A stretch of 48,370 nucleotides of DNA from an uncultured virus (IMG/VR IMGVR_UViG_3300005239_000257) (taxonomy: Duplodnaviria; Heunggongvirae; Uroviricota; Caudoviricetes; Crassvirales), in IMG/VR virus record IMGVR_UViG_3300005239_000257, one strand, 5' to 3'. Positions 1 through 48,370 of this stretch are shown one piece after another (positions within the stretch are counted from its first letter, which is position 1; every line of letters begins with the position of its first letter). The position numbers and the translations under genes are program-made. A model generated the notes under the pieces. The model saw only the letters and a program-made list of their open reading frames with translations, had not been told where the DNA came from and made no database searches.

Positions 1-44
1 AAATGTGTAGACATTTAATACATTTATTGAATATAATACAATAC

Positions 45-244
45 ATTGATATATATTCTATCAATATCACAACGACTATCATATTGATAACAAATATATA
101 TAATAACTATCAATATCGCAATAAAAACAACATATTATTGTGATATATGGGGTACTTTTTAATATGAGTTTTCTAACTAGCTGACTATCAATAATGTATA
201 GTACGATGCAATACCCCTATATTTATAACACTTATTTCTAACTA
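45..244. repeat. AT-rich non-coding region with direct and inverted repeats
   Basis: CTATCAATATC at 58-68 and 107-117, CTATCAATA at 185-193; inverted ATTGATA(45-51)/TATCAAT(59-65); GGGGTA(149-154)/TACCCC(212-217); TTTCTAACTA at 170-179 and 235-244; no ORF. Confidence 0.6.
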
Positions 245-265
245 AGCCCTCGGGTTTAAAAAAAA

Positions 266-484
266 ATGAGAACACTATACATTATCTTATTGTTAACTAC
301 ATTTAGTTTATTAACGTCTTGCGGGTCTGTGAAAGGGCAAGCCTATGTGGATGTGAATGAAAACATCGACTTTGAAAACGGTGAGGACCTCAGGTACCGT
401 ACTAGATTCAAGGTTGGGTACAAGATATACTTAGGTGAGAAGCACAACATACTAAAAGATAAACGAAAGAAAAAAGAAGAGTAA
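266..484 (+). CDS. small predicted lipoprotein
   Basis: Basic N-terminus, hydrophobic stretch, lipobox-like LLTS|C followed by GSVK; TAATG-coupled to next gene. Confidence 0.65.
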   Translation: MRTLYIILLLTTFSLLTSCGSVKGQAYVDVNENIDFENGEDLRYRTRFKVGYKIYLGEKHNILKDKRKKKEE

Positions 485-606
485 TGGCAAAAGCATTTAA
501 GGTACACAAGATGTACAGTAAGTCTGGTATTGTGAAGACAGCTAAGACAGTAGCAGATCACAACAGACTTAAAAAATTGGGATACGGCCATACTAAACCT
601 AAGTAA
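484..606 (+). CDS. small basic hypothetical protein (40 aa, MAKAFKVHKMY...GYGHTKPK)
   Basis: Manually translated ORF below the track cutoff; TAATG overlap with upstream gene and fills the gap to 608. Confidence 0.75.
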   Translation: MAKAFKVHKMYSKSGIVKTAKTVADHNRLKKLGYGHTKPK

Positions 607-607
607 C

Positions 608-880
608 ATGTCAGACAGCACGGAGCATATGGGCCGCGGGCAGTTAATAAACCGGCTAGCCTCTCAGGTTGGCGATAGGAAGAAAGCTCTTGACATCTTA
701 GCAAAAAGAGGACATGTAGTACCAGGTACTTCTAAACTAACGCCTACAGGCATCATAAGAAACAATATGACCGCTGAAGAACGCGCAATACAGAGAGCCG
801 CAAAAGGCTCAGGGAAATTTACAGGTATGTACCAGTATAATCCTAAGACAAATAAAGCAACATTGAAAAATAAAAGATAA
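608..880 (+). CDS. basic hypothetical phage protein
   Basis: 90-aa ORF, tightly packed, TAATG overlap with next gene. Confidence 0.75.
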   Translation: MSDSTEHMGRGQLINRLASQVGDRKKALDILAKRGHVVPGTSKLTPTGIIRNNMTAEERAIQRAAKGSGKFTGMYQYNPKTNKATLKNKR

Positions 881-1335
881 TGAAAGTAGGATATCCAGAT
901 ACTATAAACAATAAAGCTTACAAACAGGTTAGCCCTTTGAAGGCTAGATACACTAGTTCAGGAGAAGGAGAAGACTTAAAGGCTGTAGAGATAGAAAAAG
1001 GATCTTTAGCTAAAAAAGAAGACCCTCCAACTAACTACAATGATACACCTATCAACATGATTACTCCTCTTAAAGCTAGAGAAATGTCAGCTAAAAGAAG
1101 AGCTAGACGTGGTAAAAGAGTAGAAAAAATAGATGCTAAAGCTAATTCTATAGCAGAGCAGAAATATTTAAAAGGTGTTGCAGAGGAAGATTTACCAACT
1201 ACTGCTAAGAAAGGTAAGCAAAAGAAGTATGATAGGCTTACTAAAAAATCAGATAGAATAAGCGCAAAGACTACAAAGATTCTTAGAGATAATAATCAAG
1301 TTCCTAGTTCTAGGAAAAACCTGTGGATAATATAG
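880..1335 (+). CDS. Lys-rich hypothetical protein with SPLK/TPLK motifs (3' end uncertain near gap)
   Basis: 151-aa ORF; the stop lies just before an N gap and may result from a contig-end error. Confidence 0.65.
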   Translation: MKVGYPDTINNKAYKQVSPLKARYTSSGEGEDLKAVEIEKGSLAKKEDPPTNYNDTPINMITPLKAREMSAKRRARRGKRVEKIDAKANSIAEQKYLKGVAEEDLPTTAKKGKQKKYDRLTKKSDRISAKTTKILRDNNQVPSSRKNLWII

Positions 1336-1358
1336 GAAGTAGTGGGCCAAAGATTAAG

Positions 1359-2210
1359 NNNNNNNNNNNNNNNNNNNNNNNNNNNNNNNNNNNNNNNNNN
1401 NNNNNNNNNNNNNNNNNNNNNNNNNNNNNNNNNNNNNNNNNNNNNNNNNNNNNNNNNNNNNNNNNNNNNNNNNNNNNNNNNNNNNNNNNNNNNNNNNNNN
1501 NNNNNNNNNNNNNNNNNNNNNNNNNNNNNNNNNNNNNNNNNNNNNNNNNNNNNNNNNNNNNNNNNNNNNNNNNNNNNNNNNNNNNNNNNNNNNNNNNNNN
1601 NNNNNNNNNNNNNNNNNNNNNNNNNNNNNNNNNNNNNNNNNNNNNNNNNNNNNNNNNNNNNNNNNNNNNNNNNNNNNNNNNNNNNNNNNNNNNNNNNNNN
1701 NNNNNNNNNNNNNNNNNNNNNNNNNNNNNNNNNNNNNNNNNNNNNNNNNNNNNNNNNNNNNNNNNNNNNNNNNNNNNNNNNNNNNNNNNNNNNNNNNNNN
1801 NNNNNNNNNNNNNNNNNNNNNNNNNNNNNNNNNNNNNNNNNNNNNNNNNNNNNNNNNNNNNNNNNNNNNNNNNNNNNNNNNNNNNNNNNNNNNNNNNNNN
1901 NNNNNNNNNNNNNNNNNNNNNNNNNNNNNNNNNNNNNNNNNNNNNNNNNNNNNNNNNNNNNNNNNNNNNNNNNNNNNNNNNNNNNNNNNNNNNNNNNNNN
2001 NNNNNNNNNNNNNNNNNNNNNNNNNNNNNNNNNNNNNNNNNNNNNNNNNNNNNNNNNNNNNNNNNNNNNNNNNNNNNNNNNNNNNNNNNNNNNNNNNNNN
2101 NNNNNNNNNNNNNNNNNNNNNNNNNNNNNNNNNNNNNNNNNNNNNNNNNNNNNNNNNNNNNNNNNNNNNNNNNNNNNNNNNNNNNNNNNNNNNNNNNNNN
2201 NNNNNNNNNN
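1359..2210. other. assembly gap (N run)
   Basis: Run of Ns. Confidence 1.
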
Positions 2211-2211
2211 T

Positions 2212-2613
2212 GACGTTATACGCGTTCCAAGGCCTAAAAAAGAATGTCCAGAAGGTTCAGTTAAGAAAAATGGTGAATGTGTACCTATAAATGATGGTAA
2301 AGTTAAACAAAACAAAACATCAACATCTCAATTAGAATATAAAGGTAAAAAATCTGATTTACCTAAAGCTCCATCTAAGGTTGACATACCTATGCCTACT
2401 AATAAAACAGAAGGCAAAAAAAATCCTAGAGAAAGTGTAACAGTAAAAACTCCAGGAAGATCTATGCGTAAAGCTTATGATATTGCATTAGAAAAAGGAT
2501 ATAGATCTGCTGATGAAAGCTTTGAAGATTATTCTGCAAGAGCAATGAAAGATAAAAACTATGGAAAAGGTGGATCAGTAACAATAACTGGAGAAAAATT
2601 AAAAAAAGAATAA
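2212..2613 (+). CDS. C-terminal fragment of a Lys-rich hypothetical protein (5' part in gap)
   Basis: Open frame from gap to TAA at 2611-2613; contains CPEGSVKKNGECVP. Confidence 0.65.
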   Translation, partial: DVIRVPRPKKECPEGSVKKNGECVPINDGKVKQNKTSTSQLEYKGKKSDLPKAPSKVDIPMPTNKTEGKKNPRESVTVKTPGRSMRKAYDIALEKGYRSADESFEDYSARAMKDKNYGKGGSVTITGEKLKKE

Positions 2614-2615
2614 TT

Positions 2616-2762
2616 ATGGCATATTCATGTGGATACCCAGATACTATGAACAAACAGGTATCTATGAAAACAAACGATAGAAGCCCATTGGCTTGCTGGG
2701 AGGGATATGAAAGAGTTCCTGGAACTAAGGAATTTTCTAAAGGTAGTTGTAGAAAAAAATAA
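2616..2762 (+). CDS. small hypothetical protein (48 aa) with CWEGY...GSCRKK motif
   Basis: Manual translation MAYSCGYPDTMNKQVSMKTNDRSPLACWEGYERVPGTKEFSKGSCRKK; shares GYPDT and SPL motifs with ORF 880; fills intergenic space. Confidence 0.75.
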   Translation: MAYSCGYPDTMNKQVSMKTNDRSPLACWEGYERVPGTKEFSKGSCRKK

Positions 2763-2768
2763 ATTATT

Positions 2769-3209
2769 ATGAAACTTCCATCTAACGGCGTAGCAAAAGA
2801 ATTAAGACATTATATTGGTTCGTTATTTATATTTCTATTCGTAATAGGAATTATAATAGTACTGATACAATTTCCAGTGTTAGATACAAACAAAGAGGTG
2901 GTGATGATGCTAATAGGTACAATAAGTGCTAGCATCGGTATTGTAGTATCGACTATAACCGGGGCCAAACCCGATGACGTGACGGCTTTAAAAACGTCAT
3001 TAGAAAAAAAAGAACACCATATAGAGCTCTTAGTGTCTGCAAAAGACCAATTAGAGCAAATGGTTATAAATCTGCAGAAGCAGATGCTAGACAATCAAGA
3101 TGCAGTTATGGATAAAATAATATTGAAAGCGGCAATGGACTTTGACGACAAGAATAATCCGCCTAAATGTGAGTGTGGAGATAAAGATAAAAATGAATGT
3201 GAGTGTTAA
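2769..3209 (+). CDS. membrane protein, two TM helices plus coiled-coil C-terminus
   Basis: Hydrophobic segments YIGSLFIFLFVIGIIIVLI and VVMMLIGTISASIGIVVSTI, then heptad-like charged region and CEC..CEC tail. Confidence 0.75.
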   Translation: MKLPSNGVAKELRHYIGSLFIFLFVIGIIIVLIQFPVLDTNKEVVMMLIGTISASIGIVVSTITGAKPDDVTALKTSLEKKEHHIELLVSAKDQLEQMVINLQKQMLDNQDAVMDKIILKAAMDFDDKNNPPKCECGDKDKNECEC

Positions 3210-3322
3210 TCACAATAAGTCAGAAGGCAAAAGCCTGAAAGGTTAAGAACAAATGGTTCATAACAAAAAACCTTGAAGACGGCTAGACCATCTGACATTT
3301 TAAAACAAAAAAACCAAAAACT

Positions 3323-3538
3323 ATGAACAAATATCAAGACAAAGAGGCGTCTATGGACGATTACTCTCACGAAAAGAAATTAAAAGCTGATGGTCGCTAT
3401 GAAGCGGCTAAAGGAAAAATGGCTAACGCTGAAAATGACTTTGACCATGCACATGCTTTAAAGAAAGATGCTAGTTATGATGCTGCATCTCGCAGAGGAG
3501 GTTCTTTTTTATCTAAACACTGGATGAATAATGGCTAA
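3323..3538 (+). CDS. hypothetical protein
   Basis: 71-aa ORF with A-rich initiation region. Confidence 0.7.
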   Translation: MNKYQDKEASMDDYSHEKKLKADGRYEAAKGKMANAENDFDHAHALKKDASYDAASRRGGSFLSKHWMNNG

Positions 3539-4259
3539 GATGGAAAAAAAAGCAAACGAAATCAAACAAAGAGGTCTAAAAAAGCTTAAATTAGGTGGCG
3601 GAGAGAAGATGCAAAAAGCAGCTTACAAGCTGGGAGATGGTTATCATGCCAATATGCCAGGATCTACGCCAGAATCTGACAAAAAAATGTACAGATATCA
3701 AGAAAGCGCTGATAGACTAGCAGGAACAGGGATAGACCTTGATCCAGATAAAACAACACCAACGAAAATGTATAGTCCTATAAAAAAAGCTTTAGTAGGT
3801 GATCAAGATCAACTTCCAGAGCAACTTCAACAAGAAATATTAGATTCTCCAACTAAAATGTATGACAATCCTGTTAAATTTGTAAGCCCAGGCATGACAC
3901 CTATGGCTACTGGAGGTGGCTTTAAAATGCAAATGGGTTCTAAAGAAAATTTTTCTGGAACTAACTTTAGCGGTAAAGATCAAAGTACAATGGCTGCGGC
4001 ACCTTCTATCATGAAAGATGACTGGGGTGGTGAGACTATTGAAATGAAAGATCAAGGGCAAAAAAAAACTGACGACGGTACGCCATTAAATTATGGTATG
4101 AGAGGTCAAACTAAAGTTGAGCGTAAAATGACACGTGCTGAAAACGAACAAGCAGGTGCAGATAAAAAAGCTGAACAAAAAAGACAATATCTTAAAGATG
4201 CTATGGCTGTAGTTCAAACGGGTGCAAATGTAGCTAGTGCTTTTATTCCAAAAGGTTAA
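3531..4259 (+). CDS. hypothetical protein with repeated xPxK motifs (candidate internal head protein)
   Basis: 242-aa ORF containing TPTKM, SPIKK, SPTKM, NPVKF, TPLNY. Confidence 0.75.
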   Translation: MAKMEKKANEIKQRGLKKLKLGGGEKMQKAAYKLGDGYHANMPGSTPESDKKMYRYQESADRLAGTGIDLDPDKTTPTKMYSPIKKALVGDQDQLPEQLQQEILDSPTKMYDNPVKFVSPGMTPMATGGGFKMQMGSKENFSGTNFSGKDQSTMAAAPSIMKDDWGGETIEMKDQGQKKTDDGTPLNYGMRGQTKVERKMTRAENEQAGADKKAEQKRQYLKDAMAVVQTGANVASAFIPKG

Positions 4260-4261
4260 AA

Positions 4262-4543
4262 ATGTCAGCTGAACCTAGAAGAACTATTGGTAAGGGTAAA
4301 AATTTTAATAAAGCTAACCCAACAGGAACTGGGGCTGCCGCCGGTGGCGGTATGACTCAGAGAGGTGTTAACGAATATAAGCGTAAAAACCCAGGTAGTA
4401 AGCTTAGAACTGCAGTAACAACACCACCATCTAGACTTGATCCAGATAGTAAAGCGGCTAAAAGACGTAAATCTTTTTGTGCTAGATCAGCTAGTTGGAC
4501 AGGTGAAAGAGGTAAAGCTGCAAGACGCAGATGGAATTGCTAA
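4262..4543 (+). CDS. small basic phage protein (RRKSFCAR...RRWNC family)
   Basis: Motif recalled from small conserved proteins of aquatic phages; family not verified. Confidence 0.75.
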   Translation: MSAEPRRTIGKGKNFNKANPTGTGAAAGGGMTQRGVNEYKRKNPGSKLRTAVTTPPSRLDPDSKAAKRRKSFCARSASWTGERGKAARRRWNC

Positions 4544-4553
4544 AATAAAATAC

Positions 4554-4574
4554 AATTAAATTAAATTAAATTAA
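4554..4574 (+). promoter_or_regulatory. (AATTA)n AT-rich translation initiation region upstream of groEL
   Basis: AATTAAATTAAATTAAATTAA directly before ATG; similar tracts precede 28285, 27351 and 43735. Confidence 0.45.
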
Positions 4575-6152
4575 ATGGCACAATTCGGAGGCCCTAAAGT
4601 TGTCAAAAAATTACATTTTGATAATACGGCAAAAGATAAATTAACAATAGGTATAAATAAAATTGCAGATGCTGTTAGCTCTACATTAGGAGCTGGCGGT
4701 AAAAATGTAGTTATAGAAGATGACTTCGGTAATCCTCATGTTACAAAAGATGGGGTAACTGTAGCTAATTCTATAATGCTTATGGATCCAGTCGAAAACC
4801 TCGGCGTATCTATGATGAAACAAGCTGCACAACAGACAGCGAATATGGCAGGGGATGGCACCACCACCTCTATAGTGCTAACTCAGGCCATAATCGACTG
4901 TTATGATAAATTAAAAGGTAAAGAATTTTCTTTTAGAGATATAAAAAATGGAATAAATAAATTTAAAGATCATATATTAAAGTCTTTAGAAAAAAAATCC
5001 ATTGATGTTGATGATAAAAAGCTAAATGATGTTTCTGTTATATCAGCAAACAACGATATAGAACTAGGTACTTTAATAGCTGATGCTTTTAGAAAAGCAG
5101 GTGAAAACGGTATTGTTGCTATGGAAACATCTTCTACTAATGATACATATGTAGATACAGTAGAGGGAACTAAGTTAAACTCTTATAGTAAAACACCACA
5201 TTTTTATACAAATAAAGAAAAAGAAGTATCAGAACTGGAAAAACCGCTTGTATTTATAAGTGCATCGGATATTCCAAACGTTAGAAAAATTCAGGACATC
5301 TTAGAGCATGCTATTAAGTCAAATCGTAGCATACTACTTATTGCTCCCCTAGAGTCGCAGCCACTTACGGCACTAGCGATGAATATGGTTAAGGGTAATA
5401 TTAAGGTCAATGTAATAGATCCACCTAGCTTCGGACTTAAGCGTAAGGACATACTTGAAGATCTAGCATTGCTTGTCGGGGCTAAAGTTTTTGACGAAAG
5501 CCTCGGGGACTCGATTGATTCGATAACCCCCGACATGTTAGGAGAAGCTGATAGAGCTATCTCAGACAAAGAAGGTACAGTTTTAGTCATTTCAGAAAAA
5601 TCTGAAGAGGCTTTAGAACGTATCGAGTATTTAAAATCTGCTCTTGAAAAAGAAGATCATCATGTGCTTACAAAGCATTTGAATGATCGACTTGCTTTAC
5701 TATGTGGAGGCGTGTCTATTATATATGTAGGCGCTGACACTGATGTAGAGTTAAAAGAAAAGCAAGACAGAGTAGATGACGCAGTTCATGCTGTTAAAGC
5801 CGCTAAAAAAGAAGGTATATTACCCGGTGGCGGTGTAGCATTAGCCTATATGGCACAAGATGATTGGCAAATGGAGCTTAATCAAGGGATGCTAAGAGGC
5901 GTAGACATACTAAAGGATGCTTTAGTGGTGCCATTTACCAAAATACTAGAAAATGCTGGTTTAGACCCAACGCTATATTCATTAGATGAGTGGGGTCAAG
6001 GCATTGATGTAACCTGTGGGTGTAATAAAAAAATGATAGAAGCAGGTATCATTGATCCTTTACTAGTAACTAAAAGTGCATTAAATAATGCAATATCTGT
6101 AGCTACTACCATTTTATCAACCGATTGTGTAATTTCAAACGTAAGAGAATAA
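4575..6152 (+). CDS. groEL: phage-encoded group I chaperonin GroEL (Cpn60)
   Basis: VTKDGVTVA, AGDGTTT ATP-binding motif, ISANND, GILPGGGVAL, GIIDP motifs; lacks the C-terminal GGM tail. Confidence 0.97.
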   Translation: MAQFGGPKVVKKLHFDNTAKDKLTIGINKIADAVSSTLGAGGKNVVIEDDFGNPHVTKDGVTVANSIMLMDPVENLGVSMMKQAAQQTANMAGDGTTTSIVLTQAIIDCYDKLKGKEFSFRDIKNGINKFKDHILKSLEKKSIDVDDKKLNDVSVISANNDIELGTLIADAFRKAGENGIVAMETSSTNDTYVDTVEGTKLNSYSKTPHFYTNKEKEVSELEKPLVFISASDIPNVRKIQDILEHAIKSNRSILLIAPLESQPLTALAMNMVKGNIKVNVIDPPSFGLKRKDILEDLALLVGAKVFDESLGDSIDSITPDMLGEADRAISDKEGTVLVISEKSEEALERIEYLKSALEKEDHHVLTKHLNDRLALLCGGVSIIYVGADTDVELKEKQDRVDDAVHAVKAAKKEGILPGGGVALAYMAQDDWQMELNQGMLRGVDILKDALVVPFTKILENAGLDPTLYSLDEWGQGIDVTCGCNKKMIEAGIIDPLLVTKSALNNAISVATTILSTDCVISNVRE

Positions 6153-6406
6153 TGGAAGCAATAGGTAATTATTTAATTGTAGAAGAAACACAAGAAGCAA
6201 CTAAAACAACAAAGGGTGGTTTAGAGCTAACAGAGAAGCACAGAGAAGACATTAGGTACCGAGAGGCTGTTATTATATCTTCTGGTCCAGAGCTCGTTAG
6301 AAGTGGTCAGAACATACTCTATGATCGTGTTGCTGGTTTTCCTGTAGAACATGATGATAAAATTTATAAAGTTATACAGATAAGAGATGTTGTAGCTTTA
6401 TTGTAA
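6152..6406 (+). CDS. groES: co-chaperonin GroES (Cpn10)
   Basis: Start at TAATG overlap with groEL stop; MEAIGNYLIVE...TKTTKGGLEL mobile loop, AVIISSG, final DVVAL strand; 84 aa. Confidence 0.85.
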   Translation: MEAIGNYLIVEETQEATKTTKGGLELTEKHREDIRYREAVIISSGPELVRSGQNILYDRVAGFPVEHDDKIYKVIQIRDVVALL

Positions 6407-6855
6407 TGGAAAGGTCTGACTTCTTTGAAAGAGGAGAACTTAAGGTAGATTTCTTAAAATACTATAGATTAGTTTCTAGGTGGGCAGCAAAAAACAATAA
6501 TCTTTCAGTTGCTGACCTAGAACTTTTATTTTATTTAGATCCTATTATTTATTTTACTATAGAAGATTTTAAAACAGGTACATTATTTTATACTTGGGAT
6601 AAAGATAGATTTTATAGGCTACAAAAAAACAATTGGATAAATAAAGCACATGATGCTTTTGGTAAAAAAGGAGATCACAATAAATATAAAGTAAGTAAAA
6701 AAGGAAAACTACTTATAAACAAAATATATAGAATATTAGTAGGAAAAGAAGACTTACCATCTTCGGCACGTAGAAATAAAATAATGAAACGTGAAACTTA
6801 CATAGATAAAGTATATAGTCAAGCTATAAAAGAATTTAACAAACAAAAAAAATAA
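6406..6855 (+). CDS. hypothetical protein, possible winged-helix DNA-binding
   Basis: LSVADLELLFYL...RLQKNNWI...YKVSKKGK resembles a wHTH pattern. Confidence 0.6.
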   Translation: MERSDFFERGELKVDFLKYYRLVSRWAAKNNNLSVADLELLFYLDPIIYFTIEDFKTGTLFYTWDKDRFYRLQKNNWINKAHDAFGKKGDHNKYKVSKKGKLLINKIYRILVGKEDLPSSARRNKIMKRETYIDKVYSQAIKEFNKQKK

Positions 6856-6857
6856 AA

Positions 6858-7430
6858 ATGGCGAAAGTAACAATGACCACTACGGTTAATGCACAAACTG
6901 GTGCACCTATAAATACATTTTCAATAGGTAATACAGACACTATAAAGGCAGTTGTATTAAGACCTAAGCTGTGTTCTGGTGCTTATCAAACAAGACAAGT
7001 AGATTTAGCATTAACTGTTCCAGACGGAACACAAACTACATTTAATATACCTAATTCAAACCCAGAACCAATTACAGATATAAACATAAGACCAGCTGCT
7101 ACTATGACAGTTCAGCAAGGTGCTGGTGTTGAGGAAGAAAACTGGGTTGAAGGTGTAAATTTTATAATAGATGGATATACTTTAACTTTTCCAGGTGATT
7201 TTGTAGGAACAAATAAAGTTGCTACAATATCATACACTTACTATGATCCTTCAGCAGCTAATTTAGTTTATGACGTACCTGTTTATCCTTCAAACACAAA
7301 AGGTGTAATAACAATGGATGGTTTAAATTTAATTATTTGGAACGAAGGTATATTAGCTCAAGAAGTAAAAGCTTGGGTTACTTCAGGAACAGCAAATGGA
7401 GTTGTACAAGCTTTAATAACAGACGCATAA
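6858..7430 (+). CDS. putative virion structural protein
   Basis: Thr/Val-rich beta-type composition; start of structural cluster. Confidence 0.6.
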   Translation: MAKVTMTTTVNAQTGAPINTFSIGNTDTIKAVVLRPKLCSGAYQTRQVDLALTVPDGTQTTFNIPNSNPEPITDINIRPAATMTVQQGAGVEEENWVEGVNFIIDGYTLTFPGDFVGTNKVATISYTYYDPSAANLVYDVPVYPSNTKGVITMDGLNLIIWNEGILAQEVKAWVTSGTANGVVQALITDA

Positions 7431-7440
7431 TATAAAAAAA

Positions 7441-7593
7441 ATGAAAAAAGAAAAAATAACCACTATTGGACCAAAAAACACTTTTACTCAAGGTGTTGAA
7501 ATAGAACAAGCGAAAGTTGCAAACCCAAATCAGTCTATGCCTATTACTGCAAAAGTAAAAATGTCACAGAGCGGAACTAAATTAAAAGGATAA
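7441..7593 (+). CDS. small hypothetical protein (50 aa)
   Basis: Manual translation MKKEKITTIGPK...MPITAKVKMSQSGTKLKG; fills intergenic gap. Confidence 0.65.
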   Translation: MKKEKITTIGPKNTFTQGVEIEQAKVANPNQSMPITAKVKMSQSGTKLKG

Positions 7594-7594
7594 G

Positions 7595-9721
7595 ATGGCT
7601 AAAATCAGTACATATACAATAGACTCTACTATAGAAGGTAACGATAAGTTACTTGGTACTGATTCTGCATCAACTTCAGCACTTGCTACAAGAAACTATA
7701 CAATTGATAGTTTAAAAGCTTTTATTAACAGTGGATCTCCGGCTAATATTACAGACACAATACCTCTTGGTTTTGCACTTACTGTAAATAGAGAAGGTTC
7801 AGCTTATGAAAGAGCTTTAGTAAGAACACTTGCGGGATCTACCCTTACTAATGTTGTTCTAAAAAGTGCTACAGTTAATACAGGAGCAGATATATATTTA
7901 AATACACTTGGCGATGGTCAAGTTTTTTTAATTATAAGAGATTACAACAATGGCTCTTTTGCTGTTGATTATGATTTACAAGATTTTGCAACAAATAATG
8001 CAACATGGCAAGGAACAATAGGCGGTGTTGCCCATACAGGTACAGTTACATCATTTAATGCGCCTGATTTTACAAATAGTAGTCAAGCGGCTAATCAAAC
8101 TCAATATGTTAATTCTGGTACAAACAGATATACAGACTGGGCGTTTAATGTTACTTTAGGTTCAGGTGAAACATACACAGGCGGTAAAGTTGCATTTACT
8201 GAATTTATATTTACAACTGGAGCTACTCAAATAGAAACTCAAGCTATAGGTACTTTTAGAGTAACACGTAATATTGAAGTTCCAGATGGTGATGTTACAA
8301 TAGGTACGTCTAATCCTTTAACAGATCCAAGAAACCTTACAGTACATGGTGATATAAAATTACCTGCATCTGAAAGTCGTATTAAATTTGGTGGAGATAC
8401 AAATAATGTGCTTATGAGCACAGATGGTAATGATCTTACTGTTTCAGGAACTGGAACTGGGTCAAATATTGTGACAAACCCCACTAGATTTACACAAGAT
8501 ATTATAAAAGATACCAATAATATTTCTACTGATGGTAGAACTATTATGGGTCAAAATACATTTACAGCTATAAACACTGATGGCACAAGAGGTGTTTTGT
8601 CTAACAATGGTGTTGAATTACAAAATTCTTCAGGTGTTGCTTTATCAGAGCAACAAGTGTCAGGTAATGCACCACAAGGTAGTTTAACAAATCAAGGTTA
8701 TCTTACAGCTATAAAAATAGATAATAATTGGTTTCAAATGCCAACATTATCTTCAGGTGTAGCAGAGGCTTTACCTGGACTAAGCGAAACTTTAGCTGGT
8801 CCACCATCTGCTATTACAACAGGCCGTTTCTTTTACGGTACTCAAAATGCTGCAGGAGCTTTATTCCAATCAGCTACTTCACCAACATCTTTAACCACAC
8901 CTGAGAGTATAGCACAAGATGCTACTTCAATAACTGTTTCATCTGGTAACAGAACAGATTATGAAGCTATGTTTGCCGCAACACCTACTGGTCAAAATTT
9001 ATATTTTGTTGATAGTACATATACTACAGCATTTCCAGCAGCTGGTGGTCAAATATTAGATGCTTCTGTTAATATATACTTAGTTGTTTCTTTTGATACA
9101 GTAACTTATGTAACTGTATTTGGTAGACAGGGCTATGGTTCATTAAATATATCAACAAGTACATTTAATGTTGATTCAGAAACTATTAAGCTAAACACTA
9201 TACCTCAAGCTGTTAAAAGTAATTTTTTATATTACGATACAGCTACAAAAGAAGTATCACACAATCCATTAGATGTATTAGGATCTGCAAATGGTGCTAC
9301 ATATGACTTTGGTGGCAATACTGATGTACCTGTTGTATCTATAGACTTTGATAACTTTATAATATCAGCACCAGCTAATGGTATTGTTACACTTAAACAA
9401 GGTTATACTTATGGAGGCGCTTTAGGTGATTCAGGTGCACATATAGCAGCTGATTGGTATTATTATATTTTAGATAATATAACAGCTAATAAATCTCTCA
9501 CACTTCCAGCAGGCACAGTGGGAGCAAGTATAAAATTTACTAATTTAAATGGTTATAATTCATCAGGAGTATACTCTACGCCAAGTTATGATTGGACTAT
9601 CAATCCTAATGGAAGCGATAAGATAATGAGAGCAAGCTCATTAGCTGTTTCTAATCAAAGTAAATTTGAATTATTTTACACAGACGCAGCGAATGGCTGG
9701 GTTTTAAACGGAAATAACTAA
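7595..9721 (+). CDS. tail fibre / virion appendage protein
   Basis: N-terminal MAKISTY...DKLLGTD...TRNYTI module shared with 11589; C-terminal LTLPAGTVG...NGSDKIM...GWVL module shared with several neighbours. Confidence 0.75.
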   Translation: MAKISTYTIDSTIEGNDKLLGTDSASTSALATRNYTIDSLKAFINSGSPANITDTIPLGFALTVNREGSAYERALVRTLAGSTLTNVVLKSATVNTGADIYLNTLGDGQVFLIIRDYNNGSFAVDYDLQDFATNNATWQGTIGGVAHTGTVTSFNAPDFTNSSQAANQTQYVNSGTNRYTDWAFNVTLGSGETYTGGKVAFTEFIFTTGATQIETQAIGTFRVTRNIEVPDGDVTIGTSNPLTDPRNLTVHGDIKLPASESRIKFGGDTNNVLMSTDGNDLTVSGTGTGSNIVTNPTRFTQDIIKDTNNISTDGRTIMGQNTFTAINTDGTRGVLSNNGVELQNSSGVALSEQQVSGNAPQGSLTNQGYLTAIKIDNNWFQMPTLSSGVAEALPGLSETLAGPPSAITTGRFFYGTQNAAGALFQSATSPTSLTTPESIAQDATSITVSSGNRTDYEAMFAATPTGQNLYFVDSTYTTAFPAAGGQILDASVNIYLVVSFDTVTYVTVFGRQGYGSLNISTSTFNVDSETIKLNTIPQAVKSNFLYYDTATKEVSHNPLDVLGSANGATYDFGGNTDVPVVSIDFDNFIISAPANGIVTLKQGYTYGGALGDSGAHIAADWYYYILDNITANKSLTLPAGTVGASIKFTNLNGYNSSGVYSTPSYDWTINPNGSDKIMRASSLAVSNQSKFELFYTDAANGWVLNGNN

Positions 9722-10035
9722 TGGGACTAACAATAGATTTACCACAAGCAGGAATACTAGGTATTTCAGGCGCTCAAGCTTTTGAAATAGTAGCTAATAC
9801 TACAATGAGTATTAATAGAATATATGTTTGTAAGCAAGCACCTGATTTTACTATAACACTACCTACAACAGTAACCGCTGATGGAGGTGAAGTTCTTGTA
9901 AAAAAAGTAGGTGCTCAAACTGTAACAGTAGCTTCTGCACTTATAGAAGGTACTATTCAATCACTAACAATAACAAACAACCAAGCAGTTAGATTTGTAT
10001 ATATCAATGCTACTTTTGGTTGGTTAATAACTTAA
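9721..10035 (+). CDS. small tail-fibre-associated protein
   Basis: FTITLP...GWLI module homologous to C-termini of 7595 and 13658. Confidence 0.65.
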   Translation: MGLTIDLPQAGILGISGAQAFEIVANTTMSINRIYVCKQAPDFTITLPTTVTADGGEVLVKKVGAQTVTVASALIEGTIQSLTITNNQAVRFVYINATFGWLIT

Positions 10036-10038
10036 GCT

Positions 10039-10251
10039 ATGCCAGACGTTAAAACATTTTATCCAGGTGCAACAGCAAGTAATACAATAAATAATTCTAC
10101 AGATGCAGCTATAGCTGTTGTTGGAAACACTGTTGATGATCAAAATCAAGCAAATAATGCTAAAGTTTGGACTGGAACAGCTGCTCAATATCAAGCTTTA
10201 GTTACAGCAGGTACTGTAGATGCTGATACACTATATTTTACAATATTATAA
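10039..10251 (+). CDS. short tail fibre connector-type protein
   Basis: WTGTAAQYQAL...DADTLYF motif typical of phage fibre linker modules. Confidence 0.65.
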   Translation: MPDVKTFYPGATASNTINNSTDAAIAVVGNTVDDQNQANNAKVWTGTAAQYQALVTAGTVDADTLYFTIL

Positions 10252-11574
10252 ATGCCATTATATAAAGGAACTGTCGAGGTTACCGGAGGAGGCTTGTATA
10301 AAGGCTCTACTGAGATTGAAAATGGTTATAAAACCAATCAGTTTTTTTACGAGAATTTATCAACAATTTCTTGGGTGGCACCAACAGGTCAAGGACTAAC
10401 TTATAGCGTACCTACACCACAGACGCAAACTAAAGATGGTGGTTTAGCTATAGATACAGTAACTTTTACTATAACAAATGCCGCGGCTAATATACAAGGA
10501 ACTGTTGCTATATCAGGAATGCCTCCAGGATTAACTTTTACACAAGTTAACAGTGGTGCAGGTCTTGGTAACACTATAACTATAACTATAGATGGATTAA
10601 TGCCAGAAGATAGTTATTTTAATACTCTTTTAACTATCTCAGGTGTAACTGGATCTACTAATTACAATGCACATTTTTTAATGTGTGGTGGAGGTGGAAC
10701 AAACATAGGTGCAGGCGGCGGAGGTGTTAGAACTTCTTGGGGTTCAGTATCAGGAGGTGGTGCAGCAGCTGAATCACAATTAGCAATGGTTGCTGGTCAA
10801 GATTATACCATAACCATAAATAATCCTACAACAAATTCTACTAACACATCTTGTTCTGGAGCACCGTTTTATTATAATTGTGCAGGAAGCCCAGATTATG
10901 TGGTATGGATAGCTAGAACTGGCGGTACTGTAAGTATTGTAGGAGGTGCTATAAACAAAACCGTAGTAGGTGGAGCTGCTGGTGTAAATAGTGATCCTAA
11001 TCCTTTTTCTGGAGCAAGTATTCACAGAATACACTCAAATGGAATCGCAGGTGCTGGTGGTGGTGGAGCTCGTGCTTACTCTATGAACCTTGGAACTCAA
11101 ACATCATATGGAGGATCTGGTGAGCCTGGTCAAGGTTTTGGTGGTGGTACTGCTACAGCAAGAAACAATAATGTATATGGCGGTGGTGGCGGTGCTGGCG
11201 GTGCTGGAGGAAGCGCAAATGTTCAATATAGCAATTTTATTGCAGCTGCTGGATTACCACTGCAAAACGATATAACTGGAACCGCATATAATTATGGATC
11301 TGGTTATGGATCTGGTCAATTAAGCCCTACAAACTATGGAGCAGCTGTAGGTGCTGGAACTAGCTCGACCACTTTAGATTACGACTTTACTGCAGCTAGC
11401 AATATGGGTGTTTTTGTATTAAGGATGCCAACAGTTAATTTTGGATCTATAACAGGTACATTAAATATAGACTACACTAAAACAACTATTGGTACAGACA
11501 CTGTATTAACAATATTTGGAGGAAATGGTAGTGCTAACGGTGGCATAGGACAACAGCTTGTTTATACAGCTTAA
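10252..11574 (+). CDS. glycine-rich tail fibre / receptor-binding protein
   Basis: Ig-like GMPPGLTF segment then Gly-rich domain (GAGGGGVRTS, GGGGGAGG, GVFVLR). Confidence 0.75.
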   Translation: MPLYKGTVEVTGGGLYKGSTEIENGYKTNQFFYENLSTISWVAPTGQGLTYSVPTPQTQTKDGGLAIDTVTFTITNAAANIQGTVAISGMPPGLTFTQVNSGAGLGNTITITIDGLMPEDSYFNTLLTISGVTGSTNYNAHFLMCGGGGTNIGAGGGGVRTSWGSVSGGGAAAESQLAMVAGQDYTITINNPTTNSTNTSCSGAPFYYNCAGSPDYVVWIARTGGTVSIVGGAINKTVVGGAAGVNSDPNPFSGASIHRIHSNGIAGAGGGGARAYSMNLGTQTSYGGSGEPGQGFGGGTATARNNNVYGGGGGAGGAGGSANVQYSNFIAAAGLPLQNDITGTAYNYGSGYGSGQLSPTNYGAAVGAGTSSTTLDYDFTAASNMGVFVLRMPTVNFGSITGTLNIDYTKTTIGTDTVLTIFGGNGSANGGIGQQLVYTA

Positions 11575-11588
11575 ATAAAAAATAAAAA

Positions 11589-12284
11589 ATGGCAAGAATA
11601 AAACTTTATCCCAATGATACTGCTATAACTGGTGGTGATAGACTTGTTGGAACTGATATAAACGGTAATGCTACAAAAAATTACCAGATAGAAGAACTTG
11701 CTCAATATTTTCAACAAACAACAGATGCATTATTTCAATATAATTTTGCAGGAACTTACAGTACTGAAGTAATAAACACAGGGGAATATAGATACCAAGT
11801 TAATCCATCTGCACCAATAATATACAATTGGGCACAAATAACTGGAATAGCTGTAAGTAGATATAATATAAATGGTGAAGATATAACACCAATGATACCT
11901 GTGTTGGTCAATAGTATTATAAAAATAACAGATATTGGAACATCTACAAGTTTAGGTTATGGTCTTTATAGAGTTACTTCTTCTACATCTTTGAGTAATG
12001 GAGCAGCTTATTTACTAACATTAGTACCTCAAGGAGCAGTAAGTACTGTAGGTAATAATGTTATATCTTTAGCTCCTTTTGGATCAGGATCTTTTGAATA
12101 TGTAGAAGATTTTTCATTAGCAACAGCTACATGGGTAATTAATCATAATCTAGGAAAATATCCTAGTGTTTCAACAGTTGATTCAGCTGGAAGTATAATA
12201 AATGGAGCTATAACTTATAATAACGAAAACAAAATAACTGTAGTATTTACATCTGCAACAAGCGGTAAAGCATATTTAAACTAA
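11589..12284 (+). CDS. virion structural protein
   Basis: N-terminal module like 7595; C-terminal WVINHNLGKYPSV...SGKAYLN fibre motif. Confidence 0.75.
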   Translation: MARIKLYPNDTAITGGDRLVGTDINGNATKNYQIEELAQYFQQTTDALFQYNFAGTYSTEVINTGEYRYQVNPSAPIIYNWAQITGIAVSRYNINGEDITPMIPVLVNSIIKITDIGTSTSLGYGLYRVTSSTSLSNGAAYLLTLVPQGAVSTVGNNVISLAPFGSGSFEYVEDFSLATATWVINHNLGKYPSVSTVDSAGSIINGAITYNNENKITVVFTSATSGKAYLN

Positions 12285-12289
12285 AAAAA

Positions 12290-13654
12290 ATGGCAATAAA
12301 TTTCTTAAACAATCTTGATTTAAACAAGAATCAGCTACAAAATGCTGTAATACAGGTTTTAGGCACAGCGCCTTCAAATCCTGTATCTGGCCAGATATAT
12401 TATGACTCTTCGGATAATAATGTATATTACTATAATGGTACCGCATGGACATCATTCTCTGGTGATATTACTGAGATAACAACAAGTACAGCGAATCAAT
12501 TAACTGTAACTAATGGTACTGGCCCTATAGCTCAACTAGCTATTATTACAGCTACAGTCGCAAACAACAGTACTGCACTTGCTACAGGTGATCAAATATA
12601 CGATTTTGTAATAGGTACACCTATAAGTTCATTAGCGGCAGCAACTGCTAATGTTGACATGGGTAGTAACAAAATTATTAGCGTTACTGATCCTACATCT
12701 GCACAAGATGCAGCTACAAAAGCATACGTTGACAATGCTGTGGTTGGTGGTTTAACTTATAAAGGTGGTTATGATGCCACTACAAACACACCTGACTTAG
12801 ATTCATCAACAAGTGCAGCTACATATACTATAACAGTATCAAATGCTTCTGGTGCTAATAAATACTACGTAGATGGTATACAGCAGCAAACTTTAACATT
12901 AATAGAAGGAACTACATATACTATAAATCAAGATGATGCTAGTAATGCATCACATCCTTTAATACTAAGTACATCAGCTGTTGCAGCTGGTAACTATAGT
13001 ACTGGCGTAACATATACTTTAGATGGTTCTACAGTAACTTACACTAATTATATAAGTGGATTTGCAGCAGCAACTCAAAGAAGACTTACAGTTACATTAG
13101 GAGCAGGTACGCCAAGCTTAAGTTACATATGTTACTACCATCAAAATATGGGTAACAGCGTTAGTGGTGGTAATATAGCTATAGCTGTTGGTGATACATA
13201 TACCGTAACTGCAGATGGTTTATTTTTCTCAGAACAAGTAAGAGTAGGTGACTTTTTAATAGCAGAAGTAGCTACAGCAGCAGCAGCTGGTAGTGCACTA
13301 GCTAATTGGACAGTTGTTCAGAGTAATATAGATATAGCTACAGCAGCGGCAACTTCAGGTGGTGCTATAAAAGGTATATCTGGTTATGATTCTGCAGACT
13401 TTACTGTAGACACAGCTGGTTGGGTACAGCTTGCAAATAAAACATTTACAGCATCAATAGGTAATGGATCAGCTACATCATATACCATTACACACAATTT
13501 AAATAGTTTTGATGTTATAGTACAACTTTATGATTTATCAACTTATGATACAGTATATGCTGATGTTGTAAGAACAAGTGCTAATATTGTTACAGTAAGC
13601 TTTACAACAGCACCAACAACAAATGATATAAGAGTACTTATTCAAGAAATATAA
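12290..13654 (+). CDS. tail fibre protein with inserted cupredoxin-like domain
   Basis: DPTSAQDAATKAYVD fibre motif, ITHNLNS C-terminal motif, internal SHPL...CYYHQNMG. Confidence 0.75.
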   Translation: MAINFLNNLDLNKNQLQNAVIQVLGTAPSNPVSGQIYYDSSDNNVYYYNGTAWTSFSGDITEITTSTANQLTVTNGTGPIAQLAIITATVANNSTALATGDQIYDFVIGTPISSLAAATANVDMGSNKIISVTDPTSAQDAATKAYVDNAVVGGLTYKGGYDATTNTPDLDSSTSAATYTITVSNASGANKYYVDGIQQQTLTLIEGTTYTINQDDASNASHPLILSTSAVAAGNYSTGVTYTLDGSTVTYTNYISGFAAATQRRLTVTLGAGTPSLSYICYYHQNMGNSVSGGNIAIAVGDTYTVTADGLFFSEQVRVGDFLIAEVATAAAAGSALANWTVVQSNIDIATAAATSGGAIKGISGYDSADFTVDTAGWVQLANKTFTASIGNGSATSYTITHNLNSFDVIVQLYDLSTYDTVYADVVRTSANIVTVSFTTAPTTNDIRVLIQEI

Positions 13655-13657
13655 TTT

Positions 13658-15268
13658 ATGGCTTCAAAGTTTAAAAGTTCAGTAGAAATTGATGGTTATC
13701 TATCAATATCAAGCGGGAACTGGATACAAGTACCGGATGGTACTACTGCCCAGCGCCCAGGTTCGCCTGCGGTTGGTATGTTTAGATATAATACTACTAC
13801 AGCTGAATTTGAAGGTTACTTTGGCTCAACTCCAGCTTGGGGTGCAATAGGTGGTGGTGGTAGCGGTACAGTTACTGAAGCATTTAAAACTTTTGCAGTA
13901 TCAGGACAATCAAGTATTGTAGCTGATGGTCCTACAGATACATTAACTATAGCTGCTGGTAATAATATTAGCTTAACTACAGATGCTGCAACAGACACGC
14001 TTACAATTGCATCTACAGGAGGATCTGGTGGTGGTACGGTAACAATACAAAGAAATAACTATACTGGTGACGGATCAACAGTAGCGTATGGTGTTTCATC
14101 TACAGTAGTATCAGAAAACAATATACAGATATACTTAGACGGTGTTTATCAAGACAAAGACACTTTTACAGCTACAGGAACTACAGTAACATTTGGCACA
14201 GCACCTCCAACAGGTACTGAAATAGAAATAATGCACTATGTTGCAGTCGATGGTGTTATTGAAGTTGATGAATTTGTAGGTGACGGTACAACAACTAATT
14301 TTTCTACATCACTTTCTATAATTAATGAAGATGCAACAACAGTATTTGTAAGTGGTGTTTATCAGTCTAAGTTAACATATCAAACTACAGGTAATGTAGT
14401 ATCATTTACAACAGCACCGCCAAATGGTGCTAATATAGAAATAGTTCATGTAAAAGCTTTAGCTTTAAGTGGATTTAATAAGAATAACTTTGTAGGTACA
14501 GGTTCTCAAACAGCATTTACTTTAAATACAACTGTTAACGAAGAGAATATGACCTTTGTATTTTTAGAAGGTATATACCAAGATAAAAGTACGTATGGTA
14601 TATCAGGGACTACATTAACTTTTTCTACTGCACCACAAAATGGTTATAATATAGAAGTAATGGTGTTAGGTGCTATATCAGCATCGACTAATGCTTTATA
14701 TACAGATACTTTTACAGGTGATGGATCACAAACAGCATATGCTCTAGGTATAACACCAGTAGATTTAAATGCTATTGAAGTATATTTAAATGGTTTATAT
14801 CAAAATGTAAGTACTCTTACATTATCTGCTAATACAGTTACATTTGCTACAGCACCACCTAGTGGTGTTATAATAGAAATAAGATCTGTAGGGTTTTTAA
14901 ATTCAGGTGGTACATTAGCACCTGCAACTTTAACAGGTGGTACAGGAATTAATGTAACAACTAATTCACCTAATAACTTTACCATAGCACAAAATATAAC
15001 ACCTAATGTAATATCTACAAATACTACAGCAGCAACAGGAAGAGTTTATGTATTAACTGCTAGTTTAGCTTTAACACTTCCAGCAGGTGTATTAGGAGAA
15101 AGTTTACAAATAAGTAATAGATCTGCCGTTGAAACATGTACAGTTGTACCAGCTGGATCAGATAAAATAATGGGTAGTGCAACTACAATGACATTAGATA
15201 CAGCTGCTGCTAGCTTTGAATTAATATTTACAGGAACAGCTCAAGGATGGGTAATAATAGGACAATAA
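13658..15268 (+). CDS. tail fibre protein with four tandem beta-sandwich repeats
   Basis: PDGTTAQRP...GMFRYNTT..FEGY motif; four repeats of [FY][TV]G[DT]G...GxYQ...FxTAP..G..IE. Confidence 0.8.
   Translation: MASKFKSSVEIDGYLSISSGNWIQVPDGTTAQRPGSPAVGMFRYNTTTAEFEGYFGSTPAWGAIGGGGSGTVTEAFKTFAVSGQSSIVADGPTDTLTIAAGNNISLTTDAATDTLTIASTGGSGGGTVTIQRNNYTGDGSTVAYGVSSTVVSENNIQIYLDGVYQDKDTFTATGTTVTFGTAPPTGTEIEIMHYVAVDGVIEVDEFVGDGTTTNFSTSLSIINEDATTVFVSGVYQSKLTYQTTGNVVSFTTAPPNGANIEIVHVKALALSGFNKNNFVGTGSQTAFTLNTTVNEENMTFVFLEGIYQDKSTYGISGTTLTFSTAPQNGYNIEVMVLGAISASTNALYTDTFTGDGSQTAYALGITPVDLNAIEVYLNGLYQNVSTLTLSANTVTFATAPPSGVIIEIRSVGFLNSGGTLAPATLTGGTGINVTTNSPNNFTIAQNITPNVISTNTTAATGRVYVLTASLALTLPAGVLGESLQISNRSAVETCTVVPAGSDKIMGSATTMTLDTAAASFELIFTGTAQGWVIIGQ
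14915..14982 (+). repeat. 68-nt repeat, second copy at 17548-17615
   Basis: Both copies encode LAPATLTGGTGINVTTNSPNNFT with only synonymous differences. Confidence 0.9.
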
Positions 15269-15269
15269 T

Positions 15270-16034
15270 ATGAGTAATTTTACAGATTTTTTTCCAGCCG
15301 CAGGTGGTGGAGGTGGTATTGGACAAACAATAACAGTAGGAGATTATAGTTATCCTAATGCACAGAGTTTAGCTACTTTTACAAGTAATAAACTTACAAT
15401 TTTTGCTGGTACTTATGGTAGTGGTACGGGTGAGAGTAATTTAAACATTCAAATGTCTAGCTTAACTCAACCAGCTGGAACAATGTATGTAAAAAGAATG
15501 GCTACGGCTGATACTTATGAAACTGTTGCGGATATTACAAGCTCTACTAATGGAGGTGGTTGCTATGCAATATTAGGTTTTTGTGGAGATAACAACACAG
15601 GAGCAAATAAAAACTGGACAGCTAGAATAACATTAGATGGAGGAACAGCTACAGAATATGCTTACGCTCCAATTCCAGCTAGTGCTGGAAATACAAGACG
15701 TAATTTTGTAGCTATGGGACAAGCTTGGCTTATGGCAAGTTGTTATGACAGTAGCTATCCACTTATTCTTTCATCTAGAACTCAAATGATTACTGGTGAT
15801 GGAGCACGTGGTTTATATAATTATTATGATGCTACAACAGGCGGATATACTAATCAAAATCATTGGAATAATTCAGGTATAAAATGCAATTTTGATATGA
15901 TAGATGCAGGTACTGCTTCTATGCAGGGATTGCCTTATTTACATTTTACCACTTCTTTAAAAGTTGAAATGAAACTTCAAAACACCACAGTAATGAGTAA
16001 TGCATATGCGGGAGCATCAATATTAGAATTTTAA
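15270..16034 (+). CDS. putative receptor-binding / tail tip protein
   Basis: MSNFTDFFPAAGGGGG N-terminus; located in fibre island. Confidence 0.65.
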   Translation: MSNFTDFFPAAGGGGGIGQTITVGDYSYPNAQSLATFTSNKLTIFAGTYGSGTGESNLNIQMSSLTQPAGTMYVKRMATADTYETVADITSSTNGGGCYAILGFCGDNNTGANKNWTARITLDGGTATEYAYAPIPASAGNTRRNFVAMGQAWLMASCYDSSYPLILSSRTQMITGDGARGLYNYYDATTGGYTNQNHWNNSGIKCNFDMIDAGTASMQGLPYLHFTTSLKVEMKLQNTTVMSNAYAGASILEF

Positions 16035-16037
16035 TTA

Positions 16038-16128
16038 ATGGCGTTAACAAAATTAACAAAGAACTTAATAGACGGAACTTTTGGTACCGAATGGGTATCA
16101 ACAATCCAGACAAGTAATTTTACAGCTG
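16038..16128 (+). repeat. near-identical 5' ends of paralogous fibre genes (second copy 18855-18945)
   Basis: 91 nt with two visible mismatches. Confidence 0.9.
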
Positions 16129-17255
16129 AAGCTGGTAAAGGTTATTTTGTTAACACAACTAGTCAAGTTTTATACGTAACCTTACCAGTGGGTGTTGTAG
16201 GTATGGAAATAATTATTCAAGACTATGCTGGTACTTTTGCAACTAATAAAGTTGTAATCCAAAGCAATGGTTCTGAAAAAATTCAAGGGGCTACTAATGA
16301 TGGTAAATTAACAACTAATAATGCTACAGCTACACTGGTATATCAAGATGCAACTAAAGGTTGGACAGGACAAGATGTAAGTTTAGTGCCACTAGAAACA
16401 TCAGTAGAATATTTAGTTGTTGCTGGTGGTGGCGGTGGTGGCAAAGGCTCTGGAGGCGGAGGCGGTGGTGCTGGAGGTTATAGAACTAATTTTGGTGGAA
16501 CCGCTGTAACTTTAAATGATAGTACAAATTATGTAGTTACTATAGGTGGTGGAGGGGCTGGTTCAACATTAGCAGCTTCAAGACCTGGGAACGGAAGTGA
16601 TTCAGTTTTTAATACTATTACATCTGCTGGAGGCGGAGGTGGTGGTTGTGAAGGAGGTGGAATAGGAAATGGTGTCAGCGGTGGATCCGGTGGTGGGGGT
16701 AATTTTGGAGATTCTGGTGCATCTGGGAATACGCCATCAACAACACCTAGTCAAGGTAGTAGTGGAGGTTCAGGTGCATCTGGTCCGCCTTCAAGTTATT
16801 CTGGAGGTGGAGGTGGAGGAGCTTCTGCAAATGGAGGTGGCGCTAGTGGTGGTACTGGAGGAAATGGTGGTAATGGTGCTTCAAATTCAATAACTGGTTC
16901 CGCAGTAACATACGCCGGCGGTGGTGGTGGTGGAAGCCAAGATGGCGGTAACCCTGGAACATTTGGAACAGGTGGTACAGGCGGTGGTGGAAATGGGATG
17001 CCATATCACGGGGGGACTCCTGTTGCACCCACATCAGCTCAAAATGGAACTGTAAATACTGGAGGTGGTGCTGGGGGAGGTGCGTCTTCGGATGGTACAT
17101 CTTCTCCTTCAGGAGGATCAGGTATAATTATATTACGCTATACAGATACTAAAACTTTAACTGCAACAGGAACACTAGTACAAAGTACAGCTACTGATGG
17201 AAGTTCAAAAGTAACAACCATTACTGCAGGAACAGGAAATATACAATTAAACTAA
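16038..17255 (+). CDS. glycine-rich tail fibre protein, copy 1
   Basis: MALTKLTKNLIDGTFGTEW N-terminus, GKGYFVNTT module, Gly-rich domain ending GSGIIILRY...GTGNIQ. Confidence 0.85.
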   Translation: MALTKLTKNLIDGTFGTEWVSTIQTSNFTAEAGKGYFVNTTSQVLYVTLPVGVVGMEIIIQDYAGTFATNKVVIQSNGSEKIQGATNDGKLTTNNATATLVYQDATKGWTGQDVSLVPLETSVEYLVVAGGGGGGKGSGGGGGGAGGYRTNFGGTAVTLNDSTNYVVTIGGGGAGSTLAASRPGNGSDSVFNTITSAGGGGGGCEGGGIGNGVSGGSGGGGNFGDSGASGNTPSTTPSQGSSGGSGASGPPSSYSGGGGGGASANGGGASGGTGGNGGNGASNSITGSAVTYAGGGGGGSQDGGNPGTFGTGGTGGGGNGMPYHGGTPVAPTSAQNGTVNTGGGAGGGASSDGTSSPSGGSGIIILRYTDTKTLTATGTLVQSTATDGSSKVTTITAGTGNIQLN

Positions 17256-17259
17256 TAAT

Positions 17260-17527
17260 ATGGCACATTATGCATTTTTAGATATGGCTAACGTAGTAAC
17301 CGAAGTAATAGTAGGTAGAAACGAAGGCGATACCAATACAAACTGGGAATTAGAATATCAAGATGTAAGAAAACAAGTTTGTAAAAGAACTTCTTACAAT
17401 ACACAAGGTGGTGTACACTCAGGTGATGGTACTCCATATAGAAAAAATTATGCAGGCATAGGATATACTTTTGACTATGCCCGCGATGCTTTTATTCCAC
17501 CTAAACCATATGCTAGCTGGACGCTAG
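17260..17527 (+). CDS. MAHYA-type fibre-associated protein, copy 1 (truncated by gap)
   Basis: Near-identical to 20104-20371; the fusion to the downstream sequence in the ORF track is across Ns. Confidence 0.8.
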
Positions 17528-17547
17528 NNNNNNNNNNNNNNNNNNNN
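17528..17547. other. assembly gap (N run)
   Basis: 20 Ns. Confidence 1.
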
Positions 17548-18855
17548 TTAGCGCCTGCAACTTTAACAGGTGGTACTGGTATTAATGTAACTACAAATTC
17601 ACCTAATAACTTTACTATAACTAATACTTTAGGTGCAGGTATTGATTGGGATACAACAATACAAACAGCTACTTTTTCAGCTAATCCAGGTAAAGGTTAT
17701 ATAGTTAATACAACTTCTGGACAAATTACAATAAATTTACCAGCAGGTGTTCCAGGTAATATAATTGGAATACAAGATTACGCGGGCACATTCAATACTA
17801 ATAAACTAATTATCAGTTCAAATGGGTCAGAAAAAATACAAGGTGATACTGATGATTATAAATGTGTAACTAAAGATGCTACGGTATATTTATTATATCA
17901 AGATGCTACTCAAGGATGGACTGCTGATAATATAATTACAAACGTTCCGCCTTTATTACATTTTTTAGTTGTGGCGGCTGGGGGAAGTAGTCCTGGTGGC
18001 GGTAACAATGGTTCAGCAAATGGTGGTGGTGGTGCTGGTGGTTTAAGAACAAGCTATGGAACTGTATCTCCTATAACAATTAGTGGAGGTAGCATGGAGT
18101 CAGCTCCAGAAGTTGTTGTTGGAACAAGTTATTCAATAACTGTAGGAGCTGGTGGAGCTACTAATGGTAATAATTCTACATTTTCAAACATAACATCTAC
18201 TGGCGGTGGTAAAGGTGCTATAAACAGTCAAAATCCAAGTCAAAATCCAGCTCCCGGATCAGATGGTGGTTCTGGTGGTGGTGGTGGTGGTCATTCTGCT
18301 GTTGCAACTTTAAATCCTGGTAGTGCTGTTTCAACACCTGTAGTTCAAGGTTTCGGCGGAGGTCCTTTACCTGCGGCTGGAAATGATTATAGTACATCAG
18401 GAGGTGGTGCTGGTGGAGCCGCGTCTTCTGGTACTGCTCCAGGTGGTTTAGGTTTAGTAGTAAATATATTAAACGCTACTAATGCTGCAACTGCTTCTGT
18501 TGGTGAAGTTTCTGGAAGTGATGTTTATTATGCTTCAGGAGGAGCTTCAGGTGGTTTAGGAGGTACTGGAAATGTAAATACATCTTTAGGAGGCGGTGGT
18601 AATGGTGGTAGTTATTATACAGCTCAAGGATATGGAGTAGCGGCTATAAACACAGGTGGAGGTGCGGGATCTTTAAGTAACAAAGCTTTCCCAGCAGAAA
18701 TTGGTGGCTCTGGAGTAGTTATATTAAGGTATCCAAGTTTATATACCGCTGCTATTCCAGGTGGTATTGTTGAAGCAACTGGTTCACCTTTTACAGAAGG
18801 AACAGAAAAAGTATCAGTATTTACAGGAGGAACAGGTAATATAACATTTAGCTAA
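17548..18855 (+). CDS. C-terminal part of a glycine-rich tail fibre (alternative 3' end of a 13658-like gene)
   Basis: Begins with the LAPATLTGG repeat shared with 13658, then GKGYIVNTT module and Gly-rich domain; 5' end missing. Confidence 0.75.
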   Translation, partial: LAPATLTGGTGINVTTNSPNNFTITNTLGAGIDWDTTIQTATFSANPGKGYIVNTTSGQITINLPAGVPGNIIGIQDYAGTFNTNKLIISSNGSEKIQGDTDDYKCVTKDATVYLLYQDATQGWTADNIITNVPPLLHFLVVAAGGSSPGGGNNGSANGGGGAGGLRTSYGTVSPITISGGSMESAPEVVVGTSYSITVGAGGATNGNNSTFSNITSTGGGKGAINSQNPSQNPAPGSDGGSGGGGGGHSAVATLNPGSAVSTPVVQGFGGGPLPAAGNDYSTSGGGAGGAASSGTAPGGLGLVVNILNATNAATASVGEVSGSDVYYASGGASGGLGGTGNVNTSLGGGGNGGSYYTAQGYGVAAINTGGGAGSLSNKAFPAEIGGSGVVILRYPSLYTAAIPGGIVEATGSPFTEGTEKVSVFTGGTGNITFS

Positions 18856-20099
18856 TGGCATTAACAAAATTAACAAAGAACTTAATAGACGGAACTTTTG
18901 GTACCGAATGGGTATCAACTATCCAGACAAGTAATTTTACAGCTGTAGCTGGAAAGGGTTATTTTGTTAATACTACCTCAGCAGAAATAACAGTTACATT
19001 ACCAGCAGGTGTTGTAGGTACTGAAATAATAATACAAGACTATGCTGGTACTTTTGCAACTAATGGCGTTATATTTACTGCTAATGGCTCTGAAAAGATT
19101 CAAGGAGTTACTGATAGTTTTAAATGTGTAACAAATAATGCTACCGTAACTATTATATACCAAGATGCAACTAAAGGATGGACTGCAGATAACATATCAA
19201 CAACTAACGTTCCTTTAACGTTTGACTATTTAGTAGTTGCTGGCGGTGGCGGCGGCGGAAGTGCAGGAGGCGGCGGTGCAGGTGGTTTATTAACCGGTAC
19301 ATATACTTTTTCACTTGCTACAAACTATAATTTAACTATTGGTGGTGGTGGTGGTGGTGCTACGCAAGCAGGAAATGGAGTAACAAATGGAAATAATGGA
19401 ACTAGTACTTCTTTAGCATCTATTGCTGTTGCTGTAGGCGGCGGAGGTGGTGGACGTTATTCTGGAAGTAGTGGTAGTAGTTCACCTGGAGTAAATGGTG
19501 GATCTGGAGGTGGCGCTGGATGGCCAGCTAGTACAGGAGGTTCTTCAACCACAGGTCAAGGAAGCAATGGTGGTAATTCAATTAGCTCAAGTACTAGTGT
19601 TTACGTTGCGGCAGGCGGTGGTGGAGCTGGAGGTGTAGGATTAAGTGATTCAGGAAATAATTCAGGAGATGGTGGAATAGGAGTTTCTTCAAGTATTAAT
19701 GGAACAACGCACTACTGGGCCGGAGGAGGCGGTGGCGGAAATCAAAGGCCAACAGGTGCTGCCGGTAATGGTGGAAACGGCGGTGGCGGAGGAGGTGCTG
19801 GTTATTATGCAACAGCTACAGCCGGAACAGGTGGTGCTGGTTTAAATGCGGGTGGATCAGGCACTTTATACGACGTATATGGATCCTCTGTTGGTGGAAA
19901 TGGAGGAGATAACACTGGAGGTGGTGGTGGAGGTATGGCTATTTCTGTTACTACTGGAGGAAATGGAGGATCAGGTGTTATAATACTTCGTTATCCTAAC
20001 AATTTTACAATATCTGGACTATCTGGAACAACTACTACATCAGGTTCATATAAAATTACAACATTTACATCAGGAACTGGAAACATACAATTTAACTAA
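18855..20099 (+). CDS. glycine-rich tail fibre protein, copy 2
   Basis: Paralog of 16038 with near-identical N-terminus and divergent Gly-rich domain. Confidence 0.85.
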   Translation: MALTKLTKNLIDGTFGTEWVSTIQTSNFTAVAGKGYFVNTTSAEITVTLPAGVVGTEIIIQDYAGTFATNGVIFTANGSEKIQGVTDSFKCVTNNATVTIIYQDATKGWTADNISTTNVPLTFDYLVVAGGGGGGSAGGGGAGGLLTGTYTFSLATNYNLTIGGGGGGATQAGNGVTNGNNGTSTSLASIAVAVGGGGGGRYSGSSGSSSPGVNGGSGGGAGWPASTGGSSTTGQGSNGGNSISSSTSVYVAAGGGGAGGVGLSDSGNNSGDGGIGVSSSINGTTHYWAGGGGGGNQRPTGAAGNGGNGGGGGGAGYYATATAGTGGAGLNAGGSGTLYDVYGSSVGGNGGDNTGGGGGGMAISVTTGGNGGSGVIILRYPNNFTISGLSGTTTTSGSYKITTFTSGTGNIQFN

Positions 20100-20103
20100 T
20101 AAT

Positions 20104-20475
20104 ATGGCACATTACGCATTTTTAGATATGGCTAACGTAGTAACCGAAGTAATAGTAGGTAGAGACGAAGGCGATACAAACACAAACTGGGAATTAGAAT
20201 ACCAAGATGTAAGAAAACAAGTTTGTAAAAGAACTTCTTACAATACACAAGGTGGCGTACACTCAGGTGATGGTACTCCATATAGAAAAAATTATGCAGG
20301 CATAGGATATACTTTTGACTATGCCCGCGATGCTTTTATTCCACCTAAACCATATGCTAGCTGGACGCTAGATGAAACATCATGTTTATGGCAAGCACCA
20401 GTTGCTTATCCAGATGATGGAGAAAGATATACGTGGGATGAAGAAAATCAAGAGTGGGATTTAATAACAGAATAA
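20104..20475 (+). CDS. MAHYA-type fibre-associated protein, copy 2 (possible fibre assembly partner)
   Basis: MAHYA...RTSYN...RKNYAGIGY...FIPPKPY.SW.LDE...W.AP motif; every copy follows a Gly-rich gene. Confidence 0.85.
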   Translation: MAHYAFLDMANVVTEVIVGRDEGDTNTNWELEYQDVRKQVCKRTSYNTQGGVHSGDGTPYRKNYAGIGYTFDYARDAFIPPKPYASWTLDETSCLWQAPVAYPDDGERYTWDEENQEWDLITE

Positions 20476-23136
20476 ATGGCTCAAACTAAACCTAAGGCAG
20501 GACAATTTTATGGCGTATCAGATAATGGTACAGACGGTCAGTTTTTAAAGACTGATGGTACAGGTGGCATGTCTTGGGATAGTCCAATAACTAATCCTAC
20601 GATAACATCTATTGATTATCCAGGTAGTGCAACTGCAGCAGATCCTGCAGGAGGTGAAAGTGTTATTATCAATGGTACATTATTTGCTTCAGGTATAACG
20701 TGTACTGTAGGTGGCACATCAGCTGTTACAGCTTTTAACTCTGCTACACAAATTACAATTACTACACCAGCAAAAGCAGCTGGTCAATATGCTGTAGCGG
20801 TAACAAATCCAGATGGAGGAACAGTTTCACAAGCAAACTTTATACAATACAGTGGTGTACCAGTATGGTCAACAGCTTCAGGTAACATAGGTAGCGTTCA
20901 ATCAGGATCAACGGCTTCTTTTCAAGTAACAGCTACAGAAGGCAGTGATACAATAGAATATGCAGTAACCACAGGTAGTTTACCTTCAGGTTTATCTCTT
21001 AATACAAACACAGGGGCTATCACAGGTACAGCACCTTCAGTATCAGCATCTACAACAACAACTTTTAGTATTACAGCTACAGATGATGAAAATCAAACTA
21101 GTTCTGCTAGATCATTTAATATAACTGTAACTCCTGATGTTCCTAGCAATCACTTTAATACTGTTTTATATACTGGTACTGGGGCAGCTAAAACTATAAC
21201 TACCGGATTTCAAGGAGATTTAACAGTAATTAAGCCAACTTCCAATGCTGACGTATGGAGTTGGTTTGATTCTCTTCGTACTTTTAATAATACTAGTGGA
21301 TCAGATTATTCTGCTCTAAATTCAGATAATGATAGTCCAGAAGGTAATACAAGCGCATCTCCGATTAATTATATTTGGTTTAATGATTATACACCAACAG
21401 GATTTACTTTAGGTACAGATCCATCAGAGAGAGTTAATAAATCTGGATGGGAGTATGTATCATACACTTGGAAAGCCGGAGGAGCTGCTGTAGCAAATAA
21501 TGTTGGAACTACAACAAGTCAAGTTAGTGCTAATAATACATTAGGATTTAGTATTGTGTCTTATACTGGTGCAGGAGTTGTTAATGTAGGCCACGGACTT
21601 TCATCTTCACCTGACTTAATAATAAGTAAAATAACAAATGCAAGCAGTGATTGGGTTGTATATAATTCAGTTAGCGGAACAGGTAAATACTTAGTTTTAA
21701 ATTCAGGAGCCTCTATAACAACTGATGCAGGAGTTTTTCCATCAGTTACAAATTCTACATTTACTCATGAATGGAGTGGTAATAGTTATCAATATATTAA
21801 TTACTGTTTTACATCAAAACCAGGTTTTAGCAAAGTAGGTTCTTACGTTGGAAATACAACAAACCTACCAATAGTATCTACAGGATTTGAACCTGCATTT
21901 TTAATGATAAAAATAACAACTGGAACTGACAGTTGGTTTATTGTTGACAACAAAAGAAGTACATCAAACCCAAGAGGTGACAGATTATTTGCTAACAGTT
22001 CAGCAGCTGAAGCTAATGAACCAGGTGCTCAAGTTAATTTTTTAAATGGTGGTTTTCAAATAACAGGTTCTGGTGGAGGTGCAGGTCAAACAAACAGCAA
22101 TGGACAAACTTATTTATATATAGCTTTTGCAGCTGATCCTTCTACAACAACACCTAGTTTAGCTAATAGTTTTAGTACAATTACTTATTCAGGTAATGGA
22201 GGAACACAATCTACAAACTCTTTATCAAACCAAGCAGGAACAATAGGTTTTGCGCCTGATTTAACGTGGATAAAAACAAGAAGCAATGTTGATAGTCATT
22301 TTTTATGGGACACTTTAAGAGGTGCAAATGAAATGATTATCGCTAACAGTACTGGTCCACAATATAACAGAACTGGTGTAACAGCTTTTAATTCTAATGG
22401 ATTTACTTTAGGAAATTATGGAGGTGTTAACAGTTCTGGTTATACATATGTAGCGTGGAACTGGAAAGCTGGCGGTAGCATACCGTCTATAAACGGAAAT
22501 GGAACAATTACAAGTTTAACAACAACAAACCAAGCTGCTGGATTTAGCATTGTACAACATGTTTCAAATAATTCTAATGATACAATAGGACATGGATTAT
22601 CTTCAGCACCTGAATTAATTTTTTCAAAAAATCAAACAAATCCTGGAGGTTGGGGCGTTTATAATGCAACAAGTGGTACAGGTGCATATTTATATTTAGA
22701 TACTGATGTTGCAGAGCAACCTGGTGGTACAACTGTTTATCCTATTGTAAATAATACGGTTTTTGCTCCAGGTTCAGGAGGCTGGAACTATGGAACTGGA
22801 GATACATATATTCATTATTGTTTTAGATCAATATCAGGTTATAGCAAAGTGGGTTCTTACACCGGTACGGGTGTTGCAGGTGAAGCAGGTAGTTTAGTTG
22901 TTACTGGATTTCAACCTCAATTTGTTGTTGTAAAAAGAATAGATGCGGCTAATTCATGGGTAGTTTCTAGTACACTTTTAGGATACAATGATTTATATTT
23001 AAATAATTCTTCCGCTGAGTTTGCTAGTGGTAGTTTATATGGTGCTCATTATGCTCCTACAGGATTTTATTTTAACACAGCAGATCAAAGCAGAAATATA
23101 AGCGGTGGACAATATATTTATTTAGCAATAGCTTAA
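20476..23136 (+). CDS. tail fibre protein with IPT/TIG and Ig-like domains plus duplicated C-terminal domain
   Basis: PTITSI...GGESVIING...TNPDG (IPT-like); GSLPSGLSLN..TGAITGT (Ig-like); two repeats of FxTxxYxG...WKAGG...GFSIV...GHGL...SKVGSY. Confidence 0.8.
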   Translation: MAQTKPKAGQFYGVSDNGTDGQFLKTDGTGGMSWDSPITNPTITSIDYPGSATAADPAGGESVIINGTLFASGITCTVGGTSAVTAFNSATQITITTPAKAAGQYAVAVTNPDGGTVSQANFIQYSGVPVWSTASGNIGSVQSGSTASFQVTATEGSDTIEYAVTTGSLPSGLSLNTNTGAITGTAPSVSASTTTTFSITATDDENQTSSARSFNITVTPDVPSNHFNTVLYTGTGAAKTITTGFQGDLTVIKPTSNADVWSWFDSLRTFNNTSGSDYSALNSDNDSPEGNTSASPINYIWFNDYTPTGFTLGTDPSERVNKSGWEYVSYTWKAGGAAVANNVGTTTSQVSANNTLGFSIVSYTGAGVVNVGHGLSSSPDLIISKITNASSDWVVYNSVSGTGKYLVLNSGASITTDAGVFPSVTNSTFTHEWSGNSYQYINYCFTSKPGFSKVGSYVGNTTNLPIVSTGFEPAFLMIKITTGTDSWFIVDNKRSTSNPRGDRLFANSSAAEANEPGAQVNFLNGGFQITGSGGGAGQTNSNGQTYLYIAFAADPSTTTPSLANSFSTITYSGNGGTQSTNSLSNQAGTIGFAPDLTWIKTRSNVDSHFLWDTLRGANEMIIANSTGPQYNRTGVTAFNSNGFTLGNYGGVNSSGYTYVAWNWKAGGSIPSINGNGTITSLTTTNQAAGFSIVQHVSNNSNDTIGHGLSSAPELIFSKNQTNPGGWGVYNATSGTGAYLYLDTDVAEQPGGTTVYPIVNNTVFAPGSGGWNYGTGDTYIHYCFRSISGYSKVGSYTGTGVAGEAGSLVVTGFQPQFVVVKRIDAANSWVVSSTLLGYNDLYLNNSSAEFASGSLYGAHYAPTGFYFNTADQSRNISGGQYIYLAIA

Positions 23137-23152
23137 AAAAAATTAATAAAAA

Positions 23153-23596
23153 ATGGCTTTAACAAAAGTAACAAGTAATGTACTAGCAGATGATGCTGTA
23201 ACAACGGGTAAAATCCTAGATGCAAATGTAACAACAGGTAAGCTAGCAACAAGTAGTGTTACTAGTATTAAAGTAGGTACAGAGTTTACAACAGCTACTG
23301 TTTTACCACCAGCAGCTACAATTGATGTAAGCTACACAGCAGCTCAAGTATTTACATTAACGCCTAATGCTAATACTACACTTAATATAACTAATCCTGT
23401 AATCGGTGTAACTAAAGCTATAGTTGTAACCGGCGCAGGCGGTTCATATACAGTAGGTTTTACAGTAGGCGGATCAGCAGGTACATTTAACAAAATATCT
23501 GGTGACTATAGTGATACTGCAGCTGCTAAAAATTTTATACAAATAACATGTGTAAGTGCCACTGAGTTCTGGTACACTATATCACAAATAGCTTAA
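23153..23596 (+). CDS. small tail fibre protein
   Basis: MALTKV N-terminus with 10-residue AVTTGKI-type repeats. Confidence 0.7.
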   Translation: MALTKVTSNVLADDAVTTGKILDANVTTGKLATSSVTSIKVGTEFTTATVLPPAATIDVSYTAAQVFTLTPNANTTLNITNPVIGVTKAIVVTGAGGSYTVGFTVGGSAGTFNKISGDYSDTAAAKNFIQITCVSATEFWYTISQIA

Positions 23597-23599
23597 AGT

Positions 23600-26500
23600 A
23601 TGTTTGGACAAAGTCTGTTATCAGCTTTTGGAATTGCGTGTACAACGGACACAGATCAGTTATTTACAGTACCTGCCTCATCTAGTGCTGTAGCTACATA
23701 TGAATTGAATAGTAATGCTAATTCAATTCCCTACAATGAATCAATTACATCTACAGCTACATATCAATTAAATAGTGGAGGTACTTCTATACCAAGTAAT
23801 ACATATCCTTTAACTACAAATGGAATAACATTTGCAAGTGGTAAATTTGGAAATGCAGCAGGATTTTCTTCAGGTAATGCATCTACGGGCGATTATATGA
23901 AAGTTTCAAATTCTATTTATGGCTCATCAACTACAGTTTTTTCTTGGTCTTTATGGATAAAATGTGACAATACAACAGGCACAGGTGTTAACATAATGGG
24001 TAATGGAGCATTAGCAGGAGGTCAAACGGGGTATACTGTTTTTTTATACAACGGTAGATTAGCATTAAGTACATTGCAAAGCAGTGATCAATATTTTCCA
24101 AATCCTGAAAGCAATGGTACTTTAATAAATGATAATCAATGGCATAATATTGTGCTTACTTATAATAATGGTTCTTTTGTTTTATATTTAGATGGCTCAC
24201 CTAATCAAACAGGAACTTCAAGTAATTATATAAATAATGCAACACCTGCAAATGATACATACATAGGTAATTCATTTCAAAGAGGTATTTCTGACGGTAT
24301 AGTAAATGGACAAATAGACCAGGTTAGGGTGTTTGGTGGAACAATATTAAATCAAGATGCAGTAACTGCATTATACAATGAAACAACTACCACAGCACAA
24401 AATGACTATATAAGCTATACAGCACCTTCTTATAATGGTACACCTAGCAATATAACATATACTACTGGTAAGTTTGGTGATGCTGCAGTATTTAATGGAA
24501 GTAATACGAGTATTAATATTGGGGCATCAAATAATTTTGCGAGTAACAAATTAACAATTAGTTTTTGGGCAAACCCAGGGACAGCAAATCCAAGTAATTA
24601 TCAATTGCTATTTTCTAATTACATAGGTGGAAGCGTTGCCGATTATGATTTTATCATCGATAGGCAATCCCCAAACCATGCTTCAAATGCTGAAAAAATG
24701 GAAGTAGGTATTTCTGGTTCAGGAAGTGCATACCTTTATATTTTGACAGATTCAGCAGTATTTACGCCAGGAACATGGAAAAATTATGTTATAGTTTTTG
24801 ATACTACAGAAAGTGCAAATGTTGATAAAATAAAAATTTATGTTAATGGTACTTTAGCGGCTCGTTCAGATATTGCTTCTTCTGGAACTGTAACTGGTTC
24901 TTTGCTTAACACAAGTGATGATTTACTTGTTGGAACTTGGCCACACGATACAAGCCATAGATATAGTGGTATTATGGACCAAGTAAGAATATTTAATTCT
25001 GCTTTATCACAAACAGCTATCACAGCTTTATATGATGAAACAACCACAACAGCACAAAGTAATAATATAGATTATTTATTACCAAGCCCTAATAGCATTG
25101 CATACTACAAAATGTCAGATGCTACAGATCGGCTAGGTAATTACAATGGTACAGCTACTAATGTAAACTTTAATACTGAAGGTAAGTTCGGATTTGCTGG
25201 AAAGTTCAATGGTAGTAGTAGTAAAATAGTGTTACCAACAACTACGATTGATTCAATTAAATCTAATGGTTCTTTTGGAGTATCTGCTTGGTTTAAAACC
25301 AGTGAAACAGGAGATAGAAAATGTATTTTTTCTGCTTTTCAAAGTTCATATTTAATGCTTGAAGTTACTTCGGGAAATCAATTAAAAGGAATAGTTTCAA
25401 ATAGTGTAGGTACTAATACTGAATTAACAGTACCTATTACAGTTACAGATGGAAACTGGCATCACGCTGTATTTACAGGTAACAATGGATCTTTATCTTT
25501 ATATTTAGATAATGGAACGCCACAAACTTCTAGTTCTTGGAACGGTACTTTTTTTAGTGGAACAGGTGGTATAGGTATTGGTATTAGAATGGCATCAAGT
25601 GATTATTGGGATGGCGACATAGACCAGATAAGATTATATGACTCAGTTTTATCAGCAGCTGATGTAACTACACTTTACAAAGAAGTTGAATGTTCACCAG
25701 CAGCTATAAATGCTTTAGCTAACTTTAATACTGTTATATACACTGGAAGTGGTTCTCAACAAGTTGGTTTTAAACCGGGTTTTACATGGATAAAAAATAG
25801 AGATTCAACGCCTGACCACGTTTTATTTGATACTATTAGAGGTGTGCAAAAATTTATTAGGTCAAACAATACTGATGCTGAAGCAACTGGGTCTGGTGCA
25901 TCAGGACAAGATTATTTATCTTCTTTTAATATTAATGGATTTACAGTAGGAAATGCGTCTAACACGGGTAGTAATTCAGTTGACTATGTAGCTTGGAACT
26001 GGAAAGCACCTTTAGCTAATTTATCAACTGGCTTTAATGGTAGCAGCACTGTTGGAAGTGCTAGTAAAATAGATTTAACAGGTTCTACAACTTTAACTAC
26101 AAGAAGTATTTCTTTATGGGTTAATCTAGCGGGAACAGGCTCAGGTGGTAATTTGATTCTTGATAATAGTGATGGTCAAAATCCAGGTGTAGTTCAATAT
26201 GGCAAATGGGTGATACAACTTCAATATGGAGGCACTAATTACTTTTGCTGGGATACATATACTGGTGGATCTTATGGTATATGTGATGTAAACTATACTT
26301 TTAATTTAAACACTTGGTATCATATAGTTTTTGTTGCCGAAGCTAATAATCAAGCAGTATACATTAATGGAGTTTCTCAAACATTACAAAATGTATCAAG
26401 AGCAGCTGAAATTGGTACTGTAACTATGTCGACCAATAGACTGGGGGCTAGCTGGAGCACTCAATATACCCATGCACTTAATGGTAAAATGGGTCAGGTG

Positions 26501-27340
26501 AGAATATTTAACGATGCATTAACCGCAAATGAAGTAGCTGATTTATATACAGAACCAGCAGCGAGTAATAATACATTAAACTATCCTGCAGGTGCAGGCT
26601 GTATCGCAGCTTATCCACTACAAACAGATGCAGTAGATTTAAGTGGTAATTATAGTGGTGCATCTAGTAATGTAACATTTGGTCAGCCAGGTTATTTAAC
26701 TGGTAACACTGATGGCGCAATAACAAGTATAGTTGCTGCTAATGTAGACGCAGGGTTTAGCATTGTTCAATGGAGTTCAAGTGGAGGAGCAGGTACGGTT
26801 GGACATGGACTTAATAAAACTCCTGAACTTATAATTGTTAAAAAAACAGCATCTACTTCTCCTTGGAGTGTATATGCTGCTCCTGTAGGAAACAGTAAAA
26901 GACTTCAACTTAATGAAAATGCTGCTGCAGCTACAGATAATATGTGGAATAATACAACACCTACAAATAAAGTTTTTACACAACAAATATCTGGTGGAGC
27001 TACAACAGATAACATTGGATACTGTTTCACCTCAATACCGGGTTACAGCCATATAGGTTCTTATGTTGGAACAAGTTCTGCTGGTAATTTTCAGTATACT
27101 GGATTTGAACCTTCTTGGTTAATGGTTAAATGTAGTTCAGCTAGTGGTAGAGACTGGGTTATTTTTGATGACAAAAGAATTTCAGGTTCAAGTTATTATG
27201 AGTTATATCCTAATACAAATGGTGCTGAAAATGGTCCTTATCCTGATGTTACTTTAAATTCTACTGGATTTACTTTAGGAACTAACGCAAGTTTTTCAAA
27301 TCAATCTGGAGATACGTATATATTTTTAGCAATAGCATAA
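23600..27340 (+). CDS. large LamG/concanavalin A-like domain tail protein
   Basis: Four LamG-like units (GKFG.A..F.G, S.W, W[HKY][NH], G..[DG]Q[VI]R.[FY]..LY) plus a C-terminal domain shared with 20476. Confidence 0.85.
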   Translation: MFGQSLLSAFGIACTTDTDQLFTVPASSSAVATYELNSNANSIPYNESITSTATYQLNSGGTSIPSNTYPLTTNGITFASGKFGNAAGFSSGNASTGDYMKVSNSIYGSSTTVFSWSLWIKCDNTTGTGVNIMGNGALAGGQTGYTVFLYNGRLALSTLQSSDQYFPNPESNGTLINDNQWHNIVLTYNNGSFVLYLDGSPNQTGTSSNYINNATPANDTYIGNSFQRGISDGIVNGQIDQVRVFGGTILNQDAVTALYNETTTTAQNDYISYTAPSYNGTPSNITYTTGKFGDAAVFNGSNTSINIGASNNFASNKLTISFWANPGTANPSNYQLLFSNYIGGSVADYDFIIDRQSPNHASNAEKMEVGISGSGSAYLYILTDSAVFTPGTWKNYVIVFDTTESANVDKIKIYVNGTLAARSDIASSGTVTGSLLNTSDDLLVGTWPHDTSHRYSGIMDQVRIFNSALSQTAITALYDETTTTAQSNNIDYLLPSPNSIAYYKMSDATDRLGNYNGTATNVNFNTEGKFGFAGKFNGSSSKIVLPTTTIDSIKSNGSFGVSAWFKTSETGDRKCIFSAFQSSYLMLEVTSGNQLKGIVSNSVGTNTELTVPITVTDGNWHHAVFTGNNGSLSLYLDNGTPQTSSSWNGTFFSGTGGIGIGIRMASSDYWDGDIDQIRLYDSVLSAADVTTLYKEVECSPAAINALANFNTVIYTGSGSQQVGFKPGFTWIKNRDSTPDHVLFDTIRGVQKFIRSNNTDAEATGSGASGQDYLSSFNINGFTVGNASNTGSNSVDYVAWNWKAPLANLSTGFNGSSTVGSASKIDLTGSTTLTTRSISLWVNLAGTGSGGNLILDNSDGQNPGVVQYGKWVIQLQYGGTNYFCWDTYTGGSYGICDVNYTFNLNTWYHIVFVAEANNQAVYINGVSQTLQNVSRAAEIGTVTMSTNRLGASWSTQYTHALNGKMGQVRIFNDALTANEVADLYTEPAASNNTLNYPAGAGCIAAYPLQTDAVDLSGNYSGASSNVTFGQPGYLTGNTDGAITSIVAANVDAGFSIVQWSSSGGAGTVGHGLNKTPELIIVKKTASTSPWSVYAAPVGNSKRLQLNENAAAATDNMWNNTTPTNKVFTQQISGGATTDNIGYCFTSIPGYSHIGSYVGTSSAGNFQYTGFEPSWLMVKCSSASGRDWVIFDDKRISGSSYYELYPNTNGAENGPYPDVTLNSTGFTLGTNASFSNQSGDTYIFLAIA

Positions 27341-27350
27341 ATTAAATAAA

Positions 27351-27776
27351 ATGAGTGATAAAAAGAAACCCTTTAAAGATACAGGTGTCGGACGGTTTTT
27401 AATCGAAAAGGCACCAAGTATTCTAGGAATGGTCGGCGACGCAATATTGCCGGGAAATGTAATATCAGAACTAATTAGTGGTAACTCTCAGCTTTCAGAA
27501 AGCGATAAACAAGTTGCACTAGAAAAGTTAAGAATAGAAAGAGCCGAAATTGATGGCACAACCAAAAGATGGGTAGCAGATGCTCGAAGCGGAAACTGGC
27601 TTGCGTCCAACGTCCGACCATTGGTTCTTGTATTTTTAACAATATCATATGTTATAGGGTGGTACGCCGGCTATTCACTGGAATCAGTGACTTCATTATT
27701 AACTATAGTCATAGGAGGCTATTTTGGATCTCGCGGCGTCGAGAAGGTATTTGGAAATAATAAACATAAACAATGA
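27351..27776 (+). CDS. putative holin (3TM / GTA-holin-like)
   Basis: RW.AD..S..WL..NVRP motif, two C-terminal TM helices, GGYFGSRG.EK; upstream of endolysin. Confidence 0.8.
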   Translation: MSDKKKPFKDTGVGRFLIEKAPSILGMVGDAILPGNVISELISGNSQLSESDKQVALEKLRIERAEIDGTTKRWVADARSGNWLASNVRPLVLVFLTISYVIGWYAGYSLESVTSLLTIVIGGYFGSRGVEKVFGNNKHKQ

Positions 27777-27925
27777 TAGAACAAGATTTTAAAATCTTTG
27801 GAATTAACGTAGGAGCAATGATATTTTCAGTAATACCTGAAATAAACACAATACTACAGACGGTAGTTTTATTGTTATCGATAGGATACACAATATTAAT
27901 GATACTAAAGAAATCAAAAGAATAA
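27773..27925 (+). CDS. small membrane protein (50 aa), holin/antiholin candidate
   Basis: Manual translation MIEQDFKIFGINVGAMIFSVIPEINTILQTVVLLLSIGYTILMILKKSKE; ATGA overlap; lies between holin and endolysin. Confidence 0.7.
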   Translation: MIEQDFKIFGINVGAMIFSVIPEINTILQTVVLLLSIGYTILMILKKSKE

Positions 27926-27929
27926 TACA

Positions 27930-28274
27930 ATGAAACATTTTAATGAATCTGAATTTAATAACTTTGACAAAATGGACCCTAAGCTCCTTGAGATGCTAGA
28001 TAATCTTAGAGAAGCATATGGATATCCAATTACATTAACATCAACATACAGATCACCTCAACATCCAATAGAGGCGCGTAAGTCTAAACCTGGTGAGCAT
28101 ACTTATGGTGCTGCTGTAGATATGGCGTGTTCAGGAGGTGAAGCTACTTATAGATTAGTTAAAGCTGCAATTGAAGTAGGTTTTAAAAGAATAGGTATAA
28201 GTAGAAAAAATAACTTTGTTCATGTGGGTATAGGTTATGATGGCGCTCCGCCAATGACTATATGGACATACTAA
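27930..28274 (+). CDS. peptidase M15-family endolysin
   Basis: ITLTSTYR, H-x6-D zinc motif (HTYGAAVD), RIGI...FVHV. Confidence 0.88.
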   Translation: MKHFNESEFNNFDKMDPKLLEMLDNLREAYGYPITLTSTYRSPQHPIEARKSKPGEHTYGAAVDMACSGGEATYRLVKAAIEVGFKRIGISRKNNFVHVGIGYDGAPPMTIWTY

Positions 28275-28284
28275 ATTAAATTAA

Positions 28285-28506
28285 ATGGCAAAATTAATAC
28301 GTAAGATCAGTATTGGTACTGACTACAAAAACGAAGCAATGCATTACTCTGTAGGACAAGAAGTTTACGGAGGGCATACTATTTCAGATATACTAGAAGA
28401 AGATGGTTCTTTTAAAATATTTATAACTAAAAACAAAGAAGTACTACCGTGGAAACATTTTAATTCTAACATGGCAGTATCTGTTGAATATAACTTAGAT
28501 TATTAA
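28285..28506 (+). CDS. hypothetical protein
   Basis: 73-aa ORF with AATTA leader, TAATG-coupled downstream. Confidence 0.75.
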   Translation: MAKLIRKISIGTDYKNEAMHYSVGQEVYGGHTISDILEEDGSFKIFITKNKEVLPWKHFNSNMAVSVEYNLDY

Positions 28507-29093
28507 TGCAAGCGCTTTTTGATTATATAATATCTACTGAAAATCGTTATAATAATACAGTAGATGTTGATGATAAAAAATTAATTGTTAACACAGAAAT
28601 TACAGAACGTGATCACATTTTTGTTAATCGTATTGGTACTGTTCATAGTTGCCCTATTGCAACCAAAACAAAAATAAATAAAGGAGATAAAGTTATACTA
28701 CATCATAATGTATTTAGAAGGTGGTATGACTCTCATGGCCAAGAGCGAAATTCAGCTAGTTACATTGGTGAAGATAAGTATGTTGTAGCTGACGATCAAA
28801 TATATGCTTATAAAAAAAATGGCAAATGGAAATGTTTACCAGAATATTGTTTTATAAAACCTTTATATAAAAATAGTAAATGGTCTCTTAGAGCTGATGA
28901 AAATTTATCTGGTGAGCTAGTTTACTTGAATGAATATTTAGAGCAGCTAGGGTTATCTAAAGGATCGATAGTGGGGTTTACGCCTAACTCTGAATATGAG
29001 TTTAATATAGATGGTCAAAAATTATATCGTGTATTATCAAATCAAATAACAATAGACTATGGATCGAAGACAAAAAATAGTTCAAGCAGCTGA
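28506..29093 (+). CDS. GroES-like protein (possible tandem GroES-fold domains)
   Basis: GTVHSCP...INKGDKVILHH and LSKGSIVGF...IDGQKLYRV resemble two GroES-type barrels. Confidence 0.55.
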   Translation: MQALFDYIISTENRYNNTVDVDDKKLIVNTEITERDHIFVNRIGTVHSCPIATKTKINKGDKVILHHNVFRRWYDSHGQERNSASYIGEDKYVVADDQIYAYKKNGKWKCLPEYCFIKPLYKNSKWSLRADENLSGELVYLNEYLEQLGLSKGSIVGFTPNSEYEFNIDGQKLYRVLSNQITIDYGSKTKNSSSS

Positions 29094-29301
29094 AAAAGCA
29101 TTAGTTGAATTAGATAAAGTTATAAGACAAAAAATTGATTTAGTTGAACTAGATCCTGAAAAAGCAAAAACAGCAGCTCAAGCTAAATGGGTTGCTATAG
29201 AAGATTCTTTAAAAATAGTTGAAAAAATAGAGCAATTAACAGAAACAAAAAGCGACAAAGAAACAAAAACTTTTTTAGGTGTTGAAAATAGAATTAAGTA
29301 A
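29059..29301 (+). CDS. putative terminase small subunit / hypothetical
   Basis: Helical 80-aa protein immediately upstream of and coupled to terL. Confidence 0.45.
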   Translation: MDRRQKIVQAAEKALVELDKVIRQKIDLVELDPEKAKTAAQAKWVAIEDSLKIVEKIEQLTETKSDKETKTFLGVENRIK

Positions 29302-31532
29302 TGTATAAGCAGACTTTATATACTATTGATAGACAGCACTTAGCTGATAAAAAAATTAAACACACTAATAAGCATAAAAACTTTGCATATGGTTATAATG
29401 AAGATTTAGACTGTGTTATAATAAGCAAAGACGGTACTTTAGGTGATATATATAATATTCAAGGTCTTAAGGTAGGATTACCTCAAACTCCAACTAAAAT
29501 AGATGGAAAAGATCTTAATAATAAAGAACAATATTTTAAAATACCAAATAAACCAGAATCTTTAAACAAAATAAAAACTATATATGATTTTCAAAATTGT
29601 TCAGAAGATATTAAAGAAAAATACTATAGTTATATTGATGTTGAATTTAACTGTAGGGATGTTGGTTATTGGTTCATGTGCAACGGTGAAGCGAACTACA
29701 TTACAGGATCGCACTATGTCTATCTCACTTGGACAAAGATCGACGTGGGAGCACCAGACTTTAGACAGGCGAATAGAATCTTTTATTACTTCTGGGAGGC
29801 ATGTAAGGCAGATAAAAGATCTTATGGAATGTGCTACCTCAAGAATAGACGGTCTGGCTTTAGCTTCATGGCATCCTCAGAGACTGTTAACTTGGCAACA
29901 ACTTCCAAGGACTCTAGATTTGGGGTCTTATCTAAAACTGGAGCAGATGCAAAGAAGATGTTTACAGACAAGATTGTACCCATATCGATCAACTATCCAT
30001 TTTTTTTCAAACCAATACAGGATGGGATGGAACGACCAAAGACGGAGCTATCCTATAAGATACCGTCAAGAAGACTTACCAGAAACGCCATTAAAGAAAA
30101 CTATAGTCAGGAGGAATTTGGGCAGGGGCTCGACACCACGATCGACTGGAAGAATACGGGAGACAACTCGTATGATGGAGAAAAGTTACAACTCCTCGTC
30201 CATGATGAATCGGGTAAATGGGAGAGGCCGGACAATATACTCAACAACTGGAGGGTCACAAAGACGTGCCTCAGGCTTGGAGCACGAATAGTAGGGAAAT
30301 GTATGATGGGATCTACATCTAATGCTTTAGCAAAAGGTGGAGATAACTTTAAAAAATTATTTTATAATTCAGATGTTACAAACAGAAATCGCAATGGCCA
30401 GACTGCAAGTGGATTATATTCTTTGTTCATACCTATGGAGTGGGGATACGAAGGTTTTATCGATAAGTTCGGATATCCTGTCTTCGACACACCAACAGAA
30501 CCGCTTGAAGGAATTGATGGAGAAAAAATTTTTAACGGAGTCATCGATCATTGGGAAAATGAAGTAGAAGGATTAAAGCACGATAGTGATGCTTTAAATG
30601 AATACTATAGACAATTTCCAAGATCTGAAAAACATGCATTTAGAGATGAAACAATTAATTCTTTATTTAATCTAACTAAAATATACGAACAAATAGATTT
30701 TAATGAAGAAATGACAATGGCTGGTCATGTTGTTCAAGGTACTTTTTCTTGGAAAAATGGAATAAAAGATACTGAAGTCATATGGATACCCAGTAAAAAT
30801 GGTAGATTTAAAGTGGCTTGGATACCACCAGTTAATATACAAAATAATAGTATTTTAAAAAATGGTTTAAAATATCCTGGCAACAAAGGCTTAGGTGCTT
30901 TTGGATGTGATTCATATGATATATCAGGAACAGTTAGTGGCAGCGGATCTAACGGTGCATTGCACGGACTAACAACATTTTCAATGGTTAGTGATGTTCC
31001 TAACAGTAAGTTTTTTTTAGAATATGTAGCTAGACCTCAAACCGCTGAAATATTTTTTGAAGAAGTATTAATGGCATTAGTATTTTATGGTATGCCAATA
31101 CTTGCAGAAAACAATAAACCTAGATTATTATATCATTTAAAAAGAAGAGGTTATAGAGGTTATTCAATGAATAGGCCAGATAAGTTAGTTGGTAATTTAT
31201 CTAAAACAGAACTAGAACTAGGAGGTATTCCTAACTCTTCAGAAGATATAAAACAAGCTCATGCTGCTGCTATAGAATCTTATATAGAAGAATATGTGGG
31301 TGCATTTAATGAAAACCATGGTAACATGTTTTTTCAAAGAACATTAGAAGACTGGGCTAAATTTGATATATCAAAAAGAACAGCATATGATGCTTCAATA
31401 AGTAGTGGCTTAGCTATAATGGCATGTCGAAAACATTTATATCGCCCAAGAGCGGAAAGAACAGTTAAAAAACTTGATTTTGCATTTTCAAAATATAAAA
31501 ATGAAGGATCAAGAAGTGAGTTAATAAAATAA
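29301..31532 (+). CDS. terL: terminase large subunit
   Basis: Walker A-like KNRRSGFS, Walker B LLVHDESGKW, motif III GSTSN, nuclease GCDSYD and YDASIS; precedes portal. Confidence 0.92.
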   Translation: MYKQTLYTIDRQHLADKKIKHTNKHKNFAYGYNEDLDCVIISKDGTLGDIYNIQGLKVGLPQTPTKIDGKDLNNKEQYFKIPNKPESLNKIKTIYDFQNCSEDIKEKYYSYIDVEFNCRDVGYWFMCNGEANYITGSHYVYLTWTKIDVGAPDFRQANRIFYYFWEACKADKRSYGMCYLKNRRSGFSFMASSETVNLATTSKDSRFGVLSKTGADAKKMFTDKIVPISINYPFFFKPIQDGMERPKTELSYKIPSRRLTRNAIKENYSQEEFGQGLDTTIDWKNTGDNSYDGEKLQLLVHDESGKWERPDNILNNWRVTKTCLRLGARIVGKCMMGSTSNALAKGGDNFKKLFYNSDVTNRNRNGQTASGLYSLFIPMEWGYEGFIDKFGYPVFDTPTEPLEGIDGEKIFNGVIDHWENEVEGLKHDSDALNEYYRQFPRSEKHAFRDETINSLFNLTKIYEQIDFNEEMTMAGHVVQGTFSWKNGIKDTEVIWIPSKNGRFKVAWIPPVNIQNNSILKNGLKYPGNKGLGAFGCDSYDISGTVSGSGSNGALHGLTTFSMVSDVPNSKFFLEYVARPQTAEIFFEEVLMALVFYGMPILAENNKPRLLYHLKRRGYRGYSMNRPDKLVGNLSKTELELGGIPNSSEDIKQAHAAAIESYIEEYVGAFNENHGNMFFQRTLEDWAKFDISKRTAYDASISSGLAIMACRKHLYRPRAERTVKKLDFAFSKYKNEGSRSELIK
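29584..30291 (+). CDS. candidate overprinted lipoprotein in +1 frame of terL
   Basis: 235 stop-free codons; Lys-rich n-region, hydrophobic h-region, VIGS|C at codon 32; terL codons here avoid creating +1 stops. Confidence 0.5.
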   Translation: MIFKIVQKILKKNTIVILMLNLTVGMLVIGSCATVKRTTLQDRTMSISLGQRSTWEHQTLDRRIESFITSGRHVRQIKDLMECATSRIDGLALASWHPQRLLTWQQLPRTLDLGSYLKLEQMQRRCLQTRLYPYRSTIHFFSNQYRMGWNDQRRSYPIRYRQEDLPETPLKKTIVRRNLGRGSTPRSTGRIRETTRMMEKSYNSSSMMNRVNGRGRTIYSTTGGSQRRASGLEHE

Positions 31533-31534
31533 AT

Positions 31535-33949
31535 ATGGCAAAAATAACAGCGAAAAATTACGCATTCCCTAGTCAAGCGGTATCTGACTCTGTAAAAAAG
31601 ACCCAAGAGTATGGTCTATCAGTAGGTAGAGCTATTGAACAAGAGTGGTTTAACAAAGACAACAACGGGGTTAGCAGATTTTATAACTCTAGAGAAGAGT
31701 GCCATAGACTTAGACTGTATGCAAGAGGTGAACAATCTATTAAAAAATATAAAGATGAATTTGCTATTAATGGTGATTTATCTTATTTAAACTTAGACTG
31801 GAAACCTGTACCTATAGTTCCTAAATTTGTTGACATAGTTGTTAATGGAATGCAAGATAGAACTTTTACTATAAAAGCTGTTGGACAAGATGCATTATCT
31901 ACAGGTAAAAGAACTAAATTTGTAAATGATGTACAGCAAGATTTAAATACAGCTGATTTACTTTTAAAAATAGAACAACAATTAGGTGTATCAGCTAGAA
32001 ACTTTGCCGTAAATGAACTTCCAGCTAACACAGAAGAGCTTGAGTTATATATGCAGCTTAATTATAAGCAAGGTATTGAATTAGCAGAAGAGCAAGCAAT
32101 AGAAAATATATTTAAATCTAATGGTTATGATCAAACAAAACGTAGGGTAGATTATGATATTGCAACTATAGGTATTGGATGTGCTAAACATGGCTTTAAT
32201 AATACAGATGGTGTTGTAATTGATTATGTAGATCCAGCTAATTTAGTTTGGTCTTACACAGAAGATCCTAATTTTGAAGACTGTTATTATTTTGGTGAAG
32301 TAAAAAACATAAAAGTAAATGAACTTAAAAAAGAATTTCCTGGCTTAAGTAATCCAGAAATATCTGAGTTGGTAAAAAAAGGATCAAATTGGAACGTATA
32401 TAATACTTATAATCCTCAAGATTATTATACTAACGATTCATTGTCTCAAAATAATACTTTAACGGTATTATATTTTAATTGGAAGACTTGGGAACACGAT
32501 GTTTATAAAATAAAAGAAGTTTCTACTGGTGCTAAAAAAGCTATTGAAAAAGATGATTCTTTTGATCCACCAGAGGATAATGTAAGATTTGAGAAAGTAA
32601 AACAAACTAGAGAAGTAATTTACGAAGGAGTTTTAGTTTTAGGTACAGATCAATTACTTAAATGGCAAAAGGCTACAAACATGGTAAGGCCTAATGCTAA
32701 TATAAACAAAGTAATGATGAATTATGTTGCAAGTGCACCTAGGATGTATAAAGGCAATATAAATTCTTTAGTAGCAAAAATGACACCTTATGCTGATTTA
32801 ATTCAGTTAACACATTTAAAATTACAACAAGCTATACAAAGAATGACACCATCAGGTGTTTATTTAGATGCTGATGGTTTAGCTGAAATAGATCTTGGTA
32901 ATGGAAATAATTATAATCCACAAGAGGCATTAAACATGTATTTTCAGACTGGTTCTATTATAGGTAGATCTTTAAATGTAGAAGGTGATCCTAATCCTGG
33001 TAGAGTTCCTATAACAGAATTACCAGGCAGTGGTGGTTCTCAAGTTCAAGTTTTAGTTGGCGCTTACAACCAGTACATACAAATGATGAGAGACGTTACT
33101 GGACTTAATGAAGCAAGAGATGGTTCTGATCCAGATCCAAATTCTTTAGTAGGAGTACAAAAGCTTGCTGCTGCAAATAGTAATGTTGCTACTAGACATA
33201 TACTTTATAGTAGTATGTTTATAACAACTTCATTAGCTGAAGCAATATCTTTAAGGTTTAAAGATGTGTTAGAGTTTCATCCAACAAAAGAATCTTTAAT
33301 AGATTCTATAGGTCAATTTTCAGTAGGATCACTTGAAGAAGTTAAAAATTTAAACCTACACGACTTTGGTATATTTTTAGAATTAGAGCCTGATGAAGAT
33401 GAAAAAGCTTTATTAGAAGCTAATATACAAATGGCATTATCAAAAGGTGATATATTCTTAGAAGATGCTATTGACATAAGAGAGGTTAAAAACGTAAAAC
33501 TAGCGAATCAACTATTAAAATTTAGAAGACAAGCTAAGCAAGCTGCTGATCAAGAACAAGCTGCAGCTGCAAGTGCTGCTCAAGCACAGGCTCAAGGTGA
33601 AGCTCAAATAGAAGTTGAATCAGCTAAGGCTCAAGCAGAACAAGTTAAAACAGAATCTAAAATTCAATATAGAAAAGCTGATATTGAATTTGAAATTAAA
33701 AAAATGGAACTTGAAACAAGATCTAAAAAAGAATTAATGCAATATGAATTTAATTTAAATGTTCAACTAAAAGAACTAGAATTAAAATCACAAATGGAAT
33801 TAGCTGAAAGAAGTAATGCTACTGCTTTAGAAAAAGAAGCAATGAAAATTAGCGGAGCTCCTAATACAGATAATCCAACTAAAGACTTTGAATCAAAAGG
33901 CAATGATACCTTAGGTGGCTTTGATATGGGAAGATTTGAAGCATCTTAA
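31535..33949 (+). CDS. portal protein
   Basis: 804 aa directly after terL; PIVPKFVDIVVNG, VDPANL, DVTGLNEARDG motifs; C-terminal coiled coil. Confidence 0.88.
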   Translation: MAKITAKNYAFPSQAVSDSVKKTQEYGLSVGRAIEQEWFNKDNNGVSRFYNSREECHRLRLYARGEQSIKKYKDEFAINGDLSYLNLDWKPVPIVPKFVDIVVNGMQDRTFTIKAVGQDALSTGKRTKFVNDVQQDLNTADLLLKIEQQLGVSARNFAVNELPANTEELELYMQLNYKQGIELAEEQAIENIFKSNGYDQTKRRVDYDIATIGIGCAKHGFNNTDGVVIDYVDPANLVWSYTEDPNFEDCYYFGEVKNIKVNELKKEFPGLSNPEISELVKKGSNWNVYNTYNPQDYYTNDSLSQNNTLTVLYFNWKTWEHDVYKIKEVSTGAKKAIEKDDSFDPPEDNVRFEKVKQTREVIYEGVLVLGTDQLLKWQKATNMVRPNANINKVMMNYVASAPRMYKGNINSLVAKMTPYADLIQLTHLKLQQAIQRMTPSGVYLDADGLAEIDLGNGNNYNPQEALNMYFQTGSIIGRSLNVEGDPNPGRVPITELPGSGGSQVQVLVGAYNQYIQMMRDVTGLNEARDGSDPDPNSLVGVQKLAAANSNVATRHILYSSMFITTSLAEAISLRFKDVLEFHPTKESLIDSIGQFSVGSLEEVKNLNLHDFGIFLELEPDEDEKALLEANIQMALSKGDIFLEDAIDIREVKNVKLANQLLKFRRQAKQAADQEQAAAASAAQAQAQGEAQIEVESAKAQAEQVKTESKIQYRKADIEFEIKKMELETRSKKELMQYEFNLNVQLKELELKSQMELAERSNATALEKEAMKISGAPNTDNPTKDFESKGNDTLGGFDMGRFEAS

Positions 33950-33980
33950 AAATTAAACAACTATTATATTATATAAAATT

Positions 33981-35243
33981 ATGGAAAACAATACAGAAGA
34001 AAAAATAGAAGTTAAAACAGTAGATTCATCAGAAGATATTGTTATAACTCCTCAAGAAAAAGAAGCCGCTGTTCTTGAACAAGCTGTTGAATCTGGTGAG
34101 GTCAGCAAGGAATATGGACTTCAAGAAGATGGAGTTTATAAAATAAATGTTGACAAAGAACCTAATAAAAAAGAAGATAATGCCATTCAAGAGCGAGAAA
34201 CAACGGAGGTACCTGTGGGCGAACGAACCGGAGATAGCCAAGAAGTGGACGGCGAAGTACGGGTCGAATCCAATCAAGAAGATAATTCCAAAGAACAAGA
34301 AGTAGAACAAACAACAGATGAATCTCCTTTAGAATTAGTAAAAGAAGAAACAGAAGTTGAACAAAAAGAAGTAGAAGAAAAACCTACTGCTTTAACTAAA
34401 GAAGAAATAGTACAAGATACTAATATAGAACTACCTGAAGGTGTTGATAAACTTATAAAGTTTATGGAAGACACTGGTGGAACTGTAGAAGATTACACTA
34501 GACTTAATAGAGATATTGACAAAATAGATAATATAAGTTTAGTTAGAGAGTACTATGAATACACAAAACCGCATTTAAACAAAGAAGATGTTGATTTTTT
34601 AATGGACAAAAACTTTGCTTATGATAAAGAAGAAGACGAAGAGTCTGATATTAAAGCTAAGCAATTAGCTTTTAAAGAAGAGTTATTTAATGCTAAAAAC
34701 ACTTTTAATAAAGTAAAAGACCAATATTATAATGATCTTAAGTTAAGAAAAAAAGATAATATTGATCCACAATATACGGAAGCATTTGAGTATTATAATA
34801 AACAAAAGCAACAACAAGAAGCTAGAACAAAATTCGCAAAAGATTTTAACAATAAAACTAATAAAGTATTTTCTGACAATTTCAAAGGTTTTGATTTTAA
34901 TGTTGGAGAAAACAAATATAGATTTAAAGTTGAAAATCCTCAAAAAACAAAAAAGTTCCAGTCTGATATTACAAATTTTTTAAACCAATTTGAAGGTGAT
35001 GGTGGTGCAAAAGATGTGGATAAATACCATAAAGCACTATTTGCTGCTCAAAATGCAGATAAAATAGCTAATCATTTTTATGAACAAGGCCGTGCCGATG
35101 CCATAAAAGATTCAGCTAGAAAAGCAAAAAATATAAACATGGATCCTAGAAGCGATGCATCTTCAATAACCACAAAATCAGGTGATACAATTAGAGTAGT
35201 CTCAGGCGATTCTTCAGATAAGTTGCGCATTAAATGGAAATAA
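33981..35243 (+). CDS. putative capsid scaffolding protein
   Basis: Very acidic N-terminal half, helical C-terminal half, located between portal and capsid. Confidence 0.7.
   Translation: MENNTEEKIEVKTVDSSEDIVITPQEKEAAVLEQAVESGEVSKEYGLQEDGVYKINVDKEPNKKEDNAIQERETTEVPVGERTGDSQEVDGEVRVESNQEDNSKEQEVEQTTDESPLELVKEETEVEQKEVEEKPTALTKEEIVQDTNIELPEGVDKLIKFMEDTGGTVEDYTRLNRDIDKIDNISLVREYYEYTKPHLNKEDVDFLMDKNFAYDKEEDEESDIKAKQLAFKEELFNAKNTFNKVKDQYYNDLKLRKKDNIDPQYTEAFEYYNKQKQQQEARTKFAKDFNNKTNKVFSDNFKGFDFNVGENKYRFKVENPQKTKKFQSDITNFLNQFEGDGGAKDVDKYHKALFAAQNADKIANHFYEQGRADAIKDSARKAKNINMDPRSDASSITTKSGDTIRVVSGDSSDKLRIKWK
34180..34305 (+). CDS. overprinted 41-aa basic protein in +1 frame of the scaffold gene
   Basis: MPFKSEKQRRYLWANEPEIAKKWTAKYGSNPIKKIIPKNKK; local GC-rich codons; resembles a small phage protein family recalled as stand-alone genes. 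Confidence 0.75.
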   Translation: MPFKSEKQRRYLWANEPEIAKKWTAKYGSNPIKKIIPKNKK

Positions 35244-35269
35244 TAATAACAACTTAAAATCAAAACAAT

Positions 35270-36867
35270 ATGGCTTTTACAGCAGGCATACCAGCCGCTT
35301 TACAACCAACCCAAACTAAAGCAATGTACGGTGGAAACTACATTAATTTCACTGATCCTAACTTTAGTCAATGGACACAACAATTTTTACCAGACGTATA
35401 CGAAAAAGAAGTAGAAAGATATGGAAATCGTTCTATAGGTTCTTTCCTTCGTATGGTGTCTGCGGAGATGCCTTCAACATCAGATCAAATAATCTGGACT
35501 GAGCAAGGTAGATTACATACAAGATATGCAAATGTTATTCCTCGAGGTACAGCAGGAGTAATGCCAGCAGCAGGAGGTGGACAAGCAGTTATTGCTGCAG
35601 CCGCTGCCGCGGGTGGTGTACTAAACTTTGAAATACCAGTTGCTCAACCAGCAAGTGTAGGCCTAACAGCTTCACCAGGCAATACAGTAACTTGTAATTT
35701 TAGAATAGGACAAACAGTAATGGTACAAGTTCAAACTTCAGCTACATCAGCAGTTGGTGGAACTGGCGCTGTTATTAAAGGTGTTGTTACTAATGTTGGA
35801 GTTGGCGCAGGTGCTACAGGAGAAGGACAAATGTTCCAGATTCAAGCATACGCATCTCACGCACAAATTGCAGCAGCGTCTAGAGTTACAGCAATCGTTT
35901 ATGGTTCTGAATTTGCTAAAGGTACAGGAAACTTTACTGAAAAGCTTGATCCAGGATACGCTACGTTTGCAAATGCTCCTATCATTTTAAAAGAAAACTA
36001 TCAAATAAATGGTTCTGATACAGCTCAGATCGGTTGGATTGAAGTTACTTCTGAAAATGGAGCTGGTGGATATTTATGGTATGTTAAATCAGAGCATGAA
36101 AATAGACTACGTTGGGAAGATTATCTTGAAATGTCTATGGTTGAAGGTGTTACAAAAGTAACTGGTGGTGCTAATATTCCACTAGGTACATTTGGCGGAT
36201 CTTTAGCTACACAAAATGCTAGAGGTACTGAAGGTTTCTTTGCGGCTCTTGAAGCACGAGGAAATGTATATCAAGGATTTGGATCTCAAGCAGCTGCACA
36301 AGCAGGTGGTGGAGCATTAACAGATTTTGATGCGGTACTTAAGCAATTAGACAAGCAAGGAGCAATGAAGAAAACATGCTTTTCTTAAATCGTGAACTTT
36401 CTTTAGAAATTGATGATATTCTTGCAATGCAAAATGGTGCATATGCTGGAACAGCTAATCACGCTCATGGTACATCTTATGGTGTATTTAATAATAGTGC
36501 TGATATGGCTCTTAACTTAGGATTCACAGGATACCGAAGAGGTTCTTATGACTTTTACAAAACTGACTGGAAATATTTAAATGACTGGTCAACTCGTGGA
36601 GGTTTTGGAGACATTGAAGGTGTATTAATTCCTGCAGGAACTTCTACAGTTTACGATCAACAATTAGGTCAAAACATCAAGCGACCATTCTTACACATTA
36701 GATATAGAGCTTCAGAAACTGAAAACCGTAAAAACAAATCTTGGATTACAGGATCTGTTGGAACTGGTTCTCCAACTTCTGATATTGATGAAATGAAACT
36801 TAACTACTTAAGTGAAAGATGTCTTATCACTCAAGCGGCTAATAACTTTGTTTTATTCAAAGCTTAA
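35270..36867 (+). CDS. major capsid protein, split by a single frameshift near 36366
   Basis: QQFLPDVYEKEVERYGNR, GWIEV, GGYLWY, RGTEGFF in part 1; LNLGFTGYRRGSYDFYK, YLSERCL in part 2; one added base restores ...KQGA-I-EENMLFL (~532 aa). Confidence 0.85.
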
Positions 36868-36879
36868 TATTTTTTAACC

Positions 36880-36920
36880 AATAGGATACGGGCTCTTCGG
36901 AGCCCAGTATTCTTATTTTA
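36880..36920 (+). terminator. intrinsic terminator-like hairpin after capsid gene
   Basis: GGGCTC-TTCG-GAGCCC (36890-36905, cUUCGg tetraloop), extendable stem and downstream T-rich tract. Confidence 0.8.
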
Positions 36921-36932
36921 TATTATTTAATT

Positions 36933-37715
36933 ATGACAACAACTACAAGTAAACAAAAAAGCTCTAGTTTTCAAGCTGAAAAAGACTGGGAATATAAAGA
37001 TAGAACTTATATTCTAGCTGGTAATCATTCTCCAGTAACATACACAATACAAACTAGACATACACCTAGAAAACCATTATTATGGTTTGATGAAGGTTTA
37101 AAAATAAATAGAGAATTAAGATTAGCAAGTAATCAAAAATCTGTATTTGCAGACGAACAAGAAGGTTATTCAACATTAACACATGTTATTTTTCAAGACG
37201 GTGTTTTAAATGTTCCAAGATCTGAAGTTAGTATGCAAAAAATGCTTTCAATATATCATCCTTTAAAAAGTAATTTATGGATTGAAGCAGATGCTACAAA
37301 AGAAGCAGAAGATGAAATTGATACTCTTGAATTTGAATTAGAAGCATTAAACTTAGTTCAATCTTTAGACATAGAACATTTAGAAGCTATAATGCGTACT
37401 GAATTAGGTAGCGGAGTAAGCTCAATGTCGTCTAGAGAATTAAAAAGAGATGCTTATAGATTTGCTAAATCTCAACCAGCTTTGTTTATTGAAATATCTC
37501 AAGACGAAGATATTAAATTAAGAAACTTAGCTAATAGAGCTGTAGAGGCTGGTATTATAATGTTGACAGATGATAATACTGTATTTAAGTTTGCTAATGG
37601 CAAAAAAATACTTACAGTACCTTTTGATCAACATCCATATAGTGCTTTATCTCAATACTTCAAAACAGATGAAGGTATTGATTTAATGAAGTCTTTGACT
37701 AAAAAGCTTTCATAG
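36933..37715 (+). CDS. hypothetical protein downstream of capsid
   Basis: 260-aa ORF with typical codon usage. Confidence 0.8.
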   Translation: MTTTTSKQKSSSFQAEKDWEYKDRTYILAGNHSPVTYTIQTRHTPRKPLLWFDEGLKINRELRLASNQKSVFADEQEGYSTLTHVIFQDGVLNVPRSEVSMQKMLSIYHPLKSNLWIEADATKEAEDEIDTLEFELEALNLVQSLDIEHLEAIMRTELGSGVSSMSSRELKRDAYRFAKSQPALFIEISQDEDIKLRNLANRAVEAGIIMLTDDNTVFKFANGKKILTVPFDQHPYSALSQYFKTDEGIDLMKSLTKKLS

Positions 37716-37721
37716 CTTACC

Positions 37722-37752
37722 TGATATAGAGTGAGAAATCAACTCTATATCA
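37722..37752. promoter_or_regulatory. intergenic stem-loop
   Basis: TGATATAGAGT-GA-GAAA-TC-A-ACTCTATATCA: 11-bp perfect stem with GNRA loop; no U tract. Confidence 0.65.
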
Positions 37753-37777
37753 ACTAAATTAACATAAAAATAAATTA

Positions 37778-38494
37778 ATGGTAAATATAAATAATGTATA
37801 CCAAACTGTACTTGTTATAAGTAACAAAGACAATAGAGGTTATATAACGCCTGAAGAATTTAATAGACTAGCTGAACAAGTGCAAAATGAAATTTTTGCA
37901 TCTTATTTTCCAAAAGCTTCTGCCTATGAAAGTAATTCATTCGTGCAGAGTGATTTTTCAGATCCTACTTTATATTTATCGGAAAAAGTTAATTTGTTTT
38001 ATAAAAAAGCAAGTTTAACAAAACTTAACGGCGTTTTTTCATTGCCTAGTGATTTATATAGATTAGGAGTTGTTTCTGTAAATGATGTGGTTGCAGATCA
38101 ATCTTCTCATGATGAGATTAAGTATATAAACTTATCTCCATTAACGGCTCCTGTTTCTACACAACCAGTATACACTTTGATGGGTGATTCAGTTGAATTA
38201 TACCCTAGCACTGTTAGCACTGGTGTTAAACTTGAATATTTAAAAAAACCAATACGACCAAAATGGGGTTACGTACTTAATGGTACAATACCTTATTATG
38301 ATCCAACTGCTTTTGATCCAGCTACTGATAGTTATGATGTAGTAGCTAAATCTTATAACTTTGATTTACATCCTTCTGAAGAAAATAATTTAGTTGTTAA
38401 TATATTAAATTACGCAGGAGTAGTTATAAAACAGGCTGATGTAGCAGGATTTGCACAAGGTAAAGAACAACAAAACGCAGTAACTGAACAATAA
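37778..38494 (+). CDS. head-tail connector / ring protein
   Basis: NKDNRGYITPEEFN, LPSDLYRLG, YLKKP..PKWGY motifs; position between capsid and tail genes. Confidence 0.65.
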   Translation: MVNINNVYQTVLVISNKDNRGYITPEEFNRLAEQVQNEIFASYFPKASAYESNSFVQSDFSDPTLYLSEKVNLFYKKASLTKLNGVFSLPSDLYRLGVVSVNDVVADQSSHDEIKYINLSPLTAPVSTQPVYTLMGDSVELYPSTVSTGVKLEYLKKPIRPKWGYVLNGTIPYYDPTAFDPATDSYDVVAKSYNFDLHPSEENNLVVNILNYAGVVIKQADVAGFAQGKEQQNAVTEQ

Positions 38495-39417
38495 TGGCAA
38501 TATCAAGAAGACCTTTAGACGTAGACAATTATTCAGCATTAGATGGTGGAAATGGTTTAGCTATACCCGGATATTATAGGAGAACAAATCTTAATGATAT
38601 AATAAGCAATTTTATGGTTGCTTATGTAGGAGATGGAAAAGCTTTAACTAAAGTGCCTCGATATGAAGTTGCTTTTTGGGCGCAACGTGCTGTTCAAGAA
38701 TTTAGCTATGATGTATTTCATTCAGAAAGCTCTATTGAAATACAATTAAATTCCATGTTACAAATGTCGTTACCATCAGATTATGTTAACTACATAAAAC
38801 TTTGTTATACAGATAACATGGGAGTTCAAAGAACTATATTACCTAGCAGTGTAACTCATGCTAATAAAGGACTTGCTCAAGATGATAATTATTTTTATCT
38901 TTATGATAATGAAGGAAATGCTTTATATGCAGAAACATCTGATACATTAGAAAGATATCAAGAAGCAAATAAGACCGCTGAAAAACAACAAGCTTTAGAT
39001 TATTATAATGGTTATTTTTTCGATGATAATTTTGGGTATTTTGGTGCTAGATATGGTTTAACTCCTGAGTTTCAAAACACAAATGGTTCTTTTGTTTTAG
39101 ATTTAAGCGCTGGACAAATATATTTTGATTCTTCTTTTACTCAAGATACAATAATAACTCTTTATTACATATCAGACGGTTTAGGGGAAAACGGAAACTT
39201 TGATAACGTTTTAGTACCTAAGTTATCAGAAGATGCTATATATGCACAGATGTTATACAATTTAAGCAAGCTAAGACCAGCAGCAGCGGGAGGCGTGGCT
39301 CTTTATAAAAAAGAAGCTTATGCTAAAATGCAAAACGCTAAAATAAGAATAGCAAACATGAAAGTATCTGAAATGACAAATATATTTCGTAATAAAGCTA
39401 AATGGATTAAACACTAA
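38494..39417 (+). CDS. tail ring / structural protein
   Basis: LPSDYVNYIK, YISDGL, VPKLSEDAIY motifs; paralog-like to preceding gene. Confidence 0.65.
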   Translation: MAISRRPLDVDNYSALDGGNGLAIPGYYRRTNLNDIISNFMVAYVGDGKALTKVPRYEVAFWAQRAVQEFSYDVFHSESSIEIQLNSMLQMSLPSDYVNYIKLCYTDNMGVQRTILPSSVTHANKGLAQDDNYFYLYDNEGNALYAETSDTLERYQEANKTAEKQQALDYYNGYFFDDNFGYFGARYGLTPEFQNTNGSFVLDLSAGQIYFDSSFTQDTIITLYYISDGLGENGNFDNVLVPKLSEDAIYAQMLYNLSKLRPAAAGGVALYKKEAYAKMQNAKIRIANMKVSEMTNIFRNKAKWIKH

Positions 39418-39426
39418 TAATTTTCT

Positions 39427-42400
39427 ATGCCAGAAATTAAAAGAACATTCAATGTCGGTAAAATGAACCGAGATCTGGATGATAGAATAGTACCTGCCGG
39501 TGAATATCGAGAAGGTTTTAATATTAATATCGGGCAATCAGAAAGCTCAGATGTTGGTGCAATAGAAAATTTATTAGGTAATGAATTAGTAGCACAAAGC
39601 GGACTTACTAATGGTAAATGTATAGGCCAAGTTAAAGACACTGGTAGTGAAAAAATATATTTTCTTGTTACGACAAATTCAATATACAATGAAACCAACT
39701 CAGGTGAGCATGGTTTATTTGAATACGATCAAAAAACAAAACAACTTACAGCTTTAATAGTTTCAACACAATTAAACTTACATCAAAACTTTCCTATAAC
39801 AGGTATAAATATAGTTGATGATTTATTATTTTGGACTGACAATAGAAATTGTCCTAGAAAAATAAACGTAGTTACAGCAAGAAACAACACATCTTATTAT
39901 ACATCAACTGGAAATATAGATAATTTAATATCTGTAGCTAAGTTTGCTCCGTATGAATCATCAACTCTTATTTCTACAACACGTGAATCTTCTATATCTT
40001 CTACTTTTATGGAAGATAAGCTTATTAGATTTTCATATAGATGGCAATTTGAAGATAATGAATACAGTACTTTAGCTCCATTTACACCTATAATTTTTTC
40101 AAGATTAAATGAAACTGACACAATAAGCAATAGCTTAGCTGAATTTGGTGAAATAGAAACTTTTGTAAATGCTATAAATCAAGTTCAACTACAGGTACCA
40201 ACTCCAACTGGATATGGTATAAACAGTGTTGAACTTATATACAAAGAGTCTAGTTCTGGAACTTTGTATGTTGTTGATGATCAAGAAGTTACTACAGAAC
40301 CTTTTGTAAACTTTACATATTCTTCAACAGATCCATTTAGAACTTTACCGCCTGATCAACTTACTAGAGTTTATGATGCTGTTCCTATAAAGGCCAAAGC
40401 ACAAGAAGTTGCTGGCGGTAGATTAGTTTATGGTAATTTTTTACAAAACTTTGATATACCTAATATTTCTTTTAGTGTTGCTAGAACAGGTGAAACATCT
40501 GCTAGAAATGATAATTTAACAAATCAATCGGTTAAATCAAGAAGAACTTATCAAGTTGGAATTGTTTTAGCAGATAAATTTGGCAGACAATCACCAGTTA
40601 TATTATCTAGTTCTGGTACTGATACTGTTTTTATAGATTCAAACACAGGAGATGCATCTTCAACAACAGCATTTAATGCGTTAAGAATTACTTTTACGGA
40701 CACAACGCAGATACCAACATGGGCTTATTCATATAAAGTTGTTGTAAAACAACGTGAACAAGAATACTACAATTGGATATCTACTGTTTCTGGAACTAAT
40801 ACTGTTAATCGTTTTGGTGATAGTATAAATAAAATACCTAGAGATCAAACAGCTGCAATACCTCCAAGTACTTCAGCAACAATATCTCCATGCGATGTAT
40901 CTGTTTATCCTAAATTTTTAAATGGAGCAAATGTATATACTCCAGAAGCTGGAGTTGTAAAACCTCAAGCTAATTTAACATCAGTACAATCAATAAATAA
41001 TCCTTCAGGTGAAGCTAACGTTACTACTTTAGATCAATCTGGAAGCGCGGTATCAGCTGGTTTATGTGTTTTTGAAACAGAACCTATTAGCTCTGAATTA
41101 GATATATTTTATGAAACATCTACAGGTGGTTTAGTTGCAGACATTCCAGCTACAGCTATTGATATAGAATTTTTTAATTGCATACTGCTTACATTTACAG
41201 CAGGATATCATGTTGAAATAAATAGAATTAGAGCTGGATTCAACGAACCTTTTTTTGATGTAGGTGTTAGAGCTTACGTAGTACAAGAAAATTTTACTCA
41301 AGAAAGAAGAAGTAACACTCTTATACATTCTAGCGGACTTTTAAATTCTAGAACTGGTATTAACTATATAAATCAATTCAATGAATCTGAAGGCGGTCTA
41401 ACGATCTCTCTTGATCCGTTAGATGGATCTGTGCAAAAGCTTTTTGTAGATGATACACAGGTAATAATATTTCAAGAAGATAAAGTATCTAGATCACCTA
41501 TTGATAAAAACTTTATATATTCAGCCGAAGGCGGCGCGGTACCTGTAACAAGCAATACACAGTTTTTAGGTACTATTGCAGCTTATCCAGGACAGTTTGG
41601 AATATCTAGTGATCCTGAATCTTTTGCTAATTTTGGTTTTTCAAGATATTTTACAGATAAAAACAGAGGTACAGTCCTTAGATTAACTCAAAACGGTATA
41701 GAAGAAATATCATTATTTGGTTTAGGAGATTTTTTTAGAGATTTATTAAAACAATCTACAAAAGTTGTTGGTTCTTACGATGAATATAGTCACTTATATG
41801 AATTGACTGTTACCGCTGAAGGTTTAGATAGTAATCCAGACACAAACGTAGCGACTGCTTCTCAAGGTTATATTACTATAACTTTTGATGACAGATCAAA
41901 TGGTTGGACAGGATTTAGAAGTTATAAACAAGAAGGTGGATTATCTTTAAATAATGATTATTATACTTTTAATGGTGGTGACATGTGGCAACATCATAGC
42001 AAAAACGTTACTAGAAACAATTTTTATAATTTAGGAACTCAAGAGTCTTACGTTATACCTGTTTTTAACGACAGTCCTTCTTTAGTTAAACAATTTAATT
42101 CTTTAAGCTACGAAGGTGATTCAGGTTGGGAATTAGAATATATAGAAACAGATTTAGGTAGCTCTGGTGTAATACCACTTCCTGCAACTTCTTTTACAAC
42201 TACATTACAGTTGTCTGGTGCTGCACCTAACTCTGTATTTAATGGAGCTAATACGGTTCAAGCTAAACAAGGTGACAATATACAGTGGGCTATTTTTGTT
42301 TCACCTTTAAACTCTCAATTTGCTTTTGATAATGTAAACAACGTAACGTTAACACAAGCTTCTGGAAGTAGTTTAAGTATAACAAACCCCGTTGGAACTG

Positions 42401-43473
42401 CTCCATTTGAATCTACAGATGGAAGATTAGTATTTTTAGTTCAACATATCGTTGGAAATACTAACAGTATACAAACTTTAAATATAGGTGGCACAGGTGC
42501 TGCTTTGGCATTTACTGTAGCTTTATTAACAGTTAACGTTATAGATACTGTTTCAAACTCTTCAATAGCTCCAGCTTCACAAGTGTTTAATAACGCTGGA
42601 GGTAATCAAGTTATATTTAGTACAGCAGCTGAAAGTAATTACTATATAGATCCTTCTAATATAACAATTAGTGTGCTTGGCATGCCAGCTTCTACTAATC
42701 CTGGAACTTTAACAAACGTAAGAAGTGGAGTTGGTCTTGATAATTTAACTTATACTTTACCAATAACAGTTCCTTCAACAGCAACAGCTGGAACAATAAC
42801 AGCGAATGGAGCAGCAACGTTAAAATACACGCTGCAGTTAAACCAAGGTAATATAACTACGCCAACTGGTGGAACTGTAATTTATAGTACTCCAGTACAG
42901 GCGGATGGTTCTACAACAAGCGTAGGTACAGCTTTTTATAATTCACCTTTTGACGTTGCAAGCACTAGAACAGCTGTTATAACATATACATGTGCAACAA
43001 CAGAAATTCTTGTAAGCAATAGTTATGTTTTATCTGGTTTTCCAACTGGAACTACTTCTACAGAAGTTTTAGGTAACGAAAGTGGTGAACTAGCAATAAC
43101 TAAAGTTATACCCGTGCTTACACAAAATACAGTTGTAACTCCAGTTGTAGATTCAACAGTAGGAGCAGCTACAGCAACTTTAGGTAGTACTGCTACAATA
43201 ACACTAAATCAAGCTGGAGATGTACAAACTATAGCTGGAACATGGAATGTTGACGGGTCTGCTTCACCAGGGGCATCTAGCTCTTGGTTACTTTTAGATT
43301 CTTCTTTTGGTGTTACTATACAGCTATCACCAGGAGTTTCTTTTACAGTTTCTGGTCAAGCTAATAATACTGGATCTATAAGATCTACTACAATTAATTT
43401 AGCAACAACAAACAGTAGAGTAACAGGTTCAGCAGTAGCACCAAAAACAATAATAGTAAATCAAGACGCGTAA
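39427..43473 (+). CDS. tail stabilisation (muzzle/nozzle-like) protein with Ig-like C-terminal extension
   Basis: MPEIKRTF..GKMNRDLDDR, LLFWTDNRN.PRKIN, GRLVYGNF, YFTDKNRGTVLRL beta-propeller-type motifs. Confidence 0.75.
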   Translation: MPEIKRTFNVGKMNRDLDDRIVPAGEYREGFNINIGQSESSDVGAIENLLGNELVAQSGLTNGKCIGQVKDTGSEKIYFLVTTNSIYNETNSGEHGLFEYDQKTKQLTALIVSTQLNLHQNFPITGINIVDDLLFWTDNRNCPRKINVVTARNNTSYYTSTGNIDNLISVAKFAPYESSTLISTTRESSISSTFMEDKLIRFSYRWQFEDNEYSTLAPFTPIIFSRLNETDTISNSLAEFGEIETFVNAINQVQLQVPTPTGYGINSVELIYKESSSGTLYVVDDQEVTTEPFVNFTYSSTDPFRTLPPDQLTRVYDAVPIKAKAQEVAGGRLVYGNFLQNFDIPNISFSVARTGETSARNDNLTNQSVKSRRTYQVGIVLADKFGRQSPVILSSSGTDTVFIDSNTGDASSTTAFNALRITFTDTTQIPTWAYSYKVVVKQREQEYYNWISTVSGTNTVNRFGDSINKIPRDQTAAIPPSTSATISPCDVSVYPKFLNGANVYTPEAGVVKPQANLTSVQSINNPSGEANVTTLDQSGSAVSAGLCVFETEPISSELDIFYETSTGGLVADIPATAIDIEFFNCILLTFTAGYHVEINRIRAGFNEPFFDVGVRAYVVQENFTQERRSNTLIHSSGLLNSRTGINYINQFNESEGGLTISLDPLDGSVQKLFVDDTQVIIFQEDKVSRSPIDKNFIYSAEGGAVPVTSNTQFLGTIAAYPGQFGISSDPESFANFGFSRYFTDKNRGTVLRLTQNGIEEISLFGLGDFFRDLLKQSTKVVGSYDEYSHLYELTVTAEGLDSNPDTNVATASQGYITITFDDRSNGWTGFRSYKQEGGLSLNNDYYTFNGGDMWQHHSKNVTRNNFYNLGTQESYVIPVFNDSPSLVKQFNSLSYEGDSGWELEYIETDLGSSGVIPLPATSFTTTLQLSGAAPNSVFNGANTVQAKQGDNIQWAIFVSPLNSQFAFDNVNNVTLTQASGSSLSITNPVGTAPFESTDGRLVFLVQHIVGNTNSIQTLNIGGTGAALAFTVALLTVNVIDTVSNSSIAPASQVFNNAGGNQVIFSTAAESNYYIDPSNITISVLGMPASTNPGTLTNVRSGVGLDNLTYTLPITVPSTATAGTITANGAATLKYTLQLNQGNITTPTGGTVIYSTPVQADGSTTSVGTAFYNSPFDVASTRTAVITYTCATTEILVSNSYVLSGFPTGTTSTEVLGNESGELAITKVIPVLTQNTVVTPVVDSTVGAATATLGSTATITLNQAGDVQTIAGTWNVDGSASPGASSSWLLLDSSFGVTIQLSPGVSFTVSGQANNTGSIRSTTINLATTNSRVTGSAVAPKTIIVNQDA

Positions 43474-43475
43474 AT

Positions 43476-43715
43476 ATGGCAGCAATAGTAACATTTCCTT
43501 TTCAAGAAAAAGAAGGCAAGTATTTTGCACCTATTAGTTCTTCAGAGCCAAACTACATTGTTGTAGGTGGAGTTTTAACACCAACTGACAATAAAATTGT
43601 ATCTGGAATTAAAGGTGCATTTGCTAAAATTAAATTAAACTTACCAATAGCTAACGCTGGTACTAAAAAAGAATTATTTGCTCTTAATTCAGAAGCGGTA
43701 TATTCTTCAGAATAA
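43476..43715 (+). CDS. small protein resembling a detached C-terminus of the tail stabilisation protein
   Basis: FQEKEGKYF...GIKG...KELFALNSE motifs; starts 2 nt after the previous stop. Confidence 0.55.
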   Translation: MAAIVTFPFQEKEGKYFAPISSSEPNYIVVGGVLTPTDNKIVSGIKGAFAKIKLNLPIANAGTKKELFALNSEAVYSSE

Positions 43716-43734
43716 ATAAATTAAATTATATTAT

Positions 43735-44187
43735 ATGAAATTACAAGTAAGAAAATTACAAGAGTCTGATTGGGATTTTTTACCTCAATGGTGGGAATCG
43801 CATGGTCAAATACCGTGGATCGATGATTGTGATTTTAGAGATTTTCTTCCTGGAGCTTTTCAAGTTGGAGAGTTTGATGAAAAAAGATCTGGCTTAGGTG
43901 GATTTATAGTCTGTAAAGACGAAGATCCTATTTGTGCAATGTGGCTTTCTTTAACAAACACTAATTGTGCATTACCTACTGCGGCTATATCTGATCCTGA
44001 ATATAAGGATGAAGATAGAAAAGAAGCAATACAATTATTAACTAATTTTGTAACTAATTTTGCTAAAGAATTAGGTTATAAATATACATTTGCCTGGGCG
44101 CAAGAAAACTATATGTTAGATTACTATTTAAAAGCTGGATATGAAAAGTTTCAAACTCCATCTTACGAACTAATAAAAAAATTATAA
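43735..44187 (+). CDS. putative GNAT-fold protein
   Basis: VRKLQESD start, FAKELGYKY...YYLKAGY pattern; position before ejection proteins as in podoviruses. Confidence 0.5.
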   Translation: MKLQVRKLQESDWDFLPQWWESHGQIPWIDDCDFRDFLPGAFQVGEFDEKRSGLGGFIVCKDEDPICAMWLSLTNTNCALPTAAISDPEYKDEDRKEAIQLLTNFVTNFAKELGYKYTFAWAQENYMLDYYLKAGYEKFQTPSYELIKKL

Positions 44188-45260
44188 TGGGAGGAAGAAG
44201 AGGAGAACGAAAAGACATAGCTAGAATAGCAGCGCAAGATAGAGGTGCTTCTAATAGAGACGTTAGAGACTCTCAAAACGCGTATGATGCAGATTTAGCT
44301 AATTTAAGAGGTAGAGAAATTGCAGACAATTATTCTGGATTAGAATTTTCAGGCGTTGGCCTTAATGATTTAGAAAGAAGAAGTGGAGAAACATTTGAAG
44401 GTCAAGCTGCTCAAATGAAAATTGCTGACTATGCTGAAAACGAACGCGCTAAAGCAGAAGGATACACTGGAGAAGGATTTACAGCTCAACAAACAAATGT
44501 TGGTAATCTTCAAAGAGGTGCAGCATCTGGATTAAGTAATGTATTTAATAATTTACAAGTTTCAACGGCTGGTGCAGAAATGGCAGCTCAAGAAGCAGAT
44601 CAATCATTGGCTGCGTCTCAAGATTTAATAGCACAAACAGGAGGAGGAGGTGCAACGGCTTTAGCCGCTGCTGCTGCTAAATCTAAAAGAGGTATTTCTG
44701 CTGATATAGATAAACAAGTTAAAGCCAATGAACAATTAAGAGCTCAAGGTGAACAATCGCTACAAAGAGATTTGCTTGCACAAGGTAACTTAGCTTCACA
44801 GTTTGATTTAGGACAAAGTCAATTTAATGTTGGTGCGCAAAATACTGCAGCACAATTTGGAGCTAGCGCAAGAAATCAAGCAAACCAATTTAGTGCAGGT
44901 GCTAGAAATCAAGCTAGTCAATTTAACGCAGGTCAAACAAACCAAAGAAATGCTGCAATGTTTACAGCACAAAACCAAGCTAATCAGTTTAACACTTCTC
45001 AATCTAATGCTGAACGTATGGCTGAGTTTGGAGCATTACAAAATGCTAATGCAGCAAACGCAAGTGCTACAAATAATGCTTTAGCTCAAAACGCTCAAAA
45101 TAAAACAAATTTTGATTTAAGTAAAGCAGCTGGAATGACAGCTGTAGATCAAGCAGAGTATGGTCAAGCTATGGATTTAATGAATTTATCAGCAGAACAA
45201 TTAAACAACGCTAATGCTTCTAATGATGCGTTACAACAGCTTCAAGCAGCTGGCAAATAA
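44187..45260 (+). CDS. putative internal virion / DNA ejection protein
   Basis: Ala/Gln/Asn-rich with 11-residue QF repeats. Confidence 0.65.
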   Translation: MGGRRGERKDIARIAAQDRGASNRDVRDSQNAYDADLANLRGREIADNYSGLEFSGVGLNDLERRSGETFEGQAAQMKIADYAENERAKAEGYTGEGFTAQQTNVGNLQRGAASGLSNVFNNLQVSTAGAEMAAQEADQSLAASQDLIAQTGGGGATALAAAAAKSKRGISADIDKQVKANEQLRAQGEQSLQRDLLAQGNLASQFDLGQSQFNVGAQNTAAQFGASARNQANQFSAGARNQASQFNAGQTNQRNAAMFTAQNQANQFNTSQSNAERMAEFGALQNANAANASATNNALAQNAQNKTNFDLSKAAGMTAVDQAEYGQAMDLMNLSAEQLNNANASNDALQQLQAAGK

Positions 45261-45291
45261 ATGGTTGAATTTAAATTAATAATAAATTAGT

Positions 45292-46455
45292 ATGGAATAC
45301 AATCCACAAGAAGCTCTTCAGAAAACAAGTCCTGAACAGCAAATTATTAGAGCCGCAAGAAACGTTGAGTATGATAGAAAGTTTAAAAAATCAGCTGAAG
45401 ATAGATTAAACCAAGAAAATCCTACACCACAAGGTGTTTTTAAAGTTCAAAGTCAAGCTGTAGCTAGAGAAATAGTTGGTAAAGCAAATGATTTAGTAAA
45501 TAAAAAAGGCAAAGGTGAAATTAGTAATGCTGATTTTGCTGCTCAAATGGCTATGGTTAATCAAATGGTTGGCAATTTAAGCAATTTTACTAAAACAACT
45601 GAAGATAATTTAGCTTTATATAATGATATGTTAAAGAATGGTACTTTATCATATGGTATGGATCAGCACGAAGAATCTGTTTTACAAGCTATTGATAGAG
45701 GAGATGTTAAACTAGCTTTAGACAAAGAAGGTAGAGTTAAAATGGAAGGCGTTGGTAAACATCCAACAAAAGGCAAATTTGATATAAACATATATGATTT
45801 TATTAATATACCTAAACCATTTAGAAAAATAAAACCAATAAATCTTTTAGTAGATCCTTTTGTAAAAAATTTAGGTTTAGATGAAAATGGTATGCCAAGG
45901 GCTAGAACTAATGAAAATGGTCAATTAGTTTATGATTCAGGTGATTTTGCTGAACACGATAAAGAAGTTTTAGATTTTACATTAGATGCTTTAGAAAATG
46001 TAGGACCAGAAGGAGTTAGATCTTTTTTAGGAGATCATTTAAATATACCTAACGAACAAATAAAAGGTTTAGCAGAAGACGTAAACTTTGTTGATGAAAA
46101 TGGAGTTGAATTTGAGGATGCAGCGCAAGCAGAAGCATTTAAAAATTTAAATGGTTACATGGGTAATAAATATACCCGCCAGGTTAGACCACATCCAGAT
46201 ACTATAGCAAGTCAAGCTTCACAATCAGCAGCTAACATAGCAGCTAATAAACAAGTATCATTACCTGTTCAAGAGCAAGTTCAAGCACAAGAAACAGAAG
46301 TAATGGAAACACCGCAAGGTGTTGTAGCTGAAACGGAAACTGAAGATGTAACTATGCCAAACGTAGCTGAAACAATGTTTGATGTTTCTGCAGAATCTTC
46401 GCCTGTAAAAATGAAAGAACTTTCTGCTGCTGATTTAATTAAAAAATATTCTTAA
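45292..46455 (+). CDS. putative internal virion protein
   Basis: 387-aa ORF in ejection-protein position. Confidence 0.6.
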   Translation: MEYNPQEALQKTSPEQQIIRAARNVEYDRKFKKSAEDRLNQENPTPQGVFKVQSQAVAREIVGKANDLVNKKGKGEISNADFAAQMAMVNQMVGNLSNFTKTTEDNLALYNDMLKNGTLSYGMDQHEESVLQAIDRGDVKLALDKEGRVKMEGVGKHPTKGKFDINIYDFINIPKPFRKIKPINLLVDPFVKNLGLDENGMPRARTNENGQLVYDSGDFAEHDKEVLDFTLDALENVGPEGVRSFLGDHLNIPNEQIKGLAEDVNFVDENGVEFEDAAQAEAFKNLNGYMGNKYTRQVRPHPDTIASQASQSAANIAANKQVSLPVQEQVQAQETEVMETPQGVVAETETEDVTMPNVAETMFDVSAESSPVKMKELSAADLIKKYS

Positions 46456-47286
46456 TGAGTTTAGAAACAATTGTAAGTAAAATGATAGCGGCTAATGAGC
46501 CAGAATCTAATATTGCAAAAGTTATAAAATATCATAAAAAAGATAACAGTAAAATAAACTGTGAAAAATGCGATCATAGCTGGAAAGTGTCTGAAGGAGG
46601 AAATGATTTATATATGTGCCATGAATGTGGTCATAACAATAACAAAAGTCCATTAAAAGCAGTTGGAACTTGTCCTGATGGATCAGAGCCTGATGAATTT
46701 GGAAAATGTAATGAAGAAAAAGTTACTAACGAGCAAACTTTACAAGAAAATATAACAGAAGAAAAAATTCCTGAAAACCCTGTTTTGACTGAAAAGAAAA
46801 AAAGGTTTAAAAAAGGTAAATTTTTGATGTCTGAAAAAGATCAAGCTAAAGAATTTTCTGAAACAGGAACTGTAACTCCAACTAAAAAAGAAAGTGAAGA
46901 CTATACTCAAAAACTTTTTGAAGAAAGTGAAGAAGGTAAAAGATTAAAATTAAACTCAGACAATTATTTTAAAGACAAAGATTCTTTTTTAATATCAGGA
47001 GGTAAGCCTGGAGAAAAAAATATAGATAAATTTGGTCAACAATCATTAAACGATTTAGTTTCTAATGATGAAACTATAAAAAAAATAGTTAATGATGCTC
47101 AAAACGATCCTAATAATTTAAACTTAGTAAATAAAAAATCTGAAGAACTTAAGACTAAATATGATATAAAAAATTCTTTTAACAATATTTATACAAAAGT
47201 TCAAAAAGAAAATGAATCTGCTATAAATAATTTTGCTGCTGAAACGTATAAAAAAGTAGGTTTAGGTAATTTAATAGATGGTACAC
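46455..47286 (+). CDS. N-terminal fragment of a large putative internal virion protein with zinc-ribbon motif
   Basis: CEKC...CHEC motif, SPLKA, Lys/Glu-rich; truncated by gap. Confidence 0.65.
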
Positions 47287-47336
47287 NNNNNNNNNNNNNN
47301 NNNNNNNNNNNNNNNNNNNNNNNNNNNNNNNNNNNN
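47287..47336. other. assembly gap (N run), probable scaffold mis-join
   Basis: 50 Ns joining unrelated protein types. Confidence 0.95.
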
Positions 47337-48008
47337 AATCAAGGTTACGGTGGCGGCTCTGCATCAAATTCTGGGAGTGCAGATGGTGCTAGTGGTGGTG
47401 GTGGTGGTGCGCAAGCAGTTGGTACTAATGGTGTTGGAACTGTTTATGGATCTGGTGGATCTGGATTAAATGTAAATATTATAAATAGCACAAACGCTAC
47501 AACCGCATCAGTTGGTCAGGTTAGTGGATCAAATGTTTATTATAGTGGTGGTGGAGGTGCTGGAGGATGGGATACATATGGTCAAACTCTTGGTTCTCCA
47601 GGATTAGGTGGTGGAGGTGCTGGTGGATTAGATTATGCTGGAACTGCTGGTACTCCTAATACTGGTGGTGGAGGTGGATCTGGAGATCAAGGTCCCGGAG
47701 CACCTCACGGTGGAGCTGGCGCAGGAGGTTTACGTACATCATTTGGAAGTTCATCTGGAGGAGGATCATCAGCAGAATCATCATTAAATATGTTTATAGC
47801 TTCAAATTATCTTGTTACAGTAGGGGCCGGAGGAACAACTGCTAGTTCTTATGGCGGTGCTGGTGGTTCTGGAGTAGTAATATTGCGTTATCCTAAAGCA
47901 TACACTGTTTCAGGTTTAACAGAAGCAACAGGATCACCATTTACAGAAGGAACAAGCAAAGTATCAGTATTTACAGCAGGAACAGGTAACATACAATTTA
48001 ACTTATAA
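47337..48008 (+). CDS. C-terminal fragment of another glycine-rich tail fibre variant
   Basis: Shares VNI.N.TNA.TASVG.VSGS.VYY and EATGSPFTEGT.KVSVFT.GTGNI with 17548-18855. Confidence 0.75.
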   Translation, partial: NQGYGGGSASNSGSADGASGGGGGAQAVGTNGVGTVYGSGGSGLNVNIINSTNATTASVGQVSGSNVYYSGGGGAGGWDTYGQTLGSPGLGGGGAGGLDYAGTAGTPNTGGGGGSGDQGPGAPHGGAGAGGLRTSFGSSSGGGSSAESSLNMFIASNYLVTVGAGGTTASSYGGAGGSGVVILRYPKAYTVSGLTEATGSPFTEGTSKVSVFTAGTGNIQFNL

Positions 48009-48009
48009 T

Positions 48010-48370
48010 ATGGCACATTACGCATTTTTAGACATGGCTAACGTAGTAACCGAAGTAATAGTAGGTAAAGACGAAGGCGATACAAATACAAACTGGGAAT
48101 TACAGTACCAAGATGTAAGAAAACAAGTTTGTAAAAGAACTTCTTATAATACACAAGGTGGTGTACACTCAGGTGGCGGTACTCCATATAGAAAAAACTA
48201 TGCAGGTATAGGATATACTTATGACTATGCTCGTGATGCATTTATTCCACCTAAGCCTTACAACAGTTGGACACTAGATGAAACAACATGTTTATGGAAA
48301 GCACCAGTTGAGTATCCAAGTGATGATAAAATGTACTCGTGGAATGAAGAAAATAAAGAGTGGGATTTAA
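48010..48370 (+). CDS. MAHYA-type fibre-associated protein, copy 3 (runs off window end)
   Basis: Highly similar to 20104-20475; no in-frame stop before the window end. Confidence 0.85.
   Translation, partial: MAHYAFLDMANVVTEVIVGKDEGDTNTNWELQYQDVRKQVCKRTSYNTQGGVHSGGGTPYRKNYAGIGYTYDYARDAFIPPKPYNSWTLDETTCLWKAPVEYPSDDKMYSWNEENKEWDL

Follow-up and report, generated by a model that had tools for sequence, protein, structure and literature searches.

Overprinted genes of phages are a kind already known, and several described systems resemble the locus reported here. The lambda Rz1 protein is an o-spanin encoded in the +1 frame of the Rz gene; mature Rz1 has about 40 residues, and the part that follows its Cys is short and Pro-rich. 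PhiX174 E is a +1-frame overprint of an essential gene, and it joins an N-terminal hydrophobic helix to a basic, poorly constrained remainder. T5 Llp and Cor are small phage lipoproteins that act in superinfection exclusion or receptor masking. For overlapping genes as a class, an excerpt of Pavesi et al. 2018 (PMC6195259) describes proven viral examples as rich in C, G, Arg, Ser, Pro and disorder-promoting residues and as depleted in A/T, in TA and TT dinucleotides and in Ile.

The gene described here is a previously unannotated overprinted gene in a terminase gene. It is present in an uncultured marine-type phage and in a large number of related phages, and its product appears to be a membrane-targeted protein whose long tail is loosely constrained. 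The window (the whole stretch of DNA analysed, 48,370 nucleotides) derives from a dsDNA tailed phage with a holin and an endolysin of its own. The overlapping gene, well supported and 235 codons long, lies inside terL, which is among the best conserved and most widely used marker genes of tailed phages and whose interior is never inspected by annotation pipelines. The features that define the locus are as follows.

29301 to 31532, plus strand: terL, the frame-0 host gene, which encodes the large terminase subunit of 743 aa and is matched by PHROG 6681.
29584 to 30291, plus strand: nested ORF of 235 codons plus a TAG, with an ATG start, in the +1 frame of terL; the object of the stop, shuffle and codon-context tests.
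30289 to 30294, plus strand: tandem +1-frame TAG TAG closing the nested ORF, with more +1 stops at 30304 and 30328.
29640 to 30290, plus strand: GC3-rich tract of terL, with third-position C+G of 0.51 over 29680-30288 versus 0.16 in the rest of terL.

The PHROG 6681 family ('terminase large subunit') matches terL residues 24-740 with an E value of 4.4e-162, and terL matched 89 phage records by tblastn; a sequence search of terL against the PDB returned no match at E<=1. The frame-0 protein is best conserved inside the overlap, where amino acid identity is 0.82-0.83 versus 0.72-0.75 downstream. The nested ORF is offset by 283 nt from the terL start, which places it in the +1 frame, and it occupies a run of 238 codons without stops (29575-30291). 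Every one of the 42 +1 stops in terL falls outside this run, and the +2 frame of terL contains 103 stops. The nearest upstream +1 stops are at 29563 and 29572, and the ATG at 29584 stands three codons past the last of these, in the same column throughout clade A. Its start context is no better than middling: the PWM score of -2.0 ranks at the 85th percentile among 895 internal ATGs and at the 18th among 38 true starts. These results confirm the coordinates, frame and length given in a preliminary description of this DNA, as well as its remark that several +1 stops follow directly after the ORF (found at 30289, 30292, 30304 and 30328).

The same description proposed that terL switches to C-ending codons exactly where an A would create a +1 stop. 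All nine of the codon pairs it quoted are present (29724, 29739, 29838, 29988, 30129, 30195, 30240, 30255 and 30270). Moreover, none of the 20 Leu, Ile or Val codons in the tract that precede a codon starting with A or G ends in A, compared with 8 of the 13 that precede a codon starting with C or T (Fisher p=9e-5), which bears out the proposal. The corresponding fractions in terL downstream of the tract are 28/46 and 19/27 (p=0.46). Synonymous codon shuffling, which had been suggested as a check, gave a mean of 6.55 +1 stops when confined to the tract (sd 1.45, minimum 1), with a stop-free frame in 0/20,000 shuffles. When the whole of terL was shuffled in 60-codon blocks and the longest run in the five alternative frames was recorded, 238 codons were reached in 0/1,000 shuffles (maximum 217). 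The +2 frame is unprotected in the tract, with 24 stops versus 18.1 expected. Elsewhere in the 36 genes tested, no alternative-frame run exceeds 121 codons, and the case that comes nearest to beating its own shuffles is an 89-codon run in the gene at 35270-36388 (3/200). The 238 open codons are longer than chance would give and unique among the 36 genes.

This open frame coincides with the sole sustained GC3-rich tract among the 36 window genes. In blocks of 30 codons, terL GC3 rises from 0.03-0.10 to 0.37-0.67 across approximately 29640-30290 and then returns to 0.13; 6 of the 10 top-GC3 blocks (458 blocks from the 36 genes) fall in the nested-ORF tract. The window contains many GC-rich patches, long ORFs are likelier in GC-rich sequence, and overall synonymous constraint is absent from the overlap, all of which would fit a non-coding by-product of a GC-rich tract, whether that tract came from recombination with a donor of higher GC, from conserved RNA structure or from local codon bias. 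However, GC1 and GC2 account for the remaining GC-rich patches, whose GC3 is only 0.03-0.30; no shuffle that preserved local codon usage opened the frame, and stops are avoided in a single frame only. The predicted RNA fold of the tract is unremarkable (z-score +0.45, with 14 of 20 shuffles folding equally well or better), and Rfam has no match to the tract. Relatives also argue against a by-product. Six ORF-less relatives with high GC3 throughout the patch (0.41-0.60; L029-L031, L001, L017 and L024) carry 7-14 +1 stops in the tract. In clade C, terL amino acid identity to the window in the tract is 0.805 for ORF-bearing and 0.791 for ORF-less members, and this equality indicates that no tract was transferred. 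These tests exclude recombination, RNA structure or GC content as sole causes, and we consider a non-coding origin extremely improbable; conserved RNA structure and a recombination tract were the two explanations of the GC patch that the preliminary description had named as fatal to its proposal.

At least 600 matches to relatives were found in IMG/VR. Among the matches listed, 78 relatives hold enough of the region, and the +1 frame is open for at least 195 codons in 18 of them and for 130-194 codons in 16. Relationships were read from a quick tree, and the group comparisons that follow are not phylogenetically independent. In 11 ORF-bearing representatives, Leu, Ile and Val codons end in A in 1/193 contexts where a stop is at risk versus 96/159 safe contexts (p=6e-42), whereas the fractions in 19 ORF-less representatives are 191/380 and 154/266 (p=0.065). 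Thus, the frame is open in relatives with avoidance of stops specific to that frame, and this avoidance is absent where the ORF is absent.

The extent of the GC3 rise also tracks the ORF of each locus. In all 19 loci whose ORF ends early (start columns 232-256, end columns 370-444), GC3 is 0.28-0.52 within the ORF and 0.15-0.30 from the locus's own +1 stop to column 478, such that terL returns to baseline directly after its own stop in every case; taken locus by locus, the ranges are 0.28-0.54 inside the ORF and 0.15-0.33 past its stop. The rise is also seen in codons whose second base is A, C or G and from which no +1 stop can arise, and T-ending codons are halved within it, which in turn halves the hydrophobic residues of the +1 product. 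We attribute the raised GC3 of terL to the maintenance of a polar tail, because terL third positions are the second codon positions of the nested gene. Per-locus shuffles of the longest open run were post hoc, and a 99-codon run without a GC3 rise still gave 2/5,000; they carry no weight in this argument. The conserved stop avoidance and GC3 shift, both following each locus's own ORF length, are consistent with the preliminary proposal of a real overprinted gene, and from these patterns we judge it very likely that the nested ORF is a translated gene. The gene is truncated or lost in many lineages, with no replacement seen upstream, and its relatives form a natural series (full, shortened and lost) in which the imprint of an overlap on host codon usage, and its decay after loss, can be followed. 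A GC3 island in an AT-rich phage gene, together with context-dependent codon choice, offers a simple screen for hidden genes.

The predicted product begins with MIFKIVQKILKKNTIVILMLNLTVGMLVIGSCATVK, and three of its segments can be distinguished.

29584 to 29676, plus strand: signal-peptide-like N-terminus, with a Lys-rich n-region (net +4) and a 23-residue uncharged stretch (residues 13-35) spanning Cys32.
29673 to 29684, plus strand: lipobox-like site, where terL TTC-ATG-TGC-AAC is read in the +1 frame as Ser31-Cys32-Ala33-Thr34 (Cys32 at 29677-29679); under synonymous constraint.
29680 to 30288, plus strand: polar basic tail of 203 aa (37 K+R, 17 D+E, pI 11.2), with no second hydrophobic segment.

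A positive n-region and an h-region like those of lipoproteins are found in 22 of 24 aligned homologues, in which an N-flank charge of +2 to +7 is followed by 15-30 uncharged residues with a Cys. In 20/24, the N-flank carries more positive charge than the 15-residue segment past the uncharged stretch, which is the orientation of a signal peptide. The hydropathy of the N-terminal 13-mer averages 2.81 in ORF-bearing loci (n=34) versus 1.70 in ORF-less ones (n=40; p=5e-11, kinship ignored).

Codon choice at the Cys is unusually uniform. The terL codons TTC, TGC and AAC are identical in 15/15 clade-A sequences, whereas the ORF-less L001, which encodes the same terL residues (WFMCNG), has TTT, TGT and AAT instead. 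These three are among only four invariant G/C-ending codons in 152 clade-A columns, and the probability of their adjacency is ~0.001. The terL Cys codon (TGC) at 29679 occurs only in clade A and in L001, and other clades have Asn or Lys; where such a clade retains the Met codon in front (ATG AAT/AAC), the +1 reading is TGA. The Cys of the nested product is dictated by Met-Cys or Met-Tyr dipeptides of terL. In ORF-bearing members of clade C, a comparable motif (...LITCTCSG, with Thr at -1) lies 14 codons further 3', and the module follows an ATG in 9/14 sequences. Its eight hydrophobic-run codons end in T in 9 to 14 of the 14 sequences (at least 11 at seven of the eight columns), and the T-C-T-C-S stretch is encoded by rare codons ending in C or G in 12-14 of the 14; codon endings at both sets of columns are mixed in ORF-less clade C. 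A small residue at -1 is thus kept by selection, as Ser via TTC in clade A (15/15) and as Thr via TAC in clade C (12-14/14).

This constraint is local. Normalised synonymous divergence in ORF-bearing representatives is 0.817 in the overlap versus 0.828 downstream, the corrected inside/outside ratio has a median of ~0.93 across 14 pairs (extremes 0.34 and 2.09), and invariant codons in clade A number 16/152 inside the overlap versus 52/227 downstream. Because invariant codons are rarer inside and constraint is lacking overall, the tail evolves almost as freely as neutral sites. The synonymous-site constraint that the preliminary description had suggested seeking across the interval is therefore found at the hydrophobic/Cys motif of both ORF-bearing clades and not over the whole. 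Comparison of the relatives shows that selection preserves the open frame, a polar tail and the exact residues of the hydrophobic/Cys motif, and not the sequence of the tail.

The same N-terminus had been called lipoprotein-like. Its Lys-rich start, hydrophobic run, Cys and local constraint are all borne out, and the strict lipobox is not. A looser PROSITE-like pattern matches 9/9 clade-A and 0/15 clade-C products. The strict consensus [LVI][ASTVI][GAS]C, as quoted in an excerpt of Kongari et al. 2018 (PMC6139136), is matched neither by the window product, whose I-G-S-C has Gly at -2, nor by any of 73 full-length database homologues. The constraint on a segment that ends in Cys favours export or lipidation. 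On balance, the N-terminus is probably an export or anchor signal, while for the clade of the window phage the case for a true lipoprotein is nearly even, tipping slightly against it.

We also considered that a programmed ribosomal frameshift might fuse the TerL N-terminus to a +1 tail, with no independent gene. Both frames are open, so fusions are possible, and four database proteins (P0026, P0052, P0053 and P0061) are chimeras of the two frames. However, the point of switching differs in each of the four, and both directions of switch occur, a pattern expected of assembly indels. Furthermore, the position of the 29584 ATG just past the last upstream +1 stop, the selected signal-like N-terminus that begins at this ATG, and the recurrence of the clade C module 14 codons further 3', again after an ATG in most sequences, make a frameshift product very improbable.

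The tail has a net charge of +20 and is rich in R/S/T/G. Relative to the same columns of ORF-less relatives, R/S/T/P/G are raised and L/I/V are lowered, and the shift is confined to the overlap. In this composition the nested ORF matches the overlapping genes described in the excerpt of Pavesi et al. (PMC6195259), and in both the younger frame evolves fast. Expression is proven for that set, and the nested ORF is a prediction from sequence; the signature here also differs in coming and going with the ORF across natural relatives. An AF2 model built from a 24-row alignment has a helix at residues 2-51. Its pLDDT is 69-80 in the initial 30 residues and stays under 50 throughout residues 42-235. 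The mean pLDDT of 41 was too poor for a fold search. As judged from this model, the tail is probably disordered.

A basic tail of this kind could suit a translated but cytoplasmic protein, whose N-terminal helix would be no export signal and whose disordered, Arg-rich tail would attach to nucleic acid or to the packaging machinery. Its charge, its lack of confidently predicted structure, the many basic residues past the hydrophobic segment and the expected co-expression with terminase would all fit. In contrast, forms of 155-164 aa have a tail net charge of merely +2 to +6, from which it follows that high tail charge is not conserved. The signal-peptide charge orientation in most homologues and the focus of constraint on the hydrophobic run and the small residues beside Cys likewise speak for the envelope, and we regard a cytoplasmic role as improbable.

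The preliminary description suggested a spanin-like lysis lipoprotein, in which case an Rz1-like o-spanin or a unimolecular spanin would complete the nearby holin-endolysin cassette. Like Rz1, the nested ORF is out of frame and wholly inside a late phage gene, its N-terminus leads from a positive n-region through hydrophobic residues to a Cys, and genes of this type are routinely overlooked by gene callers. The post-Cys part is predicted to be unstructured in both (for Rz1, in the excerpt of PMC6139136; here, by AF2). The lipobox-like motif is under constraint, and the ORF belongs to the late region, with the endolysin 1.3 kb away. As the preliminary description had stated for the cassette, no spanin is recognisable in the 6 kb upstream, either in the window or in 43 relatives. 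According to the excerpt of Kongari et al. (PMC6139136), embedded o-spanins are often unannotated, and 91/677 phages of Gram-negative hosts have no identified spanin.

Several findings nevertheless count against a spanin. The host gene is the terminase ATPase rather than an i-spanin gene, and a gene resembling an i-spanin, with an N-terminal TMD followed by a coiled coil, was seen neither in the region upstream here nor upstream in the 43 relatives; no partner that embeds, overlaps or adjoins the ORF was seen, and the ORF lies outside the holin-endolysin cassette. Its post-Cys part is basic and, at 203 aa, far from that of the short Rz1. The strict lipobox is absent, and there is no sequence similarity to Rz1. 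A unimolecular spanin (T1 gp11 type) is excluded by the lack of a C-terminal hydrophobic or transmembrane segment, the top 19-mer hydropathy in the tail being 0.45 in the window and at most 1.22 across 24 homologues. Finally, many lineages lost or truncated the gene with no upstream replacement seen. The spanin proposal therefore did not hold up, and we consider it quite improbable.

The reading that we prefer, and consider likely, is that 29584-30291 is a genuine +1-frame overprinted gene for a late accessory protein that is targeted to the envelope and possibly lipidated. Internal initiation at the 29584 ATG on a late mRNA would yield the nested protein, and residues 1-31 (Lys-rich start, hydrophobic helix and the Gly-Ser preceding Cys32) would serve as the export signal. 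Late in infection, the protein would be inserted into or exported across the inner membrane, with lipid modification at Cys32 possible in the clade of the window phage. At the cell envelope it may have a dispensable accessory role, such as assisting lysis, excluding other phages or giving protection. Among relatives it has been truncated or lost repeatedly. A lysis-related function is a minority possibility. The findings speak neither for nor against the exclusion role that the preliminary description gave as an alternative, and we rate a part in exclusion or protection as unlikely.

The nested product resembles PhiX174 E, and the overprinted single-gene lysis proteins of other small phages, in being a +1 overprint on an essential gene with a hydrophobic N-terminus and a basic, loosely constrained remainder. 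Unlike that class, it has 235 aa rather than under ~100 and comes from a dsDNA tailed phage with a holin and an endolysin. With exclusion or receptor-masking lipoproteins of the T5 Llp, Cor and Ltp type (Ltp: an excerpt of PMC3952083), it shares a signal-plus-Cys N-terminus and the status of an accessory gene that is often lost. Those proteins, however, are encoded by stand-alone genes and form small folded domains, no similarity to them was detected in Pfam, PHROGs, NCBIfam or PADLOC, and nesting in terL implies late expression, unlike that type.

A bolder version holds that a de novo protein on the terminase ATPase sequence is the missing factor for outer-membrane disruption in Bacteroidota-type phages without a recognisable spanin, with a lipid anchor at Cys32 and a long, disordered cationic tail spanning the periplasm; we give it little probability. 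In that version, a sister clade would have built the 32-residue Met-to-Cys targeting module anew at a site 14 codons away, a sign that the module is kept under selection while its sequence is not. If the product does act at the envelope, it bears on how Bacteroidota phages breach or modify the outer membrane, a poorly understood process.

The product matches 61 unnamed database proteins, and a profile search of 1.84 billion representatives returned 156 cluster representatives at E<=0.001 (names and gene context not given). No family match was found in Pfam, PHROGs, NCBIfam or PADLOC; the sole row, KfrC, had E 0.1 and 12.8 bits against a cut-off of 99 and was taken as chance. Recognition by the ESM Atlas was low (1562; best score 0.87) and gave no family. 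By tblastn, the product had no match in 50,697 phage records, and thus no cultured carrier among them. Full-text literature searching turned up no description of any gene nested within one for a terminase.

Among the neighbouring genes, ORFs of 73, 195 and 80 aa between the endolysin and terL show no hydrophobic N-terminus on reading. No cluster in the upstream gene content of the window and 43 relatives follows the presence of the nested ORF, and the lone lipobox-like ORF in this comparison is in L146. Elsewhere in the window, the ORF at 266-484 carries LLTSCGSVK, the lipobox-like segment to which the nested N-terminus had been likened. A run of N accounts for the overlapping ORFs at 1296-2613, which are artefacts.

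One further feature lies downstream of the nested ORF.

30384 to 30404, plus strand: conserved nucleotide motif CGC AAT GGN CAG ACT, which lies ~100 nt beyond the end of the nested ORF, where a second, small +1 ORF may begin.

This motif may be linked to the nested gene. Its normalised synonymous divergence is 0.50-0.58 in ORF-bearing representatives versus 0.96-1.00 in ORF-less ones, and it occurs in 24/35 loci with at least 130 open codons versus 8/48 with fewer (Fisher p=2.6e-6, kinship ignored).

The window is AT-rich (GC content 0.342), and its long ORFs all lie on the + strand. The features in and around terL are as follows.

27351-27776 (+), holin (PHROG 3427), upstream of terL
27773-27925 (+), ORF for a 50-aa membrane protein (two hydrophobic helices), between the holin and the endolysin
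27930-28274 (+), M15 endolysin, upstream of terL
between the endolysin and terL (+), genes of 73 aa, 195 aa (GroES-like) and 80 aa, in that order
29301-31532 (+), terL, large terminase subunit (PHROG 6681, E 4.4e-162, residues 24-740)
29584-30291 (+), nested ORF of 235 aa in the +1 frame of terL
after terL (+), P22-like portal gene

Indeed, the 235-codon ORF proposed in the preliminary description is present, and the +1 frame at this location is free of stops for 238 codons. None of the 42 +1 stops in terL falls within this run, and the +2 frame of the gene has 103 stops. A Leu, Ile or Val codon ending in A would create TAA or TAG in the +1 frame if followed by a codon beginning with A or G. 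Inside the GC3-rich overlap (the tract), A-ending forms of these codons occupy 0 of 20 such risk positions versus 8 of 13 others (p = 9e-5), and all nine C-ending codon pairs originally cited as stop-avoiding were found; this contrast is absent downstream in terL (28/46 vs 19/27). Synonymous shuffling within the tract, wherein codon usage was kept, gave 6.55 ± 1.45 +1 stops and reached zero stops in 0 of 20,000 trials, and the +2 frame of the tract has 24 stops versus 18.1 expected. Likewise, when all of terL was shuffled in 60-codon blocks, a run of 238 codons was reached in none of the five alternative frames (0/1,000). Alternative-frame runs in the other 35 genes tested are all 121 codons or fewer, and only the gene at 35270-36388 comes near to exceeding its shuffles (89 codons, 3/200). 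The open +1 frame exceeds chance.

The GC3 of terL is 0.03-0.10 before the nested ORF, 0.37-0.67 across it, and 0.13 after it. The median GC3 of 458 thirty-codon blocks is 0.13, and only ten blocks attain 0.37; seven of the ten belong to terL, and six of those seven lie within the nested ORF. The sole blocks outside terL with GC3 of at least 0.40 (0.43, 0.40 and 0.47) lie at 2949-3038 and 5295-5564, and the genes holding them yielded no significant alternative-frame ORF. Other GC-rich patches of the window owe their composition to codon positions 1 and 2, with GC3 of only 0.03-0.30. Those at 16038-17255, 17260-18855, 18855-20099 and 46455-48008 (GC up to 0.54, GC2 up to 0.93) stem from which amino acids the probable structural proteins contain and do not point to hidden frames.

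Relatives were compared by using a codon alignment guided by the terL protein, comprising at least 80 IMG/VR loci with 62-90% terL identity plus two GenBank phages (82 in total, of which 78 cover the region). Among the relatives listed, the +1 frame at homologous columns is open for at least 195 codons in 18 of 78 and for 130-194 codons in 16 of 78; the remaining 44 have at most 113 open codons, and all but three of these carry 6-18 stops. In a quick tree built from 413 terL columns outside the overlap, the ORF is present in 15 of 15 listed members of clade A, which includes the window (four of these are shortened), in 0 of 15 from clade B, and patchily among 48 from clade C. The nested ORF has been repeatedly shortened and lost among relatives, which thereby offer an unusually informative natural series running from the full-length version to its absence. 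In 19 loci with a normal ORF start and an early stop, GC3 is 0.28-0.52 inside their own ORF and 0.15-0.30 (baseline) from their own stop to the full-length end column. A-ending Leu, Ile and Val codons occur at 1/193 risk versus 96/159 safe contexts in 11 ORF-bearing representatives (p = 6e-42), whereas 19 ORF-less representatives show no context-dependent choice (191/380 vs 154/266); these group comparisons take no account of kinship among loci. The +1 stop avoidance seen in the window is shared by these ORF-bearing representatives.

Conserved RNA structure or recombination had been named as possible full causes of the GC patch, and both were excluded. The tract has a fold z-score of +0.45 and no Rfam match, and clade C terL proteins with the ORF are as close to the window in the tract as those without it (amino acid identity 0.805 vs 0.791), as would not be expected of a transferred tract. 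GC content as the cause is countered by ORF-less relatives with GC3 of 0.41-0.60 throughout, which still have 7-14 +1 stops in the tract. A further control is the return of GC3 to baseline at each early-ending locus's own stop. Neither GC content nor tract transfer alone yields the ORF, although the loci are not phylogenetically independent.

Codon choice at the start of the ORF shows constraint on the sequence of the encoded N-terminus. In clade A, the +1 frame translates the terL stretch TTC-ATG-TGC-AAC (29673-29684) as Ser-Cys-Ala-Thr. Its TTC, TGC and AAC codons do not vary among the 15 clade A sequences, amid terL codons that are otherwise AT-rich at third positions. Just four G/C-ending codons are invariant in 152 columns, and these account for three of them (probability of adjacency by chance ~0.001). 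The ORF-less locus L001 encodes the same terL peptide with TTT, TGT and AAT; TTT in place of TTC would put Leu rather than Ser beside the Cys. In clade C, the entire module is displaced 14 codons 3′. There, eight consecutive terL codons end in T in 9-14 of 14 ORF-bearing sequences (at least 11 at seven of the eight), giving L-L-I/T-L-L-V-L-I, and the codons after them, which specify T-C-T-C-S, retain a rare C or G at the third position in 12-14 of 14. At these columns, clade C sequences lacking the ORF have mixed endings, and often a stop. By hand count from the Met, the first Cys in L009 and similar clade C sequences is again residue 32. The terL Cys codon at 29679 is restricted to clade A and L001 among the relatives listed; other clades have Asn or Lys, and where the preceding Met is kept (ATG AAT/AAC) the +1 frame reads TGA. 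In this way terL itself accommodates the nested ORF. Together, the codon patterns show site-specific selection maintaining a charged, hydrophobic, Cys-bearing N-terminus at different positions in two clades.

The tail behaves differently. Because terL third positions are second codon positions of the nested frame, no third-position change that is silent in terL leaves the nested protein unaltered. No synonymous constraint was detected in the tail: normalized divergence is 0.817 in the overlap versus 0.828 downstream in ORF-bearing representatives (0.917 versus 0.937 in ORF-less ones), and the inside/outside ratio for 14 closer pairs ranges from 0.34 to 2.09 (median ~0.93). Clade A invariant codons are scarcer in the overlap (16/152) than downstream (52/227). 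The tail sequence therefore drifts almost freely, which argues against a folded, sequence-specific domain. Synonymous constraint, initially suggested as a check, is thus missing across the overlap as a whole and local to the N-terminal hydrophobic/Cys motif. The GC3 rise extends to codons incapable of producing +1 stops (those whose second base is A, C or G), and T-ending terL codons are halved in the ORF-bearing tract. From ORF-less to ORF-bearing sequences, the +1 reading loses Leu (16.1 to 10.3%), Ile (9.0 to 5.0%) and Val (7.9 to 2.8%) and gains Arg (4.5 to 11.7%), Ser (3.9 to 9.1%), Thr (6.6 to 11.5%) and Pro (1.7 to 4.8%), a shift matching the composition described in PMC6195259 for experimentally proven viral overlapping genes. 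Selection keeps the tail open and polar but does not preserve its sequence.

The predicted product has four Lys among residues 1-12, an uncharged, hydrophobic stretch containing Cys32 at residues 13-35, and a 203-residue tail after the Cys (37 K+R vs 17 D+E, pI 11.2) with no second hydrophobic segment. The layout is common to 22/24 aligned homologs: the N-flank has a charge of +2 to +7, and the 15-30 residues behind it are uncharged and include Cys. Of 18 forms of at least 181 aa, 15 have a tail charge of +15 to +24 (17 have +10 to +24), whereas all six forms of 155-164 aa have only +2 to +6. AlphaFold2, given a 24-row alignment, predicts a helix at residues 2-51 (pLDDT 69-80 over the first 30) and assigns pLDDT <50 to residues 42-235. 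The lipoprotein signal originally proposed holds for the Lys-rich region, hydrophobic run and Cys32, but the strict lipobox, as given by Kongari et al. (PMC6139136), is unmatched: position -2 is Gly in clade A, position -1 is Thr in clade C, and 0/73 full-length database homologs conform. A small residue beside the Cys is nevertheless under selection in both clades, as would be required for cleavage and lipidation. Database matches comprise 61 unnamed metagenome proteins and 156 cluster representatives at E≤0.001. Four matching proteins (P0026, P0052, P0053 and P0061) are chimeric, each passing between the terL frame and the nested frame at another place; they are most simply assembly indels, remaining open because both frames are open. 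Pfam, PHROGs, NCBIfam, PADLOC and the ESM Atlas gave no protein-family, structure-language or defense-model match, and no record of the phage collection searched, which includes cultured relatives, encodes the product.

We infer that the nested ORF would be translated by internal initiation on late mRNA. The context of its ATG at 29584 is A-rich and middling by a PWM from 38 gene starts; to our knowledge, Bacteroidota genes lack Shine-Dalgarno sites. The N-terminus may export the product or anchor it in the membrane, with Cys32 possibly lipidated in clade A, and in late infection the product may serve as an accessory factor at the envelope. The spanin-like lysis function first suggested fails on four counts: no partner gene was found, the product is too large, it has no C-terminal anchor, and its position is outside the lysis cassette. 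Like lambda Rz1 and phiX174 E, it is a +1-frame gene for a (here predicted) membrane-targeted protein inside an essential late gene, and it belongs to neither family. It adds to phage overprinted genes, a known class; a full-text literature search found no report of a gene nested within a terminase gene.

Within the lysis cassette, the 50-aa two-helix ORF (cluster c6), kept in 11 upstream regions, probably encodes a second holin or an antiholin. Cluster c3, an 80-105-aa acidic coiled-coil-like gene, has 31 copies ~1.0-1.35 kb upstream of terL (loci L088-L161), most directly upstream of the conserved 73-aa/GroES-like/80-aa block. It occurs in nearly all clade B and C relatives having enough upstream DNA, is absent from all six clade A genomes compared, and does not track the nested ORF. 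Elsewhere, the 72-aa ORF at 266-484, far from the lysis cassette, carries a canonical lipoprotein signal (LLTSCGSVK, as quoted earlier) and a Lys/Glu-rich end; it has no family match in PHROGs or NCBIfam and is a candidate small phage lipoprotein. Three long overlapping ORFs at 1296-2613 (339, 296 and 423 aa) are artifacts of an N run read as X; the window has three such runs totaling 922 bases. Among deposited phages, an uncultured podovirus genome is closest (60% amino acid identity), followed by the Flavobacterium 'elemo' phages (44%) and those of Cellulophaga (36-38%), and because Flavobacterium and Cellulophaga phages are among them, the host is likely in Flavobacteriia.

Further conserved sites exist in terL. 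In the interval 30378-30567, about 100 nt past the nested stop, a conserved nucleotide motif of rare codons, CGC AAT GGN CAG ACT, coincides with the ATG of another small +1 ORF (57 aa in the window, M-A-R-L-Q-V-D-Y-I-L-C-S-Y-L-W...). Synonymous divergence here drops to 0.50-0.58 of saturation in ORF-bearing representatives only, and clade A has four invariant G/C-ending codons clustered at 30399-30447. Among listed loci, kinship ignored, at least 130 codons of the nested frame are open in 24/32 motif-bearing versus 11/51 motif-less loci. However, every locus examined, ORF-less ones included, has 27-107 open codons in the small +1 stretch, and most have at least 65. A second nested gene is one possible reading of this site, and a regulatory element is another. 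A second dip in synonymous divergence lies at 31023-31143 (0.59-0.67 in ORF-bearing vs 0.94-1.02 in ORF-less representatives).
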